A DNA stretch of 64,000 bases from Candidatus Sulfomarinibacteraceae bacterium (GTDB lineage Bacteria; Acidobacteriota; Thermoanaerobaculia; Thermoanaerobaculales; Sulfomarinibacteraceae), in contig CAWCLO010000001.1 in the NCBI GenBank assembly GCA_963796455.1, forward strand, positions 1,184,001 through 1,248,000, in the 5' to 3' direction. The position numbers and the translations under genes were made by a program. Positions 1 through 64,000 of this stretch are shown here, piece after piece. The notes beneath the pieces were generated by a model. The model ran no database searches. It worked only from the letters and a program-made list of their open reading frames with translations, and was not told the DNA's origin. Positions within the stretch are counted from its first letter, which is position 1, and the number at the start of each line of letters is the position of its first letter.

Positions 1-260
1 TCGTCGTATTCACCACTCTCGAGATCGACAACCCGGGGAACGATATTGCCCTGAAAGAGGAGTTCGATCTCCTCGGGTGAGGCAGACTGCCCCGGTTCCA
101 ACAAACCGGCCACTACCAGGACCTGGGTCTGGCGATCAAGGACCTTGTTCCGATCCTGACGAGCCCTGAGACCCACGGCTGAGGTCGAAACCACGATCGA
201 ACACACCAGACAGACCGCGGTCGCGAAGCCGATGATATACGCGTTACTGTACGACCGCAT
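1..260 (-). CDS. nqrC: Na+-translocating NADH:quinone reductase subunit C (5' part, runs off the window)
   Basis: Hand translation from the ATG at 260 gives [44 protein letters not shown]..., a typical NqrC N-terminal TM helix. Overlaps the end of nqrB. Not in the ORF track. Confidence 0.85.
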
Positions 261-1476
261 TGCGCGCTAACCTCCGTTTGATATTCGCCTGCACGAAGAA
301 ATGGTCGATGAACGGGGCAAACATATTCATGAAGAGAATCGCCAGCATCATCCCCTCGGGATAGGCCGGATTGACCACCCGCACCAGAACCACCATCACC
401 CCGATGCCAAAGCCGTAAATCAGTTTGCCCTTTTCGGTGAATGCCGACGACACCGGGTCGGTGGCCATGAAAACGGCACCAAAGGCCCATCCGCCAAGCA
501 CGATGTGCCACAGGAAGGGGACGCCGAAGAAGGGGTTGGTGTCCGAACCGATGCCGTTGAGAAGCACGCTCGTCAGCAACGTGCCGACGGTGACGCCAAG
601 CATGGTCCGCCACGAGCCGATCTGCGTCACGATGAGAATTGCCGCACCCAGAAAACACAGTGCCGCCGAGGTCTCGCCCATGGAACCCGGTACGAAGCCC
701 AGGAACGAGTCCCACCAGAGACTGTTTCCGACCTCTCCCAGCGCCGCGGTTCCATCCGCGGCCGCCCGCGACAACCACGTCGCACCCGAAAAACCATCGA
801 CCCCGGCGAAATCGGCCGCGATCCACGGTTTGTCACCCGATATCTCCGCCGGATAGGCAAAGAAAAGAAAGGCCCGGGCGGTCAGCGCCGGGTTGAGCAC
901 GTTCATGCCGGTGCCGCCGAAGATCTCCTTGCCGATGAGCACCCCGAAGATCGCACCTGTCGCGACCTGCCACAGGGGAATGGTCGGTGGCAGCGTCAAA
1001 GGCAGAAGAAAACCGGTGACGAAGAATCCCTCGTTGACCTCGTGCCCGCGGACACAGGCAAAGATCACCTCGACCGTGCCGCCGGCAGCGAAGGTGACCA
1101 CAATCACCGGAATGAAATACAGAGCACCATAGACGAAACAGGACCAGAAGCCTCCCTCGAAACCGAACCCAAGGGCCTGGAAAAGCGCGGTCTGCCAGTT
1201 CTCGAGGGGTTGAGCGCCCGCCCCGATCGCCCGGAAGGCCTGCATCCCCGTGTTGTACATCGCAAAGAAAACAATCGGCATCAACGCGAACACCACTACC
1301 GACATCATCCGTTTGAGATCGAGCGCCTCACGGACGTGGGTCGATCCGGTGGTGACCTTGCCGGGGGTGAAGAAGATCGTATCGACCGCCTCAAAAAGCG
1401 GATACAGGTGATCGAGCTTTCCACCGGACTGGAATCGATCCCTCTGGGAGTCGAGAATTCGGCGAAGAATACGCAT
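244..1476 (-). CDS. nqrB: Na+-NQR subunit B
   Basis: Motifs [25 protein letters not shown] (FMN-Thr), [33 protein letters not shown] overlap with the nqrA stop. Confidence 0.95.
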
Positions 1477-2858
1477 CACCCCTCCTTCCAGATCTCTGAA
1501 AGGGTTCGACGCAAGGCCGGAGCGTAGTCCTCCTTGCCAGGGCTCACAAAGGAGCAGAGGGCGAGATCTTCTTCATCGAGTTCCAGGCACCCGAGCGCCT
1601 CAGCGCGTTCGAGATCATTCATCAACAGCGCCCGCAACAAAAAGGTCGGCATGATATCCAGCGGCATGACTTTTTCAAAGAGCCCGATCGGAACCATGGC
1701 TCGGTGGCCACCCTGGGAGCTGGTCGTGAAATCGTATTTTGTCGAGGACCCGCGCAGACTCGAGAGATAGGCGCGGGTCGTCGTGAACAGATCGGAACCG
1801 GGCCATATCCAGCCGAGGAAGCGGCGCCGGTGGTCCTCTGCCAGGCAGGTCAGTTGATTGGAGTAGCGGCCGAGGTAACCCTCGATCTCCCCCATCGCCC
1901 ACCGGCCGTAAAGCACCGATCCCGAGACGATCCTCGGTTCGCCCGGAAAAAGCTCGCGGCCGACGAGGGGCAGGGTCTCGGCCCCGAGCCGCGTGGTGAT
2001 CAGACGTGGCTTTTGAACCAATGGGCCGCAAATGGCGATCACTCGTTCGACCGGCAAGCGGCCGGTGGCCACGAGCTGGCCGATAGCCACCACATCCTGA
2101 TAACCGACATACCAGACTTTTTTCCTGCGATGGACCGGATCCAGTATGTGGATATGGGTTCCGACCAGCCCGGCTGGATGCTTGCCGTGAAAATCTTCAA
2201 CCTGGACCCGATCAACGCCCCCAGCATCGAGAGTCGACCCGGGGCCACGACAGAGAAAGACCTTGCCTTCGGTCAACTTCGCTACCGCCGCCAGGCCGCG
2301 TTGAAACCCATCGCGGTCTTCTTCGAGAACCACATCAGGATTGGGGGCGAGGGGATTGGTATCGGTGGCTGTGACAAAAATCGAGTGGCAACTCTCACTC
2401 GGTGACGGGACATTCGAGAAGGGTCGACTGCGGATCGCCGTCCACAACCCGGACTCCACCAGCAGATCGCGCACATCATGCCCGCTCAGATCTGCGATAC
2501 CCCGGCCGCTGTAGCTCTCGAAACTCTGGAGGTCGGACTCGGTGGGCCGGCCCTCGGCTTCGCTCGAGCTCAGCTCGATCACCACGGATTGAAAGGCCCT
2601 CCGCATGCCGCGATTGACGGCCGAGACCGTTCCAGCGCCCGGCGCCGTAAATCGCACCCCTTCGATCTTTCGATCCTCGAATAACAATTGACCCCTGGTG
2701 ACCGCATCGCCCACCTGGACGTGCATCCTCGGCTTCATAAAGGGATAGTCGTGTGCGAGGATCGCCACCTTTTCGACCTTTGGACCCGGATGCACACGCT
2801 GTTCCGGTGCCCCCGTGATCGGGAGGTCGAGGCCCTTTTTGATGACGTGAACTGCCAT
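1476..2858 (-). CDS. nqrA: Na+-NQR subunit A
   Basis: [14 protein letters not shown]-terminus, [33 protein letters not shown]; first gene of nqrABC. Confidence 0.95.
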
Positions 2859-3018
2859 TGTTGCCCTTTTCCGCTCGTCGCGAAGGATCTTTCGCAGACG
2901 GGCGCACAGAGGATAACAAGTTCATGGCGGTTGGGAAATCCCAAAACCGGATATCTTCCCGCCGATGGCGGTGTTAAGCTGTCAAAAATCGCTCGTGACG
3001 AGGGAGGAGGACACGCCG

Positions 3019-3549
3019 ATGGCGAAAACTCCAATAGTCCGTGACACGATGAAGAAAGCGGCACGAACCTTCACGCAGGAAGATGATATGGCCGACTGCA
3101 TGAGCGCCTTGGCACGCTCGTCATTTGCCGCCGTCCCGGTCGTCGATCGTCAGGGTCAGGTGGTCGGCATGCTCACCGAGAAGGACGTGCTCCGGACCAT
3201 CATCGAGTGGGCCTATGACGAACGGGCCGGCGGCAATGTCGGTGACTACATGTCGGATCTCGATGTGATGGTGTCACCTGAGATGGATCTGCTGACCGCC
3301 GCTCGCGCATTCATGGAGTGCAACTTCTCCTGTCTGCCGGTTCTGAAGGGCGATTCGCTGGTCGGACGACTCACCCGCCACGACTGCCTCAAGGCAATCG
3401 AAAAGTGGGCGACGGAGATCAACAAGGAGCGGGCCAAACGGATGAAATCATCCTCGGGCCACGATCGTCCCTCAGCCATGGGAGAGATCCAAAAGGTCGC
3501 GGCCTCCCACACCCGGAAGCAGCTCACACAGATATTCCGCAAGCACTGA
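3019..3549 (+). CDS. CBS-domain pair protein
   Basis: VPVVDRQGQVVGMLTEKDVL and LPVLKGDSLVGRLTRHD CBS motifs; GGAGG SD before ATG 3019. Confidence 0.8.
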   Translation: MAKTPIVRDTMKKAARTFTQEDDMADCMSALARSSFAAVPVVDRQGQVVGMLTEKDVLRTIIEWAYDERAGGNVGDYMSDLDVMVSPEMDLLTAARAFMECNFSCLPVLKGDSLVGRLTRHDCLKAIEKWATEINKERAKRMKSSSGHDRPSAMGEIQKVAASHTRKQLTQIFRKH

Positions 3550-3665
3550 TCAAATCGGTGTGCCCGATGGGGGCTGTACACAGAACATCCGCTGCGGACG
3601 GATTTGATCCCGGGGGATGACAACCCGAGAGGCATGTCGATCGTCGAAGATGCAGGAGGTCGACG

Positions 3666-4205
3666 ATGCCACTCATGATTCGCCTGGTCGCGGCCATTAT
3701 TCTCGCGGCAATCTCGCTCTCGTGCTCGAGCATGTCCGTGCGCGCGGATCATGATTCCGAAGTGGATTTCTCGAAGTACTCTTCGTTTGCCCTCTTCGAA
3801 CGTCCCGGCAAGGAGCGGCGGCGACCACAGATGAGCGAATTGGTGGACCGCAGGATCGCGACCGCCATGAAAACGGAGCTGCAGGGCAAGGGTTTCGAGA
3901 CCGCCCAGCCGCACGATGCCGACTTTCTGATCACCTTCCACACGGCCGTTCGGCAACGGGTGGTGGTCAACCGTTCGGGCTGGTACGGGTGGGGCCGGTG
4001 GGGACGATGGGGCTGGGGTGGCGGCGCCACCCGGGTGGGCAGCTACCCGGAAGGAAGTCTGGTCATCGACATCATCGACCGCCGCCGCCGCGAGCTGGTA
4101 TGGCGAGGCGTCGGCGAAGGAGCCTTTTCGAAGATGAACCCGTCCGACGACAAGGTCGCCAAACGAGTCGCCAGGATAATGCGCGACTTCCCGCCTGCTG
4201 AGTGA
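3666..4205 (+). CDS. DUF4136-like lipoprotein
   Basis: Lipobox-like SLSC, DFSKYSSF, EGSLVIDIIDRRRRELVWRG; AGGAGG SD. Confidence 0.75.
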   Translation: MPLMIRLVAAIILAAISLSCSSMSVRADHDSEVDFSKYSSFALFERPGKERRRPQMSELVDRRIATAMKTELQGKGFETAQPHDADFLITFHTAVRQRVVVNRSGWYGWGRWGRWGWGGGATRVGSYPEGSLVIDIIDRRRRELVWRGVGEGAFSKMNPSDDKVAKRVARIMRDFPPAE

Positions 4206-4269
4206 GGGCCTCGCTCATGCGGTGAGAACGAAAGGGAGATAGGGAGAACGCCAGTTCACCCTATCCGCC

Positions 4270-4355
4270 CCCGATCCCGTTCCCGAAAGGGAGCAACATA
4301 CTGGAAGCCGTGCTCGTGACAAGAAACAGGATCTCCCCTGCCCCCCTGCTCCCTT
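4270..4355 (+). repeat. Degenerate copy of the CCCGATCCCGTTCCCGAAAGGGAG / anchor / CCYCTGCY module
   Basis: Colinear with 43218-43340 (cccgatcccgttcccgaaagggag...ggaagc...gtgacaag...gatct cccctgcc cccctgct). Confidence 0.6.
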
Positions 4356-4378
4356 TCACCGTTTCTGCTCGATGAAGG

Positions 4379-6343
4379 TCAGCCTGCAGCTTCCTCCAAC
4401 TGGGCCGGCAGAATCTCCGAACCGTACTTCGCCTTGAGTTCCTCGAGGCCGGCGCGCTGCTCCTTGTAAACCTCGAAGAGCTCGGCCGGGACATTGTCCT
4501 CCTTGCCGTAGGCCTCGTTCTGGAGATCGATTCGAGCAATGATCTTGTCCACATACAGGCAAAACTGCATGTCGTAGAGGTCGCGCGGGTAATCCTTCTG
4601 GATCAGATCAGCAAAAAGTTTTTTCAGGTCTTCATACTTGGGGAGGAACCCGATCGGCGTCTCGATGGCGTCAACCTCGTTGAAGCTTCGTCGCTCGAGC
4701 CAACTCAGCCACACCTTGACGTCGCGTTTCTCACCCAGCAGGCGAGTTCCCTCGCCGCCGCGCGCACCCGCGGTCAGAAAGTAGTTGAGGCCGGCCATGA
4801 TCGGTTTGTCGCTGAGATCGTCCGAGTTGAAGAATTCGAACTGAGCGCTCATGTAGTCGGCGAGGGCCCCCGGAATGAATGGCGCGTTGGCCCATGGCTG
4901 CCGACGCACACCGGTCACGCCAACCTCAGTCGCGGTCGAGGCCGACACGATCGATGCCCCGATGGTCACTCCGTGATCCGGGTTCTTTGCCACCCAGATC
5001 GGCGGCATGGTGTCGCTGTCGCGGCCGGAGTAGGTGATGACCTTGACATGCACACCCCTGGGATCCTCGGCGGCCTCCAGATCGTAGTTGCCGATCGCCT
5101 CGTTGGGTACCGTCGCACGCGCATTGGGATGGGAAATGGGGATCGGCTTGCCGTTGGCGTCGGTCTTGCCTTGCCACCATTCGCCCTGGAAGTTCCGCCC
5201 CTTTTCGGAGTGCTCCTCACCGCTGCCGACCCAATGCGGCACCAGGTCGTCGCCGATCAGAACGTTCGAGAAGATGACCTCGGTGCCTTCCTCACGGAGA
5301 CACTTCATCAGATAAGGATCTCCCTCACGGTTGACGTCCTCGACAATACCGAAGATTCCCTTTTCGGGATTGACCGCGCGCATCGTGCCATCGTCGGCAA
5401 TCCACATCTGGGCCAGATCGTCACCGACGAAGCGGTCGCCGGCCATCGCCGTGGTGGTCTTGCCGCAACCGCTCGGGGCGGCGCCGCAGAAATAGCTCTG
5501 GCGTCCTCCAGGACCGTCAAAGCCGGTGATGAACATGTGCTCGGAAAGCTGTTTGCCGCGATGGAAGTAGGTTGCGAGATCGACCGCAAAGCGATGGTTG
5601 CCCTTCTTCATCAGGAGGGTATTGCCCGCATAGGTGCAGAACATCGAATAGGTCGTCAGCCATGAACGGTCCATGAACACCCGGGCATTGGGCAGGTCCT
5701 CCGCCCGCCACGGGCCCTCTGAATGGAGATTCGTGAAGAAAAAGCCGGTGGCCTTCACTTCCTGATCAAAGGTATTGAAGGAATTCCGATAAAGCAGGTT
5801 GGCGCTGTGCATGACGTATGTCGAGCTTGTGATCTCCAAAGCCGGAATGGTTGCGGGGGCGCCCGCAGGACCGCGGTTGAAGAATCCCACCAGCATCGTC
5901 TTGCCCTTCATCACGCCTTTAAGGTGGGTCTCGACGTAGGTGTGGCCCTCGTCTCTGAGGATCTTCTTCGCCAACACGCTGATTTTTTCATCCGGGTTGA
6001 CGATATAAAAGGTCCGATCCACGATTCGCGCCTGCTCTTCGGGCAGATCGAAGTGAATGGTGTGGTCCTTCATCGCCAGCGGCTGTTCTTCACCCTTTTC
6101 GATGCTCATCCGGCGGATGGCCAGCACGTCAGCTTCGCTGCCGCTGTTGATCATCACACTGTCCGGGTCGCACAATGAAATGGAATTGGCGATCTTGAGG
6201 AGGGCATCCTCGGTTGTGATCTTCTCGAGCTTTGCAAGCTCGCCGTCGCTCATCTTTTTCCGGAACAGGGCCTTCGCCCCATCCATGTCCGCGATACCGC
6301 CGAGGTCGCCCAGAATCTCAGTACCCTTTTTGAGCTCAAGCAT
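4379..6343 (-). CDS. pckG: Phosphoenolpyruvate carboxykinase (GTP)
   Basis: YAGNTLLMKK, LSEHMFI, GAAPSGCGKTTTAM P-loop, VGDDLA, AVNPEKGIFG, SHPNARAT. Start set at MLELKKG (ATG 6343) after GGAGGTG. Confidence 0.9.
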   Translation of the reverse strand: MLELKKGTEILGDLGGIADMDGAKALFRKKMSDGELAKLEKITTEDALLKIANSISLCDPDSVMINSGSEADVLAIRRMSIEKGEEQPLAMKDHTIHFDLPEEQARIVDRTFYIVNPDEKISVLAKKILRDEGHTYVETHLKGVMKGKTMLVGFFNRGPAGAPATIPALEITSSTYVMHSANLLYRNSFNTFDQEVKATGFFFTNLHSEGPWRAEDLPNARVFMDRSWLTTYSMFCTYAGNTLLMKKGNHRFAVDLATYFHRGKQLSEHMFITGFDGPGGRQSYFCGAAPSGCGKTTTAMAGDRFVGDDLAQMWIADDGTMRAVNPEKGIFGIVEDVNREGDPYLMKCLREEGTEVIFSNVLIGDDLVPHWVGSGEEHSEKGRNFQGEWWQGKTDANGKPIPISHPNARATVPNEAIGNYDLEAAEDPRGVHVKVITYSGRDSDTMPPIWVAKNPDHGVTIGASIVSASTATEVGVTGVRRQPWANAPFIPGALADYMSAQFEFFNSDDLSDKPIMAGLNYFLTAGARGGEGTRLLGEKRDVKVWLSWLERRSFNEVDAIETPIGFLPKYEDLKKLFADLIQKDYPRDLYDMQFCLYVDKIIARIDLQNEAYGKEDNVPAELFEVYKEQRAGLEELKAKYGSEILPAQLEEAAG

Positions 6344-6440
6344 CAGCCTCACCTCCGTGTGCCTTTTTCGTTTCGGTTTTTTCAGATCCCATGACCATCG
6401 TGGCGGGATTATAGCGCGGTCCGGCGGAGGTGAGACGGTG

Positions 6441-6501
6441 AAAGGGAGAAGGGGAGAAAGGGAGAACGCGCAACACGATGCTCGATACTGGATGCTGGAT
6501 T
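6441..6501 (+). repeat. AAAGGGAGA 9-mers followed by the GAGAACGC..ACACGATGCTCGATACT.GATGCTGGAT module
   Basis: Same junction at 55792-55864 and, inverted, at about 21697-21757. Confidence 0.8.
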
Positions 6502-6620
6502 CCGAACCAGGACGACAGATGGCACCGGGGGTGGATGGGCAAAGCACTGCTCGGCATCCTCGCTATCGCTATCGAACGGCTGTTGTGGAAACCTTTCCTG
6601 AATCGGAATGTCGCCTCCTG

Positions 6621-6741
6621 ATGTCATCCTGAGCGGAGCCCCCACCTGGGCGTAGTCGAAGGATCTATGAGACGGACCGCGACCCCCGTCAGCCGCAGAT
6701 CCTTCGACTGCGCGCCAAAGGCGCTTCGCTCAGGATGACAT
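6621..6741. repeat. REP/MITE-like palindromic element, copy 1
   Basis: Terminal IR ATGTCATCCTGAGCG/CGCTCAGGATGACAT with inner IR AGTCGAAGGATCT/AGATCCTTCGACT. Confidence 0.9.
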
Positions 6742-6930
6742 ATTGAAAAGGCCCACCGATTCAGTTTCGGATGAGACGAAAGGAGAACGAGCGTCGACAA
6801 CGGAGAAGGGCAGACGTAACGATCGCTCTCTGCTCTCGGAATCGCTATCGCTCATCGCACGGCTGCGGTGGATACTGCTCCTGCATGGGAGAAAGCGGCA
6901 AGGGTACCGTACCTGCTGCTCGTTCGTGCT

Positions 6931-7074
6931 CCTCTGCTCCTCTGCTCCTCTGCTCCTCTGCTCCTCTGCTCCTCTGCTCCTCTGCTCCTCTGCTCCTCTG
7001 CTCCTCTGCTCCTCTGCTCCTCTGCTCCTCTGCTCCTCTGCTCCTCTGCTCCTCTGCTCCTCTGCTCCTCTGCT
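6931..7074 (+). repeat. Tandem array (CCTCTGCT)x18
   Basis: 144 nt of perfect 8-mers, counted directly. Confidence 0.97.
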
Positions 7075-7086
7075 ACGATCCCCTCG

Positions 7087-7827
7087 ATGGACACCTGGAT
7101 CCTTCCCCTCCTGGCTGTGGCCGGCGTCGCAGTCGGGTTTCTCAACGTGACGGCAGGGGGCGGCTCGCTCATTTCGATGCCGCTCCTGATCTTCTTCGGT
7201 CTCGAACCGGCCATGGCCAACGGCACCAACCGGGTCGCCATCCTGATCCAGAACATCACGGCGGTCTCGAGCTTCAAGAATCTCGGTTACGCCGAGTGGC
7301 GACTCAGCCTGGGTCTCGCGCTGTGTACCATTCCCGGTGCCGTGGCCGGCGCATTCGCCGCGATCGTTGTGGATCCAGAGCTCTTCAAACGAATTCTCGG
7401 TATTGTTCTGGTCGCCTCGGTCATCCTCATTCTGAGAAAAAAATCGCTCTCCGGAAATGAAGGAGAACGCAAGGCTCATCCACTTCAGGCACATCTCGCG
7501 ATGGTTGCTGTCGGTTTTTATGGAGGTTTCATCCAGGCCGGGGTCGGCTTCATTATCATGCCGGTGCTCTACGGTCTGCTCAACCTCGACCTGGTCAGGG
7601 TCAACATGCACAAAGTCTTCATCATCGGCATCTATACCATCCCCGCCCTGATCGTCTTTGCAGCCAAGGGCCAGGTGTGGTGGGTCGGCGGAGCGGCCCT
7701 TGCCGTCGGCAATGCCTTCGGAGCGTGGATCGCCACTCGTGTCACCGTTTCCCGGGGTGAAAAAGTCATCCGAGTGGTATTCATCGCGTCCGCCATCACG
7801 ATGGGTATCAAATTGATCTTGAGTTAG
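7087..7827 (+). CDS. TauE/SafE (TSUP) family membrane transporter
   Basis: GFLNVTAGGGSLISMP, ANGTNRVAIL, GFYGGFIQAGVG. Start set after the repeat array. Confidence 0.85.
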   Translation: MDTWILPLLAVAGVAVGFLNVTAGGGSLISMPLLIFFGLEPAMANGTNRVAILIQNITAVSSFKNLGYAEWRLSLGLALCTIPGAVAGAFAAIVVDPELFKRILGIVLVASVILILRKKSLSGNEGERKAHPLQAHLAMVAVGFYGGFIQAGVGFIIMPVLYGLLNLDLVRVNMHKVFIIGIYTIPALIVFAAKGQVWWVGGAALAVGNAFGAWIATRVTVSRGEKVIRVVFIASAITMGIKLILS

Positions 7828-7920
7828 CATCAAGCCACAAGCAAAAAATATGCGACCCCATCGAAGTGAAACCCTGTATGATGTCCCCCGGCGGTCGCCC
7901 AGCCGATCTGGAGGTGGAGT

Positions 7921-9087
7921 GTGAATCCCCGTTGTGTTACAGCCAAAGTCCTACTCACAGCCCTGGCTGTTGTCGGGCTCTCAGCATGCGGATCCGAACC
8001 CGTAGTGGGCATCCTGCTCCCGACGACCGGTTCAGCCAGTCCATACGGCGAGTCGATGAAGAACGGCATTGATCTCGCCCTTGATCTGGAAAAAGAAAAT
8101 CTCCCCGCAGGTTTCACCGTGTTGTGGGGCGATACCTCCTCGGAACCCGAGACCGGCGCGGCCGAGCTCCGCCGCCTCGCCGGTGAGGGCGCCGTGCTTT
8201 TTGTCGCGGGAACAACCAGTGACACCGCGGAAGCCCTGCTGCCTGTGCTTGAAGAAACCGACACCATCGCATTGACTCCATCGGCATCGGCACCGAATCT
8301 GACCAAGGATTCGCGTCGCTTTTTCAGGGTCTTTTCTTCAGACGAGCTCGAGGGCCGCCGGGCGGGTCGTTTCATCTACGACGACCAGGATCGAGGTTCG
8401 GTCCTGATTTATGCCGAGGACTCCGCTCAGGCGCATGGTATCGAGCCGCCATTCAGGCTGGTCTATGAGCAGGCCATGGGTGGCGAAGTGATCGGTCGAG
8501 TCGTGGTCGGGGACGGCGACTGGGAACAGGAATCGGTGGATCTGCTGACCTCCGGGGCCCCTGAAGCGGTCTATGTGATCGGCTATGGAGCGTCGACAAT
8601 CAAGGTTCTCCGTCATCTGCGCGAGAAGGGCTACGACGGTCTTATCTGCGCCACGTCGGCGTTCTATACGGGCGAGATCATCGAACAGAACCCCGAGCTG
8701 GTTGAGGGAGTTTTCTTTCCGCAGCCGGCATTTGACAGCAAGTCCGAGAGCCAGCTCGTGCAGGACTTCGTTACTTCCTATCGCCAGCGCTTCGGTAGCG
8801 AGCCGGACATCTATGCGGCGCACGCATACGACGCGATGAGAGTCGTGGTGTGGGTGGCCAAGGATGCCAAGGTTTTCACCCCGAACGATATTCGAAAGTC
8901 CCTCGCCTATGGCATCAAAGAGTTCTCCGGGGTCACCGGAATCATCCAGTTCAACGATTACGGCGATGTTCATCACAATCCGATCATGTTCATCGTCAGG
9001 GATGGCGAAGTGCTCAACTACGAGCGCTATGTCGAAGAAGAGAAGGCAAAGATCCGGGAGAGGATCAAGGACCTTCTCGCGGGCTGA
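7921..9087 (+). CDS. LivJ-like periplasmic substrate-binding lipoprotein
   Basis: Lipobox LSAC, GILLPTTGSASPYG, AAHAYDA, FSGVTGIIQFN. Confidence 0.8.
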   Translation: MNPRCVTAKVLLTALAVVGLSACGSEPVVGILLPTTGSASPYGESMKNGIDLALDLEKENLPAGFTVLWGDTSSEPETGAAELRRLAGEGAVLFVAGTTSDTAEALLPVLEETDTIALTPSASAPNLTKDSRRFFRVFSSDELEGRRAGRFIYDDQDRGSVLIYAEDSAQAHGIEPPFRLVYEQAMGGEVIGRVVVGDGDWEQESVDLLTSGAPEAVYVIGYGASTIKVLRHLREKGYDGLICATSAFYTGEIIEQNPELVEGVFFPQPAFDSKSESQLVQDFVTSYRQRFGSEPDIYAAHAYDAMRVVVWVAKDAKVFTPNDIRKSLAYGIKEFSGVTGIIQFNDYGDVHHNPIMFIVRDGEVLNYERYVEEEKAKIRERIKDLLAG

Positions 9088-9118
9088 CCGAGGCTGTCGG
9101 CGATCCGGGAGCTAGCTG

Positions 9119-10405
9119 GTGCGGGTTCGTCTCGAGTCCATCGGTTGCCGGCTCAACACCGGTGAGATCGAGGCCATGGCCCGTGGTCTGGCTTTCGCGG
9201 GCCACCGCGTCGTCGGCCCGGGTGAAACGGCCGAACTCTGCATCCTCAATACCTGCACCGTCACATCCATCGCCTCGAAGAAAAGCCGTCAGCTGATCCG
9301 CCAACTCCGGCGAGCCAACCCCGACGCAACTGTGGTGGTGACCGGGTGCGATTCCGAACTCGCGCCGGACCGCGCCCTTGATGCGGGTGTCGATCTGGTG
9401 GTTGGAAACGACGACAAGGATCGTTTGCTCGAAATCGTTGCCGACCGGGGCCTTCTCAGTGAGCCCGAACCCGATCTTGACGAATCCAAGCTCTTCAGCC
9501 CGGGACGGGAAACCCGAACCCGGGCATTTCTCAAAGTCCAGGATGGCTGCGATAACCGCTGCACCTTCTGCGTCACCACCATTGCGCGCGGCGCCGGGAG
9601 GAGCGTTTCTGCCGACCGGCTCGTCGAGGAGATTCGATCGCTGATCGAAACCGGATACCAAGAGGTCGTCTTGAGCGGAGTCCACCTCGGATCCTACGGC
9701 CACGATCTGGGGGACCGGCGGGGTCTCCAGAATCTTGTCTCCCACATTCTGAAGGAAACGGATGTCTCCCGCCTTCGACTGTCATCACTCGAACCATGGG
9801 ATCTGGACGCCGCGTTTTTCGAGATCTTCGGTGATCCTCGTCTAATGCCTCACCTCCACCTTCCGCTGCAGAGTGGTTGCGACGAAACCCTCAAAAGGAT
9901 GGCCCGCAAAACCAGTCGCGCCGAGTTTAGCGAGCTCATCGCCGATGCGCGACGCGCCATCGAACCCCTGGGCATTTCAACGGATCTCATTGTCGGGTTC
10001 CCGGGCGAGACCGATGACGAATTCGAGCAATCGATTGCTTTTGTCGAGGATGCGGGGTTTTCGAAACTGCATATCTTCCGCTACTCGAAGCGCGAAGGCA
10101 CACCCGCCGCACAGATGCGAGGTCATATCAACGGGGCCATCGCCGCGGAGCGCAGCCGGCGCATGCACGACCTCGGCGCCCGACTCGAAACTCGGTTCAA
10201 TACGGCGATGGTCGCTTCGGTCGCCGAGGTCCTGTGGGAGACAGCGGAAGACCTCGGTGATTCCCTGCGGTGGAGCGGCCTCACTCCGAACTATGTGAGG
10301 GTGGCCGCAACCACCGCGCCCGACACCGATCTGCTCAACACGGTGACGCCCACCGAAATCATCGAGGCGGTGCCGGGAGGAGTGGTCGGTAGAATCAGGA
10401 ATTAG
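9119..10405 (+). CDS. mtaB: tRNA methylthiotransferase, MtaB-like radical SAM
   Basis: IGCRLN, NTCTVT, KVQDGCDNRCTFC (CxxxCxxC), HLPLQSG, IVGFPGET, HIFRYSKREGT. Confidence 0.85.
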   Translation: MRVRLESIGCRLNTGEIEAMARGLAFAGHRVVGPGETAELCILNTCTVTSIASKKSRQLIRQLRRANPDATVVVTGCDSELAPDRALDAGVDLVVGNDDKDRLLEIVADRGLLSEPEPDLDESKLFSPGRETRTRAFLKVQDGCDNRCTFCVTTIARGAGRSVSADRLVEEIRSLIETGYQEVVLSGVHLGSYGHDLGDRRGLQNLVSHILKETDVSRLRLSSLEPWDLDAAFFEIFGDPRLMPHLHLPLQSGCDETLKRMARKTSRAEFSELIADARRAIEPLGISTDLIVGFPGETDDEFEQSIAFVEDAGFSKLHIFRYSKREGTPAAQMRGHINGAIAAERSRRMHDLGARLETRFNTAMVASVAEVLWETAEDLGDSLRWSGLTPNYVRVAATTAPDTDLLNTVTPTEIIEAVPGGVVGRIRN

Positions 10406-10476
10406 GACCTAGGAATTAGGAATTTCGGATTTCGGATTTCGGATTTCGGATTTCGGATTTCGGATTTCGGATTTCG
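10397..10476 (+). repeat. Heptamer arrays: about 3-4 AGGAATT-type units, then (ATTTCGG)x7
   Basis: Seen directly; the mtaB stop codon lies within the first units. Confidence 0.93.
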
Positions 10477-10549
10477 CCGAACATCCCAGGAGAAACCGCA
10501 GATCACGCAGATGACATGAGGCTGTGTTGGCCGTGGCACCACTGGCCGA

Positions 10550-10593
10550 ATGTCATCCTGAGCGAAGGAGCTTCGCGACCGAGTCGAAGGATC
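10550..10593 (+). repeat. Half copy of the REP-like element
   Basis: ATGTCATCCTGAGCG...AGTCGAAGGATC, with no right arm. Confidence 0.8.
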
Positions 10594-10664
10594 ACGCAGA
10601 TCAAAATTCGCTATGGGAATTGTTGTCGATGTGATGTCGCTCGAATAAAGCAGACCGACGGACT

Positions 10665-10885
10665 TCTCCCCTTCTCCCTTTTCTCCCCTTCTCCCTCTTC
10701 TCCCTTTCTCCCCTTCTCCCTTTCTCCCTTGCATCCTTTCGGGAATGGGATCGGGATCGGCTTGGTCGGTCCCCCCTGCCCCTCTGCTCCTCCGCCCCTC
10801 TGCCATGTCTGGGATGGATTTCCCTTTCTCCCCTTCTCCCTTTCCCCCTTTCTCCTCTTCCCCCCTGCCCCTCCGCCCCTCTGCC
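10665..10885. repeat. Polypyrimidine TCTCCCYTT 9-mers, GGGATC hexamers and CCYCTGCY 8-mers
   Basis: Same module types as 43218-43472, with the 9-mer and hexamer modules inverted. Confidence 0.85.
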
Positions 10886-10935
10886 AGAATCGGCCACGAG
10901 AACGAGACCGGATACACTGGCACGAAGGGAGCAAC

Positions 10936-11514
10936 ATGGATCGTATCGTCGAGTTTTTGTTCGAGGTGGGGATGCTCAAACGCACTCCACGATCGGGTTG
11001 GCAGTTTCTGAGCGGCGCCGAATCGGAGTCGGTTGCGGAGCACGTCTTCAGGGCGACCATGACCGCCTATGTTCTGGCCCGGATGGATGGCGATGTCGAC
11101 GCCGACAAGGTCTTACGACTCACCATCGTCCACGATCTGCCGGAGGCCCGCACCGGCGATCTCAACTATGTCCATCAGAAATACGTCATTCCGGACGAGG
11201 AGCGCGCCGCCGCGGACATGACCGATGGGCTGCCCTTTGCCGAGGAACTCCGAGAACTGATGGCCGAGTACCGTGAGGAGAAGACTCCAGAGGCGATATT
11301 GGCTCACGATGCGGATCAGCTCGAAATGCTCCTGCAGCTCAAGGAGCAATTCGACTCCGGAAGGGGAAAGGCGGAAGATTGGACCCCTTTCGTGCTCCGG
11401 CGTCTGCGAACCGATGTTGCCCGGGAGTTGGCCGACCGTATTCTGGCCGGTGATTCGGCGTCGTGGTGGTTTGATCGCGACTCGGATTGGTGGGTCCGGG
11501 GGGGTAAAGGTTGA
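10936..11514 (+). CDS. HD-domain hydrolase (YfbR/HDDC2-like)
   Basis: LKRTPRSGW, ESVAEHVFR, VHDLPEARTGD, HDADQLE. Confidence 0.85.
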   Translation: MDRIVEFLFEVGMLKRTPRSGWQFLSGAESESVAEHVFRATMTAYVLARMDGDVDADKVLRLTIVHDLPEARTGDLNYVHQKYVIPDEERAAADMTDGLPFAEELRELMAEYREEKTPEAILAHDADQLEMLLQLKEQFDSGRGKAEDWTPFVLRRLRTDVARELADRILAGDSASWWFDRDSDWWVRGGKG

Positions 11515-11578
11515 CTGTAGACGAGAGATCGAAGATTCTCGGACCCTCGAGATTCCGCTCGCTACCGAGGAGGCAGTG

Positions 11579-12106
11579 ATGGCCAGAATGGCGGTTTTGT
11601 TGACAGCCCTTGCTGTCCTGGTGGGGAGTGGGTGTGGCTCCACCACCGCAGAGCTGCCGGTGCGGACCGATTTCGACAAAGACACGAAATTTCAGAGCTG
11701 GAAGACCTTCCGATTCTCAGACGCCGGAGCAAGCGGCTCCGACTCGAGCTACCCGAAATACGATCAGCTGATCCAAAACGCGCTGATCGAGGAACTGGGC
11801 AAACGCGGATACACCCGCCTGCAGGACGGCACGCCCGATTTCCGGATCGCCTACGAAATCGGTTTTCGCGGTGACCGGACACCACAGATGACCCCCAAAG
11901 GCGGCGGCCCCGACACGATGGGCAAATCCGCGGTGGGTACGACCCCGAGCGGCACGCTGACGATCAAGATGATCGATCCTCTGAGTTCACGCGTTCTCTG
12001 GAGCGGGCACGTTACCGAAATCAAAATGAACATCATCGACCCCCAGACTGAAATCAAAAAAGCGGTGTGGCGCGTTCTGGCCGAATTTCCGCCAATCACC
12101 GGATAG
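11579..12106 (+). CDS. DUF4136-like lipoprotein (second paralogue)
   Basis: Lipobox GSGC, VRTDFDKDTKFQSWKTF, GTLTIKMIDP..VLWSG; GAGGAGG SD. Confidence 0.7.
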   Translation: MARMAVLLTALAVLVGSGCGSTTAELPVRTDFDKDTKFQSWKTFRFSDAGASGSDSSYPKYDQLIQNALIEELGKRGYTRLQDGTPDFRIAYEIGFRGDRTPQMTPKGGGPDTMGKSAVGTTPSGTLTIKMIDPLSSRVLWSGHVTEIKMNIIDPQTEIKKAVWRVLAEFPPITG

Positions 12107-12118
12107 CAGAGGAGCTCC

Positions 12119-14740
12119 GTGCAGAAGACCGCCCCCAAAATCACCCCGATGCTGCGCCAATACTTCGATCTCAAGAAGCAGGCCGGGTCGGCGCTGCTGC
12201 TCTATCGCATGGGCGATTTCTACGAGCTCTTTTTCGAGGACGCACAGACAGCGGCCCCGATCCTGGGAATCACCCTCACCCGCCGGCGTCAGAATGACTC
12301 GGTCGATGCCCCGATGTGTGGTGTCCCTCACCACGCCTTTGACGGTTATCTCGGCAAGCTCCTCGATGCGGGATACCGGGTCGCCGTTGCCGAACAGGTG
12401 GAGGACCCGGCAAAGGCAAAGGGTCTTGTTCGACGCGAAATCGTGCGCACCCATACTCCGGGAACGATTTCCGACACTGAACTCCTCGACGGTTCCGAAC
12501 GATGTTATCTCGCGGCCTTCGGCGGCGACGAGGACCACGCCACCCTGGCCTGGATCGAGGTCAGCACCGGGACCTTCGAGGGTGTACGCGCCGCCGATCG
12601 CGAATCTCTCACCGAACACCTCGCGCGGCTCGATCCGAAGGAGATCCTGGTCGCCGAAGATTGGGACGGGTGGCGCGAGATCTGGCCCCCGGAGCGCCGG
12701 CATCCGACCGTCACCCCCTTGCCCAGCGAGAGCTTTTCGCCTTCCGCCGGCGAACAACGATTGCGGCGTGTCCTCGGCGTCGTTTCGCTCCGCGGCTTCG
12801 GTCTCGAATCCGGTGAACCGCTGATCGGGATGGCGGGTGCCCTCCTCGGATACGTGGAAAACACCCAGAAAGGAGCCCTCAGTCACCTGAGTGCTTTTGT
12901 CTGCCGTGACAGCGGTGACGGATTGATCATCGATCGATCCAGTTTGAGGAACCTCGAGATCGCTTGCGCCGCGGACGGGGGTCGCTCGGGTTCCCTTTTC
13001 GGCATCCTCGACAACTGTCGGACCCGGATGGGGTCTCGTCTCCTGCGCGATTGGCTGATCCAACCGAGTGTCGATCTCGATGAAATCGGCGAACGGCACC
13101 GCGCGGTTGCAGAGCTTGTCGATGACCGAGACCTTCTGCAGGGACTCCGCGCATCGCTCGAAGGAATCCCGGATCTCGAACGACTGGCGGCACGGGTCGG
13201 ACTGGAGCTCGCCACGCCTCGAGAACTCCAGGCTCTTCGCGCCGGACTCGACCTTTTGCCGGGTCTCCTCGAGGCGATGCACAACGCAACGTCATCGCGC
13301 CTGCGCCAATTGACGGAAAAGCTGGACCCGGCACCCGATCTCGCGGAGATTCTCCACCAGCGCCTGGCCGATGAACCCGCGGTCGTCGCCGGCGCCGGTG
13401 TGATCGCCGGAGGCTGGGACCCCGAAATCGATGAACAGCGGAGTCTGGCGCGCGGCGGCAAGGAACTGCTTGCCGGGATCGAAGCTCAAGAACGCGAACG
13501 CACCGGGATCTCGTCGCTCAAGGTCCGCTACAACAAGGTTTTCGGCTACTTTATCGAAGTCAGCAAGGCCAACCTCGACAAGGTCCCGGAAGATTATGAT
13601 CGCCGGCAGACGCTGACCAATGCGGAACGCTTCATCACACCCGAACTCAAAGAGCTGGAATCCCGCATCCTGGCGGCCGAGGAACGCGCCACCACCCGGG
13701 ACAGGGAACTCTTCGGCGAGCTGATCGCCGAACTTTCGAATCATGCGCAGAGGATCGCGGCCACGGCCGGGGTTGTCGCTCGCATCGATGTGCTGGGATC
13801 GTTTTCCGAACGCGCCCGACGCTGGAATTACTGCCGGCCGATGATGACCGAGGAACCCGGCATCACCATTCGCGACGGTCGCCACCCGGTCCTCGAGGAG
13901 GTGCAGAGGGACCCGGCCTTTATCGCCAATGACTGCCACCTCGATCCCTCATCGAGCCAGATCGTCCTACTCACCGGACCGAACATGGGCGGCAAATCAA
14001 CCTACCTGAGGCAGTGCGCGCTCATCACGCTGATGGCGCACGCAGGGTCTTTCGTGCCGGCTTCGGAAGCATTGATCGGCCGCACCGATCGGATTTTCAC
14101 CCGCGTCGGCGCTTCCGACAGGCTGCTCAAGGGTGAGTCGACATTTATGGTTGAAATGACCGAAACCGCAAATATCCTCCACCATGCGACCCCACGCTCT
14201 CTCGTGATCCTCGACGAGGTCGGACGCGGCACGGCAACCTTCGACGGTCTGTCCCTGGCGTGGGCGATCGTCGAATACCTCCACGACCGGGAGGATCATG
14301 CCGCTCTCGTGCTCTTTGCCACCCACTATCACGAGCTCACCGAGCTCGGGCGGATGCTGCCAAGATTGGCCAACCGGTCGATGGACGTCAAGGAATGGCG
14401 GGGATCGATATTGTTCCTCCATCGCGTCGTCGAAGGACCGGCCGACCACTCCTACGGCATCCATGTGGCACAGCTGGCCGGAGTCCCGGAAGAGGTCTGC
14501 CGGCGGGCCGAAGAAGTGTTGACCAACATTGAAAAACACGAGCTCAACGTCTCCGGAGACCCGGTCATGCTGCAGGCGGCGGAATCGGGAGTCGATCGAG
14601 TGAACCAGATGGATCTCTTCCGATCGCCCGACGACCAGATCTCCGGCCGGCTTCGAAGCATCGATCTCGAATCGATCACCCCGATAGAAGCCCTCAATCT
14701 CCTCGCCGAATTGCGGGACAAGGTGGACGATGCAAGCTGA
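12119..14740 (+). CDS. mutS: DNA mismatch repair protein MutS
   Basis: TPMLRQY, YRMGDFYELF, GPNMGGKSTYLRQ, STFMVEM, DEVGRGT, ATHYHEL, SYGIHVA. Confidence 0.97.
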   Translation: MQKTAPKITPMLRQYFDLKKQAGSALLLYRMGDFYELFFEDAQTAAPILGITLTRRRQNDSVDAPMCGVPHHAFDGYLGKLLDAGYRVAVAEQVEDPAKAKGLVRREIVRTHTPGTISDTELLDGSERCYLAAFGGDEDHATLAWIEVSTGTFEGVRAADRESLTEHLARLDPKEILVAEDWDGWREIWPPERRHPTVTPLPSESFSPSAGEQRLRRVLGVVSLRGFGLESGEPLIGMAGALLGYVENTQKGALSHLSAFVCRDSGDGLIIDRSSLRNLEIACAADGGRSGSLFGILDNCRTRMGSRLLRDWLIQPSVDLDEIGERHRAVAELVDDRDLLQGLRASLEGIPDLERLAARVGLELATPRELQALRAGLDLLPGLLEAMHNATSSRLRQLTEKLDPAPDLAEILHQRLADEPAVVAGAGVIAGGWDPEIDEQRSLARGGKELLAGIEAQERERTGISSLKVRYNKVFGYFIEVSKANLDKVPEDYDRRQTLTNAERFITPELKELESRILAAEERATTRDRELFGELIAELSNHAQRIAATAGVVARIDVLGSFSERARRWNYCRPMMTEEPGITIRDGRHPVLEEVQRDPAFIANDCHLDPSSSQIVLLTGPNMGGKSTYLRQCALITLMAHAGSFVPASEALIGRTDRIFTRVGASDRLLKGESTFMVEMTETANILHHATPRSLVILDEVGRGTATFDGLSLAWAIVEYLHDREDHAALVLFATHYHELTELGRMLPRLANRSMDVKEWRGSILFLHRVVEGPADHSYGIHVAQLAGVPEEVCRRAEEVLTNIEKHELNVSGDPVMLQAAESGVDRVNQMDLFRSPDDQISGRLRSIDLESITPIEALNLLAELRDKVDDAS

Positions 14741-15767
14741 TTGCATGCCTCTGGTGGTAGGCCTGGCCGGCACCACCCTCAGCGACGAGGATCGGGAGAC
14801 CCTGGAACGGATTCACCCCGCGGGCGTCATTCTCTTTGCGCGCAACTTCGCCACTCCCGAGCAGACCCGCGACCTCGTGGCCGCGGTTCAGGAATTGGAG
14901 CCTCGTCCCTTCGTCTGTGCGGATCTCGAAGGAGGCATGGTCAACCGACTGGTGGCTCTGTGGGGTGATCTGCCCGCCCCGGCCGTCGCGGGTGCTGCCG
15001 GGCGACGCGCGGTCCGTGCCCTCGGCGAAGCGGCCGGGGCTGCGTGCCGGAACCTCGGAATCCACCTCGATCTCGCACCGGTCGTTGATCTCGATTGCCC
15101 CGACGGTTGTCTTGGTGCCCAGGGAAGATGCTTCAGCGACGACCCCGAACGGGTGGTCACTCTCGCCAGCATTTTCAACGAGGGTCTGGGCACGTGGGGG
15201 ATCACCGGATGCGCCAAACATTTTCCCGGGCTCGGGCCGATCCAGGTCGACACTCACGAAAAGCTCCCCCAACTCGACGTCGATTCGACGGAGATGGATC
15301 GCCACCTCGCGGTTTTTTCCGAGCTCAGCCTGGAAATCCCCGTCGTGATGGTGGCCCACGTGATCGTCCCCGGATTCGGGGATGGCGAATTGCCGGCATC
15401 GTTGTCGCGGGCCGTCATCGAAAGGGCTTCCAATCTTCCCGGATCACCGGTGGTGCTCGCCGACGATATCGAGATGGGTGCCCTCGAAAAATGGGGCGAC
15501 CTCCCCGAACGCGTGGTGGCGGCGATACACGCCAGAAACCACGGGGTCCTGATCTGCAACGCCGTTGATCGTCTGCAAGAGATCTCCGACTATCTGACCA
15601 GCGAATCAAGCAACGATTCGACTCTCGATTCGAGGCTGACCGAGATGGCCGCAAGAATGGGAACTCTCCGACGGGATCTTCTGCAGCGCGCAGCCGCGGT
15701 GCCCGCACCGGATGATGCCACCGTCGAACAACTCTGGGAGCGGGCGCGCAAAGAGGCCGCGACCTGA
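14730..15767 (+). CDS. nagZ: Glycoside hydrolase family 3, NagZ-like beta-N-acetylhexosaminidase
   Basis: [44 protein letters not shown]. Confidence 0.75.
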
Positions 15768-15782
15768 GGGGTTTTCCGCATC

Positions 15783-15814
15783 ATTCCGAACTCCGAATTC
15801 CGAATTCCGAATTC
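15783..15814 (+). repeat. Heptamer array of about 4 ATTCCGA-type units
   Basis: attccgaactccgaattccgaattccgaattc, directly upstream of queC. Confidence 0.85.
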
Positions 15815-15832
15815 TCCTGCGAGAATGTCCTC

Positions 15833-16516
15833 ATGACCAACCGCGCCGCCGTCCTGCTTTCCGGTGGACTGGATTCCACCACGGTTCTCGCCATCGCCCG
15901 TGCGCAGGGTCTCGAGTGTCACTGCCTGACCGTTGATTATGGGCAACGGCACCGGGTCGAGCTCGAGGCGGCGACCCGGATCGCTTCCATCTTCGGAGCC
16001 GTATCGCATCGGATCATCACCCTCGACCTGCGCGCGATCGGTGGTTCGGCGTTGACCTCCGAGATCGAGGTGCCAAAGGACGGCGACCCCGAGAGCGAAG
16101 AGATACCGGTCACCTATGTTCCGGCCCGCAACACGGTGTTGTTGGCCCTCCTGCTCGGTTTTGCAGAGGTGGTCGACGCGAACCAGCTCTTTATCGGCGC
16201 CAACGCAGTTGACTACTCCGGTTACCCCGATTGCCGGCCGGCTTTTCTCGAGGCATTCGAGTCGCTGGCAGCCGTTGCCACAGTGGCTGGAGCGGAGCGC
16301 GGCGTGCAATTCAAGATCCGCGCGCCCTTACTCGAACTTTCCAAGGCCGAAATCATTCGCAGAGGATTGGATCTCGGAGTGGACTACGGCCTGACCTGGT
16401 CGTGTTACGACCCGACGCCCGATGGCCTCGCCTGCGGCCACTGCGACTCCTGCCAACTGCGCTTGCGGGGATTCAGGGAGGCGGGCGTCAAGGATCCCGT
16501 GGTGTATGGGCGATAG
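15833..16516 (+). CDS. queC: 7-cyano-7-deazaguanine synthase
   Basis: [47 protein letters not shown]. Confidence 0.96.
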
Positions 16517-16576
16517 GCTATGGGCAATAGGCTATGGGCTATGGGCAATAGGCTATGGGCTATGGGCTATGGGCTA
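16516..16576 (+). repeat. Heptamer array GGCTATG/GGCAATA x8
   Basis: Starts in the queC stop codon; a short inverted remnant (tatagcctatagc) sits near 16649. Confidence 0.92.
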
Positions 16577-16669
16577 CTGAGCGTCGCCGCCTTCATGTGT
16601 CGGTCATGATTAAAGATCAATTACTTCAATATTTTACAGCCTTCAGCTTATAGCCTATAGCTTTCCACC

Positions 16670-16704
16670 TTGACAAACTACCTTGGTAGTATTACCTTGG
16701 TAGT
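16670..16704 (+). promoter_or_regulatory. Sigma70 promoter with two tandem operator palindromes for the BlaI-type repressor
   Basis: TTGACA(16670)-17 nt-TACCTT(16693); ACTACCTTGGTAGT at 16677-16690 and ATTACCTTGGTAGT at 16691-16704. Confidence 0.75.
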
Positions 16705-16734
16705 TGTAACGATCAACAGTGATCGGGAGGAACG

Positions 16735-17124
16735 ATGGGCAAATACACACTCGGAGAACTGCAACACGCCATCATGGTCGTTTTGTGGCAGCGGGAAGAG
16801 GCGACGGTGGCCGAGGTCCACGAGGCGCTCCACAAAGAGCGCGGTCTCGCACCCACAACCATTGCCACCATGCTCCGTAAGATGGAGGACAAGGGCGTCG
16901 TCAGCCACCGCACCGAAGGCCGCCAGTTCGTCTATCAACCGACAGTCAGCGAGGATGCGGTCCGTTCGACAATGGTCGGTGAGCTTCTCGAACGGCTCTT
17001 TGCGGGCGATCCCGCAGCACTGGTTTCGCACCTGGTAGAGGATCATCAGATCGAGGACAAGGAAATCGTCAGGCTTCGCGAAATCCTCGACGAGGCCGAG
17101 GACGGAAAGGACGGACAGCGATGA
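16735..17124 (+). CDS. BlaI/MecI/CopY family repressor
   Basis: LGELQHAIMVVLW, TTIATMLRKMEDKG, GRQFVYQP, LLERLFAGD. Confidence 0.92.
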   Translation: MGKYTLGELQHAIMVVLWQREEATVAEVHEALHKERGLAPTTIATMLRKMEDKGVVSHRTEGRQFVYQPTVSEDAVRSTMVGELLERLFAGDPAALVSHLVEDHQIEDKEIVRLREILDEAEDGKDGQR

Positions 17125-19094
17125 ACATCAACGATCTGGCATCCTGGCTTCTCACCTATCTCGTCCACAGCACCGTCCTCCTCGGCGCAGCCTGGCTGGC
17201 CTCGCGAGCACTCGGTGACCGCCGTTTGGCGCTCCAGGAGATCCTGCTCAGAACCGCTCTGGTGGGAGGTCTCTTGACCTCCGGTCTCCAGCTCATCCTG
17301 GGCATGCAACCTCTGGCTGGAGCTCTTTCCGTAGGTCAGTTTGCAGCCAACCCAAATCACGCCGTTGGGGCAGCGGCGGTGACCGCAGTCGAAATCGGCC
17401 AAAGCGTGAGTGAAATCGTGCCCCTCCCGGAATCGACAACCACCCTCTCCGGAACCATGGCCGGCGCAATGCTGGCCCTCTGGGCCGCCGGATCACTGCT
17501 CGCGTTGATCTCGCTCGGGCGATCCATCCAGGATCTTCGACGCCTGCTGAAAACCCGGCGCGCCCATCCCGCCGGACGCATTCTGGAGCGGCTCGCGAAT
17601 GCCATGGGTCTCCGCCAACCGGTCCGGCTCAGCACATCCAAGGCGATCGCCGTACCTTTTGCCACCGGCATCCGGAAGCCGGAAATCTGCTGCCCCGAAC
17701 GAGTTTGTGATCTTGCAATCGAACACCAGACCGGTCTCTTCGCCCATGAACTGGCTCATCTCGCCCGCAGGGATCCCGCGTGGCAGCTCCTCTACCGTCT
17801 CGGTGAGGCTGTCTTCGTACTGCAACCATTGAACCGACTGATACGGCGCAGACTCGAAGAAATCGCCGAACACCTGACCGATGAGCGCGCGGTCGCCTGC
17901 ACCGGCAACCGGCTCGGACTCGCCCGCTGCCTCGTGGTCGTGGCCCATTGGGGCTCATCGTCACAGATCGGAATCCCAGCGACCGCATTTGCTTCTGGTC
18001 CAAGGCTGGATCAGCGGGTCCGGCGCTTGCTTGCAGGCGGAACCGGCGAAGACCCTGCTCCCGGCTGGGCCACTCCGCTGGCAATCGCACTCCTGATTGC
18101 TGCAGCAGTGACCCTTCCTTTTGTGGCGGCCGGTCCGGTGGATGCGGAAGCCTTTTCCGACGTTCCCACAGAGGTCGTCACAAAGACCTGGTCAGATGCG
18201 CAGGACGTTCCCCAAAGCCCTCCCCCACCGGCGCCACCCGAGGCGGCCGCAAGGACCGACGAACCGGAACCGCCACCCCGCGCCCCGATGGTGGACCCTG
18301 AACCAGAAACAGTCCCGGAACCGAGGATGGCTCCTGAAGTCAACGCGGAACCCGAGGTCCTGATGGTTCCCGAGCCCGTTGTGGCCCCCGAACCGGTGAC
18401 GGTCCCTGAACCGGATACGGTCCTCGAAGCGCCCACGACCCCCGAGTCGGCGACTGCTCCCGAGTCGGATGTCAGCCCGACACCGGCAACACATCCGGCG
18501 CCGGCCACCCCACCATCTCAGGCTTCGCCGCGCACTGAGCATCCTTCTCCAGAAGAACGCGAAGCACGACGTACCTACGAATCGGAGCGCCGCAGCTATG
18601 AGCGCAAAGCACGGGAGATGGACGAGGCCAGGGTTCGCGCCGAGGCGAAGGAACGTTCTTCCGCCGAACGAAGCCAGGCCATGGCCACTCGAGAAGCAGA
18701 AAGGGCTCAGGCTCTGCAATCCCGGCGCCAGGAACAGGCAGAGCGTTCTGCCGAACGCGCCGCCATCGCCGAGGCCAGAGCACAACCAAGGACTCGCGAA
18801 AGCCAGGAGCGTGCTCAGGAACTCGCGAACCGAGCCAGGAGCGACGAACACAGAACTGAACTTCGCCAACTCCGTGAAGCGGAAGCGGCGCTTCGTAGCG
18901 AACAGCGGCGAATCGCGGCCGAGGCCAGGGCCCGGGAACACGCGGCGGAAAACCTGGAACGGGCGCAACGGAGAGCCGAGGAACGGGCCCGCATGCTCGA
19001 GGATCAAGCGCGTCGACTGGCCGAACAGTCCGAGGCCGAACGCCAGGCTGCCGAGGAACAGCAGCGCCTCGAGGCTGAAAAAGAGAAAAAATAG
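17121..19094 (+). CDS. BlaR1-like M56 metallopeptidase with Pro/Glu linker and coiled-coil tail
   Basis: TM helices, HELAHLARRD zinc motif, EHLTDERAV; ATGA overlap with the BlaI-type gene. Confidence 0.88.
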   Translation: MNINDLASWLLTYLVHSTVLLGAAWLASRALGDRRLALQEILLRTALVGGLLTSGLQLILGMQPLAGALSVGQFAANPNHAVGAAAVTAVEIGQSVSEIVPLPESTTTLSGTMAGAMLALWAAGSLLALISLGRSIQDLRRLLKTRRAHPAGRILERLANAMGLRQPVRLSTSKAIAVPFATGIRKPEICCPERVCDLAIEHQTGLFAHELAHLARRDPAWQLLYRLGEAVFVLQPLNRLIRRRLEEIAEHLTDERAVACTGNRLGLARCLVVVAHWGSSSQIGIPATAFASGPRLDQRVRRLLAGGTGEDPAPGWATPLAIALLIAAAVTLPFVAAGPVDAEAFSDVPTEVVTKTWSDAQDVPQSPPPPAPPEAAARTDEPEPPPRAPMVDPEPETVPEPRMAPEVNAEPEVLMVPEPVVAPEPVTVPEPDTVLEAPTTPESATAPESDVSPTPATHPAPATPPSQASPRTEHPSPEEREARRTYESERRSYERKAREMDEARVRAEAKERSSAERSQAMATREAERAQALQSRRQEQAERSAERAAIAEARAQPRTRESQERAQELANRARSDEHRTELRQLREAEAALRSEQRRIAAEARAREHAAENLERAQRRAEERARMLEDQARRLAEQSEAERQAAEEQQRLEAEKEKK

Positions 19095-19155
19095 CGCGAC
19101 ACCAAAAAATACCGCTGACTGAATCTCACCGGAGCGGCCCACGGATGGGCACATC

Positions 19156-21210
19156 TTGCCATCGGGACCTATAATGACCACATTGGAAGATGTGGGAGGA
19201 CCGCCCGTGAGCCCAAGTCGACGAAAAGTGTCCATGTTCGGCATCGCGATGATGCTGTGGGCCATCGTTGCACCGGCCATCGCAAACGAGCGGCCGGTCC
19301 ACCGCCCGCGCCGAGTCGAGCGTCAGGTGCGACCGGTACGGCCGAGCGGTAACCAAGCGGTTGCGCTCGAGAAGCTGACGACCTGCCAGGAAGCCCATGC
19401 CTACCTCATCGAGGCCGCGGTCGAGATGGTCCTCCATTATCGCTACGGCAATGGGGGTGTGGTCTTCGCCGGAGGGCCGGAAGATGTAGATGCGCCAAGG
19501 ATCCCGGATGACTACACCACCACCAACAACCAGGTTGCGGGTGTCGACGAACTCGATATCGTCAAGACCAATGGGACCCACCTGTACGCGTTGGATTACA
19601 ACCGGTTCCACCTGCTCCGTTCGTGGCCCGCGGAGACAACCGCTGAGGTCGGGGTGGTCGACGTCGATTCGTATGGCCACGGTCTATTCCTGGATCGCGA
19701 CCGCGTGATTTCAGTCAGCCAGTTTTGGGGCGACGAATCGTTCGCCCCGTACGGGTCCGGAGGGACTCGATTCGAAATCCTGGATATCTCCGTCCCCTCC
19801 CGACCAACCACGCTTCGCACCATCGACGTCGAGGGCTTTTTGGTCGATTCCAGACTCATCGATGGACACCTCTACGCCGTCATCTGGTCGCAGCCGGAAC
19901 TGCCCTACGAGATCTGGGAGCTCTCGGGAGACCCCGAACTCCCCCTGCCCGAAATGCCTGCGAACGCCAGCGCTGAAGTACGCGACCGGATCCTCGCGAC
20001 GGCCCGCCGAATCCTGATGCCGATCGTGACGGACATCCTGATCAAGGTGGAGATCGCCGATCTGCTTCCGCAACACGTGGATGTGCACCCGGAAAACATC
20101 TCGGTCGATCCTGCTCCACTCTTACAGTGCGGCGATCTCTTCCGGCCCAGCGAGCCTTCCCGTTTGTCCGTCCTATCGGTGTTCCACCTCGATGTACGCG
20201 CCGATGAACCCATTTCGGCGGTGGGCCTTCTGGCCGATGGTTGGGAGGTCTACGCCTCTTTGGACAGCGTGTATGTGGCCAAGGCAAGCGACTTGTGGTG
20301 GTGGGGCTGGCCCGAGTCAGAAAATTTCGACATGACGACCGCGGTCCACAAGTTCACCCTCGACCCGGAGAGCGACGCACCGGTGACCTATACGGCTTCG
20401 GGTGAGGTGGACGGGTGGCTTCTCAACCAGTTTTCCATGAGCGAGTTCGACGATCACCTGCGGATTGCCACCACCGAGGTTGGTTGGTGGGGCTTCGCCG
20501 AGGCCGACGAGGCCGCCAACTCGGTCACGATTCTCGCCGATGACGGCGACGGAAGGCTCGTCGAGACGGGCCGGATCGGCGGCATGGGCCCCGGCGAGCG
20601 GATCTTTGCGGTCCGCTTCATGGGTCCGAAGGGTTATGTCGTGACCTTCGAACAGATCGACCCGCTCTTCACCCTCGATCTCTCCGACCCCACGAATCCA
20701 TCGGTGATCGGGGAGCTCGAGATCACCGGGTTTTCATCCTATCTCCACCCAATCGGTGACGATTGGCTGCTGGCGGTGGGTCAGGAGGCGGACGAGGAGG
20801 GCCGGATTATCGGGCTGGCGGTCAGCATCTTCGATGTACGCGAATTCGACGCGCCCCGGCTCGCCCATCGCTATCTGATCGAAAACGAGGACGACACCTG
20901 GTCCTGGTCGGAATCCCTGCACGACCACCACGCCTTCACGTTCCATCGCGGCGTGCTGTCGATCCCGGTCTATATCGGAGGCGAGGAACGGTTTCACGGT
21001 CTTATCGTGCTCTCGGTGGATCCGGAGGACGGCATCGTCGAGCTCGGCCGTATCTCGCATCACGATCTGGCCGGAGAGGGTATCTACGCGTGGATGCGGC
21101 GCAGTGTCTACATCGAGGATTTCATCTACTCGCTCTCCACGGTTGGGGTCAAGGTCAACCGTCTGCGCAATCCCGAGGTCGAGGTCGCTCGGGTGCCCTT
21201 CGAGGAGTAG
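19156..21210 (+). CDS. Secreted beta-propeller domain protein (PF09826-like); true start probably 19183-19234
   Basis: YTTTNNQVAGVDELDIVKTNG, LLNQFSMSE, ERIFAVRFMG..YVVTFEQIDPLF, GFSSYLHP. Confidence 0.8.
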   Translation: MPSGPIMTTLEDVGGPPVSPSRRKVSMFGIAMMLWAIVAPAIANERPVHRPRRVERQVRPVRPSGNQAVALEKLTTCQEAHAYLIEAAVEMVLHYRYGNGGVVFAGGPEDVDAPRIPDDYTTTNNQVAGVDELDIVKTNGTHLYALDYNRFHLLRSWPAETTAEVGVVDVDSYGHGLFLDRDRVISVSQFWGDESFAPYGSGGTRFEILDISVPSRPTTLRTIDVEGFLVDSRLIDGHLYAVIWSQPELPYEIWELSGDPELPLPEMPANASAEVRDRILATARRILMPIVTDILIKVEIADLLPQHVDVHPENISVDPAPLLQCGDLFRPSEPSRLSVLSVFHLDVRADEPISAVGLLADGWEVYASLDSVYVAKASDLWWWGWPESENFDMTTAVHKFTLDPESDAPVTYTASGEVDGWLLNQFSMSEFDDHLRIATTEVGWWGFAEADEAANSVTILADDGDGRLVETGRIGGMGPGERIFAVRFMGPKGYVVTFEQIDPLFTLDLSDPTNPSVIGELEITGFSSYLHPIGDDWLLAVGQEADEEGRIIGLAVSIFDVREFDAPRLAHRYLIENEDDTWSWSESLHDHHAFTFHRGVLSIPVYIGGEERFHGLIVLSVDPEDGIVELGRISHHDLAGEGIYAWMRRSVYIEDFIYSLSTVGVKVNRLRNPEVEVARVPFEE

Positions 21211-21324
21211 TTCGCGGGCCGTTTTGGTGTCGATCGGCCGCTTCGCGGCCCGATTGGGAGCATTGAGGGTGTGAGCTAAACCTCCACCGCGCCTTTCCCT
21301 TCTCTTCCCCGTCTCTCTTTGCCC

Positions 21325-21700
21325 GGATTGCAGCGGCAGCGGCAGTGTCCAGCGGCAGCGACAGGGCTCAGGGCCAGAGAACAGCGATCAGTGTTCTGCG
21401 GCAGAGATCAGGGGCAGCGATCAGGTACAGTGACGGCGCGATCACCTCCGGGTCGGTTAACAGAACGAACAGCCGTTGTGGTGTAGGAGTCTCGCCTGCG
21501 CAAGGTGCGGCCGAGACGGCCGCACCACAAAGGCCGGAACCAAAAATATTGCTGCTGTTGGCTGTCCCGGCCGCTGATCGCTGACCCTGAAGACTGAACG
21601 CTAGCGCTGACTCCTGTTCGCTGTCGCTGAATTCTGTCGCTGTCCCCGATCGCTGCCCGAGACACTGTCTTGGACGAAGGTGATCCAGCATCCTGAATCC
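21325..21700 (-). mobile_element. Gene-less derivative (copy C, inverted) of the four-helix-bundle element
   Basis: Reverse strand reads ggatgctggatcaccttcgtccaagacagtgtctcgggcagcg...caggagtcagc...cgacccggaggtg...ctgatcgctg...gaacactgatcgctgttc...gctgcaat, colinear with 48385-49131. Confidence 0.75.
21476..21530. repeat. REP doublet nested inside copy C
   Basis: TTGTGGTGtaggaGTCTCGcCtGC ... GCGGCCGAGACGGCCGCACCACAA imperfect inverted repeat. Confidence 0.7.
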
Positions 21701-21841
21701 AGCATCGAGTATCGAGCATCGTGTGGTGCGTTCTCCCCTTCCCCCTTTCTCCCCTTCTCCTCTGCCCCTCTGCCCCTCTGCCCCTCTGCCAGCTTCGGAC
21801 GCGGACGCGGGTGCGAGTACAATGCCCCACCGGAGGATGAG

Positions 21842-23893
21842 ATGAGCGACCCAGTCCTGACTGTCGAACTGACCGATCTCCCCGAGCCCAAGCCCTTCAA
21901 ACCCGGCATCCGTCGGGCACCCAATCGCGGCTATGACCTCAACCGCAACGACACCATGGTCGCCCTCAAAAACGCCCTCCGATACATACCAGAGGAGCAC
22001 CACTCAACCGTCGCGCCGGAGTTCCTCGAGGAGCTGCTGACGATGGGCCGGATCTACGGCTATCGCTACCGCCCGGCAGAGGAGCTTTCGGGCAAGCCCA
22101 TCGACTCATACATCGGCCGGATTACGGAAGCCAAGGCGATGCAGGTGATGATCGACAACAACCTCGATTTCGATGTTGCCCTGTATCCCTACGAACTGGT
22201 GACGTACGGCGAAAGCGGACAGGTCTGCCAGAACTGGATGCAGTACCGCCTGATCAAGCGCTATCTCGAGATGATGGATCACGAACAGACCCTGGTCGTG
22301 AGCTCGGGACACCCTCTCGGTCTTTTTCCATCGAGACCCGAAGCTCCTCGCGCAATCATTACCAACGGGTTGATGGTCGGAATGTTCGACACGCCCGAGG
22401 ATTTCCAACGGCTTGCAGCCCTGGGTTGCGTAAACTACGGACAGATGACCGCCGGCGGATGGATGTACATCGGCCCCCAGGGCATCGTCCACGGCACCTA
22501 CATCACGCTCTTGAACGCCGGCCGCTTGTATCTGGGCGTGCCCGACGATGGGAATCTGGCGGGCAAGACCTTCATCACGTCGGGGCTCGGCGGCATGTCC
22601 GGAGCCCAACCAAAAGCCCTCGAGATCGCCGGCGGCGCCGGTATCGTGGCCGAGGTCGACCCCTCGAGAGTCGAGACCAGGCACTCCCAGGGATGGGTGT
22701 CAAAGGTCACCGACGACCTGGCGACCTCGGTCCGCTGGATGCTCGAAGGGGCGGAAAAGGGCGAGGCCGTTTCTATTGCCTACGAAGGAAATATCGTCGA
22801 TCTCCTCGAATACCTCGATGCCAATGACATTTCGGTCGATCTCTACTCCGATCAGACCTCGTGCCACGTCCCCTACGACGGCGGCTACACACCGGCCGGT
22901 CTCAGTTTTGACGAGGGCCGGGAGATGTTGGCAGCGGATCGTGATGATTTCAAACGCCTGGTGGACGAAAGCCTGATCCGTCATTTCAAGGTACTCAAAC
23001 GGCTGACCGACAAAGGGGCCCGGTTCTGGGACTACGGCAATGCCTTCATGAAGGCGGTCTTTGACGCAGGTGCGCCCGAAATCGCAACCAATGGTGCCGA
23101 TACCTCAGAGGGCTTCATCTGGCCCTCCTATGTCGAGGACATCATGGGACCCATGTGTTTTGACTATGGCTATGGGCCGTTTCGCTGGGTCTGTCTGTCG
23201 GGGAAGGCTGCTGACCTTTCGAAGACCGACGCTGCAGCGATGGGCTGCATCGATCCGTCTCGACGCGGCCAGGATCGAGACAACTGGCAGTGGATCAAGG
23301 ACGCCGAAAAAAACGCTCTTGTCGTCGGAACCCAGGCTCGGATTCTCTACGCCGATGCCGAGGGACGAACCGCGATTGCGCGCGAGTTCAACCGCATGGT
23401 TCGCGCCGGTGAGATCGGTCCGGTGATGATGGGTCGTGACCACCACGATACCGGAGGAACGGATTCACCCTATCGCGAGACCGCAAATATCTATGACGGT
23501 TCGAACACGGTCGCCGACATGGCCCACCAGTGCTGGGCCGGCAACGCGGCGAGGGGGATGACGATGGCAGTCCTCTCCAACGGCGGTGGGGTCGGTACCG
23601 GCAAGGCGATCAACGGAGGCTTCGGTCTTGTACTCGATGGTTCTGAACGCGTCGAACGAATCCTCGACACTGCGCTCGAGTGGGACGCCATGGGGGGCGT
23701 CGCCCGCCGTGCCTGGGCCCGGAACGAAAACGCCATCGAGACGGTCGACATCTGGAACCGTGCCAACGCCGCGCGTGGGCATGTGACAGTGCCGAGAGTT
23801 GCAGCCGACGATCTCGTCGAAGGACTGGTTGACGGGAGCCTGACGCAGGATTCAGGATTCAGGATTCAGGATGCTGGATCACTTTTGTCCTAG
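21842..23893 (+). CDS. hutU: Urocanate hydratase, long (~680 aa) form
   Basis: YPYELVTYG, YGQMTAGGWMYIGPQGIVHGT, GLGGMSGAQP, SDQTSCH, GPFRWVC, GRDHHD. Confidence 0.93.
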   Translation: MSDPVLTVELTDLPEPKPFKPGIRRAPNRGYDLNRNDTMVALKNALRYIPEEHHSTVAPEFLEELLTMGRIYGYRYRPAEELSGKPIDSYIGRITEAKAMQVMIDNNLDFDVALYPYELVTYGESGQVCQNWMQYRLIKRYLEMMDHEQTLVVSSGHPLGLFPSRPEAPRAIITNGLMVGMFDTPEDFQRLAALGCVNYGQMTAGGWMYIGPQGIVHGTYITLLNAGRLYLGVPDDGNLAGKTFITSGLGGMSGAQPKALEIAGGAGIVAEVDPSRVETRHSQGWVSKVTDDLATSVRWMLEGAEKGEAVSIAYEGNIVDLLEYLDANDISVDLYSDQTSCHVPYDGGYTPAGLSFDEGREMLAADRDDFKRLVDESLIRHFKVLKRLTDKGARFWDYGNAFMKAVFDAGAPEIATNGADTSEGFIWPSYVEDIMGPMCFDYGYGPFRWVCLSGKAADLSKTDAAAMGCIDPSRRGQDRDNWQWIKDAEKNALVVGTQARILYADAEGRTAIAREFNRMVRAGEIGPVMMGRDHHDTGGTDSPYRETANIYDGSNTVADMAHQCWAGNAARGMTMAVLSNGGGVGTGKAINGGFGLVLDGSERVERILDTALEWDAMGGVARRAWARNENAIETVDIWNRANAARGHVTVPRVAADDLVEGLVDGSLTQDSGFRIQDAGSLLS

Positions 23894-24234
23894 ACAGAGG
23901 GTCGGACAGCAATCAGGGGCAGCGACGGGGAACGGCGGACGGCGTCAGCGATCAGTCGCCAGCGGCAGCGACCAGCGGCCAGGGCAGCGTCAGCGTCAGC
24001 GTCAGCGTCAGCGAACAGCCCTTACTTGGAACGACCCGGAGGTGGCCACATCGTCGCCTGTACTCCTGACCGCTGACGCTGGACACTGTCGCTGTCGCTG
24101 CAATTCGGGATCGAGAACGGGTACGAGACAAGCGCGAACCGGATATGCCAAAAGCCAACCCGTAAACCACGTGATGTCAGGTGGGAAACTTCAGGTGACG
24201 ATCTGTTTTGGACAGCGGTAATGCTGGATGCTGG
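23846..24234 (+). mobile_element. Gene-less derivative (copy B) of the four-helix-bundle element
   Basis: Left anchor ggatcacttttgtcctagacagag, CAGCG arm, gaacgacccggaggtggccaca. 24135-24232 matches 49155-49252 at 88/98 nt by hand alignment. Confidence 0.85.
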
Positions 24235-24287
24235 CAGATTGTGATCCCGACTCTACCGATACGCAAATAGAACGATTGCGATGGTCG

Positions 24288-24331
24288 ATCTGCGTTCATC
24301 TGCGTTCATCTGCGTGATCTGCGGTTTCTCC
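24288..24331 (-). repeat. 9-mer array (ACGCAGATG/ACGCAGATC) with GAGAAACCGCAGAT anchor
   Basis: Same module at 10490-10515 (+), 58891-58917 (-) and 62380-62402 (+). Confidence 0.85.
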
Positions 24332-24421
24332 GGTTTCTCCCTCCAGGCAACGCCGTTCCGATTCCTGCAGCCAGCATCTGCTTCTGAGACGATCCCTGCC
24401 TGTAAGCGGTAAACTGGATTG

Positions 24422-25678
24422 ATGGACGCCCTCGTCTCCCACCTGCCGCCCGAGGTATTCGGGTTTGTCGTGACTCTCGGGCTGTCCTTGCTGATCGGTT
24501 TCGAGCGCGAGGAGCACGAACCCGATGGAATCGGAGGAGTTCGGACGTTTCCGATCATCGGGCTCAGCGGCTATCTCCTGGTTGCGGGCTTTCCGGATTC
24601 CGCAATTCCTTTTTCGCTCGGTCTGGCGGTCACCGGGATCCTGGTCGCGCTCTCCCACTGGCATTTCCTCAAGGAGGGCGAACCCGGTCTCACCACCGAG
24701 GCCGCCGTCCTGCTCACCTTCGCCCTCGGTGGCAGCGCCGCCAAGGGTTTCTACTGGATTGCCATTTCCACCGGTGTTGTCGCCGTCATTCTGCTCCAGG
24801 AGAAACATCTGCTCGAAGGACTGGCAACCAAACTGCCGCGCCGCGAACTCAGCACACTCCTCCGATTTCTGCTGCTCACCGCGGTCATCCTGCCGATCGT
24901 GCCGAATCGCGATTTCACGGCCTTCGAGATCAACCCCTTCAAGATCTGGCTGGTCGTGGCGGCGGTACTGGGTGTTTCATACGTCAGCTACCTGCTGCGT
25001 TTGACCCTCGGTGAAGACCGGGGGCTGATTCTTGCCGGTCTGCTCGGCGGGGCCTACTCCTCGACCGTCACCACGGTTGTCCTCGCCCGCCAATCGAAAA
25101 CGAGCCCACCCTGCGCGATCGGGTTTTCCGGCGCCATCATTGCCGCCACCGGGGTAATGTACATGAGGCTCTGGATTCTGCTCCTGCTCTTCGCCGCACC
25201 ACTGGCCCATCGCCTCGCGGTCATATTCTGGTGCCTCGGCCTGGCCGCCATCACTATCGGCGCTGTCCTGGCCCGCAAGCGAACCGACGAAGATTGTGAA
25301 TTTGACCCAACAAAGGAACGGCGAGACGGCAACCCGCTCGAAATGACCTCCGCCTTCACCTTTGCCGCCATTTTCACCGCCGTTCTGGTGGCCACCAAGA
25401 TCGTCGCCGAACGCTTCGGCAGCACGGGAATCCTGGTGATGGCGGCCATCATGGGCGCGGCCGATGTGGACCCATTTATCCTTGGTCTGACCCAGACCGT
25501 CGGCTCGGGCCTCGCCGTCGAAACCGCCGCGCTGGCGGTGGTGATCGCCGCGGCAGTGAACAATCTCATGAAGGGCGTTTACGCACTTGTCTTTGGTTCG
25601 AAGCGGACCGGTCGCCTCAGCCTGCTTGTCTTGAGCGCATTTGGCGTCCTCAGCGTCGTCCTGTTCTGGATGATCTGA
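24422..25678 (+). CDS. MgtC/SapB + DUF4010 membrane protein
   Basis: LLIGFERE, GGVRTFPII, GLTTEAA, GLLGGAYSSTVTT, GAADVD. Confidence 0.85.
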   Translation: MDALVSHLPPEVFGFVVTLGLSLLIGFEREEHEPDGIGGVRTFPIIGLSGYLLVAGFPDSAIPFSLGLAVTGILVALSHWHFLKEGEPGLTTEAAVLLTFALGGSAAKGFYWIAISTGVVAVILLQEKHLLEGLATKLPRRELSTLLRFLLLTAVILPIVPNRDFTAFEINPFKIWLVVAAVLGVSYVSYLLRLTLGEDRGLILAGLLGGAYSSTVTTVVLARQSKTSPPCAIGFSGAIIAATGVMYMRLWILLLLFAAPLAHRLAVIFWCLGLAAITIGAVLARKRTDEDCEFDPTKERRDGNPLEMTSAFTFAAIFTAVLVATKIVAERFGSTGILVMAAIMGAADVDPFILGLTQTVGSGLAVETAALAVVIAAAVNNLMKGVYALVFGSKRTGRLSLLVLSAFGVLSVVLFWMI

Positions 25679-26125
25679 GTTACACCCCGCCACCCTCAAC
25701 CCAGGGAATCGACCTGTAGCGCGCTTTTCTTCGCGGCTCAATTCGGCAATTACCACTCATAAATCACTCGTTTCGAGGGAGGCGTGAATAAATCCGCTGC
25801 CTGACACTGTTAAGCGTGTTGCACAAGGTTTTTCTTGAGAAAGGCGAACACGAAACACGTAGGTAGGAGGGGGCTTTTGTGAAGATCAAAGAGACGCCGA
25901 TGTCGATGTGTTATCTGCGACTAACAAAGACAACACCTCTCCCGCAACGAACAGGCGCGCCCGTTGTGGTGTCATCCGACTGGAAATTACTCTGATAATG
26001 AGGGATAATCGCCAGACTTTTCCTGGATGGTGAGGGATTCGGTGAGGCAGACATCAGCAAAACAGCATCTCGAAACTGATTTGGCACACGGCCAATCGGG
26101 GTTTCGAGGCGATTCAGACATCGGT

Positions 26126-27178
26126 ATGGAGTGTCACGATGAACTTCTTGCCGGAGTTTCGAGGACCTTTGCGTTCACTATTCCTCAGCTTCCGGACGGG
26201 CTTCGCGAGTCGGTCACCAACGCCTATCTTCTGTGCCGGATAGCCGACACTATCGAAGACGATCCCGGACTCGATTCCAGCGACAAGGACGAGTTCCATC
26301 GCCTCTTCACGGAAGCGGTCGAGACCGGGCGCGGCGCGGAGGAGTTTGCCCAACGCCTGGCGCCAAAACTCGCTCCCACGACCCTTCCTGCCGAGGTCGA
26401 ACTGATCCGGGAGAGCCCCAGCGTCGTGCAGGTGACCCACACTCTCGACTCGCGCCAACAAAAGGCCCTGCAGACGTGTCTTTCTACTATGACCGCCGGA
26501 ATGGGCGATTTCGAACGGAACAGAAATCTTTCGGGGCTCGCAGATGTCGCCGAATTCGAACGCTACTGCTACTTCGTGGCCGGCGTGGTCGGCGAAATGC
26601 TGACCGAGCTCTTCTGCGACCACTCGCCACTTATCGAGGCCCAACGTGAAGAGCTCGAGTCCAGAGCCGTGAGCTTTGGGCTCGCGCTGCAGATGACGAA
26701 TATTCTCAAAGATATCTGGGCCGACTACGAAAACGGTGTCTGCTGGCTGCCCCGTGAGATCTTCGACCGAAACGGCTATGATCTCGATCAATTGGATCCT
26801 GACCACAACGGACGAGGCGATGCATTCGCATCCTCGATGCACGATCTCATCAGCATCGCCAACGGCCATCTTCGCCGGGCGCTGGAATACACCACCATCA
26901 TCCCAGTCAATGAGACCGGAATTCGGCGTTTCCTGATCTGGGCTACTCTGTTGGCGGCCTCGACACTGAGAAAGATTTCCGCCGAACCGCTGTTCACCGA
27001 CGGGAGCCAGGTCAAGGTATCGCGCCGCAAGGTCACGGCGATCGTCGCCGCCTCCAACGCGGTGATTCGCAGCAATTTCGGGCTCACCACACTCTTCAAC
27101 ACCGCCGCGCGGGGTCTGCCGCGTGACAGAGGCAACGGATCTTCGACCTCTCTCCGAAAGGAACCTACAAACCCTTGA
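26126..27178 (+). CDS. Squalene synthase (farnesyl-diphosphate farnesyltransferase type); start uncertain (26027-26126)
   Basis: VSRTFAFTI, YLLCRIADTIEDD, YCYFVAGVVG, GLALQMTNILKD; hopanoid context. Confidence 0.85.
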   Translation: MECHDELLAGVSRTFAFTIPQLPDGLRESVTNAYLLCRIADTIEDDPGLDSSDKDEFHRLFTEAVETGRGAEEFAQRLAPKLAPTTLPAEVELIRESPSVVQVTHTLDSRQQKALQTCLSTMTAGMGDFERNRNLSGLADVAEFERYCYFVAGVVGEMLTELFCDHSPLIEAQREELESRAVSFGLALQMTNILKDIWADYENGVCWLPREIFDRNGYDLDQLDPDHNGRGDAFASSMHDLISIANGHLRRALEYTTIIPVNETGIRRFLIWATLLAASTLRKISAEPLFTDGSQVKVSRRKVTAIVAASNAVIRSNFGLTTLFNTAARGLPRDRGNGSSTSLRKEPTNP

Positions 27179-29412
27179 GCAACTCCTGCTTCCCTTCGTT
27201 TCACAAGCTTTCGGTCCAAGAACGGGTACGAACCGTTCGCGACCGGGGTCTCCTTTCGTCCCAGGAATACAAGGCTCTGGTCAACGGAGATACCGTCCTC
27301 GATATCAACAATGCCGACACCATGATCGAGAACGTGATCGGAGTCATGGGTCTGCCCATCGGCCTCGGTCTCAACTTTCTCATCAACGGCAAAGACTATG
27401 TGGTGCCCCTGGCGGTTGAAGAACCGTCGATCGTCGCAGCCCTCAGTTATGCGGCGAAGACCGCTCGATCGTCGGGCGGATTCACAACCTCGAGTTCGGA
27501 GCCCATCCTCATCGGCCAGATCCAGTTGGTTGATGTCCCGCATACCAGCAGGGCGCGACAGATTCTCGAACAGCGCAAAGAAGAAATCCTCAACCTCGCC
27601 AACGGTCTCCACCCAAGGATGGTGGCTCGAGGCGGTGGTGCGGTCGATCTCGAGGTGATTATCCACCCCGCCACCAGCGACTCGGTGGAGATGCTGGTGG
27701 TCCATCTCCTGGTCGACACCCGCGACGCGATGGGTGCGAATCTGGTCAATACCATGTGCGAGGGCGTGGCTTCCTTTGTCGAGAGCCTCACCGGCGGCAA
27801 GGTCTTCCTGCGCATCTTGTCCAATCTCGCCGATCGCTCCCTGGTTCGCGCATCAGTGAAGATTCCGGTGCAGAATCTCGGCAACAACGGCTTCGATGGC
27901 GACCAGGTGCGCGACGGCATCATGATCGCCAGCCAATTCGCCTCGGTCGACTCGTACCGCGCGGCGACTCACAACAAGGGCATCATGAATGGTGTCGACG
28001 CCGTTGCGTTGGCAACCGGAAACGATTGGCGGGCTGTCGAGGCCGGCGCCCACGCTTTTGCGGCGCGCGGCAGTCACTACACGTCGCTTTCGAGATGGAC
28101 CAAAGATGAAGACGGCGCGTTGCTGGGAGAAATCGAGCTCCCGATTCGGGTCGGCATCGTTGGCGGCCCCATGCAGTCGAACCCATCAGTCGCAATGAAT
28201 CTCCGACTGTCCAAGGTCCAGTCCTCACGCGAGCTCGCCGAGGTGATGGCAGCAGTCGGTCTGGCACAGAATTTCTCCGCGCTCCGAGCGCTTGTTACCG
28301 ACGGCATTCAACACGGGCACATGACCCTTCACGCGCGAAGCGTAGCCACCGCCGCCGGGGCCACCCCCGAGATATTTGACACCGTGGTCGAAAAACTCGT
28401 CGAGTCGGGCGAGATCAAGATATGGAAGGCCGAGGAGGTCATCGGTCAGGTCAGGACCCAGATGGGCCACGCCATGGCCAACGACGAGCGCGCCGAGATG
28501 GCCGCCGGTCACGGCAAGATCATCCTTTTTGGCGAACACGCGGTGGTCTATGGCAGCCGCGCCATCGCAGCTCCCGTGCCGTTGGCGGTGCGGGCTCGCA
28601 TCATCGATGACGACGACGGCGTGTGGTTGGTGATTCCCCGCTGGGGAGTCGAGCAACGGCTGCGTTCGGACCCGTCCAAACAATTGTCCTTCGAGGTCCC
28701 GGCCGCACTGATATTGCGCGAGCTCGGTCTGTCCGACCGCTCGATGAGGATCGAGGTCTATTCGGAGATTCCGCGTGCCATGGGTCTCGGCGGTTCGGCC
28801 GCGGTAGCGGTGGCGATCATCCGTGCAATGGATCGTCACTTCAATCTCGAGCTCACCGACGATCAGGTCAACGCCCTCGCATTCCAATGTGAGTGCGTCG
28901 CTCACGGGACACCTTCCGGCATCGACAATACCGTGGCGACCTATGGTCAGCCCTTGGTATACCGTAAGGGTGATCCGCCGCAGATCCACAGTTTGAATCT
29001 GACCAAACCGATCAACTTCGTCATCGGGCTCACCGGGGTCGAAGGTCTGACGGCCAAGATGGTGGCCCGGGTCCGCGAGGGCCGAGAGCGCAACCGCGAT
29101 GTCTACGACACCATGTTCAAGGGCATCGACGCCGTGACTCTGCAGGCTCTCGAAGCGCTCAAGAACAACGATCTCGAACGGCTCGGCGAGTTGATGAATG
29201 TCTGCCAGGGTCTTCTCAACGGACTCCAGGTCTCGAGCTGGGAACTCGAAGAGTTGATCCAGATCGCCCGCGAAAACGGAGCGCTCGGGGCCAAGCTGAC
29301 CGGCGGCGGCGGTGGCGGTTCGATGATCGCTTTGTGCCCCGACAATGCCGCACAGGTCATCGCCGCGATCCAGGACGCCGGCTACCAGGCGATGGAGGTC
29401 CGCATTGGCTGA
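27175..29412 (+). CDS. Fusion of class II HMG-CoA reductase and a mevalonate kinase (GHMP) domain
   Basis: N-part ENVIG, EEPSIVAA, DAMGAN, THNKGIMNG, GIQHGHMTLHA. C-part GKIILFGEHAVVYG, PRAMGLGGSAA, HGTPSGID, GAKLTGGGGGG. One uninterrupted 745-aa ORF. Confidence 0.92.
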   Translation: MSNSCFPSFHKLSVQERVRTVRDRGLLSSQEYKALVNGDTVLDINNADTMIENVIGVMGLPIGLGLNFLINGKDYVVPLAVEEPSIVAALSYAAKTARSSGGFTTSSSEPILIGQIQLVDVPHTSRARQILEQRKEEILNLANGLHPRMVARGGGAVDLEVIIHPATSDSVEMLVVHLLVDTRDAMGANLVNTMCEGVASFVESLTGGKVFLRILSNLADRSLVRASVKIPVQNLGNNGFDGDQVRDGIMIASQFASVDSYRAATHNKGIMNGVDAVALATGNDWRAVEAGAHAFAARGSHYTSLSRWTKDEDGALLGEIELPIRVGIVGGPMQSNPSVAMNLRLSKVQSSRELAEVMAAVGLAQNFSALRALVTDGIQHGHMTLHARSVATAAGATPEIFDTVVEKLVESGEIKIWKAEEVIGQVRTQMGHAMANDERAEMAAGHGKIILFGEHAVVYGSRAIAAPVPLAVRARIIDDDDGVWLVIPRWGVEQRLRSDPSKQLSFEVPAALILRELGLSDRSMRIEVYSEIPRAMGLGGSAAVAVAIIRAMDRHFNLELTDDQVNALAFQCECVAHGTPSGIDNTVATYGQPLVYRKGDPPQIHSLNLTKPINFVIGLTGVEGLTAKMVARVREGRERNRDVYDTMFKGIDAVTLQALEALKNNDLERLGELMNVCQGLLNGLQVSSWELEELIQIARENGALGAKLTGGGGGGSMIALCPDNAAQVIAAIQDAGYQAMEVRIG

Positions 29413-29980
29413 AGCGAAGCCTCCGACCAACGATGAAGTGGTCTCGAGCGAGAACGAGCCACTCATCCTGGTTGATGCGTCCGATCGCGAGATCGGCCAT
29501 CTCGACAAGGGCGCCTGCCACGACGGGCCCGGTGTGCTGCACCGGGCATTCTCCCTTTTCATCTTCAATTCATCGGGTCAGCTCCTCCTCCAACAACGAA
29601 GTGATGAGAAACGTCTGTGGCCTCTCTACTGGTCCAATTCGTGCTGCAGCCATCCGCGCCGGGGTGAGACCATGGAGGTCGCCACCGAACGGCGACTCGC
29701 CCAGGAGCTCGGGCTGAGCAGCCAACTGCATCACCTCTATACTTTTCAGTATCAGGCACCATATCTCGATCTCGGATCGGAGAACGAAGTGTGCCGGGTC
29801 TTTGTCGGCCGAAGCGACGAAGAACCACAACCCAATATGCACGAGGTTGCCGCCATCCGGTGGATAACTCCCGCCGATCTCGATTTGGAATTCGAAAGTC
29901 AACCGGAGGTCTTCACACCCTGGTTCACGATGGAATGGAGCCGGGTGCGAAGTGTGTTTCAGAAGAAACTGAATCTCTGA
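29405..29980 (+). CDS. idi: Isopentenyl-diphosphate delta-isomerase, type 1
   Basis: LHRAFSLFIF, LQQRS, WSNSCCSHP, RRLAQELG, ENEVC, FTPWF; TTG start overlapping the upstream stop. Confidence 0.92.
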   Translation: MAEAKPPTNDEVVSSENEPLILVDASDREIGHLDKGACHDGPGVLHRAFSLFIFNSSGQLLLQQRSDEKRLWPLYWSNSCCSHPRRGETMEVATERRLAQELGLSSQLHHLYTFQYQAPYLDLGSENEVCRVFVGRSDEEPQPNMHEVAAIRWITPADLDLEFESQPEVFTPWFTMEWSRVRSVFQKKLNL

Positions 29981-29989
29981 GGTGATCTG

Positions 29990-31094
29990 ATGGGAATTCC
30001 GCTGATTCAACAACTCCGCATCGGCGGTTATCTGATCAAGCAGCGCATCCTGCGTCGCGAGCGATATCCGCTCGCCATGATGTTGGAACCGCTTTTTCAG
30101 TGCAACCTTGCCTGCGCCGGATGCGGCAAGATCGACCACCCCGACGAGATCCTCAAAAAGAGGGTCAGCGTCGAAGACGCGCTCAAGGCGGTGGACGAGT
30201 GCGGCGCACCGGTGGTTTCGATCCCGGGCGGCGAACCCCTGATCCACGACCAGATGCCCGAGATCGTTCGTGGCATCGTGGCCCGCAAAAAGTTCGTCTA
30301 TCTCTGCACCAACGCCTTGCTGCTCAAGCGTAAAATCGACGACTACAAACCTTCGCCCTATCTGACATTCTCCGTCCACCTCGACGGCAATCGCGAACGG
30401 CACGACGCCTCGGTGTGCCAGGAAGGGGTCTACGATCGGGCGGTCGAAGCCATCAAACTGGCGCTCGAGCCGAGGTTTCCGGGTCACTATCAACTGCACT
30501 CTGTTCACCGGAGAAGACCCCGACGAGGTGGCCGAGTTCTTTGACGATGTGATGGAGATGGGCGTCGAAGGCATCACCATATCCCCCGGCTACAGCTACA
30601 GCAGAGCTCCGCGGCAAGATGTCTTCATGAATCGCCGCGAAAGCAAGCAACTTTTCCGGGAGATCTTCAGACGGGGCAAGGAACGCAAGAAACCGTGGCG
30701 TTTCAATCAGTCGTCCCTCTTTGTCGACTTCCTGGCGGGAAACCAGGACTACCAGTGCACGCCGTGGTCCAACCCGACCTACAGCGTCTTCGGTTGGCAG
30801 AAACCGTGTTACCTGCTGGTCGACGAAGGATATGCCGAGACCTACCAGGAAATGATGGATGAGACACCCTGGGATCATTACGGCGCCGGTCGAAACCCCA
30901 AGTGCGACAACTGCATGGCCCATTGCGGCTATGAGGGCACGGCCGTGGCCGACACCTTCTCCCACCCGCTCAAGGCCCTGAAGGTGGCGCTCAAGGGACC
31001 CGACACCGAGAAACCGATGGTTCCCGAACCGCCCCTCGAGTATCTCGACGACCACCGCGAGGCGAGAAAGCTGCCGGTCAAACAGGCCGGCTGA
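29990..31094 (+). pseudogene. hpnH: Adenosylhopane synthase HpnH (radical SAM) split by a 1-nt insertion; real lesion or assembly error
   Basis: MLEPLFQCNLACAGCGKI in the first frame; CTPWSNPT..GWQKPCYL..CDNCMAHCGYE in the second. Removing one C at 30470/30471 restores ALERGFRVTINCTLF. Confidence 0.88.
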
Positions 31095-31104
31095 TCGCAA
31101 AAAA

Positions 31105-32238
31105 GTGGCCACGTTCTGGTTGGCGGCCTGCGTCCCGGGCGCGATTCTCTGGCTGATCATCCTGCTGTTGCCGTGGCGGCCGTGGTCGACCCGTGAAAGA
31201 CTCGAAGGGTCGGAGAACGCTCCCGCTCCCGAGACGGCTCATCTCACGATCCTGATCCCCGCCCGCAACGAGAGTGGTCAAATCAGCCGGACCCTGGCGG
31301 CCATCCGAGCCCAGACCCCGGATGTGCGCGTCATTCTGGTGGACGACCGTTCTTCGGACGGTACTGTCGACGCTGCCCGAACAGCGGGGCTGGCCAATCT
31401 GCGTATCGTCGCGGGTCAGCCGATCGAGTCAGGCTGGACCGGCAAGCTGTGGGCGCTCGACCAGGGACTGGCCCTGGTGGAAACCGAGCTCACCCTGTTG
31501 CTCGACGCCGATATCGAGCTCGGCCCGGGGATCATTGCCGCCCTCCTCGAACACCATCGGGAGAAGAAACTGAAAATGGTGTCGCTGATGGCAACTCTCG
31601 AGACAGGCGGATTCTGGGAGAAGCTCCTGCTGCCGGCCTTTGTCTATTTCTTCAAACTGCTCTACCCCTTTCACCTCTCCAATTCTTCATTCCGATGGGT
31701 CGCTGCCGGGGCCGGCGGGTGCGTGCTCGTCGAGACCGCGGTCCTGCGCGAGATCGGGGCCTTTGCCTGTATCAAGGATGAGCTGATCGACGATTGCGCG
31801 CTGGCGGCAAACGTCAAGAATGCGGGACACAAGATCTGGATCGGGCTCAGCCACTCGGTGACCAGCCACCGCCACTACCGCGGCCTGCACACGATCTGGA
31901 ACATGGTGGCGCGCACCGCCTTCACCCAGCTCCACTACTCGACACTCCTTCTGATCATTTGCGTGCTCATTTTGTCGTGGGCGTTCTGGCTGCCCATTGC
32001 AGGTCTGCTGGCGGGAGATCCCATCGCACGGGTTGCATCATCCACCGCCCTGGGCGCGATGATCCTCACCTATCTGCCGACTCTCCGCTTCTACCGCCTG
32101 TCCGCGTTCCGAGCGCTGCTGCTGCCGGTCATCGGCACTCTCTACCTGGCCATGACCATCGATTCAGCCTGGCGCTACTGGCGCGGCCAGCGCTCCGCCT
32201 GGCGCGGCCGGGTGTACCAATCGCCCGGGCGGCGATAA
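31105..32238 (+). CDS. hpnB: Hopanoid-associated GT2 glycosyltransferase, HpnB-like
   Basis: IPARNE, VDDRSSDGT, GWTGKLWA, DADI, LIDDCALA, WNMVARTAFTQL. Confidence 0.8.
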   Translation: MATFWLAACVPGAILWLIILLLPWRPWSTRERLEGSENAPAPETAHLTILIPARNESGQISRTLAAIRAQTPDVRVILVDDRSSDGTVDAARTAGLANLRIVAGQPIESGWTGKLWALDQGLALVETELTLLLDADIELGPGIIAALLEHHREKKLKMVSLMATLETGGFWEKLLLPAFVYFFKLLYPFHLSNSSFRWVAAGAGGCVLVETAVLREIGAFACIKDELIDDCALAANVKNAGHKIWIGLSHSVTSHRHYRGLHTIWNMVARTAFTQLHYSTLLLIICVLILSWAFWLPIAGLLAGDPIARVASSTALGAMILTYLPTLRFYRLSAFRALLLPVIGTLYLAMTIDSAWRYWRGQRSAWRGRVYQSPGRR

Positions 32239-32298
32239 ACCCCGCCCCTACACACGAGGAGAAGACTCTTTGGGGGAGGTGTTCATCCCCTCCCGGAA

Positions 32299-33096
32299 TC
32301 AATCGTCGAGGAGGGTGTTTTTCTTGACCTGGCCGCGGGTGAAGGAGGGCGCGATGGCCTGTGCGATATAGCCCGAGGCGATCCAGCGCGGATAGGTGAT
32401 CTCGCGTTTGCCGCGTGCCAAAGCACCCAAAATGGCATCGACCAGGCCTTCGGGTTCGGCCATCTGTCGCCGCGCCACCGCCGGGAGTCGCGCCAAAGCC
32501 TCGTCGTCGAAGAAGGGCGTCCGGATAGCACCCGGACAAACGGTGAGCACATGCACCCCGGCGTCCTCGACCTCCAACGATAGCGACGAAGCGAGACCGA
32601 CCATGGCGTGTTTCGATGCGGCATAGGCGGTCTCGTCGGCGGGCGCGATCCGTCCCGCCACCGATGAGATGAAAACCAGCCATCCTCGCCCGGCCTCGAC
32701 CATCGCCGGCAGGAGCGCCTTGGTGAAGTACAGGGTTCCGAAGTAATTGACCCGCATCATGCGTTCCATGTCTTCAAGGTCCCATTCGAGGAAACGGCGG
32801 TGGTGACCATAACCCGCGTTGTTGACGAGTACGTCGATCGAACCCAACTCGGCTTCCGCCCGCTCTGCGGTTGCCAGCGCCTGTTCCCGATTGCTCACGT
32901 CGCAGACCAGGGCCCGCGCCTCGCCCCCACCCGCGCGAATCTCTGCCGCCAGGCCTTCAAGTTCATCCTCGCGCCGTGCAACCAGCGCCAACCGGGCCCC
33001 CATCGCGGCCATTCGAAGGGCCAACAGACGTCCGATCCCGCTCGAAGCTCCGGTCACGAGAACGCTCCGACCTTTGAAATCCTTCAAGCGAGCCAT
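32299..33096 (-). CDS. Short-chain dehydrogenase/reductase
   Basis: TGASSGIG, NNAG, YAASK; start MARLKDF after GAGGGAGG. Confidence 0.9.
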   Translation of the reverse strand: MARLKDFKGRSVLVTGASSGIGRLLALRMAAMGARLALVARREDELEGLAAEIRAGGGEARALVCDVSNREQALATAERAEAELGSIDVLVNNAGYGHHRRFLEWDLEDMERMMRVNYFGTLYFTKALLPAMVEAGRGWLVFISSVAGRIAPADETAYAASKHAMVGLASSLSLEVEDAGVHVLTVCPGAIRTPFFDDEALARLPAVARRQMAEPEGLVDAILGALARGKREITYPRWIASGYIAQAIAPSFTRGQVKKNTLLDD

Positions 33097-33106
33097 CGAT
33101 CCTCCC

Positions 33107-34822
33107 TCAATCCTGCACGGCGAGCGGTACGAGCTCGAAGCGCTCCACATCCACCAGCCCTTGATCTGTGAGTTTGAGCGACGGGATAACCTCGAGGGCG
33201 ACAAAGGAGAGCGCCATCAGCGGGTCCATGTGGGTGCACCCGCAGCCGTGTGCAGCGGCGGTCAGCCCGTCGAGCTCGAGTCGCACCTCGTCCAGCGAGC
33301 GGTCGGAGATGAGCCCAGCATAGGGCAAAGCCAGGGCCGCCAGGATTTCATGATTTCGCGCAACCACTGCTCCTCCGCCGAGCCGTACGATCTCTTTGAT
33401 CGCCGTATGCATGGACTGGTCGTCGCCACCGGCAACAATCAGATTGTGGTGATCGTGAGCCACCGTACAGGCCATGGCTCCCTCCAGGGGACCGAATCCG
33501 CGCAGGAATCCGAGACCCACGTTGCCGGTGCCCCGGTGGCGTTCGATCACCACCAGCTTGGCGAGACCGTCCTCGGGGTCGGCCAGCAACACTCCGTCGC
33601 GGGATGGAGGCTTCTCGATCAACTGCCTGGTCACAATCTGGCCGGGAACGAGGCCGATGACCCGGACCGATGAGCCCGAGTCTTCGATGGCAAGATCAAC
33701 CTCATCGGGATCCACGTTCACGGCGCCCATCACAGCGGCCGAGTCCACTCGGGCCTCGGGCCAGGAGCCGACCGGACGGCCTTTCTCGGCCACCAGGTCC
33801 CCGGCCACGAAGACCATCTCAGCGCGGAAGTTTTCGAAACCAGAGCACACGGCCAAATCCGCCCGGCGGCCGGGAGCGATCGCTCCGCGGTCGTCGAGAC
33901 CGTAGGCGTCGGCGATGTTGAGGGTCGCCATCTGGACCGCGATCATCGGGTCGAGACCGCTGCTGATCGCCAGCCGGAGAAGATGATCGATATGGCCGTC
34001 GTCGAGGAGATCATGGGGGTGGCGGTCGTCAGTACAGAATCCACATCGCCTGCTGTTTGCCGGTGTAACGACCGGCAGCAGATCCAGCAGATTGCGAGCG
34101 CCGGTTCCTTCGCGCAGCCACACCCGCATCCCGAGCCGCAATTTCTCCCTCGCCTCGTCCGGGCTCAGGGTCTCGTGGTCGGTGCCAACTCCCGCCGCCG
34201 CGTAGGCCTGTAACCAATCCCCCGCCAGACCCGGACCATGGCCGTCCACCGGGCGGCCGGCAAAGGTCTCGATCTTGGCGTGAACCGCGGCGTCACCGAG
34301 CACGACCCCGGGAACATTCATCACCTCGGCAAGACCGATGATTCTCGGGTGTTTCGCCAGCAGCGCCAGATCGGCGGCGTCGAGTTCGGCCCCCGCGGTT
34401 GCCAGGTGGGTCGCCGGCACACACGAAGGCGCCATCACCAGTACCTGCAGCGGCAGGCCCTCGGAAGCATCGAGCAACCAATTGACCCCTGCCATCCCGG
34501 CCACATTTGCAACCTCATGGGGGTCGGTTACCACGGTTGTCGTCCCTCTCGGTACCACCGCCCGGGCAAACTCGGAGGGAGTCACCATCGAGCTTTCAAG
34601 ATGAACATGGGCGTCGATCAGACCCGGCAGCAGGATCCGTCCGGCCAGATCGATCACATTCTCCGCATCTCGATTCGGACCGACCGAAGCGATCACTCCA
34701 TCGACCACGGCGACCTCGGCTTCGATAATGGTTCCGGTAAAGACGTCCACTACGCGCCCACCGCTGAACAGCAGATCCGCAGCCGCATCCCCCCGGGCAA
34801 CTGCTAACAATCTTGGATTCAC
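33107..34822 (-). CDS. ade: Adenine deaminase
   Basis: PGLIDAHVHLESS, DPHEVANV, GLAEVMN, DGHGP, TDHE, CTDDRHP, VAHDHHN; GTG start at 34822. Confidence 0.92.
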   Translation of the reverse strand: MNPRLLAVARGDAAADLLFSGGRVVDVFTGTIIEAEVAVVDGVIASVGPNRDAENVIDLAGRILLPGLIDAHVHLESSMVTPSEFARAVVPRGTTTVVTDPHEVANVAGMAGVNWLLDASEGLPLQVLVMAPSCVPATHLATAGAELDAADLALLAKHPRIIGLAEVMNVPGVVLGDAAVHAKIETFAGRPVDGHGPGLAGDWLQAYAAAGVGTDHETLSPDEAREKLRLGMRVWLREGTGARNLLDLLPVVTPANSRRCGFCTDDRHPHDLLDDGHIDHLLRLAISSGLDPMIAVQMATLNIADAYGLDDRGAIAPGRRADLAVCSGFENFRAEMVFVAGDLVAEKGRPVGSWPEARVDSAAVMGAVNVDPDEVDLAIEDSGSSVRVIGLVPGQIVTRQLIEKPPSRDGVLLADPEDGLAKLVVIERHRGTGNVGLGFLRGFGPLEGAMACTVAHDHHNLIVAGGDDQSMHTAIKEIVRLGGGAVVARNHEILAALALPYAGLISDRSLDEVRLELDGLTAAAHGCGCTHMDPLMALSFVALEVIPSLKLTDQGLVDVERFELVPLAVQD

Positions 34823-34823
34823 C

Positions 34824-36332
34824 TTAAAATCCCCATCCGGCGCCGCCGGTGACCATCCACCGTCCGCCATCGCCGTTATCGACACGGTACAACAGGCCGA
34901 GCCCGATATTTGCCTGCGCCACCGGCACGCCGAGTTCGAGGCCGGCGTATGTTCGGCCTCCCTCGACCCAACCGAGGTCGCCCCAGGTCCGGAGCACCGT
35001 CACTTTGTAGGCGGTGCCGATAAATCCAGCTTTCAGAAACGACCCGCTCTGGTTGGTCTTTCCCGTGACCCTTGCCCAACCGAGGCTCATTTTCACGCCT
35101 CCGAGGCCCGGTTCCAGAGCGGCGATGAAGCCGCGAAAATCACAGGGGGTTCGACAGTCGAAAGTTTTCGGTTGCGAGGTGGCCATGACGGCGAGAGTTG
35201 CCGACGCCACCTGGGGATAGGTCAGATGCAACCCGACCAGACCGAGGCCGAAACGACGCCGATCCGCCTCCTCGGCGTCGATATCGTCCTTGATAGTGGC
35301 CGGATCGACCTTCGGATTGTGGTTTTCCACGATCTCGACCGGGCCAGGAGCAGGATCGAGCGATGGATCTCGCTCGGTGCACACTGCTTCGATACCGAAT
35401 TGGGCCGGATCCGGGAGCTTGCCCTCGGCCACCCTCTCGGCCACCAGGTCGCCGACCAGCGATCCTTTGTCCATTTCGCGATAACGCCGCCGCATGGCCA
35501 CAACCTGCGGATCGTCGAGCCGATCACAATAGGATTCGAGCACCGGTTTGACCTTGCGCCAGCGGCCCTTGGTGTAGATGGGCGGTTGGTAGGACTCGTC
35601 CCACCGTGGGGTGACATAGTTCCGCAGATCCACGGGCCGGGAGATGAACCAACCATCCTCTCCGAGTTTGAGGATGGGGTCCTCCACATCGCAGAGATCG
35701 AAATACAGCTGCATCCCGGAGTAGTTCGCTTCGAGGTCGCCTATGGCAGTGACTCCGGAAGCCAGTTTGCCGAGGATCAGGCTCTCCTCGGTGATCCCAC
35801 GGTTTGCCGCACGCCGTTTCGCCTCTTCGGGGGTCTGACCTTTTTTGATGCCCCGGTAATACTCCTTGTAGTAGGTCCACCCCGACGACACGAGGTGCGC
35901 CAACTTGTCGGTACCAAAACGGACACCGGCAACCTCGAGAGTCGGTGTGTAGGGCATCCAGGTCCCGGTATCAATCGTTGGGTGATTCGAATAGAGGTTG
36001 GTCCTCCGGTACTCCTGTTGGGCAGCGGCCCCCATCGGGATCCTGTCCACATATTCGGTGTTCCACGCCCACACCTGAATCTCGTGCAGCAGCAGAAAGC
36101 GCATCCGTTTGCGGTAGGCGATCGAGATCTTGCGGCAACTCTCAGGCGGGCGGGAGGCGGGAAAAGAGGCGATGGCGCGCTCGAGCTCGAGATTGAATCT
36201 GGCGTTGACCGCGTCGGTCGAATCCGCCAGCGGCAAACCCCAGGCATAGTATTGATCGGTCTCCAATGAGTGCGCCTCACCCGTCACCAGCACCAAAAGC
36301 AAGACAAACGAAATTGCACAACGATGCCTCAT
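34824..36332 (-). CDS. Secreted hypothetical protein with a beta-strand-rich C-terminus ending in Phe
   Basis: Signal-peptide-like N-terminus; ATGA coupling to hpnG; stop 1 nt before the ade start. Confidence 0.7.
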   Translation of the reverse strand: MRHRCAISFVLLLVLVTGEAHSLETDQYYAWGLPLADSTDAVNARFNLELERAIASFPASRPPESCRKISIAYRKRMRFLLLHEIQVWAWNTEYVDRIPMGAAAQQEYRRTNLYSNHPTIDTGTWMPYTPTLEVAGVRFGTDKLAHLVSSGWTYYKEYYRGIKKGQTPEEAKRRAANRGITEESLILGKLASGVTAIGDLEANYSGMQLYFDLCDVEDPILKLGEDGWFISRPVDLRNYVTPRWDESYQPPIYTKGRWRKVKPVLESYCDRLDDPQVVAMRRRYREMDKGSLVGDLVAERVAEGKLPDPAQFGIEAVCTERDPSLDPAPGPVEIVENHNPKVDPATIKDDIDAEEADRRRFGLGLVGLHLTYPQVASATLAVMATSQPKTFDCRTPCDFRGFIAALEPGLGGVKMSLGWARVTGKTNQSGSFLKAGFIGTAYKVTVLRTWGDLGWVEGGRTYAGLELGVPVAQANIGLGLLYRVDNGDGGRWMVTGGAGWGF

Positions 36333-37015
36333 GCCCGAGACTCCGTGCACGCCAGATCGGGACCCGCAATCGACCACACCGTGCGCATGCTTTTTGCCGC
36401 GGCACTATTGGCCCGCCCGAGTCGCAGCATGCCGCCCCACTCGCCGGGCTGAAAAATCAGCCGAAGGACAGCACTCTTCTTCAAACGACCTTCCTCATCA
36501 CACATCGTCAACGCCACATCCGGCAGCCGGACACCGGCCGCATCGACCACAACCCGAACAACAATGATGGGAACACCGGCATCGTTTGCAATTCCCGCAA
36601 CCGCGGCGCTCTCCATATCCACCGCTCCTGCTCCGGTCTGCCGGTGCAAGATCTTTTTTTCGTCAGGCTCCGTCACCGGCTTCGCCGCGTGGACCAGCGG
36701 CGCGGTCGAAGTCGGCACGCGATCCCGGATCCGCGCCAACAGTCGGTCGCGCCACGCCACATCGACTCGTGAGCCCGGCCCGTCGTTGTAAACGAGGACC
36801 TCGGGCAGGACGACGGTCCCCGGCTCCAGATGAGGGTCGAGACCACCGGCAACACCCCAGCTGACCAGCGATGTCGCACCGTGCTGCAACAATCTCCGAG
36901 CCGCTGCCCGGGCACGTTCCTCCCCCGCCCCGCTCACCTCGACCAGGCAATCGGCAGGGTTGATCCATCCACTCTCCATTTCGAGAGCTGCGACGATCCC
37001 GAGCTCCGGCGTCAC
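36329..37015 (-). CDS. hpnG: Hopanoid-associated nucleosidase/phosphorylase HpnG
   Basis: LVSWGVAGGLDP, AVDMESAAVA, VRVVVD; GTGA overlap with shc. Confidence 0.82.
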   Translation of the reverse strand: MTPELGIVAALEMESGWINPADCLVEVSGAGEERARAAARRLLQHGATSLVSWGVAGGLDPHLEPGTVVLPEVLVYNDGPGSRVDVAWRDRLLARIRDRVPTSTAPLVHAAKPVTEPDEKKILHRQTGAGAVDMESAAVAGIANDAGVPIIVVRVVVDAAGVRLPDVALTMCDEEGRLKKSAVLRLIFQPGEWGGMLRLGRANSAAAKSMRTVWSIAGPDLACTESRA

Positions 37016-38964
37016 TGTGGAATCACGAGATTTCGGTATCGCGCCAGCGCCCACAGGGGAAAGAACTGCGAATAACCGTGGTAGCGGAGATAAAAGACGC
37101 GAGGGAAACCCGGCGCCGTATATTCGGGATCCGACCAACCGCCGGACGCTTCCTGTTGTGCCAAGAGAAAGTCCACCCCCCGCAGCACGTGCTCGCACTC
37201 ACCCTCCCCAGCCGCCATCAACCCAAGCAGCGCCCACGCCGTCTGGAAGGCGGTGCTGCGGTCGCCGGAGTTGCTCCGAGCGGCATCGAGGTAGCTGTCG
37301 TTGGTTTCGCCCCAGCCGCCGTCGGTGTGCTGCACTGATTTGAGCCACGCCGCGGCCCGCTGGACCATATCGCTCACTTCGGCTCCAGAAACGTGTTCCA
37401 GGGCCAACAGTACCGACCACGTACCGTAGATGTAGTTGGTGCCCCACCGCCCGAACCACGAGCCGTCAGCCTCCTGCTCGGTTTTCAAGTAACTGACCAC
37501 ACGTCCGAGGCTGTCGCCGTCCCCGGTCCGCTCCAATTGCGCAAACAGAGCGAGGCAACGGGCACTGACATCGCTGGTGGGCGGATCGAGCAACGCCCCG
37601 TGATCGGCAAACGGTATTTCATTCAAAGTGTAATGGGTGTTGTCCGAGTCAAATGCCGCAAAGCCGCCGTTGCGGGACTGCATCCCTCGCAGCCAGTCGG
37701 CCGCCCGCCGGATGGGCTCATCATATTTCGCCCGGTCGACGACCCGGTGCATGGCCCACGCCACCACCGCGGTGTCATCGAGGTCGGGATAGTAGGCATT
37801 TTCGTATTGAAATGCCCAACCACCACCGGCGAGGTGAGGGTGGTTGACGCGCCAGTCGCCCGGTTCGTCCGCGAGTTGGAGCGGCGCCAACCACTCGAGA
37901 GCCCTGGACAGTTCTTCCCGGTTTTTTTCAGCCCCGTCCTCGATGAGGGCGAGACTCGCAAGACCGGTGTCCCAGACCGGCGACACGCACGGCTGGCAGT
38001 AAGCCGTTTCGTCGTCTACCACCAAAAGATCGTCGATCGCCTTTCGCGCCTGCAGCATCAGCGGCTCACCCGGGTCGTGACCGAGCAGACCAAAGGCCAT
38101 ATATGCGTTGATCATGGCCGGAAAGATGGCGCCCAGCCCGCCTTCGTTGCACCTCGGAGTGAACCAATCTTCCGCCTTCCGGAGAGCCCTCTTCCGGATC
38201 CAACCGGGAATCAGCGGTTCCAGCGGGCGCACCGTTCGCTCCACCATCAGGATCAAGCGGTTGAGGAGCGACCGTACCGGGAAATAATCCCGCTCTTTCC
38301 AGGGGTCCCTGGTGAAAAGCTCCCGAACACCTGCACCACCGGGGTTGGCAGCCCGTGCTTTGTAGGCGTAAATCACGAAGAGGGGCACCATGACGGTACG
38401 AGACCAGTAGGAGACTTTGTCCAAGTGGAAAAAGAACCACCGCGGCAGGAGCATGATCTCGGGCGGGATGAATGGCACCGCCCGCCACGGCACCTGACCG
38501 AATACTGCCAGTGCAATGCGGGTGAAGACGTTGGCGCGGGCCGCCCCTCCCCGGGCAAAAAGCGATTCCCGCGCCCTTTTCATATGCGGGGCTTCAGGAT
38601 CGTCACCGATCATCTTGAGGGCGTAATAGGCCTTGACCGTGCAACTGATGTCGAGATCACCACCAAGATACAAGGGCCACCCGCCGTGCTCCGCCTGGCG
38701 GGCACGCAGATAGTTGCCGATCTTCGACTCCAGCTCGGGCTGAGTCTCGCCGAGGTAACGCAAAAAGAAGACATACTCCGCCGGGATCGTGCAGTCGGCC
38801 TCGAGCTCGTAGCACCAGTGTCCGTCGGGATGCTGGTCTGCAAGGAGGGCCTGGCGGGCGCGGGCGACCGCGTCTGTCAAGCGCTGAAAACCGGCCTCGG
38901 TCGGTCGCGTGCCCCGATCCTCGGCATGCGGTCTGTGATCATTCAACAAAAGCTCTGATTCCAT
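37012..38964 (-). CDS. shc: Squalene-hopene cyclase
   Basis: ELEADCTIPAEY, QPCVSPVWDT, YPDLDDTA (DxDD), QW repeats, GSWFGRWG.NYIYGT, APGFPRVFYLRY. Confidence 0.96.
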   Translation of the reverse strand: MESELLLNDHRPHAEDRGTRPTEAGFQRLTDAVARARQALLADQHPDGHWCYELEADCTIPAEYVFFLRYLGETQPELESKIGNYLRARQAEHGGWPLYLGGDLDISCTVKAYYALKMIGDDPEAPHMKRARESLFARGGAARANVFTRIALAVFGQVPWRAVPFIPPEIMLLPRWFFFHLDKVSYWSRTVMVPLFVIYAYKARAANPGGAGVRELFTRDPWKERDYFPVRSLLNRLILMVERTVRPLEPLIPGWIRKRALRKAEDWFTPRCNEGGLGAIFPAMINAYMAFGLLGHDPGEPLMLQARKAIDDLLVVDDETAYCQPCVSPVWDTGLASLALIEDGAEKNREELSRALEWLAPLQLADEPGDWRVNHPHLAGGGWAFQYENAYYPDLDDTAVVAWAMHRVVDRAKYDEPIRRAADWLRGMQSRNGGFAAFDSDNTHYTLNEIPFADHGALLDPPTSDVSARCLALFAQLERTGDGDSLGRVVSYLKTEQEADGSWFGRWGTNYIYGTWSVLLALEHVSGAEVSDMVQRAAAWLKSVQHTDGGWGETNDSYLDAARSNSGDRSTAFQTAWALLGLMAAGEGECEHVLRGVDFLLAQQEASGGWSDPEYTAPGFPRVFYLRYHGYSQFFPLWALARYRNLVIPQ

Positions 38965-39085
38965 GCACAGGATTCTATACTTTCCAGGTCTTCCGGCCTC
39001 CCTCGTTACGAGTGAAAAACAAGGGATGCGGGACGCAGGTCCAGATTCAATCGAGTACGATAATCCAACATTGAATGGAGGACGA

Positions 39086-40966
39086 ATGGCAGACACGTCA
39101 AACTGGTCACTATTGAAAGAGGCACTTGGCGACTTTCGGAGAACCTGGCCGCAGCTGGTTCTCACCGATCTTCTCGCGAAAATCCTTGCCGTCGTGATCA
39201 TCGCGCCCGCTCTCGGTCTCCTGGTCAAGCTGTTCCTTTGGCGAACGTCAACCGGCGTTGTTACCGATGAGGCTATCGTTTCGTTTCTGCTCCAGCCATT
39301 CGGCATGGCGGCTCTGGTAGTGATAGCGGCTGTTTCACTTGGCGTGCTCTTTGCCGAAACGGGCCAGCTCATGGTCATCGGATTCGCCGCCGTGGAAGAT
39401 CGGAGCGTGACCTGGCTGGACTCCCTCAGATACACCTATCAGCGAGTGGCGGCGCTCATCCGCCTCGCGGGTGCCGGCACTGTTCGCCTCCTGCTGATCT
39501 CGGTGCCCTTTCTGGCGGCAGGCGGTGGAATCTTCTGGTTGCTGATCCGCGCCCACGACATCAACTACTACCTTGCACGGAAACCACCGGAGTTCATGGT
39601 CGCAGCCGTTGCCGTTGCGCTCCTGTTGACTGTTCTCGCCTTGATCATCACCTCGAAGATCGCCTCCTGGTTACTGGCATTGCCCATGGTGCTGTTCGAG
39701 CAAATGGGTGGAAAACAGGCCCTCCAAACCAGCGATGCGACCACCCGCCCACAGCGCAGGAAACTGACGCTGTGGCTCCTCGGATGGCTGGCCCTCACTT
39801 TTTTGCTATCCGCCGCAGTGACCTCGTTTGTGGGGTGGTTGGGAGGATTTGCGGTCTCCCAAGGTGTCTCGAATCTTGCTGTTCTCCTGATCGGCCTGAG
39901 TTTCGTGATCATCGTCGCCGGCGTCGCCAATCTCGCAGTTTCGGTCTTCACCACCGTCCTCTTCCCCCTTCTCGTGGTTCGCATCTATCGATCCATGGCG
40001 GGTCCCGGTGAGCTAAAGCCCGAGATCGGTGCACCGGGCTCGTTGACTGACCGCGCATCGTTCAGGGTTCCCGGCAAAATCGTGCTCGCCGGAGGGATCG
40101 TGGCGGCAGTTCTGGCCGTCGTCGGATTCACAATGGCGGTTGACGATCCCGATTGGGAGGACCCGACACAGATCATTGCCCACCGCGGCGGCGCCGCGGT
40201 GGCACCCGAAAACACCATGGCGGCCTTCGAGCGCGGCATCGCCGACGGCGCCGACTGGATCGAGCTCGATGTCCAGGAAAACGCCGATGGCACGGTGATT
40301 GTCGAGCACGATCGAGACTTCATGCGTGCGGCTGGGGCCAAACTCGAGGTATGGCAATCAACGGATGCCGATCTCGCCAATCTCGATATCGGCAGTTCCT
40401 TCGCGCCCGAGTTCTCCGATCAGAGGGTGCCGACCCTGCGCGAAGTCCTCGAACTCGCCAAGGGTAGAGTCGGGGTCTTCATCGAGCTCAAATATTACGG
40501 GCACGACGTCAGGCTCGAAGAAAAGGTCGTCGAAATCGTCGAAGAGACCGGAATGGCGGACCACATCGTCATCATGTCCCTCGATTACGACGGCGTGCTC
40601 ACGACAGCGGCACTGCGTCCGGACTGGACCTACGGCCTCCTCAACGCCGTCGCCATCGGCGATCTCACCCGGCTCGAAGTGGATTTTCTCGCCCTCACCG
40701 CCAATAACACCGCGGTGCCGAAGATCCGGCGCGTTCACAAACGCGGTATGAAAACCTACCCATGGATTATCAACGACCCGGTCCAGATGTGGGTGATGAT
40801 GAGCCGGGGCGTGGACGGCATCATCACCGATCATGTCGCGCGGGCCAATTCCATCAAGGAGATTCGAGGTCAGGTCACCCCAGTCGGACGGATCATCATC
40901 TGGATTGCCGCCGAGATCGGTCTTCTGCAAGGCGTCGAGGCGACATCGGCCGAAGAAGACGCCTAA
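39086..40966 (+). CDS. Glycerophosphodiester phosphodiesterase with N-terminal membrane domain
   Basis: Multiple TM helices, then IIAHRGG..APENT, IELDVQ, IELK, GVDGIITD. Confidence 0.88.
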   Translation: MADTSNWSLLKEALGDFRRTWPQLVLTDLLAKILAVVIIAPALGLLVKLFLWRTSTGVVTDEAIVSFLLQPFGMAALVVIAAVSLGVLFAETGQLMVIGFAAVEDRSVTWLDSLRYTYQRVAALIRLAGAGTVRLLLISVPFLAAGGGIFWLLIRAHDINYYLARKPPEFMVAAVAVALLLTVLALIITSKIASWLLALPMVLFEQMGGKQALQTSDATTRPQRRKLTLWLLGWLALTFLLSAAVTSFVGWLGGFAVSQGVSNLAVLLIGLSFVIIVAGVANLAVSVFTTVLFPLLVVRIYRSMAGPGELKPEIGAPGSLTDRASFRVPGKIVLAGGIVAAVLAVVGFTMAVDDPDWEDPTQIIAHRGGAAVAPENTMAAFERGIADGADWIELDVQENADGTVIVEHDRDFMRAAGAKLEVWQSTDADLANLDIGSSFAPEFSDQRVPTLREVLELAKGRVGVFIELKYYGHDVRLEEKVVEIVEETGMADHIVIMSLDYDGVLTTAALRPDWTYGLLNAVAIGDLTRLEVDFLALTANNTAVPKIRRVHKRGMKTYPWIINDPVQMWVMMSRGVDGIITDHVARANSIKEIRGQVTPVGRIIIWIAAEIGLLQGVEATSAEEDA

Positions 40967-42153
40967 CGATATTGGCGCAGGATCCTTCTTGCCAGGGACA
41001 GCTTGTGAACTTCATCGGCGCCGTCGTAGATGCGGGCGGCGCGTTCATGACGGTAGAAAAAGGCGAGCATTGTGTCATCGGTCATCCCGAGACCGCCGTG
41101 GATCTGGAGGGCGGTGTCGATGACTTTTTGCATCGTGTTCGCGGTCACGAACTTGATCATCGAGATATCTTCACGGGCTTCCTTCCAACCCAGCTTTTCG
41201 ATCTTCCACGCCGTGTGGAGGACCATCAAACGGGCCGCCTGAATATCGGCCGCGCATTCAGCGATCCAGGTCTGGATCACGTCCTTGTCGGCCAGGGTTC
41301 GATCGGGTGCAATGGTGCGGCTCGCGGCGCGTGAACACATGAGATCGAAGGCCCGGTTGCAGATCCCGATCCAACGCATGCAATGATGAATCCGGCCCGG
41401 TCCGAGCCGTTCCTGGGCAATGACAAAGCCGTTTCCCTCGGGCCCAAGAAGGTTGCTCTGCGGCACGCGGCACGAGTGATAGAGAATCTCGGCGTGGCTC
41501 GCCCAGTCATCGCCTGCATGGCCCATGACATTGATGTTGCGGACGAGGTCGAATCCGGTCGTATCGGTAGGAACGATGATCATCGAAGCTCTCCGGTGGA
41601 CCGGCGCCTCGGGATCGGTGATCGCCATGACCACGGCAAAAGCGGCGCCATCAGCCGAAGTGGTGTACCACTTCTGACCGTTGATCACGTAGTCGCCGCC
41701 CTCCTTGACCGCGGTGGTCTCCATCATGACCGGGTTCGAGCCCGGCATCTCGACCTCGGTCATCGAAAAACAGCTCCGGACCGTCCCCTCCACCAACGGC
41801 CCGAGCCAACGCTCTTTCTGTTCTTCGGATCCATGAAGGTGGAGAATCTCGATGTTGCCGGCATCCGGAGCGTGGCAATTGAAGACGAAGTGGCCGGTCG
41901 GCGTGCGCCCGAGGACCTCGGAGATCAACCCGAGCTCGACCAGACCAAGCCCCATACCGCCATATTCCTGCGGGTGGCCCGGCGCCCAAAGTCCCATCTG
42001 CCGAACCTGGTTCCGCTTTTTCTCGATCTCCGGCAGGAGTTCGCTGAATGGTTTGCGGAGAAAGGCCTCCTCCATCGGTACCAGTTCTCTATCCACAAAT
42101 TCGCGGATCATGTCGAGCATGGTCTCGGTCGTCTCAGTGAGTGTGAAGTCCAC
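40963..42153 (-). CDS. Acyl-CoA dehydrogenase (ACAD10/11-like)
   Basis: FNCHAPDAGNIE, CFSMTE, AQERLGPGRIHHCMR, QIHGGLG, RIYDGADEVH. Confidence 0.9.
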   Translation of the reverse strand: MDFTLTETTETMLDMIREFVDRELVPMEEAFLRKPFSELLPEIEKKRNQVRQMGLWAPGHPQEYGGMGLGLVELGLISEVLGRTPTGHFVFNCHAPDAGNIEILHLHGSEEQKERWLGPLVEGTVRSCFSMTEVEMPGSNPVMMETTAVKEGGDYVINGQKWYTTSADGAAFAVVMAITDPEAPVHRRASMIIVPTDTTGFDLVRNINVMGHAGDDWASHAEILYHSCRVPQSNLLGPEGNGFVIAQERLGPGRIHHCMRWIGICNRAFDLMCSRAASRTIAPDRTLADKDVIQTWIAECAADIQAARLMVLHTAWKIEKLGWKEAREDISMIKFVTANTMQKVIDTALQIHGGLGMTDDTMLAFFYRHERAARIYDGADEVHKLSLARRILRQYR

Positions 42154-42201
42154 AAGCCATCCCTTCACCCGATCCGGATGCTTCATGCTAGCATCCGGCC
42201 C

Positions 42202-42945
42202 ATGCGAGCGAGACATCGACAGGAATTGACGGTCCGATCCTACGAGACCGACCCCGTTGGGCGCCTCCAGGTGCCGATTCTGTGCAAACTCCTGCAGGAG
42301 GTGGCGGTCGCCCACGCCGCCATTCTCGGGGTCGCGGTGGAAACCCTGTTCGAGCGCGGCACGGCCTGGGTGCTGTCCCGACTCCATCTCAGCATGCGAC
42401 GGTGGCCAGGGGCGGACGAGGAGATCCTCATCGAAACCTGGCCGGAGGCGATGAACCGGCTTTTTGTCGAGAGGCGCTTCAGCGTCATGGCGCAGGATGG
42501 GTCCCCGATCGGATCCGTCTCGACCCTCTGGTTCGTGCTCGATCTCAACAGACGACGGCCGGTCCGCCTGCCGGCAAACATCGGTGACAAAATCGACGGC
42601 TATGACATCGGCCCCGATCCGATGCGCCCACCGGAGCTCTTGCCACCGGACTCGGTCGATCGCGAGCTCGCCTTCACCGTCCGTCGCTCGGATCTGGACA
42701 TGGCGGCCCACGTCAACAACACGAGCTATGTGGAATGGGCCATCGAGGCGGTTCCTGACTTGGTGTGGAGCGACTGCGACCTCACCCGTCTCGAAATCCA
42801 GTTCCTGAGGGAGTGCCACCACGGCCACACGGTACTGTCGCGCAGCCAGACTGTCGATGGCGAGGTCCGCCACCAGTTGGTGCGGCATGAGGACGGGATC
42901 GAGGTGGCAAGGGCGCGCACGGTTTGGCAGGAACGGGATCAATAG
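42202..42945 (+). CDS. Acyl-ACP thioesterase (double hotdog fold)
   Basis: VRSYETD, WVLSRL, VRRSDLDMAAHVNNTSY. Confidence 0.85.
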   Translation: MRARHRQELTVRSYETDPVGRLQVPILCKLLQEVAVAHAAILGVAVETLFERGTAWVLSRLHLSMRRWPGADEEILIETWPEAMNRLFVERRFSVMAQDGSPIGSVSTLWFVLDLNRRRPVRLPANIGDKIDGYDIGPDPMRPPELLPPDSVDRELAFTVRRSDLDMAAHVNNTSYVEWAIEAVPDLVWSDCDLTRLEIQFLRECHHGHTVLSRSQTVDGEVRHQLVRHEDGIEVARARTVWQERDQ

Positions 42946-42953
42946 GCGGAGAG

Positions 42954-43009
42954 GCTCGATACCAGATACTAGATGCTAGATGCTGGATGCTGGATGCTGG
43001 ATCCCGATC
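42954..43009 (+). repeat. GATGCTG heptamer array with graded variants
   Basis: gctcgat accagat actagat gctagat gctggat gctggat gctggat. Confidence 0.85.
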
Positions 43010-43083
43010 CTGTTGCCGTTATCGAAGGGGAAAGGGAGAACCACCCGACACTGATTTCGCAATTTGGGGAGTGTCGCTTCCCG

Positions 43084-43202
43084 ATGTCATCCTGAGCGGA
43101 GCCCTGCAGGGCGTAGTCGAAGGATCTATGGCGCACACGGGAGAGACCCACGACCGCAGATCCTTCGACTTCGCGCCGAATGCGCTTCGCTCAGGATGAC
43201 AT
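43084..43202. repeat. REP/MITE-like palindromic element, copy 2
   Basis: Same terminal and inner IRs as 6621-6741. Confidence 0.9.
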
Positions 43203-43217
43203 CTTGAACGACAGTTC

Positions 43218-43472
43218 CGATCCCGTTCCCGAAAGGGAGAAAGGGAGAAAGGGAGAAAGGGAGAAAGGGAGAAAGGGAAAACCGTACCGGAAGCGATCCA
43301 CGTGATAAGGGGCGGGTCTCCTCTGCTCCTCTGCTCCTCTGCTCCTCTGCTCCTCTGCTCCTCTGCTCCTCTGCTCCTCTGCTCCTCTGCTCCTCTGCTC
43401 CTCTGCTCCTCTGCTCCTCTGCTCCTCTGCCCCTCTGCTCCTCTGCCCCTCTGCCCTCTCTGCCCCTCTGCC
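43218..43472 (+). repeat. About 5 AAAGGGAGA units, spacer, TGATAAGGG anchor, then about 19 CCTCTGCY units
   Basis: Seen directly; 13 perfect 8-mers at 43320-43423, then CCTCTGCC variants. Confidence 0.95.
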
Positions 43473-43492
43473 AGGTCGAGGGGCGGTCGTTC

Positions 43493-44545
43493 CTAAATCA
43501 AACTCTCGGCTGTGCCGGCAAGCACCGCCACCCAATGATTGAGATTCTGGAATCGTGGATCCTTCGTCTGGCCGTGGTACGCGCGGTAGTAAATCTGCTG
43601 CACAATAACTGCAAGACGGAAGAGGCCGAAGCAATAATAGAATCCGAAATCGCCGATCTCGAGCCCGCTCGAAGCAGCATAAAGCGCCACCACTTCGGCC
43701 CGCGTCGGCGCACCTTCGGCGGTGGTCGGCATCATCCGCATGGCCTGCATCAGGGGTGGATCAGCGGCCTCCACCCAATAGGCCAGGGAGGCCCCGAGAT
43801 CCATCAACGGATCGCCAAGGGTGGCCATCTCCCAATCGAGCACACCGATGATCCGCGTCGGATCACCGGCATCGAGCACCACGTTGTCGAGCCGGAAATC
43901 GTTGTGGACGATACAGCCCGAACCGACTTCGGGTGGTCGGTGCTCCTGCAACCACGCCATGATCGCTTCGCAATCGGGCACATCGGGGGTGCGGGCATTC
44001 CGGTACCTTTTCGACCACCCGTCAACCTGACGTTCCACATAACCCTCGGCCTTGCCGAAATTTGCGAGCCCGACCGCCTTCGGATCAATGGCATGGAGCT
44101 CCGCTTGGGTGCCAACAACCTGTCTGAAGACGGCACCGATGTCGTCCGGCGACATCTCGAGACCGGGCGGAAAATCACGCCGGACAATAACGCCCTCGAT
44201 CCGCTCCATGACGTAGAAGGGGCTGCCGATGATCGTCTCGTCATCGCTGTAAAGCAGAGGTTTTGGGCAGTATGGATAACTGTCACGGAGCGCGGCCAGA
44301 ACGTCGTGTTCGCGCTGCATATCGTGGCCGCTCTTGGGTTTGCTGCCAAAGGGCGGACGCCGCAGTACGAGGTCGACTTCGCCTATCCGGAGCAGATAGG
44401 TGAGATTCGAGAACCCCGATGGAAACTGGGTCACCTCGACAATGCCCTCCAGGCCGAGTTGATCCTGAAGGTATGGCGCGAGCCGCTCGAGATCGAGCTC
44501 TTCGCCCCGGCGAACGGCGGTCGGTCGATCAATCGTATTGGTCAT
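43493..44545 (-). CDS. APH-family phosphotransferase (acyl-CoA dehydrogenase associated type)
   Basis: QFPSGFSNLTY, LRRPP, HDMQRE, HNDFRLDN, LDWEMATLGDP. Confidence 0.88.
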   Translation of the reverse strand: MTNTIDRPTAVRRGEELDLERLAPYLQDQLGLEGIVEVTQFPSGFSNLTYLLRIGEVDLVLRRPPFGSKPKSGHDMQREHDVLAALRDSYPYCPKPLLYSDDETIIGSPFYVMERIEGVIVRRDFPPGLEMSPDDIGAVFRQVVGTQAELHAIDPKAVGLANFGKAEGYVERQVDGWSKRYRNARTPDVPDCEAIMAWLQEHRPPEVGSGCIVHNDFRLDNVVLDAGDPTRIIGVLDWEMATLGDPLMDLGASLAYWVEAADPPLMQAMRMMPTTAEGAPTRAEVVALYAASSGLEIGDFGFYYCFGLFRLAVIVQQIYYRAYHGQTKDPRFQNLNHWVAVLAGTAESLI

Positions 44546-44573
44546 GTCGACAGTGTCGCCGATTCCCGGTTCA

Positions 44574-44749
44574 GGAGAAAGGGGAAAGGGGAAAGGGGGA
44601 AAGGGGGAAAGGGAGCACGTTACAGGAAGCGCGGCTTCTGATAAGGGCCGGGTCTCCTCTGCTCCTTTTTTTCTGCTCCTCTGCTCCTCTGCTCCTCTGC
44701 TCCTCTGCTCCTCTGCTCCTCTGCTCCTCTGCTCCTCTGCTCCTCTGCC
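44574..44749 (+). repeat. AAAGGGGGA-type units, spacer, TGATAAGGG anchor, then about 11 CCTCTGCT units
   Basis: Same module order and orientation as 43218-43472. Confidence 0.93.
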
Positions 44750-44765
44750 TGTTTTCGAGAGGGGA

Positions 44766-46520
44766 TTATGCGACCAGCAACTCCTCGCCCGCCTTCACCA
44801 ACCGCGCATAGGGACCATCGACCGCGAGGAGTTCGTTGTGGCTTCCCTGCTCGACGATACGGCCGCGATCGAGCACCACGATACGATCGGCCCGTTCGAC
44901 GGTCGACAGCCGGTGGGCGATGACCAGCACCGTCTTCCGTTCGAAGATCCTCGCCAGCGCATCCTGGATCAGCTGCTCGGTAAGGGAGTCAATCGAGGCG
45001 GTGGCTTCGTCGAGCACCACCACCGAGAGCTCGTGGGCCATGGCGCGGGCGAAGGTCAGCAGTTGGCCCTCTCCGACCGAAAGATCGGCGCCGCGTTCGC
45101 GTAGGACATGATCCCACCCAACCCTTTCCACCACGCGGTCTGCATGGACCAGGACCGCCGCCGCCTCGGTGCTCGCCGCCTCGATCTCTGGATTGCCGAG
45201 GTCGATATTGAAGCGCACGGTCTCGGAAAAGAGCTGCGGATCCTGGCGGACTCCTGCGATGTGGCGTCGGACATCCCGCGGCCGCAGTTCTCGGAGTTCT
45301 TCGCCATCGAGGGTGATGCTGCCGCGATATCCGGTGTAGGAGGTATCGAGGATCCGCGACAGGGTGGTCTTACCCGATCCGGTGGCGCCGACCAAGGCAA
45401 CCACCTCGCCGGGGCTGATGTCGAGATCGATCGCATGCAGGACGTCCTCAGCGTCCTCGCGATAGCTGAAGCTGACATCCCGCATGACGATTTTGCCGAC
45501 AACCTCCGCTTTCGCGATGCCTTCATCGGAAACCGTCTGCGTGACATCGAGCAGATCGAGAATCTTCTCGACCGCAGCCGCGCCCCGTTGAAGCACCGCA
45601 ACCCGCGAGGACAACTCGCGCAGCGGCCGGAAAAGCCGGTCGAGGTATTCGATGAAGGCCACCAACAACCCGGCGCTGAGCGGTTCCGTCAAAGGCACCG
45701 GGAACCCCATCCTGGAGGCGAGGCCCGAGCCGTACCACAACATGACTGCGACGCAGATCGAGGCGGCACCATCGACCATGGCATACATGAAAGCGTCGTA
45801 GAGGTTGGATCGGGTGGTGGCGCGGCGATAACGATTGTTGAGCGGATCGAAGAGTGCTTCGCTTTCGTTTTCGTTGCTGAAGAGCTGCACCACCTCGACC
45901 CCATCGACCCGCTCGGCAACGAATGCGTTGACTGCCGCCAGGGCCTCACGCACCTCCAGATACAACACCCGCAAACGACGCCGAATAAATTCAAGGATCG
46001 CGAGCATCGGCGGTGCGGCCAACAACAACACGATGGTCAGTCCGGCATCGAGCCAAAACATGGCCGCCAGCGTGCCGGCGATCATCAACAGATCGAGGAT
46101 GATGTTGATCAGCCCCGATGAAAAGGCCTCACCCAGCGCATCCACATCCGAGGTCGCACGGGTCATCAACTTGCCCGCCGGTTGCCCGTCGAGATAGCTC
46201 TGCCTCAAACCCAAGATTTTTTGGTAAATTGCGGACCGGAGTCTCACGATACTGCGCTGTCCTCCCCACGCGAGTGCGAGGACGTAACCTGCTTCCAGAA
46301 TATAGGCGAAAAAGACGGCTCCGAGATAAAAGAGGGCCACCGTCATCAGACCCTCGCCCACTCCCGGAACCACGTGGTCATCGATCACTGTTTTGAGCAG
46401 CCACGGCTGAACAAGACTCAGGGCCGCCGTCGCCGGCGTCAGCAGAAGCGCGAGGGCAAAGGTCCAGGCATCGGGCCTCAGATAGGGCCACAACCGACGA
46501 AACATCGAGGTCTGCTTCAT
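44766..46520 (-). CDS. ABC exporter, fused permease/ATPase
   Basis: TMD plus GATGSGKT, degenerate signature LSVGEGQ, VLDEAT, IAHRLST. Confidence 0.92.
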   Translation of the reverse strand: MKQTSMFRRLWPYLRPDAWTFALALLLTPATAALSLVQPWLLKTVIDDHVVPGVGEGLMTVALFYLGAVFFAYILEAGYVLALAWGGQRSIVRLRSAIYQKILGLRQSYLDGQPAGKLMTRATSDVDALGEAFSSGLINIILDLLMIAGTLAAMFWLDAGLTIVLLLAAPPMLAILEFIRRRLRVLYLEVREALAAVNAFVAERVDGVEVVQLFSNENESEALFDPLNNRYRRATTRSNLYDAFMYAMVDGAASICVAVMLWYGSGLASRMGFPVPLTEPLSAGLLVAFIEYLDRLFRPLRELSSRVAVLQRGAAAVEKILDLLDVTQTVSDEGIAKAEVVGKIVMRDVSFSYREDAEDVLHAIDLDISPGEVVALVGATGSGKTTLSRILDTSYTGYRGSITLDGEELRELRPRDVRRHIAGVRQDPQLFSETVRFNIDLGNPEIEAASTEAAAVLVHADRVVERVGWDHVLRERGADLSVGEGQLLTFARAMAHELSVVVLDEATASIDSLTEQLIQDALARIFERKTVLVIAHRLSTVERADRIVVLDRGRIVEQGSHNELLAVDGPYARLVKAGEELLVA

Positions 46521-48346
46521 GAGGCAGCCTCTTCCTGTTCGGCGGCACGCTGGCTCTGGACCAACCAACTGTCGCGGTAAATACCCGGCCGCAAAACCAA
46601 TTCGTTGTGACGACCGGTGTCCACCAGCTTGCCGCCATCAAGCACCAGGACCGTGTCGCAATGACGCAGGGCCGACAGGCGATGGCTGGCGATCAAAACC
46701 GTCGGCGCCTCCGGCCGGCCAGCAAGTTCGGAGATTGCCTCGACGAGCTGAGTTTCGGTGTGGTGGTCCACCGCCGACAGAACATCGTCGAGGATCAGCA
46801 GATCACCGCTGCGATAGAGCCCGCGAGCGAGCGCAACTCGTTGCCGCTGACCACCCGAAAGCATGATCCCCCGTTCGCCAACTACGGTCTCCATCCCCGA
46901 AGGGAGTGCTTCGAGATCACTTTCGAGCGCCGCCATCGAGACCGCACGGCGAACCGTTTGCGGGTCGGCACCGGCCGCGAGGGCGACGTTGTTCTCAATG
47001 GTGTCGGAAAAGAGAAACGGACGTTGCGGCACCATGGCCACGCGCTCTCTCCAACTTGTCAGGTCAAGGGTGGTGATATCGGTTCCGTCGATGATCACCG
47101 TGCCAGCCGGAGGGTTGTAGAGCCTTGCCAACAAGCGCAGCAACGTGCTCTTGCCACTGCCGGTACGGCCGAAAAGACCAACCACCGAGCCTCCATCGAT
47201 CACCGCCGTGAGCCCCTTGAGCACCATCCGATCCGGCTCGTCGGGGTAGGCGAAATGGAGGTTCTCGAGTTCAATCGTGGGCCCGCGACCAGCCTCTGAG
47301 ACGATCGGATCCTGGCCTTCCGGTCGTTCGACCGGAGCATCGACGAGTTCAAAAATCCTCTCAAGGGCGGCACGACCCCGTTGCACGACCGACATCATCC
47401 AGCCCATTGATCGTAAGGGCGGCAGAAAAACTGTGAGCAGGGCGCTGAAGGCCGCCAGCTCGCCGACGGTCAGAGCGCCTCGCAATACCATCGGCCCGCC
47501 AAAGGCGATCAAGGCAAACATGGCGACGCCACCCGACAGAACGAGCAACGGCAGTGCTGTGGATCGAATCAGAGCCAGCCGCATGCCCGTCTTCAACCAG
47601 TCGAGGTTGCGTTCTTCGAATCGCTCGATCATGGCTTCCTCGGCCACAAAGCCCTGGATTGCCGCCATTCCCTGGAGACTGCCGAGCACGTGTTCGGAGA
47701 TCTCCCCGAGCTGTTCCTGGCTGCGCCGCGCGAGATGAAACAGGCGGCGAATGCCGAATTGGACCAGCCCGGCTCCAATCACCACCGGCAGCAGAACCAT
47801 CAAAGTCAACTGTGGCGACAGCGACACCATCTTCCACCCGGTGAGCGCAATGGCCAGGGTGACGTTGATGACCTGAAGACCGGCAAACCCCACCAGAGTC
47901 CGAACCCAGGTGATGTCGTTCGATGCCCGGCTGACGATATCGCCCCTTTTGTGAGTGGCGTAAAAACCCGGTTGTAGTTGCATGAGATGGGCGAAGAGAT
48001 CCTTGCGAAGGTGGTATTCGACGTGTCTGCCCGGGTTGAATATCAGGATCCGCGACAGGCTCCGCACCACGATCACCGCCACACCCATGATGGCGATCAC
48101 GGCAACAAAATGCCCCAGCGGTTGGCCGGCGCGCAGGGCGTCGATGGCGTGGCCGATCTGCACCGGGATACTGACGGCGATGTAGTTGGTCACCCAAAGA
48201 AAAACGGCACCGGCGGCATAGCTCCAGCGATAGCGCCATGCGTAGACCTTGAGCAGCCGGAGGATCGGGTTCCCCACGACCCTGTTCCTGTTATTTGATT
48301 CTTCGTGCAAACCCACGCTCCGTTTAACCGACGGATATCCTCTCAT
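46517..48346 (-). CDS. ABC exporter, fused permease/ATPase (heterodimer partner); start may be 48277
   Basis: GRTGSGKS, LSGGQRQR, degenerate Walker B ILDD; ATGA overlap with the next gene. Confidence 0.9.
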   Translation of the reverse strand: MRGYPSVKRSVGLHEESNNRNRVVGNPILRLLKVYAWRYRWSYAAGAVFLWVTNYIAVSIPVQIGHAIDALRAGQPLGHFVAVIAIMGVAVIVVRSLSRILIFNPGRHVEYHLRKDLFAHLMQLQPGFYATHKRGDIVSRASNDITWVRTLVGFAGLQVINVTLAIALTGWKMVSLSPQLTLMVLLPVVIGAGLVQFGIRRLFHLARRSQEQLGEISEHVLGSLQGMAAIQGFVAEEAMIERFEERNLDWLKTGMRLALIRSTALPLLVLSGGVAMFALIAFGGPMVLRGALTVGELAAFSALLTVFLPPLRSMGWMMSVVQRGRAALERIFELVDAPVERPEGQDPIVSEAGRGPTIELENLHFAYPDEPDRMVLKGLTAVIDGGSVVGLFGRTGSGKSTLLRLLARLYNPPAGTVIIDGTDITTLDLTSWRERVAMVPQRPFLFSDTIENNVALAAGADPQTVRRAVSMAALESDLEALPSGMETVVGERGIMLSGGQRQRVALARGLYRSGDLLILDDVLSAVDHHTETQLVEAISELAGRPEAPTVLIASHRLSALRHCDTVLVLDGGKLVDTGRHNELVLRPGIYRDSWLVQSQRAAEQEEAAS

Positions 48347-48367
48347 GTTTCGGTTCCGCCTGCCCTA

Positions 48368-49252
48368 CTGGATGCTGGATGCTGGATGCTGGATCAACTT
48401 TGTCCAAGACAGAGTCTCGGACAGCGACCGGGGACAGGGACGGGGAACGGCGTACAGCGTCAGGGAACAGGAGTCAGCTATCAGCGGCAGCGGCAGAGTC
48501 CAGCGGCAGCGACAGCGAACAGCGTTCAGCTCTTCGGATTCAATAGCCGCCAGGTCATGGCACGGACCTGATCGAAGGCCTTCATCGCTTCACTGGCTCC
48601 ATTCGGGCTGATCGCCCCGGCGTGGGCGAGGAGCTTCAGGTGGCTGTCGGCCTCTTTGGCCGAGGCGTAGGCGATTCGCCAGTGGTTCAATCGGTCTCTT
48701 CCGAAACGGCCGTGCCCTTCTGCCAGGTTCGCAGGGACCGAACTTGCCGACCGGATTACCTGATCGGCAATAGACTTCAGCGGAGCGGGAACCCTCATCA
48801 CGAGCTTGATCGCGATTCCTGCTGCTTCGAGGGCTTTTGAGTGGGCAACGAGGTTGGCGTTCGTGGCGGCTGAAGACATGGTCACCTCCGGGTCGTTCAT
48901 GCCCATATCCACAAGCCGGTGTGGTGGCCGATGTCAAGGATGCCCTGCACCCTGCCTGTCCTTGACATCGGCCGCCCACCGGCTACCCCTTGCTCTGAAC
49001 GACCCGGAGGTGGCCACAGCACCGACTGGACTCCTGATCGCTGCCGCTGAACACTGATCGCTGTTCCCTGTCGCTGTCCCTGTTCGCTGTTGCCTGTCGC
49101 TGCCGCTGCACGCTGTCGCTGCCGCTGTAATTCGGACGCGGACACGGGCAACAGCGAACCGGATATGCCAAAAACCAACCCGAAAACCACGTGCTGTCAG
49201 GCGGGAAACTTAAGGTGGCGACCTTTTTTGGACAGCAGTGATGCTGGATGCT
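48368..49252. mobile_element. Complete four-helix-bundle element (copy A): GATGCTG ends, TGTCCAA.A.AG subterminal IRs, CAGCG-rich inverted arms, single ORF
   Basis: Defined by homology to three gene-less copies in this window; mobility is inferred, not shown. Confidence 0.75.
48526..48879 (-). CDS. Four-helix bundle protein (23S rRNA IVS protein / Avd-like family), 117 aa
   Basis: IADQVIRSASSVPANLAEGHGR and IAYASAKE match the family motif DQ..R...S...N.AEG..R; GGAGGTG SD before ATG 48879. Confidence 0.9.
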   Translation of the reverse strand: MSSAATNANLVAHSKALEAAGIAIKLVMRVPAPLKSIADQVIRSASSVPANLAEGHGRFGRDRLNHWRIAYASAKEADSHLKLLAHAGAISPNGASEAMKAFDQVRAMTWRLLNPKS

Positions 49253-49350
49253 AAATGCGGCAAGATCATCGATTGTCCCCAACCGATGTCAAGAGCATTT
49301 TTGGGAATCTTGATGATCTGCCGATGGCAGCGGTTGAGGAAAGCGGCTGA

Positions 49351-49403
49351 ATCCAGCATCCAGCATCCAGCATCCAGCATCCAGTATCGAGTATCGAGCA
49401 TCC
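49351..49403 (-). repeat. GATGCTG heptamer array, inverted
   Basis: atccagc x4, atccagt, atcgagt, atcgagc; faces the + strand units at 49240-49252. Confidence 0.9.
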
Positions 49404-49473
49404 ACGATCAGATCCCTGGGTGGACCACTTCAACGGACCGCGATAGGCTTCGCGAAACGGCTGGGGGTCCACG

Positions 49474-50007
49474 ATGTCCGAAACAATGCCGGAAGTACTG
49501 ATCAGCGAAGAGGAGATCCACGAAAAGGTCGAGGAACTCGCGCGGCGGATCTCGGTCGACTATCGCGATGTTGACGACCTCATTCTGATCGGCGTCCTCA
49601 AGGGCTCCTTTATCTTCCTCGCCGATCTCGCGCGTCATCTGACGGTCCCGCGAAGCGTCGACTTCATGGCGCTCTCGACCTACGGCGACGCCACCGATAC
49701 CGACGGCGCTGTCCGGATGATCATGGATCTTCGCCGCAATATCGCCGGCAAACACGTATTGGTCGTCGAGGACATCGTTGATACCGGCTACACTCTCGCC
49801 TATCTGATCCGGACCCTGGCTGCACGGCAGCCGGCATCCCTCAAGACCTGCGTATTGGTGCACAAACCGGACCGTCGCGAGGTCTACGCCCAAATCGACT
49901 ACCTCGGGTTCGAAATCCCTGATGTCTGGGTCGTCGGTTGCGGCCTCGACTGGGCCGAGAAGTTCAGGACGCTGCCGTATATCGGGGTTGTGAAACCGGA
50001 CGAGTGA
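49474..50007 (+). CDS. hpt: Hypoxanthine phosphoribosyltransferase
   Basis: GVLKGSFIFLADL, VLVVEDIVDTGYTL, VVGCGLD..FRTLPYIG. Confidence 0.95.
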   Translation: MSETMPEVLISEEEIHEKVEELARRISVDYRDVDDLILIGVLKGSFIFLADLARHLTVPRSVDFMALSTYGDATDTDGAVRMIMDLRRNIAGKHVLVVEDIVDTGYTLAYLIRTLAARQPASLKTCVLVHKPDRREVYAQIDYLGFEIPDVWVVGCGLDWAEKFRTLPYIGVVKPDE

Positions 50008-50044
50008 TTTCCTCGCCCTCGTCCGACCAGATCAGCCCAGAGCC

Positions 50045-50073
50045 AAAAAAAAGCAAGCCCGCGAACGGGCTTG
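50045..50073 (-). terminator. Rho-independent terminator on the minus strand
   Basis: CAAGCCCG-TTCG-CGGGCTTG-C-T8 on the minus strand. Confidence 0.8.
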
Positions 50074-50100
50074 AGAAGGAGGAGATTATCCGGTGCGTCC
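50045..50100 (-). ncRNA. Candidate small RNA with an anti-SD motif
   Basis: TCGACA-16 nt-TATATT upstream, CTCCTCCTT core, intrinsic terminator, no ORF. Expression not shown. Confidence 0.45.
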
Positions 50101-50298
50101 AATACCAATATAGATTGAATCTCGATTCTGTCGAGTGAGCCCGATCACACCCTCGGTTGGCGGGCCCGAAGGCGCGTTTCGCAGACGACGGCCCAACGGT
50201 GACGGGCACATCGGAATCGGGCACGGGCGCGGACTCGGACGCGGGCACGGATTCAGGTGGGGATGGCCAGAGGGCGATCGGCTGATACACTCTCCGCG

Positions 50299-51741
50299 AT
50301 GACGATTTCGACCTTGGATCTCATGCAGGTACCTCCCGGGCGGCGGATCTACGCCAACCGAACGCTCAATCTGCGGACAATCCGTGCCATCGGCTACGAC
50401 ATGGACTACACCCTGGTCCACTATCGAACGGATGTCTGGGAACGCCGCGCCTACGACCGCGCAAAGGAACTGCTCACCGAGGAGGGCTGGCCGGTCGGCA
50501 GCCTCGAGTTCGATCCCGAGTTCGTGATCCAGGGCCTCGTCATCGATATGGAGCTCGGCAATATCGTCAAGGCCAACCAGTTCGGCTATGTGATGCGCGC
50601 CGCCCACGGCACCCGGCTCATGTCCTTCGAAGAGCAGCGCGATGCCTATCGCCACACTCCGGTAGATCTCTCGGAACCCAGGTTTTCCTTTCTCAATACT
50701 CTCTTTTCACTTTCCGAAAGCTGTCTCTATGCGCAGCTCGTCGATCTATATGACCAAAATCGTTTTCCCCAGGTACACGGCTACGAGGATCTGTTCCGGA
50801 AGGTCCGCGCATGCCTCGATGAAGCCCACGTCGAAGGCACCATCAAGGCCGAGATCATGGCCGACCCCGAGCCATATATCGTTCTCGATCCACAAGCTCC
50901 ACAGGCGCTGTTCGACCAACTCAAGGCGGGCAAACGGCTGATGCTCATTTCAAACGCCGAATGGCCGTACGCCAAAGAAATCATGTCCTACGCCTACGAT
51001 CGATTCCTGGAACCGGGCGTGACCTGGCGAGACCTCTTCGAGTTGGTGATCGTCGGAGCCCGCAAACCGAGTTTCTTTCTCCACAATCTGCCGCTCTTTT
51101 CGATCGCAGACGAAGAAAAGGGCTTGCTGCAACCTGTACCGGCGGCGATTCCCGGTCCGGGCGCATACCTCGGTGGCAGCGCCTCGCTGGTGGAGGACTA
51201 TCTGGGTGTGTCCGGAGCTTCGATTCTCTATGTCGGCGACCATATTTTTGCCGACGTCAAGATGTCGAAATCGGCTCTGCGGTGGCGCACCGCATTGATT
51301 CTGCGCGAACTCGAGGACGAGCTGGCTGCGGTGGAAGCCTTCCGGGACACCGAGAAGCAACTGATCGAGATGATGGCGGCAAAGACCCAACTCGAATCGA
51401 AGCACAGTGTCGCTCGCCTGGCCCTGCAACGGTTGAATGCCGGATATGGCGAACAACCAACACACCCTGCCCATGAGATCGAGAAGGAGATCACCGAACT
51501 CCGGTCACGAACCGAGGAGCTCGATGCGCGCATCGCCCCGCTGGCCCGCAAGGCCTCCGAACTCGAAAACCCCCGCTGGGGCGGTCTGCTCAGATCCGGA
51601 AATGACAAGAGCCATCTCGCGAGTCAGATCGAGCGCTCCGCAGACATCTACACCTCGAGGATCTCGAACTTTCTTTTCACCACTCCATTCGCGTACCTCC
51701 GCAGCCAACGCGGCAGCATGCCACACGACCCGATCGTCTGA
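50299..51741 (+). CDS. HAD-IG family 5'-nucleotidase (cN-II-like)
   Basis: IYANRTLNL..IGYDMDYTL, ARKPSFF, LYVGDHIFADV, WRTALI, ADIYTS. Confidence 0.9.
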   Translation: MTISTLDLMQVPPGRRIYANRTLNLRTIRAIGYDMDYTLVHYRTDVWERRAYDRAKELLTEEGWPVGSLEFDPEFVIQGLVIDMELGNIVKANQFGYVMRAAHGTRLMSFEEQRDAYRHTPVDLSEPRFSFLNTLFSLSESCLYAQLVDLYDQNRFPQVHGYEDLFRKVRACLDEAHVEGTIKAEIMADPEPYIVLDPQAPQALFDQLKAGKRLMLISNAEWPYAKEIMSYAYDRFLEPGVTWRDLFELVIVGARKPSFFLHNLPLFSIADEEKGLLQPVPAAIPGPGAYLGGSASLVEDYLGVSGASILYVGDHIFADVKMSKSALRWRTALILRELEDELAAVEAFRDTEKQLIEMMAAKTQLESKHSVARLALQRLNAGYGEQPTHPAHEIEKEITELRSRTEELDARIAPLARKASELENPRWGGLLRSGNDKSHLASQIERSADIYTSRISNFLFTTPFAYLRSQRGSMPHDPIV

Positions 51742-51751
51742 GACTATTTTG

Positions 51752-52570
51752 ATGTCCTCAGCCGAACACACGGTCGCCGCCGTCAGTTTCTTGAACGCCC
51801 GGCCGCTGATCGACGGTCTCGAGCATGAGCCCTCCATCGAATTGCTTACCGATGTGCCGAGCCGGTTGTTGGAGACCCTGATCGAGCGACGCGCCGATGT
51901 GGCGCTGTGTCCGGTGATCGATTTTCAGAGGGCCTCCCCCGACCTGTGCGTCGTGCCGGCGGGCGCCATCGGGTCGGACGGACCAACCCACACGGTCCGG
52001 GTCTTTTCGAGACTGCCGATCGTCGATCTCGAACGGGTCCACACCGATTCCGACAGTCACACCTCGGTGGCTCTACTCGAAGTGGTATTGGAGGCCCGTC
52101 ACGGACGCCGCCCCGAGCTCGTCACCCTGAAACCAGGATCCACGGTCACCGGCGCCCCCCCCGACGCCGTCCTCCTGATTGGCGACAAAGTTGTCCACAA
52201 CGAGCCTGACGCGGCCGTTTACCCATACCAGATCGACCTCGGTGACGCGTGGAAAGAGCTCACAGGCCTGCCCTTCGTTTTTGCCACATGGCTCGCCCAT
52301 CGGGACAGCGACCTCGGCGGTCTCCCCGACCTGCTGCGGCACTGCCGCGATCGGAATCTGGCCCGGATTCCGGAGATCGCGTCCGACCACGCCGATGGCT
52401 GGCCCGCCGACCTCGCCCGCCGCTATCTCGGACAGATCCTTCAGTACCGTCTCGGCGATCGCGAGTTCGAGTCGATCGAACTCTTCTGGTCACGTTGCCA
52501 CGAACTGGGGTTGATCGAGCGACTGCGGCCGATGAAGATTTACGGGGAAATCCAACACACCAGGGGATAA
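51752..52570 (+). CDS. mqnA: Chorismate dehydratase (futalosine menaquinone pathway)
   Basis: VSFLNARPL, IGSDGP, SHTSVAL, LLIGD, DLGDAWKELTGLPFVFATW. Confidence 0.88.
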   Translation: MSSAEHTVAAVSFLNARPLIDGLEHEPSIELLTDVPSRLLETLIERRADVALCPVIDFQRASPDLCVVPAGAIGSDGPTHTVRVFSRLPIVDLERVHTDSDSHTSVALLEVVLEARHGRRPELVTLKPGSTVTGAPPDAVLLIGDKVVHNEPDAAVYPYQIDLGDAWKELTGLPFVFATWLAHRDSDLGGLPDLLRHCRDRNLARIPEIASDHADGWPADLARRYLGQILQYRLGDREFESIELFWSRCHELGLIERLRPMKIYGEIQHTRG

Positions 52571-52651
52571 TCCCTCTCTTAGGATGCCGAAGGGCCCGCC
52601 GGTGAATCGGGAAGATTGAGCAGCCGCGCGAGGCGGGCCGGAGGGAAGGTG

Positions 52652-52876
52652 TCACGCCTCGTGAATTGGGGCGTCTTCTTCATACTCCAGGAGCTCACCT
52701 GGTTGACAATTCAATGCCCGACACAGGGCATCGAGAGTGGTGAAACGAATCGCTCGTGCTTTGTTGGTTTTCAGAATTGAGAGGTTGGCGAGGGTGATCC
52801 CGACTTGTTCCGCGAGCTCGGTCAGCGACATCTTCCGCCGAACCAGCATGAGGTCGAGGTTGATTTGGATAGGCAT
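52652..52876 (-). CDS. Cro/C1-type HTH regulator (YozG-like)
   Basis: MSLTELAEQVGITLANLSILKTNKARAIRFTTLDALCRALNCQPGELL. Confidence 0.92.
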   Translation of the reverse strand: MPIQINLDLMLVRRKMSLTELAEQVGITLANLSILKTNKARAIRFTTLDALCRALNCQPGELLEYEEDAPIHEA

Positions 52877-52892
52877 GGTCAGTCCATCCTGG

Positions 52893-53576
52893 TCAAACGG
52901 TCAGAGACTGTTCTTCTTTCAGCGCCTGCTCATGGTTCTGGATCTCGTTTCCTCTGGCGAGAATAATGCCGACCACCAGGAAAAGGAGACCCACGACCAA
53001 GACGTCCTTGTCGAACGTGATCGCCGGTCGCAGATTCAAGTTGGTGACCTGGATGTTCGATAAGACGTAGTCGGCGAGAGCGTAGTCCAATGGGGGCAGG
53101 GCGACACCCAGAATCAAGATGCTGTAGCCGCACCGTCGGAACAAACCACCATTGGCCGGATCAAACGGCCGATCATCGAGCACGTTTTTCAAGACCCTGC
53201 GCAGCATCCAGATCACGTAGAAAATGACCAACATCGCCACCAGGAATCTTCCCAGAGAGGCGAACTGGAGCCACCATTCGGTGGTCAGCAGGCGGAGTTC
53301 TCCGCGCGCCTTCACCAGACTCGCTTTCTCGATTCCGGGGTCTCGCGAGGAGGCAGTCGGCGGCCCGATCTCGAGAGGCATGGCCGGCAAGAGGGATCTC
53401 TCTCCGACCACGACCTGGACGGTCGCGTCGGCAGCCGTCTGTCCGTCGGCCATGAGGAGCGGAGAGATCGCGAGCCAACCCGCGAGTACGACGACGGAGA
53501 GCCCACCGAGGACGAGAACGACATCAAACCAGATTTTCAAAACCCGCACCGGGAGGACCTTGGTCGTTGCTTTCAT
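52893..53576 (-). CDS. DUF2975-like membrane protein
   Basis: Four TM segments, PFDPAN, C-terminal LKEEQSLTV; usual pairing with a YozG-type HTH gene. Confidence 0.8.
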   Translation of the reverse strand: MKATTKVLPVRVLKIWFDVVLVLGGLSVVVLAGWLAISPLLMADGQTAADATVQVVVGERSLLPAMPLEIGPPTASSRDPGIEKASLVKARGELRLLTTEWWLQFASLGRFLVAMLVIFYVIWMLRRVLKNVLDDRPFDPANGGLFRRCGYSILILGVALPPLDYALADYVLSNIQVTNLNLRPAITFDKDVLVVGLLFLVVGIILARGNEIQNHEQALKEEQSLTV

Positions 53577-53602
53577 GGTTAGCCTCCTTGGAGCACGCCC
53601 CG

Positions 53603-53655
53603 ATTATAGATCCTCATTTATTGAAAAACAATAAAAAAATATCGAATTCCAATAA
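53603..53655 (-). promoter_or_regulatory. Promoter and operator of the DUF2975-HTH operon
   Basis: Minus strand TTGTTT-17 nt-TATAAT; palindrome TTTATTG-N5-CAATAAA at 53617-53635; degenerate second site at 53639-53655. Confidence 0.72.
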
Positions 53656-53819
53656 TACATCGATGAAAAGTATATCCTTCAGAATTGCCCGGGACTCGCG
53701 ATCTGGACCACCCCAGCTCAGACCGCTTGGGTGTCTGGAGATCGCGCTTCGAGTCGGTCAAGGCGGTCGCGACTCGGTGATCAAACCCAGGATCAACACG
53801 GGTGTACTAAGCTGGAGAC

Positions 53820-55358
53820 GTGCCCACCGAAGCCTCTTCCGACGCCAGATCGACGAGTCAGAAAACCGGCCTTCTCCTGGGCCCCATCCTGTTCTGCGTG
53901 ACCCTGTTTCTGGGTCTCGATTCTTCCAGCCCAACGGTCACCAACATGGCGGCGGTGGCGGTGCTGATGGCGACCTGGTGGATCACCGATGCCGTCCCCC
54001 TGTCAGCCACCGCGCTTTTGCCGCTGGTGCTCTATCCCCTGCTGGGAATCATGAAGACCCGTGAGTGTGCGCCGATCTACGTCAACAGCACGATCTTTCT
54101 CTTCATCGGTGGTTTCATGATTGCCGTGACGATGGAGAAGTGGCGCCTGCACAAGCGAATCGCGCTGTGGATCATCCGGCGGATCGGGGGCGGGCCGTCG
54201 CGCATCATCCTCGGTTTCATGATCGCGTCGGCATTTCTCTCGATGTGGATCTCCAATACCGCCACCGCCATCATGATGGTACCCATCGCCATGGCAATCG
54301 TCCTGCAGCTCGAGGAGAGGTCCGGAATGAGCTCGTGCCACCCCTTCACGGTTGCGCTGATGCTCGGTATTGCCTACGCATGCTCGCTGGGCGGCATGGC
54401 GACCCTGGTCGGCACGCCGCCGAATTTGTCGTTCGCGAGGATTTTCGAGATCACTTTCCCGAATGCGGAGCCCATCGCCTTCGGGCAATGGTTGGTGATG
54501 GCGATTCCCATCACCCTGATTCTACTGACCATCGTGTGGTTGCTTCTGACGCGAGTGTTTTTCCGCTTCGGAAAATCCTTCGAGGTCGACCGCGAGGTCG
54601 TCAATCGCGAGTACACGGCCCTCGGCGGCGTATCGTTCGAAGAGCGGGCGGTGCTGGCGGTCTTCGTGGCCACCGCCTTCGGTTGGGTCTTTCGCAAGGA
54701 CCTCGTGCTCGGCTTTCTGACGATCCCGGGATGGTCGCGGCTGCTGCCCCACGCGGATCTGATCGATGACGCCACGGTCGCCATCGGTATGGCGATGATC
54801 CTGTTTTTCATCCCGACGCGCAGCCGGAATGCCCCCAGCCGCATGGTGATGGGAGTCGACGTGTTCACCAAGATCCCGTGGCACATCGTGATTCTGTTCG
54901 GAGGCGGTTTCGCCCTCGCGCAGGGCTTCCGGGTCACCGGTCTCTCGGAGATGATCGGAACCAGGTTCGCGGGCCTCGAGGGAACGCCTCCTTACGCCAT
55001 GATCGTACTGGTCTGCGGCGGCCTCACCTTCCTCACCGAATTGACCTCCAACATCGCGACAACCGAAATGATCCTGCCGATCCTCGCCTCGGTGGCGGTC
55101 GCCATGAAGGCCAACCCGCTGCTGCTGATGATCCCGGCTACGCTGTCGGCGTCGTGCGCCTTCATGATGCCCGTGGCCACTCCTCCGAACGCCATCATCT
55201 TCGCCAGCGGCCGGATCAAGATCGCCGAGATGGCCAGGGTCGGTCTCGCCATCAACCTGATCGGCGTGTTGGTTATCTCCCTGGTGTTCTATTTCCTCGG
55301 GTCCGCGGTTTTCGGCATCGAAACCGCGGTCTTCCCGACGTGGGCGGAGTCTAGATAG
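53820..55358 (+). CDS. SLC13/DASS family sodium:dicarboxylate or sulfate symporter
   Basis: WWITDAVP, SMWISNTAT, GTPPN, LFGGGFALA, TELTSN, FMMPVATPPNA. Confidence 0.92.
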   Translation: MPTEASSDARSTSQKTGLLLGPILFCVTLFLGLDSSSPTVTNMAAVAVLMATWWITDAVPLSATALLPLVLYPLLGIMKTRECAPIYVNSTIFLFIGGFMIAVTMEKWRLHKRIALWIIRRIGGGPSRIILGFMIASAFLSMWISNTATAIMMVPIAMAIVLQLEERSGMSSCHPFTVALMLGIAYACSLGGMATLVGTPPNLSFARIFEITFPNAEPIAFGQWLVMAIPITLILLTIVWLLLTRVFFRFGKSFEVDREVVNREYTALGGVSFEERAVLAVFVATAFGWVFRKDLVLGFLTIPGWSRLLPHADLIDDATVAIGMAMILFFIPTRSRNAPSRMVMGVDVFTKIPWHIVILFGGGFALAQGFRVTGLSEMIGTRFAGLEGTPPYAMIVLVCGGLTFLTELTSNIATTEMILPILASVAVAMKANPLLLMIPATLSASCAFMMPVATPPNAIIFASGRIKIAEMARVGLAINLIGVLVISLVFYFLGSAVFGIETAVFPTWAESR

Positions 55359-55377
55359 ACTGAAGCAGACGCTCGGT

Positions 55378-55740
55378 CTAGGCTTCTGAAGTTCGTTCCG
55401 GCCACCAGCGATATTTCTCCATATCGAGTTTCCCGTTGTCCAGGAATTCGACACCCTCCTCCTCGAGCAGCGATCGCTGAAGACCCTTGGGAAAGTCCGG
55501 CAAACGATCGGTGGAACAACCGCCCGAGGCATTGACGACCCGCTGCCACGGAAGTCCATCCGGGCAACGGTGGAGCATCCAGCCCACCGCCCGCGGCGAC
55601 AAACGACCACCGAGAACGGTCGAAATCTGGCCGTAGCTCATGACTCGACCGCGCGGGATCCGCCGCACCAGTTCGGTCACCTGTTGCTGCGCGTTGAGGC
55701 GCTCGCCTTCGATATCGCCGTGGACTCGCTTTGCGGTCAT
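55378..55740 (-). CDS. Alkyltransferase-like (MGMT family) protein
   Basis: IPRGRVMSYGQI, PRAVG, PWQRVV (Trp replaces the catalytic Cys of PCHR). Confidence 0.85.
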   Translation of the reverse strand: MTAKRVHGDIEGERLNAQQQVTELVRRIPRGRVMSYGQISTVLGGRLSPRAVGWMLHRCPDGLPWQRVVNASGGCSTDRLPDFPKGLQRSLLEEEGVEFLDNGKLDMEKYRWWPERTSEA

Positions 55741-55773
55741 ATCACCCAGCCTACCACCCTATCCGCTCCGGCT

Positions 55774-55864
55774 CCCGATCCCGATCCCGAAGGGGAGAAA
55801 GGGAGAAAGGGAGAAAGGGAGAACGCACCACACGATGCTCGATACTCGATGCTGGATGCTGGAT
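55774..55864 (+). repeat. CCCGAT hexamers, AAAGGGAGA 9-mers and the GATGCTG module
   Basis: Colinear with 6441-6501. Confidence 0.88.
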
Positions 55865-55947
55865 CTGCCACCCACATCGCACAGGGCAGAGGGGAAAAGG
55901 AGAACCGTTCGGCACCGGTTTCGCACGCATGCGAATGTCGCCTCCCG

Positions 55948-56065
55948 ATGTCATCCTGAGCGGAGCCCCACAGGGCGTAGTCGAAGGATCTATGTGATGG
56001 ACCGAAGCCTCCTTGTCCGCAGATCCTTCGACTCGGCCGTCGGACGGCCTCCCTCAGGATGACAT
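55948..56065. repeat. REP/MITE-like palindromic element, copy 3
   Basis: ATGTCATCCTGAG...AGTCGAAGGATCT...AGATCCTTCGACT...CTCAGGATGACAT. Confidence 0.9.
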
Positions 56066-56230
56066 CTTGAACGATAGTTCCGCTCCCGATCCCGTTCCCG
56101 ATCCCGAATGGGGCTGACCGTACCCCAGGGTTGAGGGAGCGTTCACTATCGCTATCGGAATCGCTATCGAACGGCTGCTATGGATACCGACCTCGTAAGA
56201 GAGACAGGGCCTCACCGGTTCGGTCGATCA

Positions 56231-56336
56231 TGATAAGGGCCGCATCTCCTCTGCTCCTCTGCTCCTCTGCTCCTCTGCTCCTCTGCTCCTCTCTCCTCTG
56301 CTCCTCTGCTCCTCTGCTCCTCTGCTCCTCTGCTCC
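56231..56336 (+). repeat. TGATAAGGG anchor followed by about 11 CCTCTGCT units
   Basis: Seen directly; ends just before the putative priA -10 box. Confidence 0.93.
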
Positions 56337-56352
56337 GGGGTACTATGGCTCG

Positions 56353-58770
56353 GTGTTCGCTCACGTCGCCATCCCCCGCAGCACGCCCGATGCGTTGACC
56401 TACGAGATCCCCGAAGATCTTGTTCGTTTTGCCAAGCCCGGGGTCAGGGTTCGGGTCCCACTGCGCAAGAGGAAGGTGACCGGTGTGGTCATCGCGGTGT
56501 CCGAGACCACCGATTTGGAGCCCAAATCCATTCGTTCACTGACCGAGGTCCTCGATCCCGAGCCCCTGCTGCCGCCGCATCTTTTCCACCTCGCGCGTTT
56601 TGTCTCAGAATATTATCGTTGCCCGCTCGGCGACACCCTGGCCGCCATGCTGCCAACCGGGTTGATGCGCTCGGATGGCGAGATCGCCCGGCTGACGACC
56701 CGGGGCGCGGGCTTTGACGCCGCCACCCTGCCGGCTAAGCAGGAGGCGATTCTCAGCGAATTGCAGGCATCAACCAAGGTGGGAGTGCCCGCGCTCCTGT
56801 CGCGAACCGGGGTCAAGGGCCGGGGGCCGTTGGATGCCCTCATCCACGAAGGACTGGCATCGGTCGGCCGACTCCGACGCGACCGGGCACCGGAGGCCGA
56901 GGTCACCGCGGTCCGCCTGGTCGATGAAGAAGTCGAGAGCCTGCTCGAAAGATGTCGCCGCGCGCCCCGTCGTCGGGAGGTGATCGAGTGGCTTTCGGAG
57001 CAGGGACGTCCGGCTCTCGCCAGCGAGGTCTGCGCGGCTGTCGGGTGTTCACCGTCGACACTCCGGGCCATGACCGAAGCGGGTCTTCTGACCAGTTTTC
57101 GGCAGGCGGCTCCCCGCCGTCCGCGTTGGGTGCTCAAAGCATCGGAAGAACGACTCACTCTGACCGATGAACAACAGCATGTGGTTGACGAGACCTCGAA
57201 GGCGATCTCCAGGCAGCACTACGCTCCGATCCTCCTCGAGGGAATCACCGGGTCGGGAAAGACAGAGGTGTATCTCAGGTGTCTGGAGAAGGTCCTGGCC
57301 GAGGGCCGCAGCGGGCTGGTGCTGGTGCCGGAAATCGGCCTCACCCCGGCTGCGTCCGGGGCCGTTGAACGCCGGTTTGGATCTCGCGCCGCCGTCTTGC
57401 ATTCGGCGCTCTCCGAGGGCGATCGGTGGCGGGAGTGGAAGCGCATCCGCAATGGCGAGGCGACCGTTGTGGTGGGGCCCCGATCGGCCCTCTTCGCGCC
57501 CTTCGACAAGCTCGGGCTGATCGTGGTCGACGAGGAACACGATGCAGCCTACAAACAACAGGAATCACCCCGCTACAACGCCCGCGATCTGGCCCTGGTC
57601 ACAGCGCAGCATCTCGATGTGCCGGTGATGTTGTGTTCGGCAACACCATCGCTGGAAAGTTCGGCACTGGTGGAACGCGGGCTCGCCACGAGGCTCCAAC
57701 TGACCCGGCGGGTCGCCGGCGGATCGCTCCCTGAGGTGGAGTTGGTCGATCTCCGCTGCGAAGCACCGGAACCGGGAGAACAGGGCCGAACGCTCTTTTC
57801 CAGACGACTTCGAGAATTGCTCGGCGAGACCATCGATCGGGGCGAACAGGCCATCTTGTTGATGCAGCGCCGCGGCTGGGCCCCGATCCTCCTGTGCCGC
57901 GACTGCGGCCACCGGATCGAGTGTCCGGACTGTTCGGTGTCACTGGTGGTCCATCAACGATCCGGAGACCTCCGCTGCCACTACTGCGGTCACCACGACG
58001 TCTCACCATCGGTCTGTCCCGAGTGCAACGGCGATCTTCTCGACGCGGTCGGCGCCGGTACCGAAAAGGTCGCCCACCATCTGCAGTCGATCTTTCCCGA
58101 CGTCCGGTCGGCGATTCTCGACCGCGACACCGTTCGCCGACGCTCCGGTCTGCAGGAAACTCTGGGTGCCTTTGCCTCCGGCGCCGTCCAGGTGCTCATC
58201 GGAACCCAGATGGTGGCCAAGGGCCACCACTTTCCCGGCGTCACCCTGACCGGAGTGATCTCGGCCGACGCCATGCTCGGTCTGCCCGATTTCCGAGCCG
58301 GCGAACGAACCTTCCAGCTTCTGACCCAGCTGGCCGGCCGTTCGGGCCGCGGCGAACGACCCGGCCGGGTGGTGATCCAAACCTACTACCCGATGCACCC
58401 TGCGGTCAGACTTGCGTGCAAGCACGACGTCACGACCTTTCTCGAAGAAGAGATGGTCTACCGCCGGAGTTTCTCCTACCCACCGTTGACCCGTCTGGCT
58501 CTGATCCGCTTCGAGGCCACAGACGAGCGTCGATGCCGATCGGCAGCCGAAGACGCAGCTCGTGCCGCCGCGCCTGTTCCAGAGAGGGTTCGTCTTCGCG
58601 GTCCATCACCGGCCCCATTGGAGAGGATACGCTCCAATTGGCGGTGGCAGATCCTCCTTTCGGCGGCAAATCGTGAACTCCTGCGCGATGTTCTGGCCCG
58701 CATCGAGGCCCGGCCGCTGGCCAACGGCGTCCGCCGAATCGTCGACGTGGATCCCTTGTCGACCTTGTAG
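56353..58770 (+). CDS. priA: Primosomal protein N'
   Basis: GITGSGKTEVY, LVPEIGLT, DEEH, SATPSLES, Cys-rich zinc motifs, GTQMVAKG, PDFRAGER, QLAGRSGR, VDVDP. Confidence 0.96.
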   Translation: MFAHVAIPRSTPDALTYEIPEDLVRFAKPGVRVRVPLRKRKVTGVVIAVSETTDLEPKSIRSLTEVLDPEPLLPPHLFHLARFVSEYYRCPLGDTLAAMLPTGLMRSDGEIARLTTRGAGFDAATLPAKQEAILSELQASTKVGVPALLSRTGVKGRGPLDALIHEGLASVGRLRRDRAPEAEVTAVRLVDEEVESLLERCRRAPRRREVIEWLSEQGRPALASEVCAAVGCSPSTLRAMTEAGLLTSFRQAAPRRPRWVLKASEERLTLTDEQQHVVDETSKAISRQHYAPILLEGITGSGKTEVYLRCLEKVLAEGRSGLVLVPEIGLTPAASGAVERRFGSRAAVLHSALSEGDRWREWKRIRNGEATVVVGPRSALFAPFDKLGLIVVDEEHDAAYKQQESPRYNARDLALVTAQHLDVPVMLCSATPSLESSALVERGLATRLQLTRRVAGGSLPEVELVDLRCEAPEPGEQGRTLFSRRLRELLGETIDRGEQAILLMQRRGWAPILLCRDCGHRIECPDCSVSLVVHQRSGDLRCHYCGHHDVSPSVCPECNGDLLDAVGAGTEKVAHHLQSIFPDVRSAILDRDTVRRRSGLQETLGAFASGAVQVLIGTQMVAKGHHFPGVTLTGVISADAMLGLPDFRAGERTFQLLTQLAGRSGRGERPGRVVIQTYYPMHPAVRLACKHDVTTFLEEEMVYRRSFSYPPLTRLALIRFEATDERRCRSAAEDAARAAAPVPERVRLRGPSPAPLERIRSNWRWQILLSAANRELLRDVLARIEARPLANGVRRIVDVDPLSTL

Positions 58771-58860
58771 GGTGGTGATTTGAGGTGGAGTATTCTCGAG
58801 AGTTCGCCAGATCGGCAGAACCACAAAAACTGCCAGGATCACCCATCATCCATCTCATAT

Positions 58861-58917
58861 CGCAGATAGGCACAGACAAGACGGAAAACAATCTGCGTTC
58901 ATCTGCGTGATCTGCGG
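58861..58917. repeat. Inward-facing CGCAGAT 9-mer units
   Basis: cgcagataggcacagac ... atctgcgttcatctgcgtgatctgcgg. Confidence 0.75.
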
Positions 58918-59009
58918 TGACTCCGCGCGATGTGCCCCACACCCTTAACTAGATGGTTCGTTCCTGCTCATCATTTGTTATGCTTTCCGACAATGAAGAT
59001 GGTTGGATA

Positions 59010-60242
59010 ATGGAAGACAGAGATTTTGGAAAATGGCTGGTCACGAACGGATTGCTGCAGAAAGACGATCTGCGGCGGGCAATGGAAATCCACACCGCGA
59101 CCCACAGCCGTTTGGACACCGTACTGATCGATCTCGGCTTGATGCCCGAGGATCCGCTGCTCGAAGCACTCGGCCGTTTCCACAACACGCGGACCGTTTC
59201 AAGGGTCGAGTTGCATTCGATCGGGCCGACGGTCGCACATGCGCTTTCTCCGCGCATCGCCACTCGACTCAGAGTGGCCCCATTTCGTATTGATGGAAAG
59301 ACCCTTTCGGTCGCGACCCTGGACCCGGGCGACCTTTTGATCGAGGATGAGCTTTCGCTCATCACCGGGGGGCTGGTGGCAAGCTATGTCACTCTCGAGT
59401 TCCGGCTCTTCGAAGCACTTTCGCGCCTCTACAACCTCAAACTGCCCGCCCACTACGAGGCCCTGATTCAAAGAGCGGACGCGCGCGGCGCAACGCCGGG
59501 CGGAATCCCGGTGGCCGCGTCAAAAGGCCCTCAGTACAAAGATCCGGACAGCAACGACATCAAGAAAGAGATGCACATTCCGCACAAGTTGCGCCGCCGC
59601 CACACCGATTTCACCGATCCGCTCGATCTCAGCGCCGAAGATTTGAGCCTGTTTCCTTCGCTGCGAGGAGATGCGGAAGATCCCGCCGGGAAAGGAATTT
59701 CGAGCCCCGTCATGCCTCGCATCGAGGCCCCTCCAGCCGATCTGACACCCGAGGAACGGCTCGCCGCAACAGCGCGCGCCCTCCAGAATGCCGAAATGCG
59801 CGAAGATATTGCCGACGCGGTGCTGGGTTATTGCGCCCCACTTTTTAAACGGCGCATGATGCTCGTGCTTCGCGGCGACACAGTGATGGGTTGGCGAGGC
59901 GAAGGCGAGGGGGTCGATCCGGACCAGGTCCGGAGGATCTCGATTCCCATATCCGATCCGTCCGTCTTTGTCGGTTTGGTTCAGGGGACGGAGTTCTGGC
60001 TCGGTCCGCTGCCCGAGATGCCCCGCAACCAGGAATTGGTCCGGGGCCTCGGTGGAAAACCGCCGACTGAGTGCTTCATTCTGCCCGTCACCATGCGAGA
60101 CAAGCCCGTGTGCTTCCTCTACTATGACAATATCGACGACGGTGTCGGCGGGTTGCCGATGGGGGAAATGCGGCGTTTGGCGGCCAAGGCCAGCCTCGCG
60201 TTTCAGGTCTATTTATTGAAAAGCAAGATCAGGAATCTTTAA
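59010..60242 (+). CDS. Protein with an N-terminal MshEN/GspE-N-like domain and no ATPase domain
   Basis: FGKWLVTNGLL..DLRRAM..RLDTVLIDLGL, RVAPFRIDGKTLSVATLDP; no Walker motifs. Confidence 0.6.
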   Translation: MEDRDFGKWLVTNGLLQKDDLRRAMEIHTATHSRLDTVLIDLGLMPEDPLLEALGRFHNTRTVSRVELHSIGPTVAHALSPRIATRLRVAPFRIDGKTLSVATLDPGDLLIEDELSLITGGLVASYVTLEFRLFEALSRLYNLKLPAHYEALIQRADARGATPGGIPVAASKGPQYKDPDSNDIKKEMHIPHKLRRRHTDFTDPLDLSAEDLSLFPSLRGDAEDPAGKGISSPVMPRIEAPPADLTPEERLAATARALQNAEMREDIADAVLGYCAPLFKRRMMLVLRGDTVMGWRGEGEGVDPDQVRRISIPISDPSVFVGLVQGTEFWLGPLPEMPRNQELVRGLGGKPPTECFILPVTMRDKPVCFLYYDNIDDGVGGLPMGEMRRLAAKASLAFQVYLLKSKIRNL

Positions 60243-60352
60243 GAAACGCTGGCCTCGGGCGTTATTGCATATGATGAGACCGCACGCTCGGCGAACCTTT
60301 CAGCCGTTGATGCGTAGAACATGAGCGTACGGGACGCGAAGGAGGACTCAAG

Positions 60353-62062
60353 GTGAAAACGAGAACAATCGTGCTGCTGACTGCGACTCTGGCTCTGGCC
60401 CCCGCTTTCCTCGGCCATGCACAACAACTACAGATTTCGGCGCTTCCGAGCGAAGTCGGCCCGCTGCCGGCCGCACCTGGAGAAGTGCTCGAACTCGACC
60501 TGACCGGCGCCTATCAGATTGCACTCGCACGCAATCTCGATCTCCACGTCGGACGTTACGATATCGCCATAGCCGACACCAATGTTCGTGGTTCGGGCGG
60601 AATCTTCGACCCCTATCTCAGAGCATCGATTGACGGCGATTCGGCGAGCGCGCCGACATCGACCGTCCTCGAAGGTGCAAATGTCGCCGAGAGCCGCAAT
60701 ACGCGCTTCAATCTCGGTGTCCAGCAACTGCTCCCGACCGGTACCGAGATCGGAGCGCAGTGGATCTCTTTCCGCGGCGAGACCAACTCGACCTTCTTCT
60801 TTCTCAACCCGCGCTGGGATGCGGCACTCAGCCTGACCTTGACGCAGCCGTTGCTCAACGGTTTCGGCACGGTCGCGACCCGCTCGCAGATCATCATCGC
60901 CGAAAACCTCCGCGAGCAGGCGGCCGTCGGTTTTGAGGTCCAGGTCATCAGCCTCATGGCCCAGGTGGAACAGGCCTATTGGGAGCTCGTTGCGACGCGG
61001 CTTGGCGTGGATGTCACAATCCAGAGCCTTGCCCTCGCCGAACAACTGCTCGAGGAGACTCGCCAAAGGGTCGAGGTCGGGACCTCGGCTCCGATCGACA
61101 TGGTGCAGTCGGAAGCGACCGTGGCGACCCGCAACCAGGAGCTGATCTACGCATACAATGCGGCCAACAACGCCGAGGACAGCCTCAAGGCACTGCTCGG
61201 TTTCGATCTCCCCCACGAGTGGGCCGTTCGGATCGAGACCACCGATTCCTACGAGATGGACCCGGTCCTACCGAATCTCGAGGATTCGATCGATGAGGCC
61301 CTCGAAAAACGCCCTGCGATCATCCGTCAAGAACTCGAACTGGCGAGACTCGATCAAAACGTCAAGCTGGCTCGCAACCGGGCCCTGCCGAACCTCGATC
61401 TCACCGGCAGCTACTCCTGGGGTGGAGTCAGCGGAACCTCGGTCATCGAGGACCCGGATGGAAACCCGGTCACCATCCGCGAGGGATGGGGTGATGCGGC
61501 GTCACAGGTTTTTGACTTCGATTTTCCGCGCTGGACCCTCGGTTTGACCTATACGATGCCGATCGGCAACCATATCGCCAAGGAACAGCTCGCTGCCAGC
61601 CGCTATCAACGCGAACGCGGTGGGGTGCAACTGGCAGCCCTCAAACAGCAGATCACGCGGGATGTCCGTTTTGCAGTGAGGTCGCTCGAGGACGGGGCCG
61701 CTGCCATCGACGCCGCGGTCGCATCACGGCTGCTGGCTGTGCGCAACCTCGAGGCCGAGCAGACCAAATTCGACAACGGGCTCTCCACCAACTTCCAGGT
61801 ATCGGAGATCCAGGATGCCCTGGCGACCGCTCAATTCGCCGAGATCCGCGCCCGCGTGGACTACCGCAAGGCGCTGGCGATCTTCTACGGTTCGACCGGG
61901 ACCTTCCTCGAGGCCAAGGGCGTCGAGATAGCCGACCCGGGCGCTCCCGATTCGGTCCACGACTATTGGAAGGATGTGGAGTGGCTGAAGTTCACCGATT
62001 TCAGGGGCTCACGCGACAAGGTCACGATCCCGGCCGAAGCGGTTTCGGCCTCCACCGACTGA
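60353..62062 (+). CDS. TolC-family outer membrane protein
   Basis: Signal peptide, LTQPLL, EQAYWEL, ALPNLDL, KFDNGLSTNFQV. Confidence 0.88.
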   Translation: MKTRTIVLLTATLALAPAFLGHAQQLQISALPSEVGPLPAAPGEVLELDLTGAYQIALARNLDLHVGRYDIAIADTNVRGSGGIFDPYLRASIDGDSASAPTSTVLEGANVAESRNTRFNLGVQQLLPTGTEIGAQWISFRGETNSTFFFLNPRWDAALSLTLTQPLLNGFGTVATRSQIIIAENLREQAAVGFEVQVISLMAQVEQAYWELVATRLGVDVTIQSLALAEQLLEETRQRVEVGTSAPIDMVQSEATVATRNQELIYAYNAANNAEDSLKALLGFDLPHEWAVRIETTDSYEMDPVLPNLEDSIDEALEKRPAIIRQELELARLDQNVKLARNRALPNLDLTGSYSWGGVSGTSVIEDPDGNPVTIREGWGDAASQVFDFDFPRWTLGLTYTMPIGNHIAKEQLAASRYQRERGGVQLAALKQQITRDVRFAVRSLEDGAAAIDAAVASRLLAVRNLEAEQTKFDNGLSTNFQVSEIQDALATAQFAEIRARVDYRKALAIFYGSTGTFLEAKGVEIADPGAPDSVHDYWKDVEWLKFTDFRGSRDKVTIPAEAVSASTD

Positions 62063-62086
62063 AGCGCGAACCCACCAGCATCACCC

Positions 62087-62119
62087 GGCCGCCCTCAATC
62101 CTGAGGGCGGCCTTTTTTT
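62087..62119 (+). terminator. Rho-independent terminator after the TolC gene
   Basis: GGCCGCCCTCA-ATCC-TGAGGGCGGCC-T7. Confidence 0.92.
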
Positions 62120-62370
62120 GATGCTGGATGCTGAAGCAACCTTGCCCAAGACAGAGTCTCGGATAGCGTGCAGGGACAGCTACGGCGAGCGGCAGACAGC
62201 GAGCAAGAGTCAGCGGCAGCGAGCAGCACTTACATTTTCAGGTTCAACAACCGCCATTTCATGGCACCTGATCGCCGCCCCTGAACACTGACCGCTGAAT
62301 ACTGATCACTGTTCTCCGTCGCTGTTTCCTGTCTCTGCTCGCTGTCGCCGGGGCTGCAATTCGGACGCGG
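62120..62370 (+). mobile_element. Internally deleted derivative (copy D) of the four-helix-bundle element
   Basis: gatgctggatgctg..ttgcccaagacagagtctcgga left anchor, CAGCG arm, gene remnant, right arm ending gcaattcggacgcgg. Confidence 0.82.
62230..62265 (-). pseudogene. 3' remnant of a four-helix-bundle gene
   Basis: Encodes AMKWRLLNLKM*, versus AMTWRLLNPKS* at 48526-48561 (8/11 identical), at the equivalent position in the element. Confidence 0.8.
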
Positions 62371-62535
62371 AGAAACCGCAGATCACGCAGATGAACTCAG
62401 ATAGAGACAACGCCTGGGTGTCACGGCGAATCGCGTAGGCGACCCAAATGGGTGTGTCCGAATTCCTCATTTACGGGGCAGACTGGCTTGCCGCGGCGTA
62501 GCTGCAAGCGAAGCCGGGTGATACCATCCATCGCC

Positions 62536-63840
62536 ATGGACTTCAAACTTGCCCGCCAGTTGTCAGGGACCTTGTGGTCGGCCGTGGTCATGGAACTCTT
62601 CGAGCGCCTCGCCTACTACGGCATGGTGATGGTGCTCGGGATCTACATCGTCGATCGTCTCGGCGTGCCGGCGGACACCTTTGGCCTCGTCTACGGTGTC
62701 TTTACGGCCACACTTTATTTTCTGCCGGTGCTGGCAGGGGCCCTGGCCGACCGATTCGGCTACAAACCAGCCCTGGCTGTCGCATTCGCCACCCTCACCA
62801 CCGGATATTTTCTGCTCGGCTCTTCAAAGGACTTCACAGTCATCTGTGCCGCACTGGGGCTGATCGCCATCGGTGGTTCGATCATCAAACCGACGATCTC
62901 GGGCACGGTGACACGGACCACCGAGGAGGGAAGCACCCGACCGGTTGGTTTCGGCCTCTATTACATGATGATCAACGCCGGTGGTCTGATCGGCCCGGTG
63001 GTGGCGGCCCAGGTGCGAAACCGTACCGAGTTCCACTATGTCTTCTGGGTTTCGGCGGCGGCCTGTGCGCTGATGTTGGCCCAGGCTCTCTTCGCATTCC
63101 GCGAACCGGTTCCGGCCGCCGAACGCGAGTCCGGCAAAACGCTCGGTGACATTTTCCGCGAAATCCTGATGGTGCTCGCGAACTGGCGATTCGTGTTGTT
63201 GCTGGTGATCTTCTCGGGCTTCTGGGGGATGATCAACGTCCTCTTTGGCTTCATGCCACTCTATGTCGAGAACTTCACCGATCTCTACGCCGCCGAGGCT
63301 GCGATCGATCGGATCATCCCCCTGACAAAAGTGGCTGGGCACTGGCTCAACCCAGAGGTCCTGATCTCTCTCGACGCCTTGCTGATCGTTCTGCTCCAGG
63401 CGCCGATCTCGTATCTGACGCGACGCTGGCCAACTCTCCGCGCGATGTTGGTGGGCACGACCATTGCGACTTTTTCGTGGGTCTTCCCGGCCCTGTCTCC
63501 GGCCGCGATCGTCGTCTCCCTCGGCATCCTGGTTTGGTCGATCGGCGAAATGGTCTGTTCTGCTCGGTTCTTCCAATATTGTGGAACAGTCGCTCCATCA
63601 GACCAGGTGGCGCTCTACCTCGGTTATTCCTTTTTCGCGATCTTCATCGGCAACTTCTATTCAGGCCCGTGGGCCGGGTGGCTCTACGAACGCTTTATCC
63701 GCCTGCCTCATGAGGCAGGTCTCGAGATTCACCCGTGGCCCTTCTTCGGTGGGGTCATGGCTATGGGTCTGTTTTCGGTCATCGGCCTCGCACTGTACGG
63801 CCGCTTCATCGGCCCGACCGAAAACGAGGATGAAGCGTGA
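62536..63840 (+). CDS. MFS transporter, POT/peptide-like
   Basis: MELFERLAYYG (ExxER motif), GALADRFGYK, YYMMINAG, WSIGEM. Confidence 0.88.
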   Translation: MDFKLARQLSGTLWSAVVMELFERLAYYGMVMVLGIYIVDRLGVPADTFGLVYGVFTATLYFLPVLAGALADRFGYKPALAVAFATLTTGYFLLGSSKDFTVICAALGLIAIGGSIIKPTISGTVTRTTEEGSTRPVGFGLYYMMINAGGLIGPVVAAQVRNRTEFHYVFWVSAAACALMLAQALFAFREPVPAAERESGKTLGDIFREILMVLANWRFVLLLVIFSGFWGMINVLFGFMPLYVENFTDLYAAEAAIDRIIPLTKVAGHWLNPEVLISLDALLIVLLQAPISYLTRRWPTLRAMLVGTTIATFSWVFPALSPAAIVVSLGILVWSIGEMVCSARFFQYCGTVAPSDQVALYLGYSFFAIFIGNFYSGPWAGWLYERFIRLPHEAGLEIHPWPFFGGVMAMGLFSVIGLALYGRFIGPTENEDEA

Positions 63841-64000
63841 TCGACTCGCTGGCGGCCCTGTTCAACGACCCAAGCGTACCGAGCTGGCACGTTGTGGTGA
63901 TCCATTTCCCGATTGCGCTGGTATGTCTCGCACCACTTTTCGATCTCGGGTGTCTCGTTTTTCGCAACCGGGTGTGGCTCGACCGGGCGGCAGCCGCCTT
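63837..64000 (+). CDS. DUF2231-like membrane protein (5' part, runs off the window)
   Basis: GTGA overlap with the MFS stop; MIDSLAALFNDPSVPSWHVVVIHFPIAL (H...HFPIAL motif). Confidence 0.6.
   Translation, partial: MIDSLAALFNDPSVPSWHVVVIHFPIALVCLAPLFDLGCLVFRNRVWLDRAAAA

Follow-up and report, generated by a model that had tools for sequence, protein, structure and literature searches.

Here we describe an 846-bp element, positions 48395-49240 of a 64,000-nucleotide window (the whole stretch of DNA analysed) from a Candidatus Sulfomarinibacteraceae genome, which is probably a transposase-less mobile insertion cassette (MIC) built on IS4-family ends and likely inserted in trans by an IS4-type DDE transposase, with about 135 copies in 5 Mb. 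The 18-bp terminal inverted repeats and the fixed 9-bp duplication at a palindromic target, both shared with intact IS4-family insertion sequences, argue for DDE cut-and-paste movement by a trans-supplied transposase. The only ORF in the element with a family match is a gene for a 117-aa PF05635 protein. To our knowledge, this family, the 'S23p / 23S rRNA intervening-sequence protein', has gone without a known function for about 30 years and, save for its relative Avd, has been treated only as a curiosity of rRNA genes. Here an S23p-type gene, in the same stem-enclosed layout, is found in a transposon with defined ends, target and transposase family. The old question of how such genes spread is now directly testable, and the element with its leader helices, an IS4-type transposase and RNase III are concrete parts for experiments. 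A search of the openly accessible literature returned no paper describing such an element.

Borders, ends and target of the element

The element lies within the ABC-hpt spacer. The original prediction had drawn a repeat-bounded unit of about 0.9 kb in which one minus-strand ORF of 117 aa is accompanied by CAGCG-rich and CGCTG-rich arms, a structured leader and a tail of unique sequence. All of these parts are present and homology among the genomic copies ends sharply at the borders given above. The unit is indeed bounded by repeats, but its limits had to be redrawn, since the GATGCTG found at both ends belongs to the 9-bp target duplication. Nor are the (GATGCTG)n heptamers part of the element, as had been proposed; they form a host array, already present at the empty orthologous site in relatives, which served as the target. 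The 'anchor' and 'CTTTTTTGGACA' proved to be the two terminal inverted repeats.

The target duplication, ATGCTGGAT, occupies 48386-48394, inside the host (GGATGCT)n array, and is repeated identically at 49241-49249. The 18-bp inverted repeats have the pattern CACTSYTGTCCAARACAG. With the element read on the minus strand, as its gene is, the repeat at the 3' end of the gene (CAACTTTGTCCAAGACAG on the plus strand) and about 12 nt of subterminal 'anchor' span 48395-48424 and resemble the left end of IS4-type insertion sequences, which in the IS of G247 is CACTCTTGTCCAAGACAAGGTCTCAG. The repeat at the 5' end of the gene (49223-49240, minus strand) reads CACTGCTGTCCAAAAAAG as its reverse complement, compared with CACTGCTGTCCAAAACAG for the right inverted repeat of the IS L052. 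Next to it, the 'tail' (49135-49222, minus strand) is likely what remains of the right subterminal sequence of its IS4-type parent, judging from its alignment to the right end of an IS in G017.

An inverted-repeat consensus built from 39 of the 65 5' ends and 52 of the 65 3' ends of gene-bearing copies matched 270 sites genome-wide, against about 0 for a reversed-pattern control. Seventy-four inverted-repeat pairs are spaced 250-1000 bp apart in the genome. A 9-bp duplication is perfect in 21 of these and has at most one mismatch in 39, where shuffled pairing gives 2.6 and 8.9, respectively; only 9 bp works, as lengths of 5-8 and 10-12 bp among the same 74 pairs produced 0-1 perfect duplications. 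The target is palindromic, ATSCWGSAT, with the composition AT(90%/82%)-S-C(79%)-W-G(77%)-S-AT(87%/95%). This target recurs every 7 nt within the host (GGATGCT)n spacer arrays, and 28 of the 74 insertions have period-7 flanks, compared with 0.25% of random 28-mers. The heptamer arrays that are common in these genomes are, in other words, preferred landing sites for an insertion sequence.

Presence/absence variation, which the original prediction had called for, was evident at the ABC-hpt spacer: it is free of the element in all 18 hpt-carrying genus relatives compared, measuring 88-300 nt against 1127 nt here, and the host heptamer array already occupies the empty orthologous site.

IS4-family relatives and the search for a transposase

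Intact IS4-family insertion sequences with matching ends were found in other Acidobacteriota, namely L052 (1361 bp) and, as three 1358-bp copies sharing a genome, L053-L055, all with perfect 9-bp duplications. Their inverted repeats deviate from the CACTSYTGTCCAARACAG pattern by 0 and 2 mismatches in L052 and by 1 and 1 in L053-L055, and their transposases (396-412 aa) score 265-267 bits on the IS4-family profile NF033592, for which the cut-off is 115. A decayed copy, L036, retains the perfect 9-bp duplication ATCCATGAT, and perfect 9-bp duplications also flank many more distant IS copies. Within the same genus, an intact 1411-bp copy in G017 encodes a transposase 48% identical to that of L053 and has a right end with 0 mismatches to the CACTSYTGTCCAARACAG pattern. 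The element tail scores 37 in its alignment to this right end, where none of 300 shuffles exceeded 34 (z 4.8). Tail similarity to more distant IS copies was not significant, except for L057 (z 3.4), and left subterminal similarity between element and IS was not significant past the inverted repeat (z <=1.7). As given in Table 1 of PMC2266710, subgroup IS4Sa has CA------T ends, 8-10-bp repeats and lengths of 1150-1750 bp. The parent IS falls within this description, with its 9-bp duplication, CACTGCTGT... ends and length of 1358-1411 bp.

PMC2266710, with reference to Chen et al. 1999 and De Palmenaer et al. 2004, also names the MICs, for example MIC231 of Bacillus cereus, which has the ends of IS231, an IS4-family member. 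Like them, the element has IS4-family inverted repeats matching those of an IS, a passenger gene in place of the transposase, the duplication length of its parent IS, a mobilisation in trans that is presumed, and shorter MITE-like derivatives alongside. In contrast to them, it has a very high copy number, 5 Mb containing 65 copies with the gene and about as many without it, and its passenger is always the same gene, under purifying selection and furnished with its own hairpin arms and structured leader. Further differences are that the cognate IS was not found in this genome and that the same cargo occurs in a second end type in sister species.

The expectation that the element itself would encode neither a transposase nor an integrase nor a reverse transcriptase was borne out, as none was found in or near it, and a search of the whole assembly (10 contigs, 90.5% complete) for reverse transcriptases with PF00078 gave 0 hits. 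Searches of the same assembly with the NF033592 profile and with the L053 transposase also gave 0 hits. A matching transposase was found neither here nor in G006 or G008, two relatives that have the same IS4-type ends, and this is a point against the explanation that we favor. Among 11 inverted-repeat pairs lying 1-20 kb apart, considered as possible autonomous copies, the three inspected contain ordinary genes, and in a self-comparison of the genome the long repeats are an IS91-type element (three copies), the tuf duplication and a few others. Six intact IS4-type transposase loci in G102, G148, G159 and G248, as well as three partial ones, were set aside as partners since the inverted repeat is absent from their flanks. 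The IS1380-family elements of G006 and G004 were rejected because their real ends differ (CTAGCCCGCATATCTCAC...). An 18-mer at the start of their transposase gene differs from the inverted repeat at 2 positions.

Copies, gene and predicted RNA structure

Genome-wide, the gene for the 117-aa PF05635 protein is present in 65 near-full copies, with the ORF intact in 58 and broken in 7; the gene-bearing form is the largest class of copies, and the gene-less copies are together about as numerous as these 65. ORF fragments and short derivatives number 44 each. These numbers agree with two expectations of the original prediction, that the element is selfish and dispersed, occurring in both full and MITE-like forms, and that its flanks accompany other four-helix-bundle genes. 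The MITE-like forms are internally deleted derivatives: recurrent deletion classes are seen among the 44 inverted-repeat pairs of 300-760 bp, one such class, with about 245-704 deleted, comprising 18 copies. Like MITEs, the gene-less copies are short, non-coding and multicopy, and they bear the inverted repeats and target duplication typical of a transposon family.

Three gene-less relatives had been proposed within the window. All three are related to the element, but only one is complete, a 341-bp derivative at 23880-24220 (minus strand) with both inverted repeats, the duplication ATGCTGGAT and a deletion from the leader to the end of the ORF (class 'del about 245-704'). The other two are truncated and lack the tail and the 5' inverted repeat. 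The copy at 62137-62362 (minus strand, right border approximate) retains both arms, together with the 3' inverted repeat and roughly 13 codons from the end of the gene; another dispersed repeat stands in place of its tail and 5' inverted repeat, and its internal junction, read straight from the sequence, is at a CCTGATCG microhomology. The copy at 21325-21682, in the opposite orientation (plus strand), has kept both arms and the 3' inverted repeat, as well as one half of leader helix 1, and its inner hairpin is a different one (inverted-repeat pairs I2, I3 and I5). About a third of the gene-bearing copies in the genome likewise have no recognisable 5' inverted repeat.

Nearest-neighbour ORF distances among the genomic copies have a median of 6.8%, with a single pair at 0.8%, which indicates that most copies are old. 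In a poorly resolved tree of the 5' 250 nt, 7 class-A copies cluster while the rest scatter, suggesting that gene-less deletion derivatives have also multiplied and that the gene is therefore not strictly needed in cis. Orientation showed no bias relative to neighbouring genes, with 9 sense and 15 antisense copies in co-directional spacers as counted from gene calls made by a rough codon-position GC rule.

Copy number ranges from 0 to 83 among species of the one genus, and the ORF is intact in 20 of 20 copies sampled from 14 other species. The inner cassette of arms, leader and gene also exists outside the IS4-type ends. A second, unrelated end pair, GGYTCATCCGGRATT, encloses this leader and ORF in sister species, with a duplication of about 8 bp; matches to these ends number 35 in G014, 51 in G008 and 22 in G005, with only 2 in this genome and 1 in G006. 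In G003, G013 and G020 the cassette has no recognisable ends, and only leader and ORF align between copies.

The gene occupies 48526-48879 on the minus strand, stop codon included, and its product has the RxxxSxxxNxxE motif as defined in PMC3936711. Its assignment to the Avd/23S-IVS-like family in the original prediction was upheld by matches to PF05635 (E 1.8e-14) and TIGR02436 (E 2.3e-15). The predicted fold (pLDDT 93) is a four-helix bundle like those of Avd (4DWL, 8UB7) and the pentameric XCC0516 (2GSC), with Foldseek TM values of 0.82 to 2GSC, 0.82-0.83 to 2RLD and 0.78-0.85 to Avd. The rmsd is 1.4-1.9 A across Avd and XCC0516 and 1.7-1.9 A to Avd 4DWL/8UB7. Sequence identity to Avd, in contrast, is about 10%. 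For a diversity-generating retroelement the Avd-type fold is thus there, as a prediction, and the associated reverse transcriptase was not found in the genome. PF05635 itself is termed Avd-like in PMC10053308.

By comparison of the copies, the gene is under strong purifying selection: pairwise dN/dS is 0.157 at a dS of 0.36, 58 of the 65 ORFs are intact, and nucleotide diversity at the three codon positions is 0.065, 0.048 and 0.219. For changes private to one copy, dN/dS is 0.58.

On either side of the gene and its leader lie degenerate arrays of 6-7-nt units, both on the minus strand: arm 3 at 48425-48525 (CAGCG on the plus strand) and the complementary arm 5 at 49030-49134 (CGCTG on the plus strand). 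The arms are about 110 nt each and their duplex is predicted at about -111 kcal/mol, compared with -70 for shuffled arms; the RNA of the whole element has a fold z of -11.5. Copy-specific covariation of the arms was not detected, with -111.5 kcal/mol within copies and -112.2 between them, so that these values give no sign of selection on the arm duplex. The leader (48875-49020, minus strand) is predicted to fold into two stacked helices, of 24 bp (helix 1) and 25 bp (helix 2). Helix 1 joins about 49020-48996 to 48899-48875 and buries the Shine-Dalgarno GGAGGTG and the ATG, while helix 2 joins about 48984-48959 to 48940-48914. Covariation substantiates this structure: across 51 pairs, 96.3% of cells are paired, and compensatory changes occur at 15 pairs against 4.4 in shuffles, a count that 0 of 500 shuffles reached. 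Nucleotide diversity in the leader is 0.086, compared with 0.219 at third codon positions. No Rfam family matched the element or the four other PF05635 loci, and only two sub-threshold microRNA-like hairpin hits were returned.

A scan revealed no sigma-70-type promoter or terminator inside the element; one promoter-like site was noted just outside it, at 49292-49265. No sequencing run contained half or more of the words of the stretch. Contigs from two metatranscriptome runs of a single study span the ORF and leader in related copies with 85-99% likeness; such contigs carry no strand or ends and are not assignable to this organism, and presence in an RNA library is not proof of transcription.

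The arrangement recalls the ORF-bearing intervening sequences of 23S rRNA (S23p ORF), which PMC4990558 describes for Coxiella burnetii, Leptospira and Salmonella, with a 28-bp stem cut by RNase III in Coxiella. The same paper mentions older, unproven ideas that intervening sequences are remnants of transposition, or mobile elements whose ORF serves mobility. Common to both is a PF05635 ORF between long complementary termini predicted to form a stem. The element differs in that it is in the ABC-hpt spacer, with bona fide transposon ends and duplications, and in that its arms are arrays of 6-7-nt repeats of about 110 nt rather than a short perfect stem. The sole 23S gene here, C10:140644-143654, is uninterrupted: its 3011 nt, set against a model of 2925 positions, contain no ORF-sized insert.

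Mode of movement and retention of the gene

Why cargo moved in trans should keep its gene, in 65 gene-bearing copies under purifying selection, is an evolutionary puzzle. One answer, which we consider unlikely, is that the four-helix-bundle genes are a host-beneficial multicopy family, such as a nucleic-acid chaperone or a defence-related factor, kept by selection at the level of the cell, with the IS4 ends as a former vehicle. The low dN/dS in spite of no transposase having been found would fit such a role, as would the intact ORFs in all 20 copies from other species, the same leader and gene without IS4-type ends in sister species, and PF05635 genes reported inside cas loci in PMC3936711. 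However, with 58 near-identical intact copies, selection on each should be very weak, and the ratio for private changes is relaxed. Decay is also ongoing, as the broken ORFs, fragments and short derivatives attest, and the spread in copy number within the genus, with insertion sites unshared, is typical of selfish elements.

The remaining alternatives concern how the element moves. It is quite improbable, in our judgment, that the inner cassette is itself mobile through its own hairpin or short-repeat-array mechanism, with the IS4 ends as a secondary, lineage-specific shell. Such a mechanism would accommodate the second end pair with its different duplication, the cassettes without recognisable ends, and the three other PF05635 genes of this genome, each of which lies in the loop of inverted 6-8-nt arrays. 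Yet every copy here with both ends readable has IS4-type repeats and the 9-bp duplication, no enzyme for another route was found (PF00078 gave no hits, and the six Y1/HUH genes of the genome show no link to the element), and the 'naked' copies may be old cassettes whose ends have decayed or gone unrecognised. Farther still from likelihood is the route suggested in the original prediction, movement via structured RNA or single-stranded DNA with a host or trans-acting HUH/RAYT nuclease or reverse transcriptase, for which we see almost no chance. The extreme predicted structure of the element RNA, the predicted Avd fold of the protein and the six Y1/HUH transposase genes would speak for it. HUH or IS200/IS605-type transposition, though, makes no target duplication, and the element, with its 18-bp inverted repeats, fixed 9-bp duplication, palindromic target and ends of an IS4-family IS, is not a member of the REP/RAYT or IS200/IS605 types; a reverse transcriptase was likewise not found in the genome.

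A broader reading, which we offer as doubtful, would make the gene-in-a-hairpin cassette the real unit of selection, a selfish cargo repeatedly boxed into the ends of unrelated insertion sequences, IS4-type here and, in sister species, the second end type with its duplication of about 8 bp. Taken jointly with this, and just as tentatively, the protein might act by preference on RNA or DNA from its own encoding copy and so promote the spread or retention of that copy; the ORF-bearing 23S rRNA intervening sequences might be the same cassette landed in rDNA; and the inverted 6-8-nt spacer arrays of the lineage might be the habitat or the remains of the cassette.

Under the favored explanation, a transposase-less MIC moved by an IS4-type transposase, the protein would be a nucleic-acid-binding oligomer, as predicted, with five subunits expected by analogy with 2GSC and Avd, and its benefit would go mainly to the copy encoding it. 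This last is the least certain step and one that we purely infer; such a benefit would account both for the gene-bearing form being the largest class and for the ORF being kept intact. The long arm duplex may be cut by RNase III, by analogy with the 23S rRNA intervening sequences. By tying up the ribosome-binding site and start codon with an anti-Shine-Dalgarno stretch from upstream, helix 1 would leave read-through transcripts untranslated, as in the fold-back inhibition of IS10. Halling and Kleckner in 1982 and Davis, Simons and Kleckner in 1985 reportedly described, for IS10/Tn10, 9-bp duplications at a symmetric hotspot as well as the fold-back inhibition of read-through translation. The element resembles this IS4-family transposon in its 9-bp duplication, its palindromic 9-bp consensus and an upstream segment able to pair with the ribosome-binding site of its gene. 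It differs from IS10 in that the gene so protected is not a transposase, in the 24-bp helix stacked on a 25-bp helix, and in an end signature that fits subgroup IS4Sa.

The cassette, its copies and their targets

The element proper, 846 bp at 48395-49240, is flanked by ATGCTGGAT at 48386-48394 and again at 49241-49249. Its 117-aa gene (48526-48879, minus strand, ribosome-binding site GGAGGTG) is the sole short gene in 48368-49252, and two family models recognize its product, PF05635 at E 1.8e-14 and TIGR02436, "four helix bundle protein", at E 2.3e-15. The original prediction of a repeat-bounded unit holds, and the unit is far from a chance repeat: BLASTN against its own assembly (G000; 5.02 Mb in 10 contigs, 90.5% complete) found more than 60 near-full-length copies of 81-89% identity on all large contigs, together with many partial ones, and homology between copies falls away abruptly near 48368-48400 and 49240-49252. 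The (GATGCTG)n array, which had been counted as part of the unit, belongs instead to the host target. Gene-level BLASTN identified 65 near-full copies and 44 fragments, and PF05635 matches across the genome number 70 by Pfam search.

The copies have transposon ends. Read in gene orientation, they start with CACTGCTGTCCAAAACAGATCGTCA in 39 of 65 cases and finish with GAGACTCTGTCTTGGACAAGAGTG in 52 of 65, and the terminal inverted repeats are 18 bp long (consensus CACTSYTGTCCAARACAG). Allowing up to 3 mismatches, the genome contains 270 inverted-repeat matches, which form 74 facing pairs at 250-1000 bp, ~30 of them of 760-890 bp and 44 shorter. The 9 bases outside both ends are a direct repeat, perfect in 21 of the 74 pairs and with at most one mismatch in 39, as against 2.6 and 8.9 in a shuffled-pairing control; other duplication lengths (5-8 and 10-12) gave 0-1 perfect cases. 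A target preference is also evident, as the duplicated site has the palindromic consensus AT-S-C-W-G-S-AT (most commonly ATGCTGGAT or ATGCAGGAT) and strict period-7 flanks accompany 28 of the 74 insertions, compared with 0.25% of random genomic 28-mers. Among the 26 gene-bearing copies in which no 5' inverted repeat was detected, about eight retain part of the tail, the right subterminal stretch, and most others stop at or near the repeat-array arm. ORFs differ from their nearest neighbors by 6.8% at the median and by 0.8% at the least, and most insertions are old.

Of 64 copies with the 5' part still present, 31 have their full length. Deletions run from ~245, in the leader, to ~704, at the ORF end, in 18 copies, from ~264/272 to ~633-654 in five and from 273 to 529 in three. 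Since 7 copies of the ~245-704 class group together in a tree of the common 5' part, with the rest scattered, some deleted forms seem to have multiplied without the gene, recurrent deletion being a possible alternative. A separate dispersed repeat of 35 nt, ATCTGCGTTCATCTGCGTGATCTGCGG or its complement, occurs at 24298-24332, 58891-58927 and 62366-62402; one copy stands in for the missing 5' end of a truncated element at 62137-62362, and the repeat also comes after several other element copies in the genome.

Insertion polymorphism was seen at the locus itself. The divergent ABC-transporter/hpt pair is kept in all 18 genus relatives where hpt was found; seven more genomes, several of them incomplete, gave no hpt match. 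A comparison of orthologous spacers, proposed with the original prediction, was run at this site and found all 18 relatives empty, with spacers of 88-300 nt against 1127 nt in G000. The empty spacers already hold two inverted short-repeat arrays, whose unit varies by species (GGATGCT, GGATGTT, GATGCAA, AAACGTTC or TATCGC), so the arrays are older than the insertion, and in G000 the element landed in the left one. Across these spacers (L017-L031; 48370-48394 and 49351-49402 in the window) a hairpin-forming layout is conserved and the unit sequence is not. Just beyond the 5' end of the element, upstream, the minus strand has a promoter-like site at 49292-49265 (TTGACA-16-GATGAT), directed through the element to the ABC gene at 46517-48346; the insertion may have put 846 bp between this gene and its promoter. 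By rough gene calls, copies are enriched between convergent genes (25/58) and depleted between divergent ones (9/58), and by the same rough calls there is no orientation bias relative to neighbors in co-directional spacers (9 sense, 15 antisense).

Kinship with an IS4-type insertion sequence

No transposase gene was found in or adjoining any copy, nor between distant inverted-repeat pairs. In G000, PF01609 detected a single weak IS5/IS1182-like gene and NF033592 (IS4 family) gave no matches. The inverted-repeat pattern is present in 21 of 301 class genomes sampled, with a reversed-pattern control of ~0, and between one such pair (L036), 1302 bp apart, lies an IS4-type transposase gene in decay; the 9-bp duplication of this pair, ATCCATGAT, is perfect. 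A public-genome search with a fragment of this transposase recovered intact copies of the cognate IS, one of 1361 bp (L052) and three of 1358 bp in a single genome (L053-L055), all with inverted repeats at 0-2 mismatches to the pattern, perfect 9-bp duplications and transposases of 396-412 aa that score 265-267 bits with NF033592 (cut-off 115).

Within the genus of the window, G017 carries an intact 1411-bp relative. On the right, its inverted repeat equals CACTGCTGTCCAAAACAG exactly, and its subterminal region aligns with the 88-nt tail of the element at a score of 37 (maximum 34 in 300 shuffles; z 4.8). Given this alignment, the "unique tail" of the original prediction is likely a remnant of the IS right end and the "anchor" the IS left end. 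Size, CA------T ends and 9-bp repeat agree with the IS4Sa subgroup as laid out in Table 1 of PMC2266710. Because it shares IS ends and a 9-bp duplication with an IS4-type IS and lacks a transposase, the element is a mobile insertion cassette (MIC) in the sense of MIC231, with short forms that resemble MITEs. G000, G006 and G008 have these ends, and in none of them was the transposase found. In two class genomes, G102 and G159 (e.g. L037-L039; G159:C18:34-51), several contigs break off 34-98 nt into an element that bears these inverted repeats, which suggests that a recently active, high-identity multicopy IS broke the assemblies. IS1380-family elements of G006 and G004 (L011:1197-1214, L010:2766-2783, L013:2719-2736) have exactly at the transposase start codon an 18-mer, TACTGTTGTCAAAGACAG, that differs from the IS4-type inverted repeat at only 2 positions; the estimated chance expectation is ~0.01-0.02 in the DNA inspected.

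The cargo appears to be older than its present IS4-type shell. Leader and gene occur in several copies in 18 of the 24 genus relatives (1-48 matches per genome), whereas the inverted repeats or tail occur only in G000, in G006, partly in G008 and in a few other genomes. In G014, G008 and G005 (e.g. the L107:497-1010 region and G008:C3:75364-76185) the same cassette lies between different inverted ends, GGYTCATCCGGRATT, which have 35, 51 and 22 matches in these genomes; G000 has 2 and G006 has 1. Cassettes with GGYTCATCCGGRATT ends sit in (AACGTTNN)n arrays with a ~8-bp duplication, read by eye in three copies. No ends were seen in G003, G013 and G020, where leader and ORF alone align between copies.

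The passenger gene, its leader and mode of movement

The gene is under purifying selection. Intact and gap-free ORFs are kept by 58 of 65 copies, diversity at codon positions 1-3 is 0.065, 0.048 and 0.219, and the mean pairwise dN of 0.057 and dS of 0.36 give a ratio of 0.157 (0.58 for copy-private changes). A sample of 20 copies from 14 further species of the genus contains intact ones only, at 72-86% identity. The AlphaFold model predicts a four-helix bundle (pLDDT 93), with XCC0516 (2GSC, TM 0.82), BT_0352 (2RLD) and Avd (4DWL, 8UB7; TM about 0.8, 10% identity) as the closest structures, and the protein has the RxxxSxxxNxxE motif that PMC3936711 notes for the PF05635 family. Across the 58 intact copies, amino-acid variation centers on residues 86-103, the helix 3-helix 4 loop and helix 4 start (forms such as ISPNGASEAM, ISRTAARDAM and VNRNGAGEAM), and also affects the last 2-3 C-terminal residues; the variants are few and turn up in different combinations, a hint that copies have recombined.

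The leader is conserved as well, with a diversity of 0.086 over the 150 nt that precede the gene, below that of third codon positions. When 20 copies representing 15 species are aligned, two stacked helices are supported: of 51 pairs (96.3% of cells paired), 15 show compensatory changes, whereas shuffles give 4.4 (none of 500 reaches 15) and slid controls 2-5. In helix 1 (24 bp), upstream CCACCTCCGGGTCGTTCA is paired with TGAACGACCCGGAGGTGACCATG, which comprises the ribosome-binding site and start codon, and one species has a double change within this helix, CCTTC/GAAGG. The arms, ~110 nt on each side, are degenerate arrays of 6-7-nt units that form a duplex of ~-111 kcal/mol versus -70 when shuffled; arms of different copies pair equally well, and no copy-specific covariation was found. 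The whole-element fold has a z of -11.5, and Rfam gave no match to the element.

Movement through RNA or ssDNA, as originally proposed, finds no backing: a genome search detected no reverse transcriptase in G000, which also sets the element apart from a component of diversity-generating retroelements, and the element does not behave as an HUH-type one. G000 has six Y1 genes. Nor is the element a 23S rRNA intervening sequence, as it lies outside rRNA and the sole 23S rRNA gene of G000 is uninterrupted. It works like a MIC, agreeing with one in every test that sequence can answer. Insertion of this MIC would be cut-and-paste, by an IS4-type DDE transposase acting in trans. By analogy with IS10, in which fold-back inhibits translation, helix 1 could prevent translation of transcripts entering from outside. 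The arm duplex might be cut by RNase III, after the manner of intervening sequences, for which PMC4990558 describes excision by RNase III in Coxiella. An oligomer of the protein might bind nucleic acid and favor its own copy; against such a benefit, gene-less copies spread too, no promoter was found inside the element and orientation is random. In the openly accessible literature that was searched, no paper tied PF05635 genes to transposon ends.

More canonical PF05635 loci and other repeats

G000 has three other PF05635 genes of a more canonical kind, with Pfam E values of 1e-20 to 3e-31. Each occupies a ~430-500-nt loop between inverted 6-8-nt arrays, and no IS4-type ends were seen at these loci. 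The arrays are GCAGAGGA/TCCTCTGC at C4:1278094 (L007:1436-2025), GGGCTATG at C1:983149 (L008:1512-2040) and ATCGCT at C10:733004 (L009:1394-1937). The octamer TCCTCTGC, the unit of the inverted arms around the first of these genes, also forms long perfect arrays of ~20-30 units in the window, at 6857-7145 and 43254-43460. A ~55-nt dispersed repeat (GATCCTTCGAC...GCTCAGGATGACAT), unrelated to the element, occurs at 6693-6747, 43154-43208 and 56017-56071 and, inverted, at 10550-10593, with adjacent conserved segments at 6606-6679, 43069-43140 and 55933-56004.
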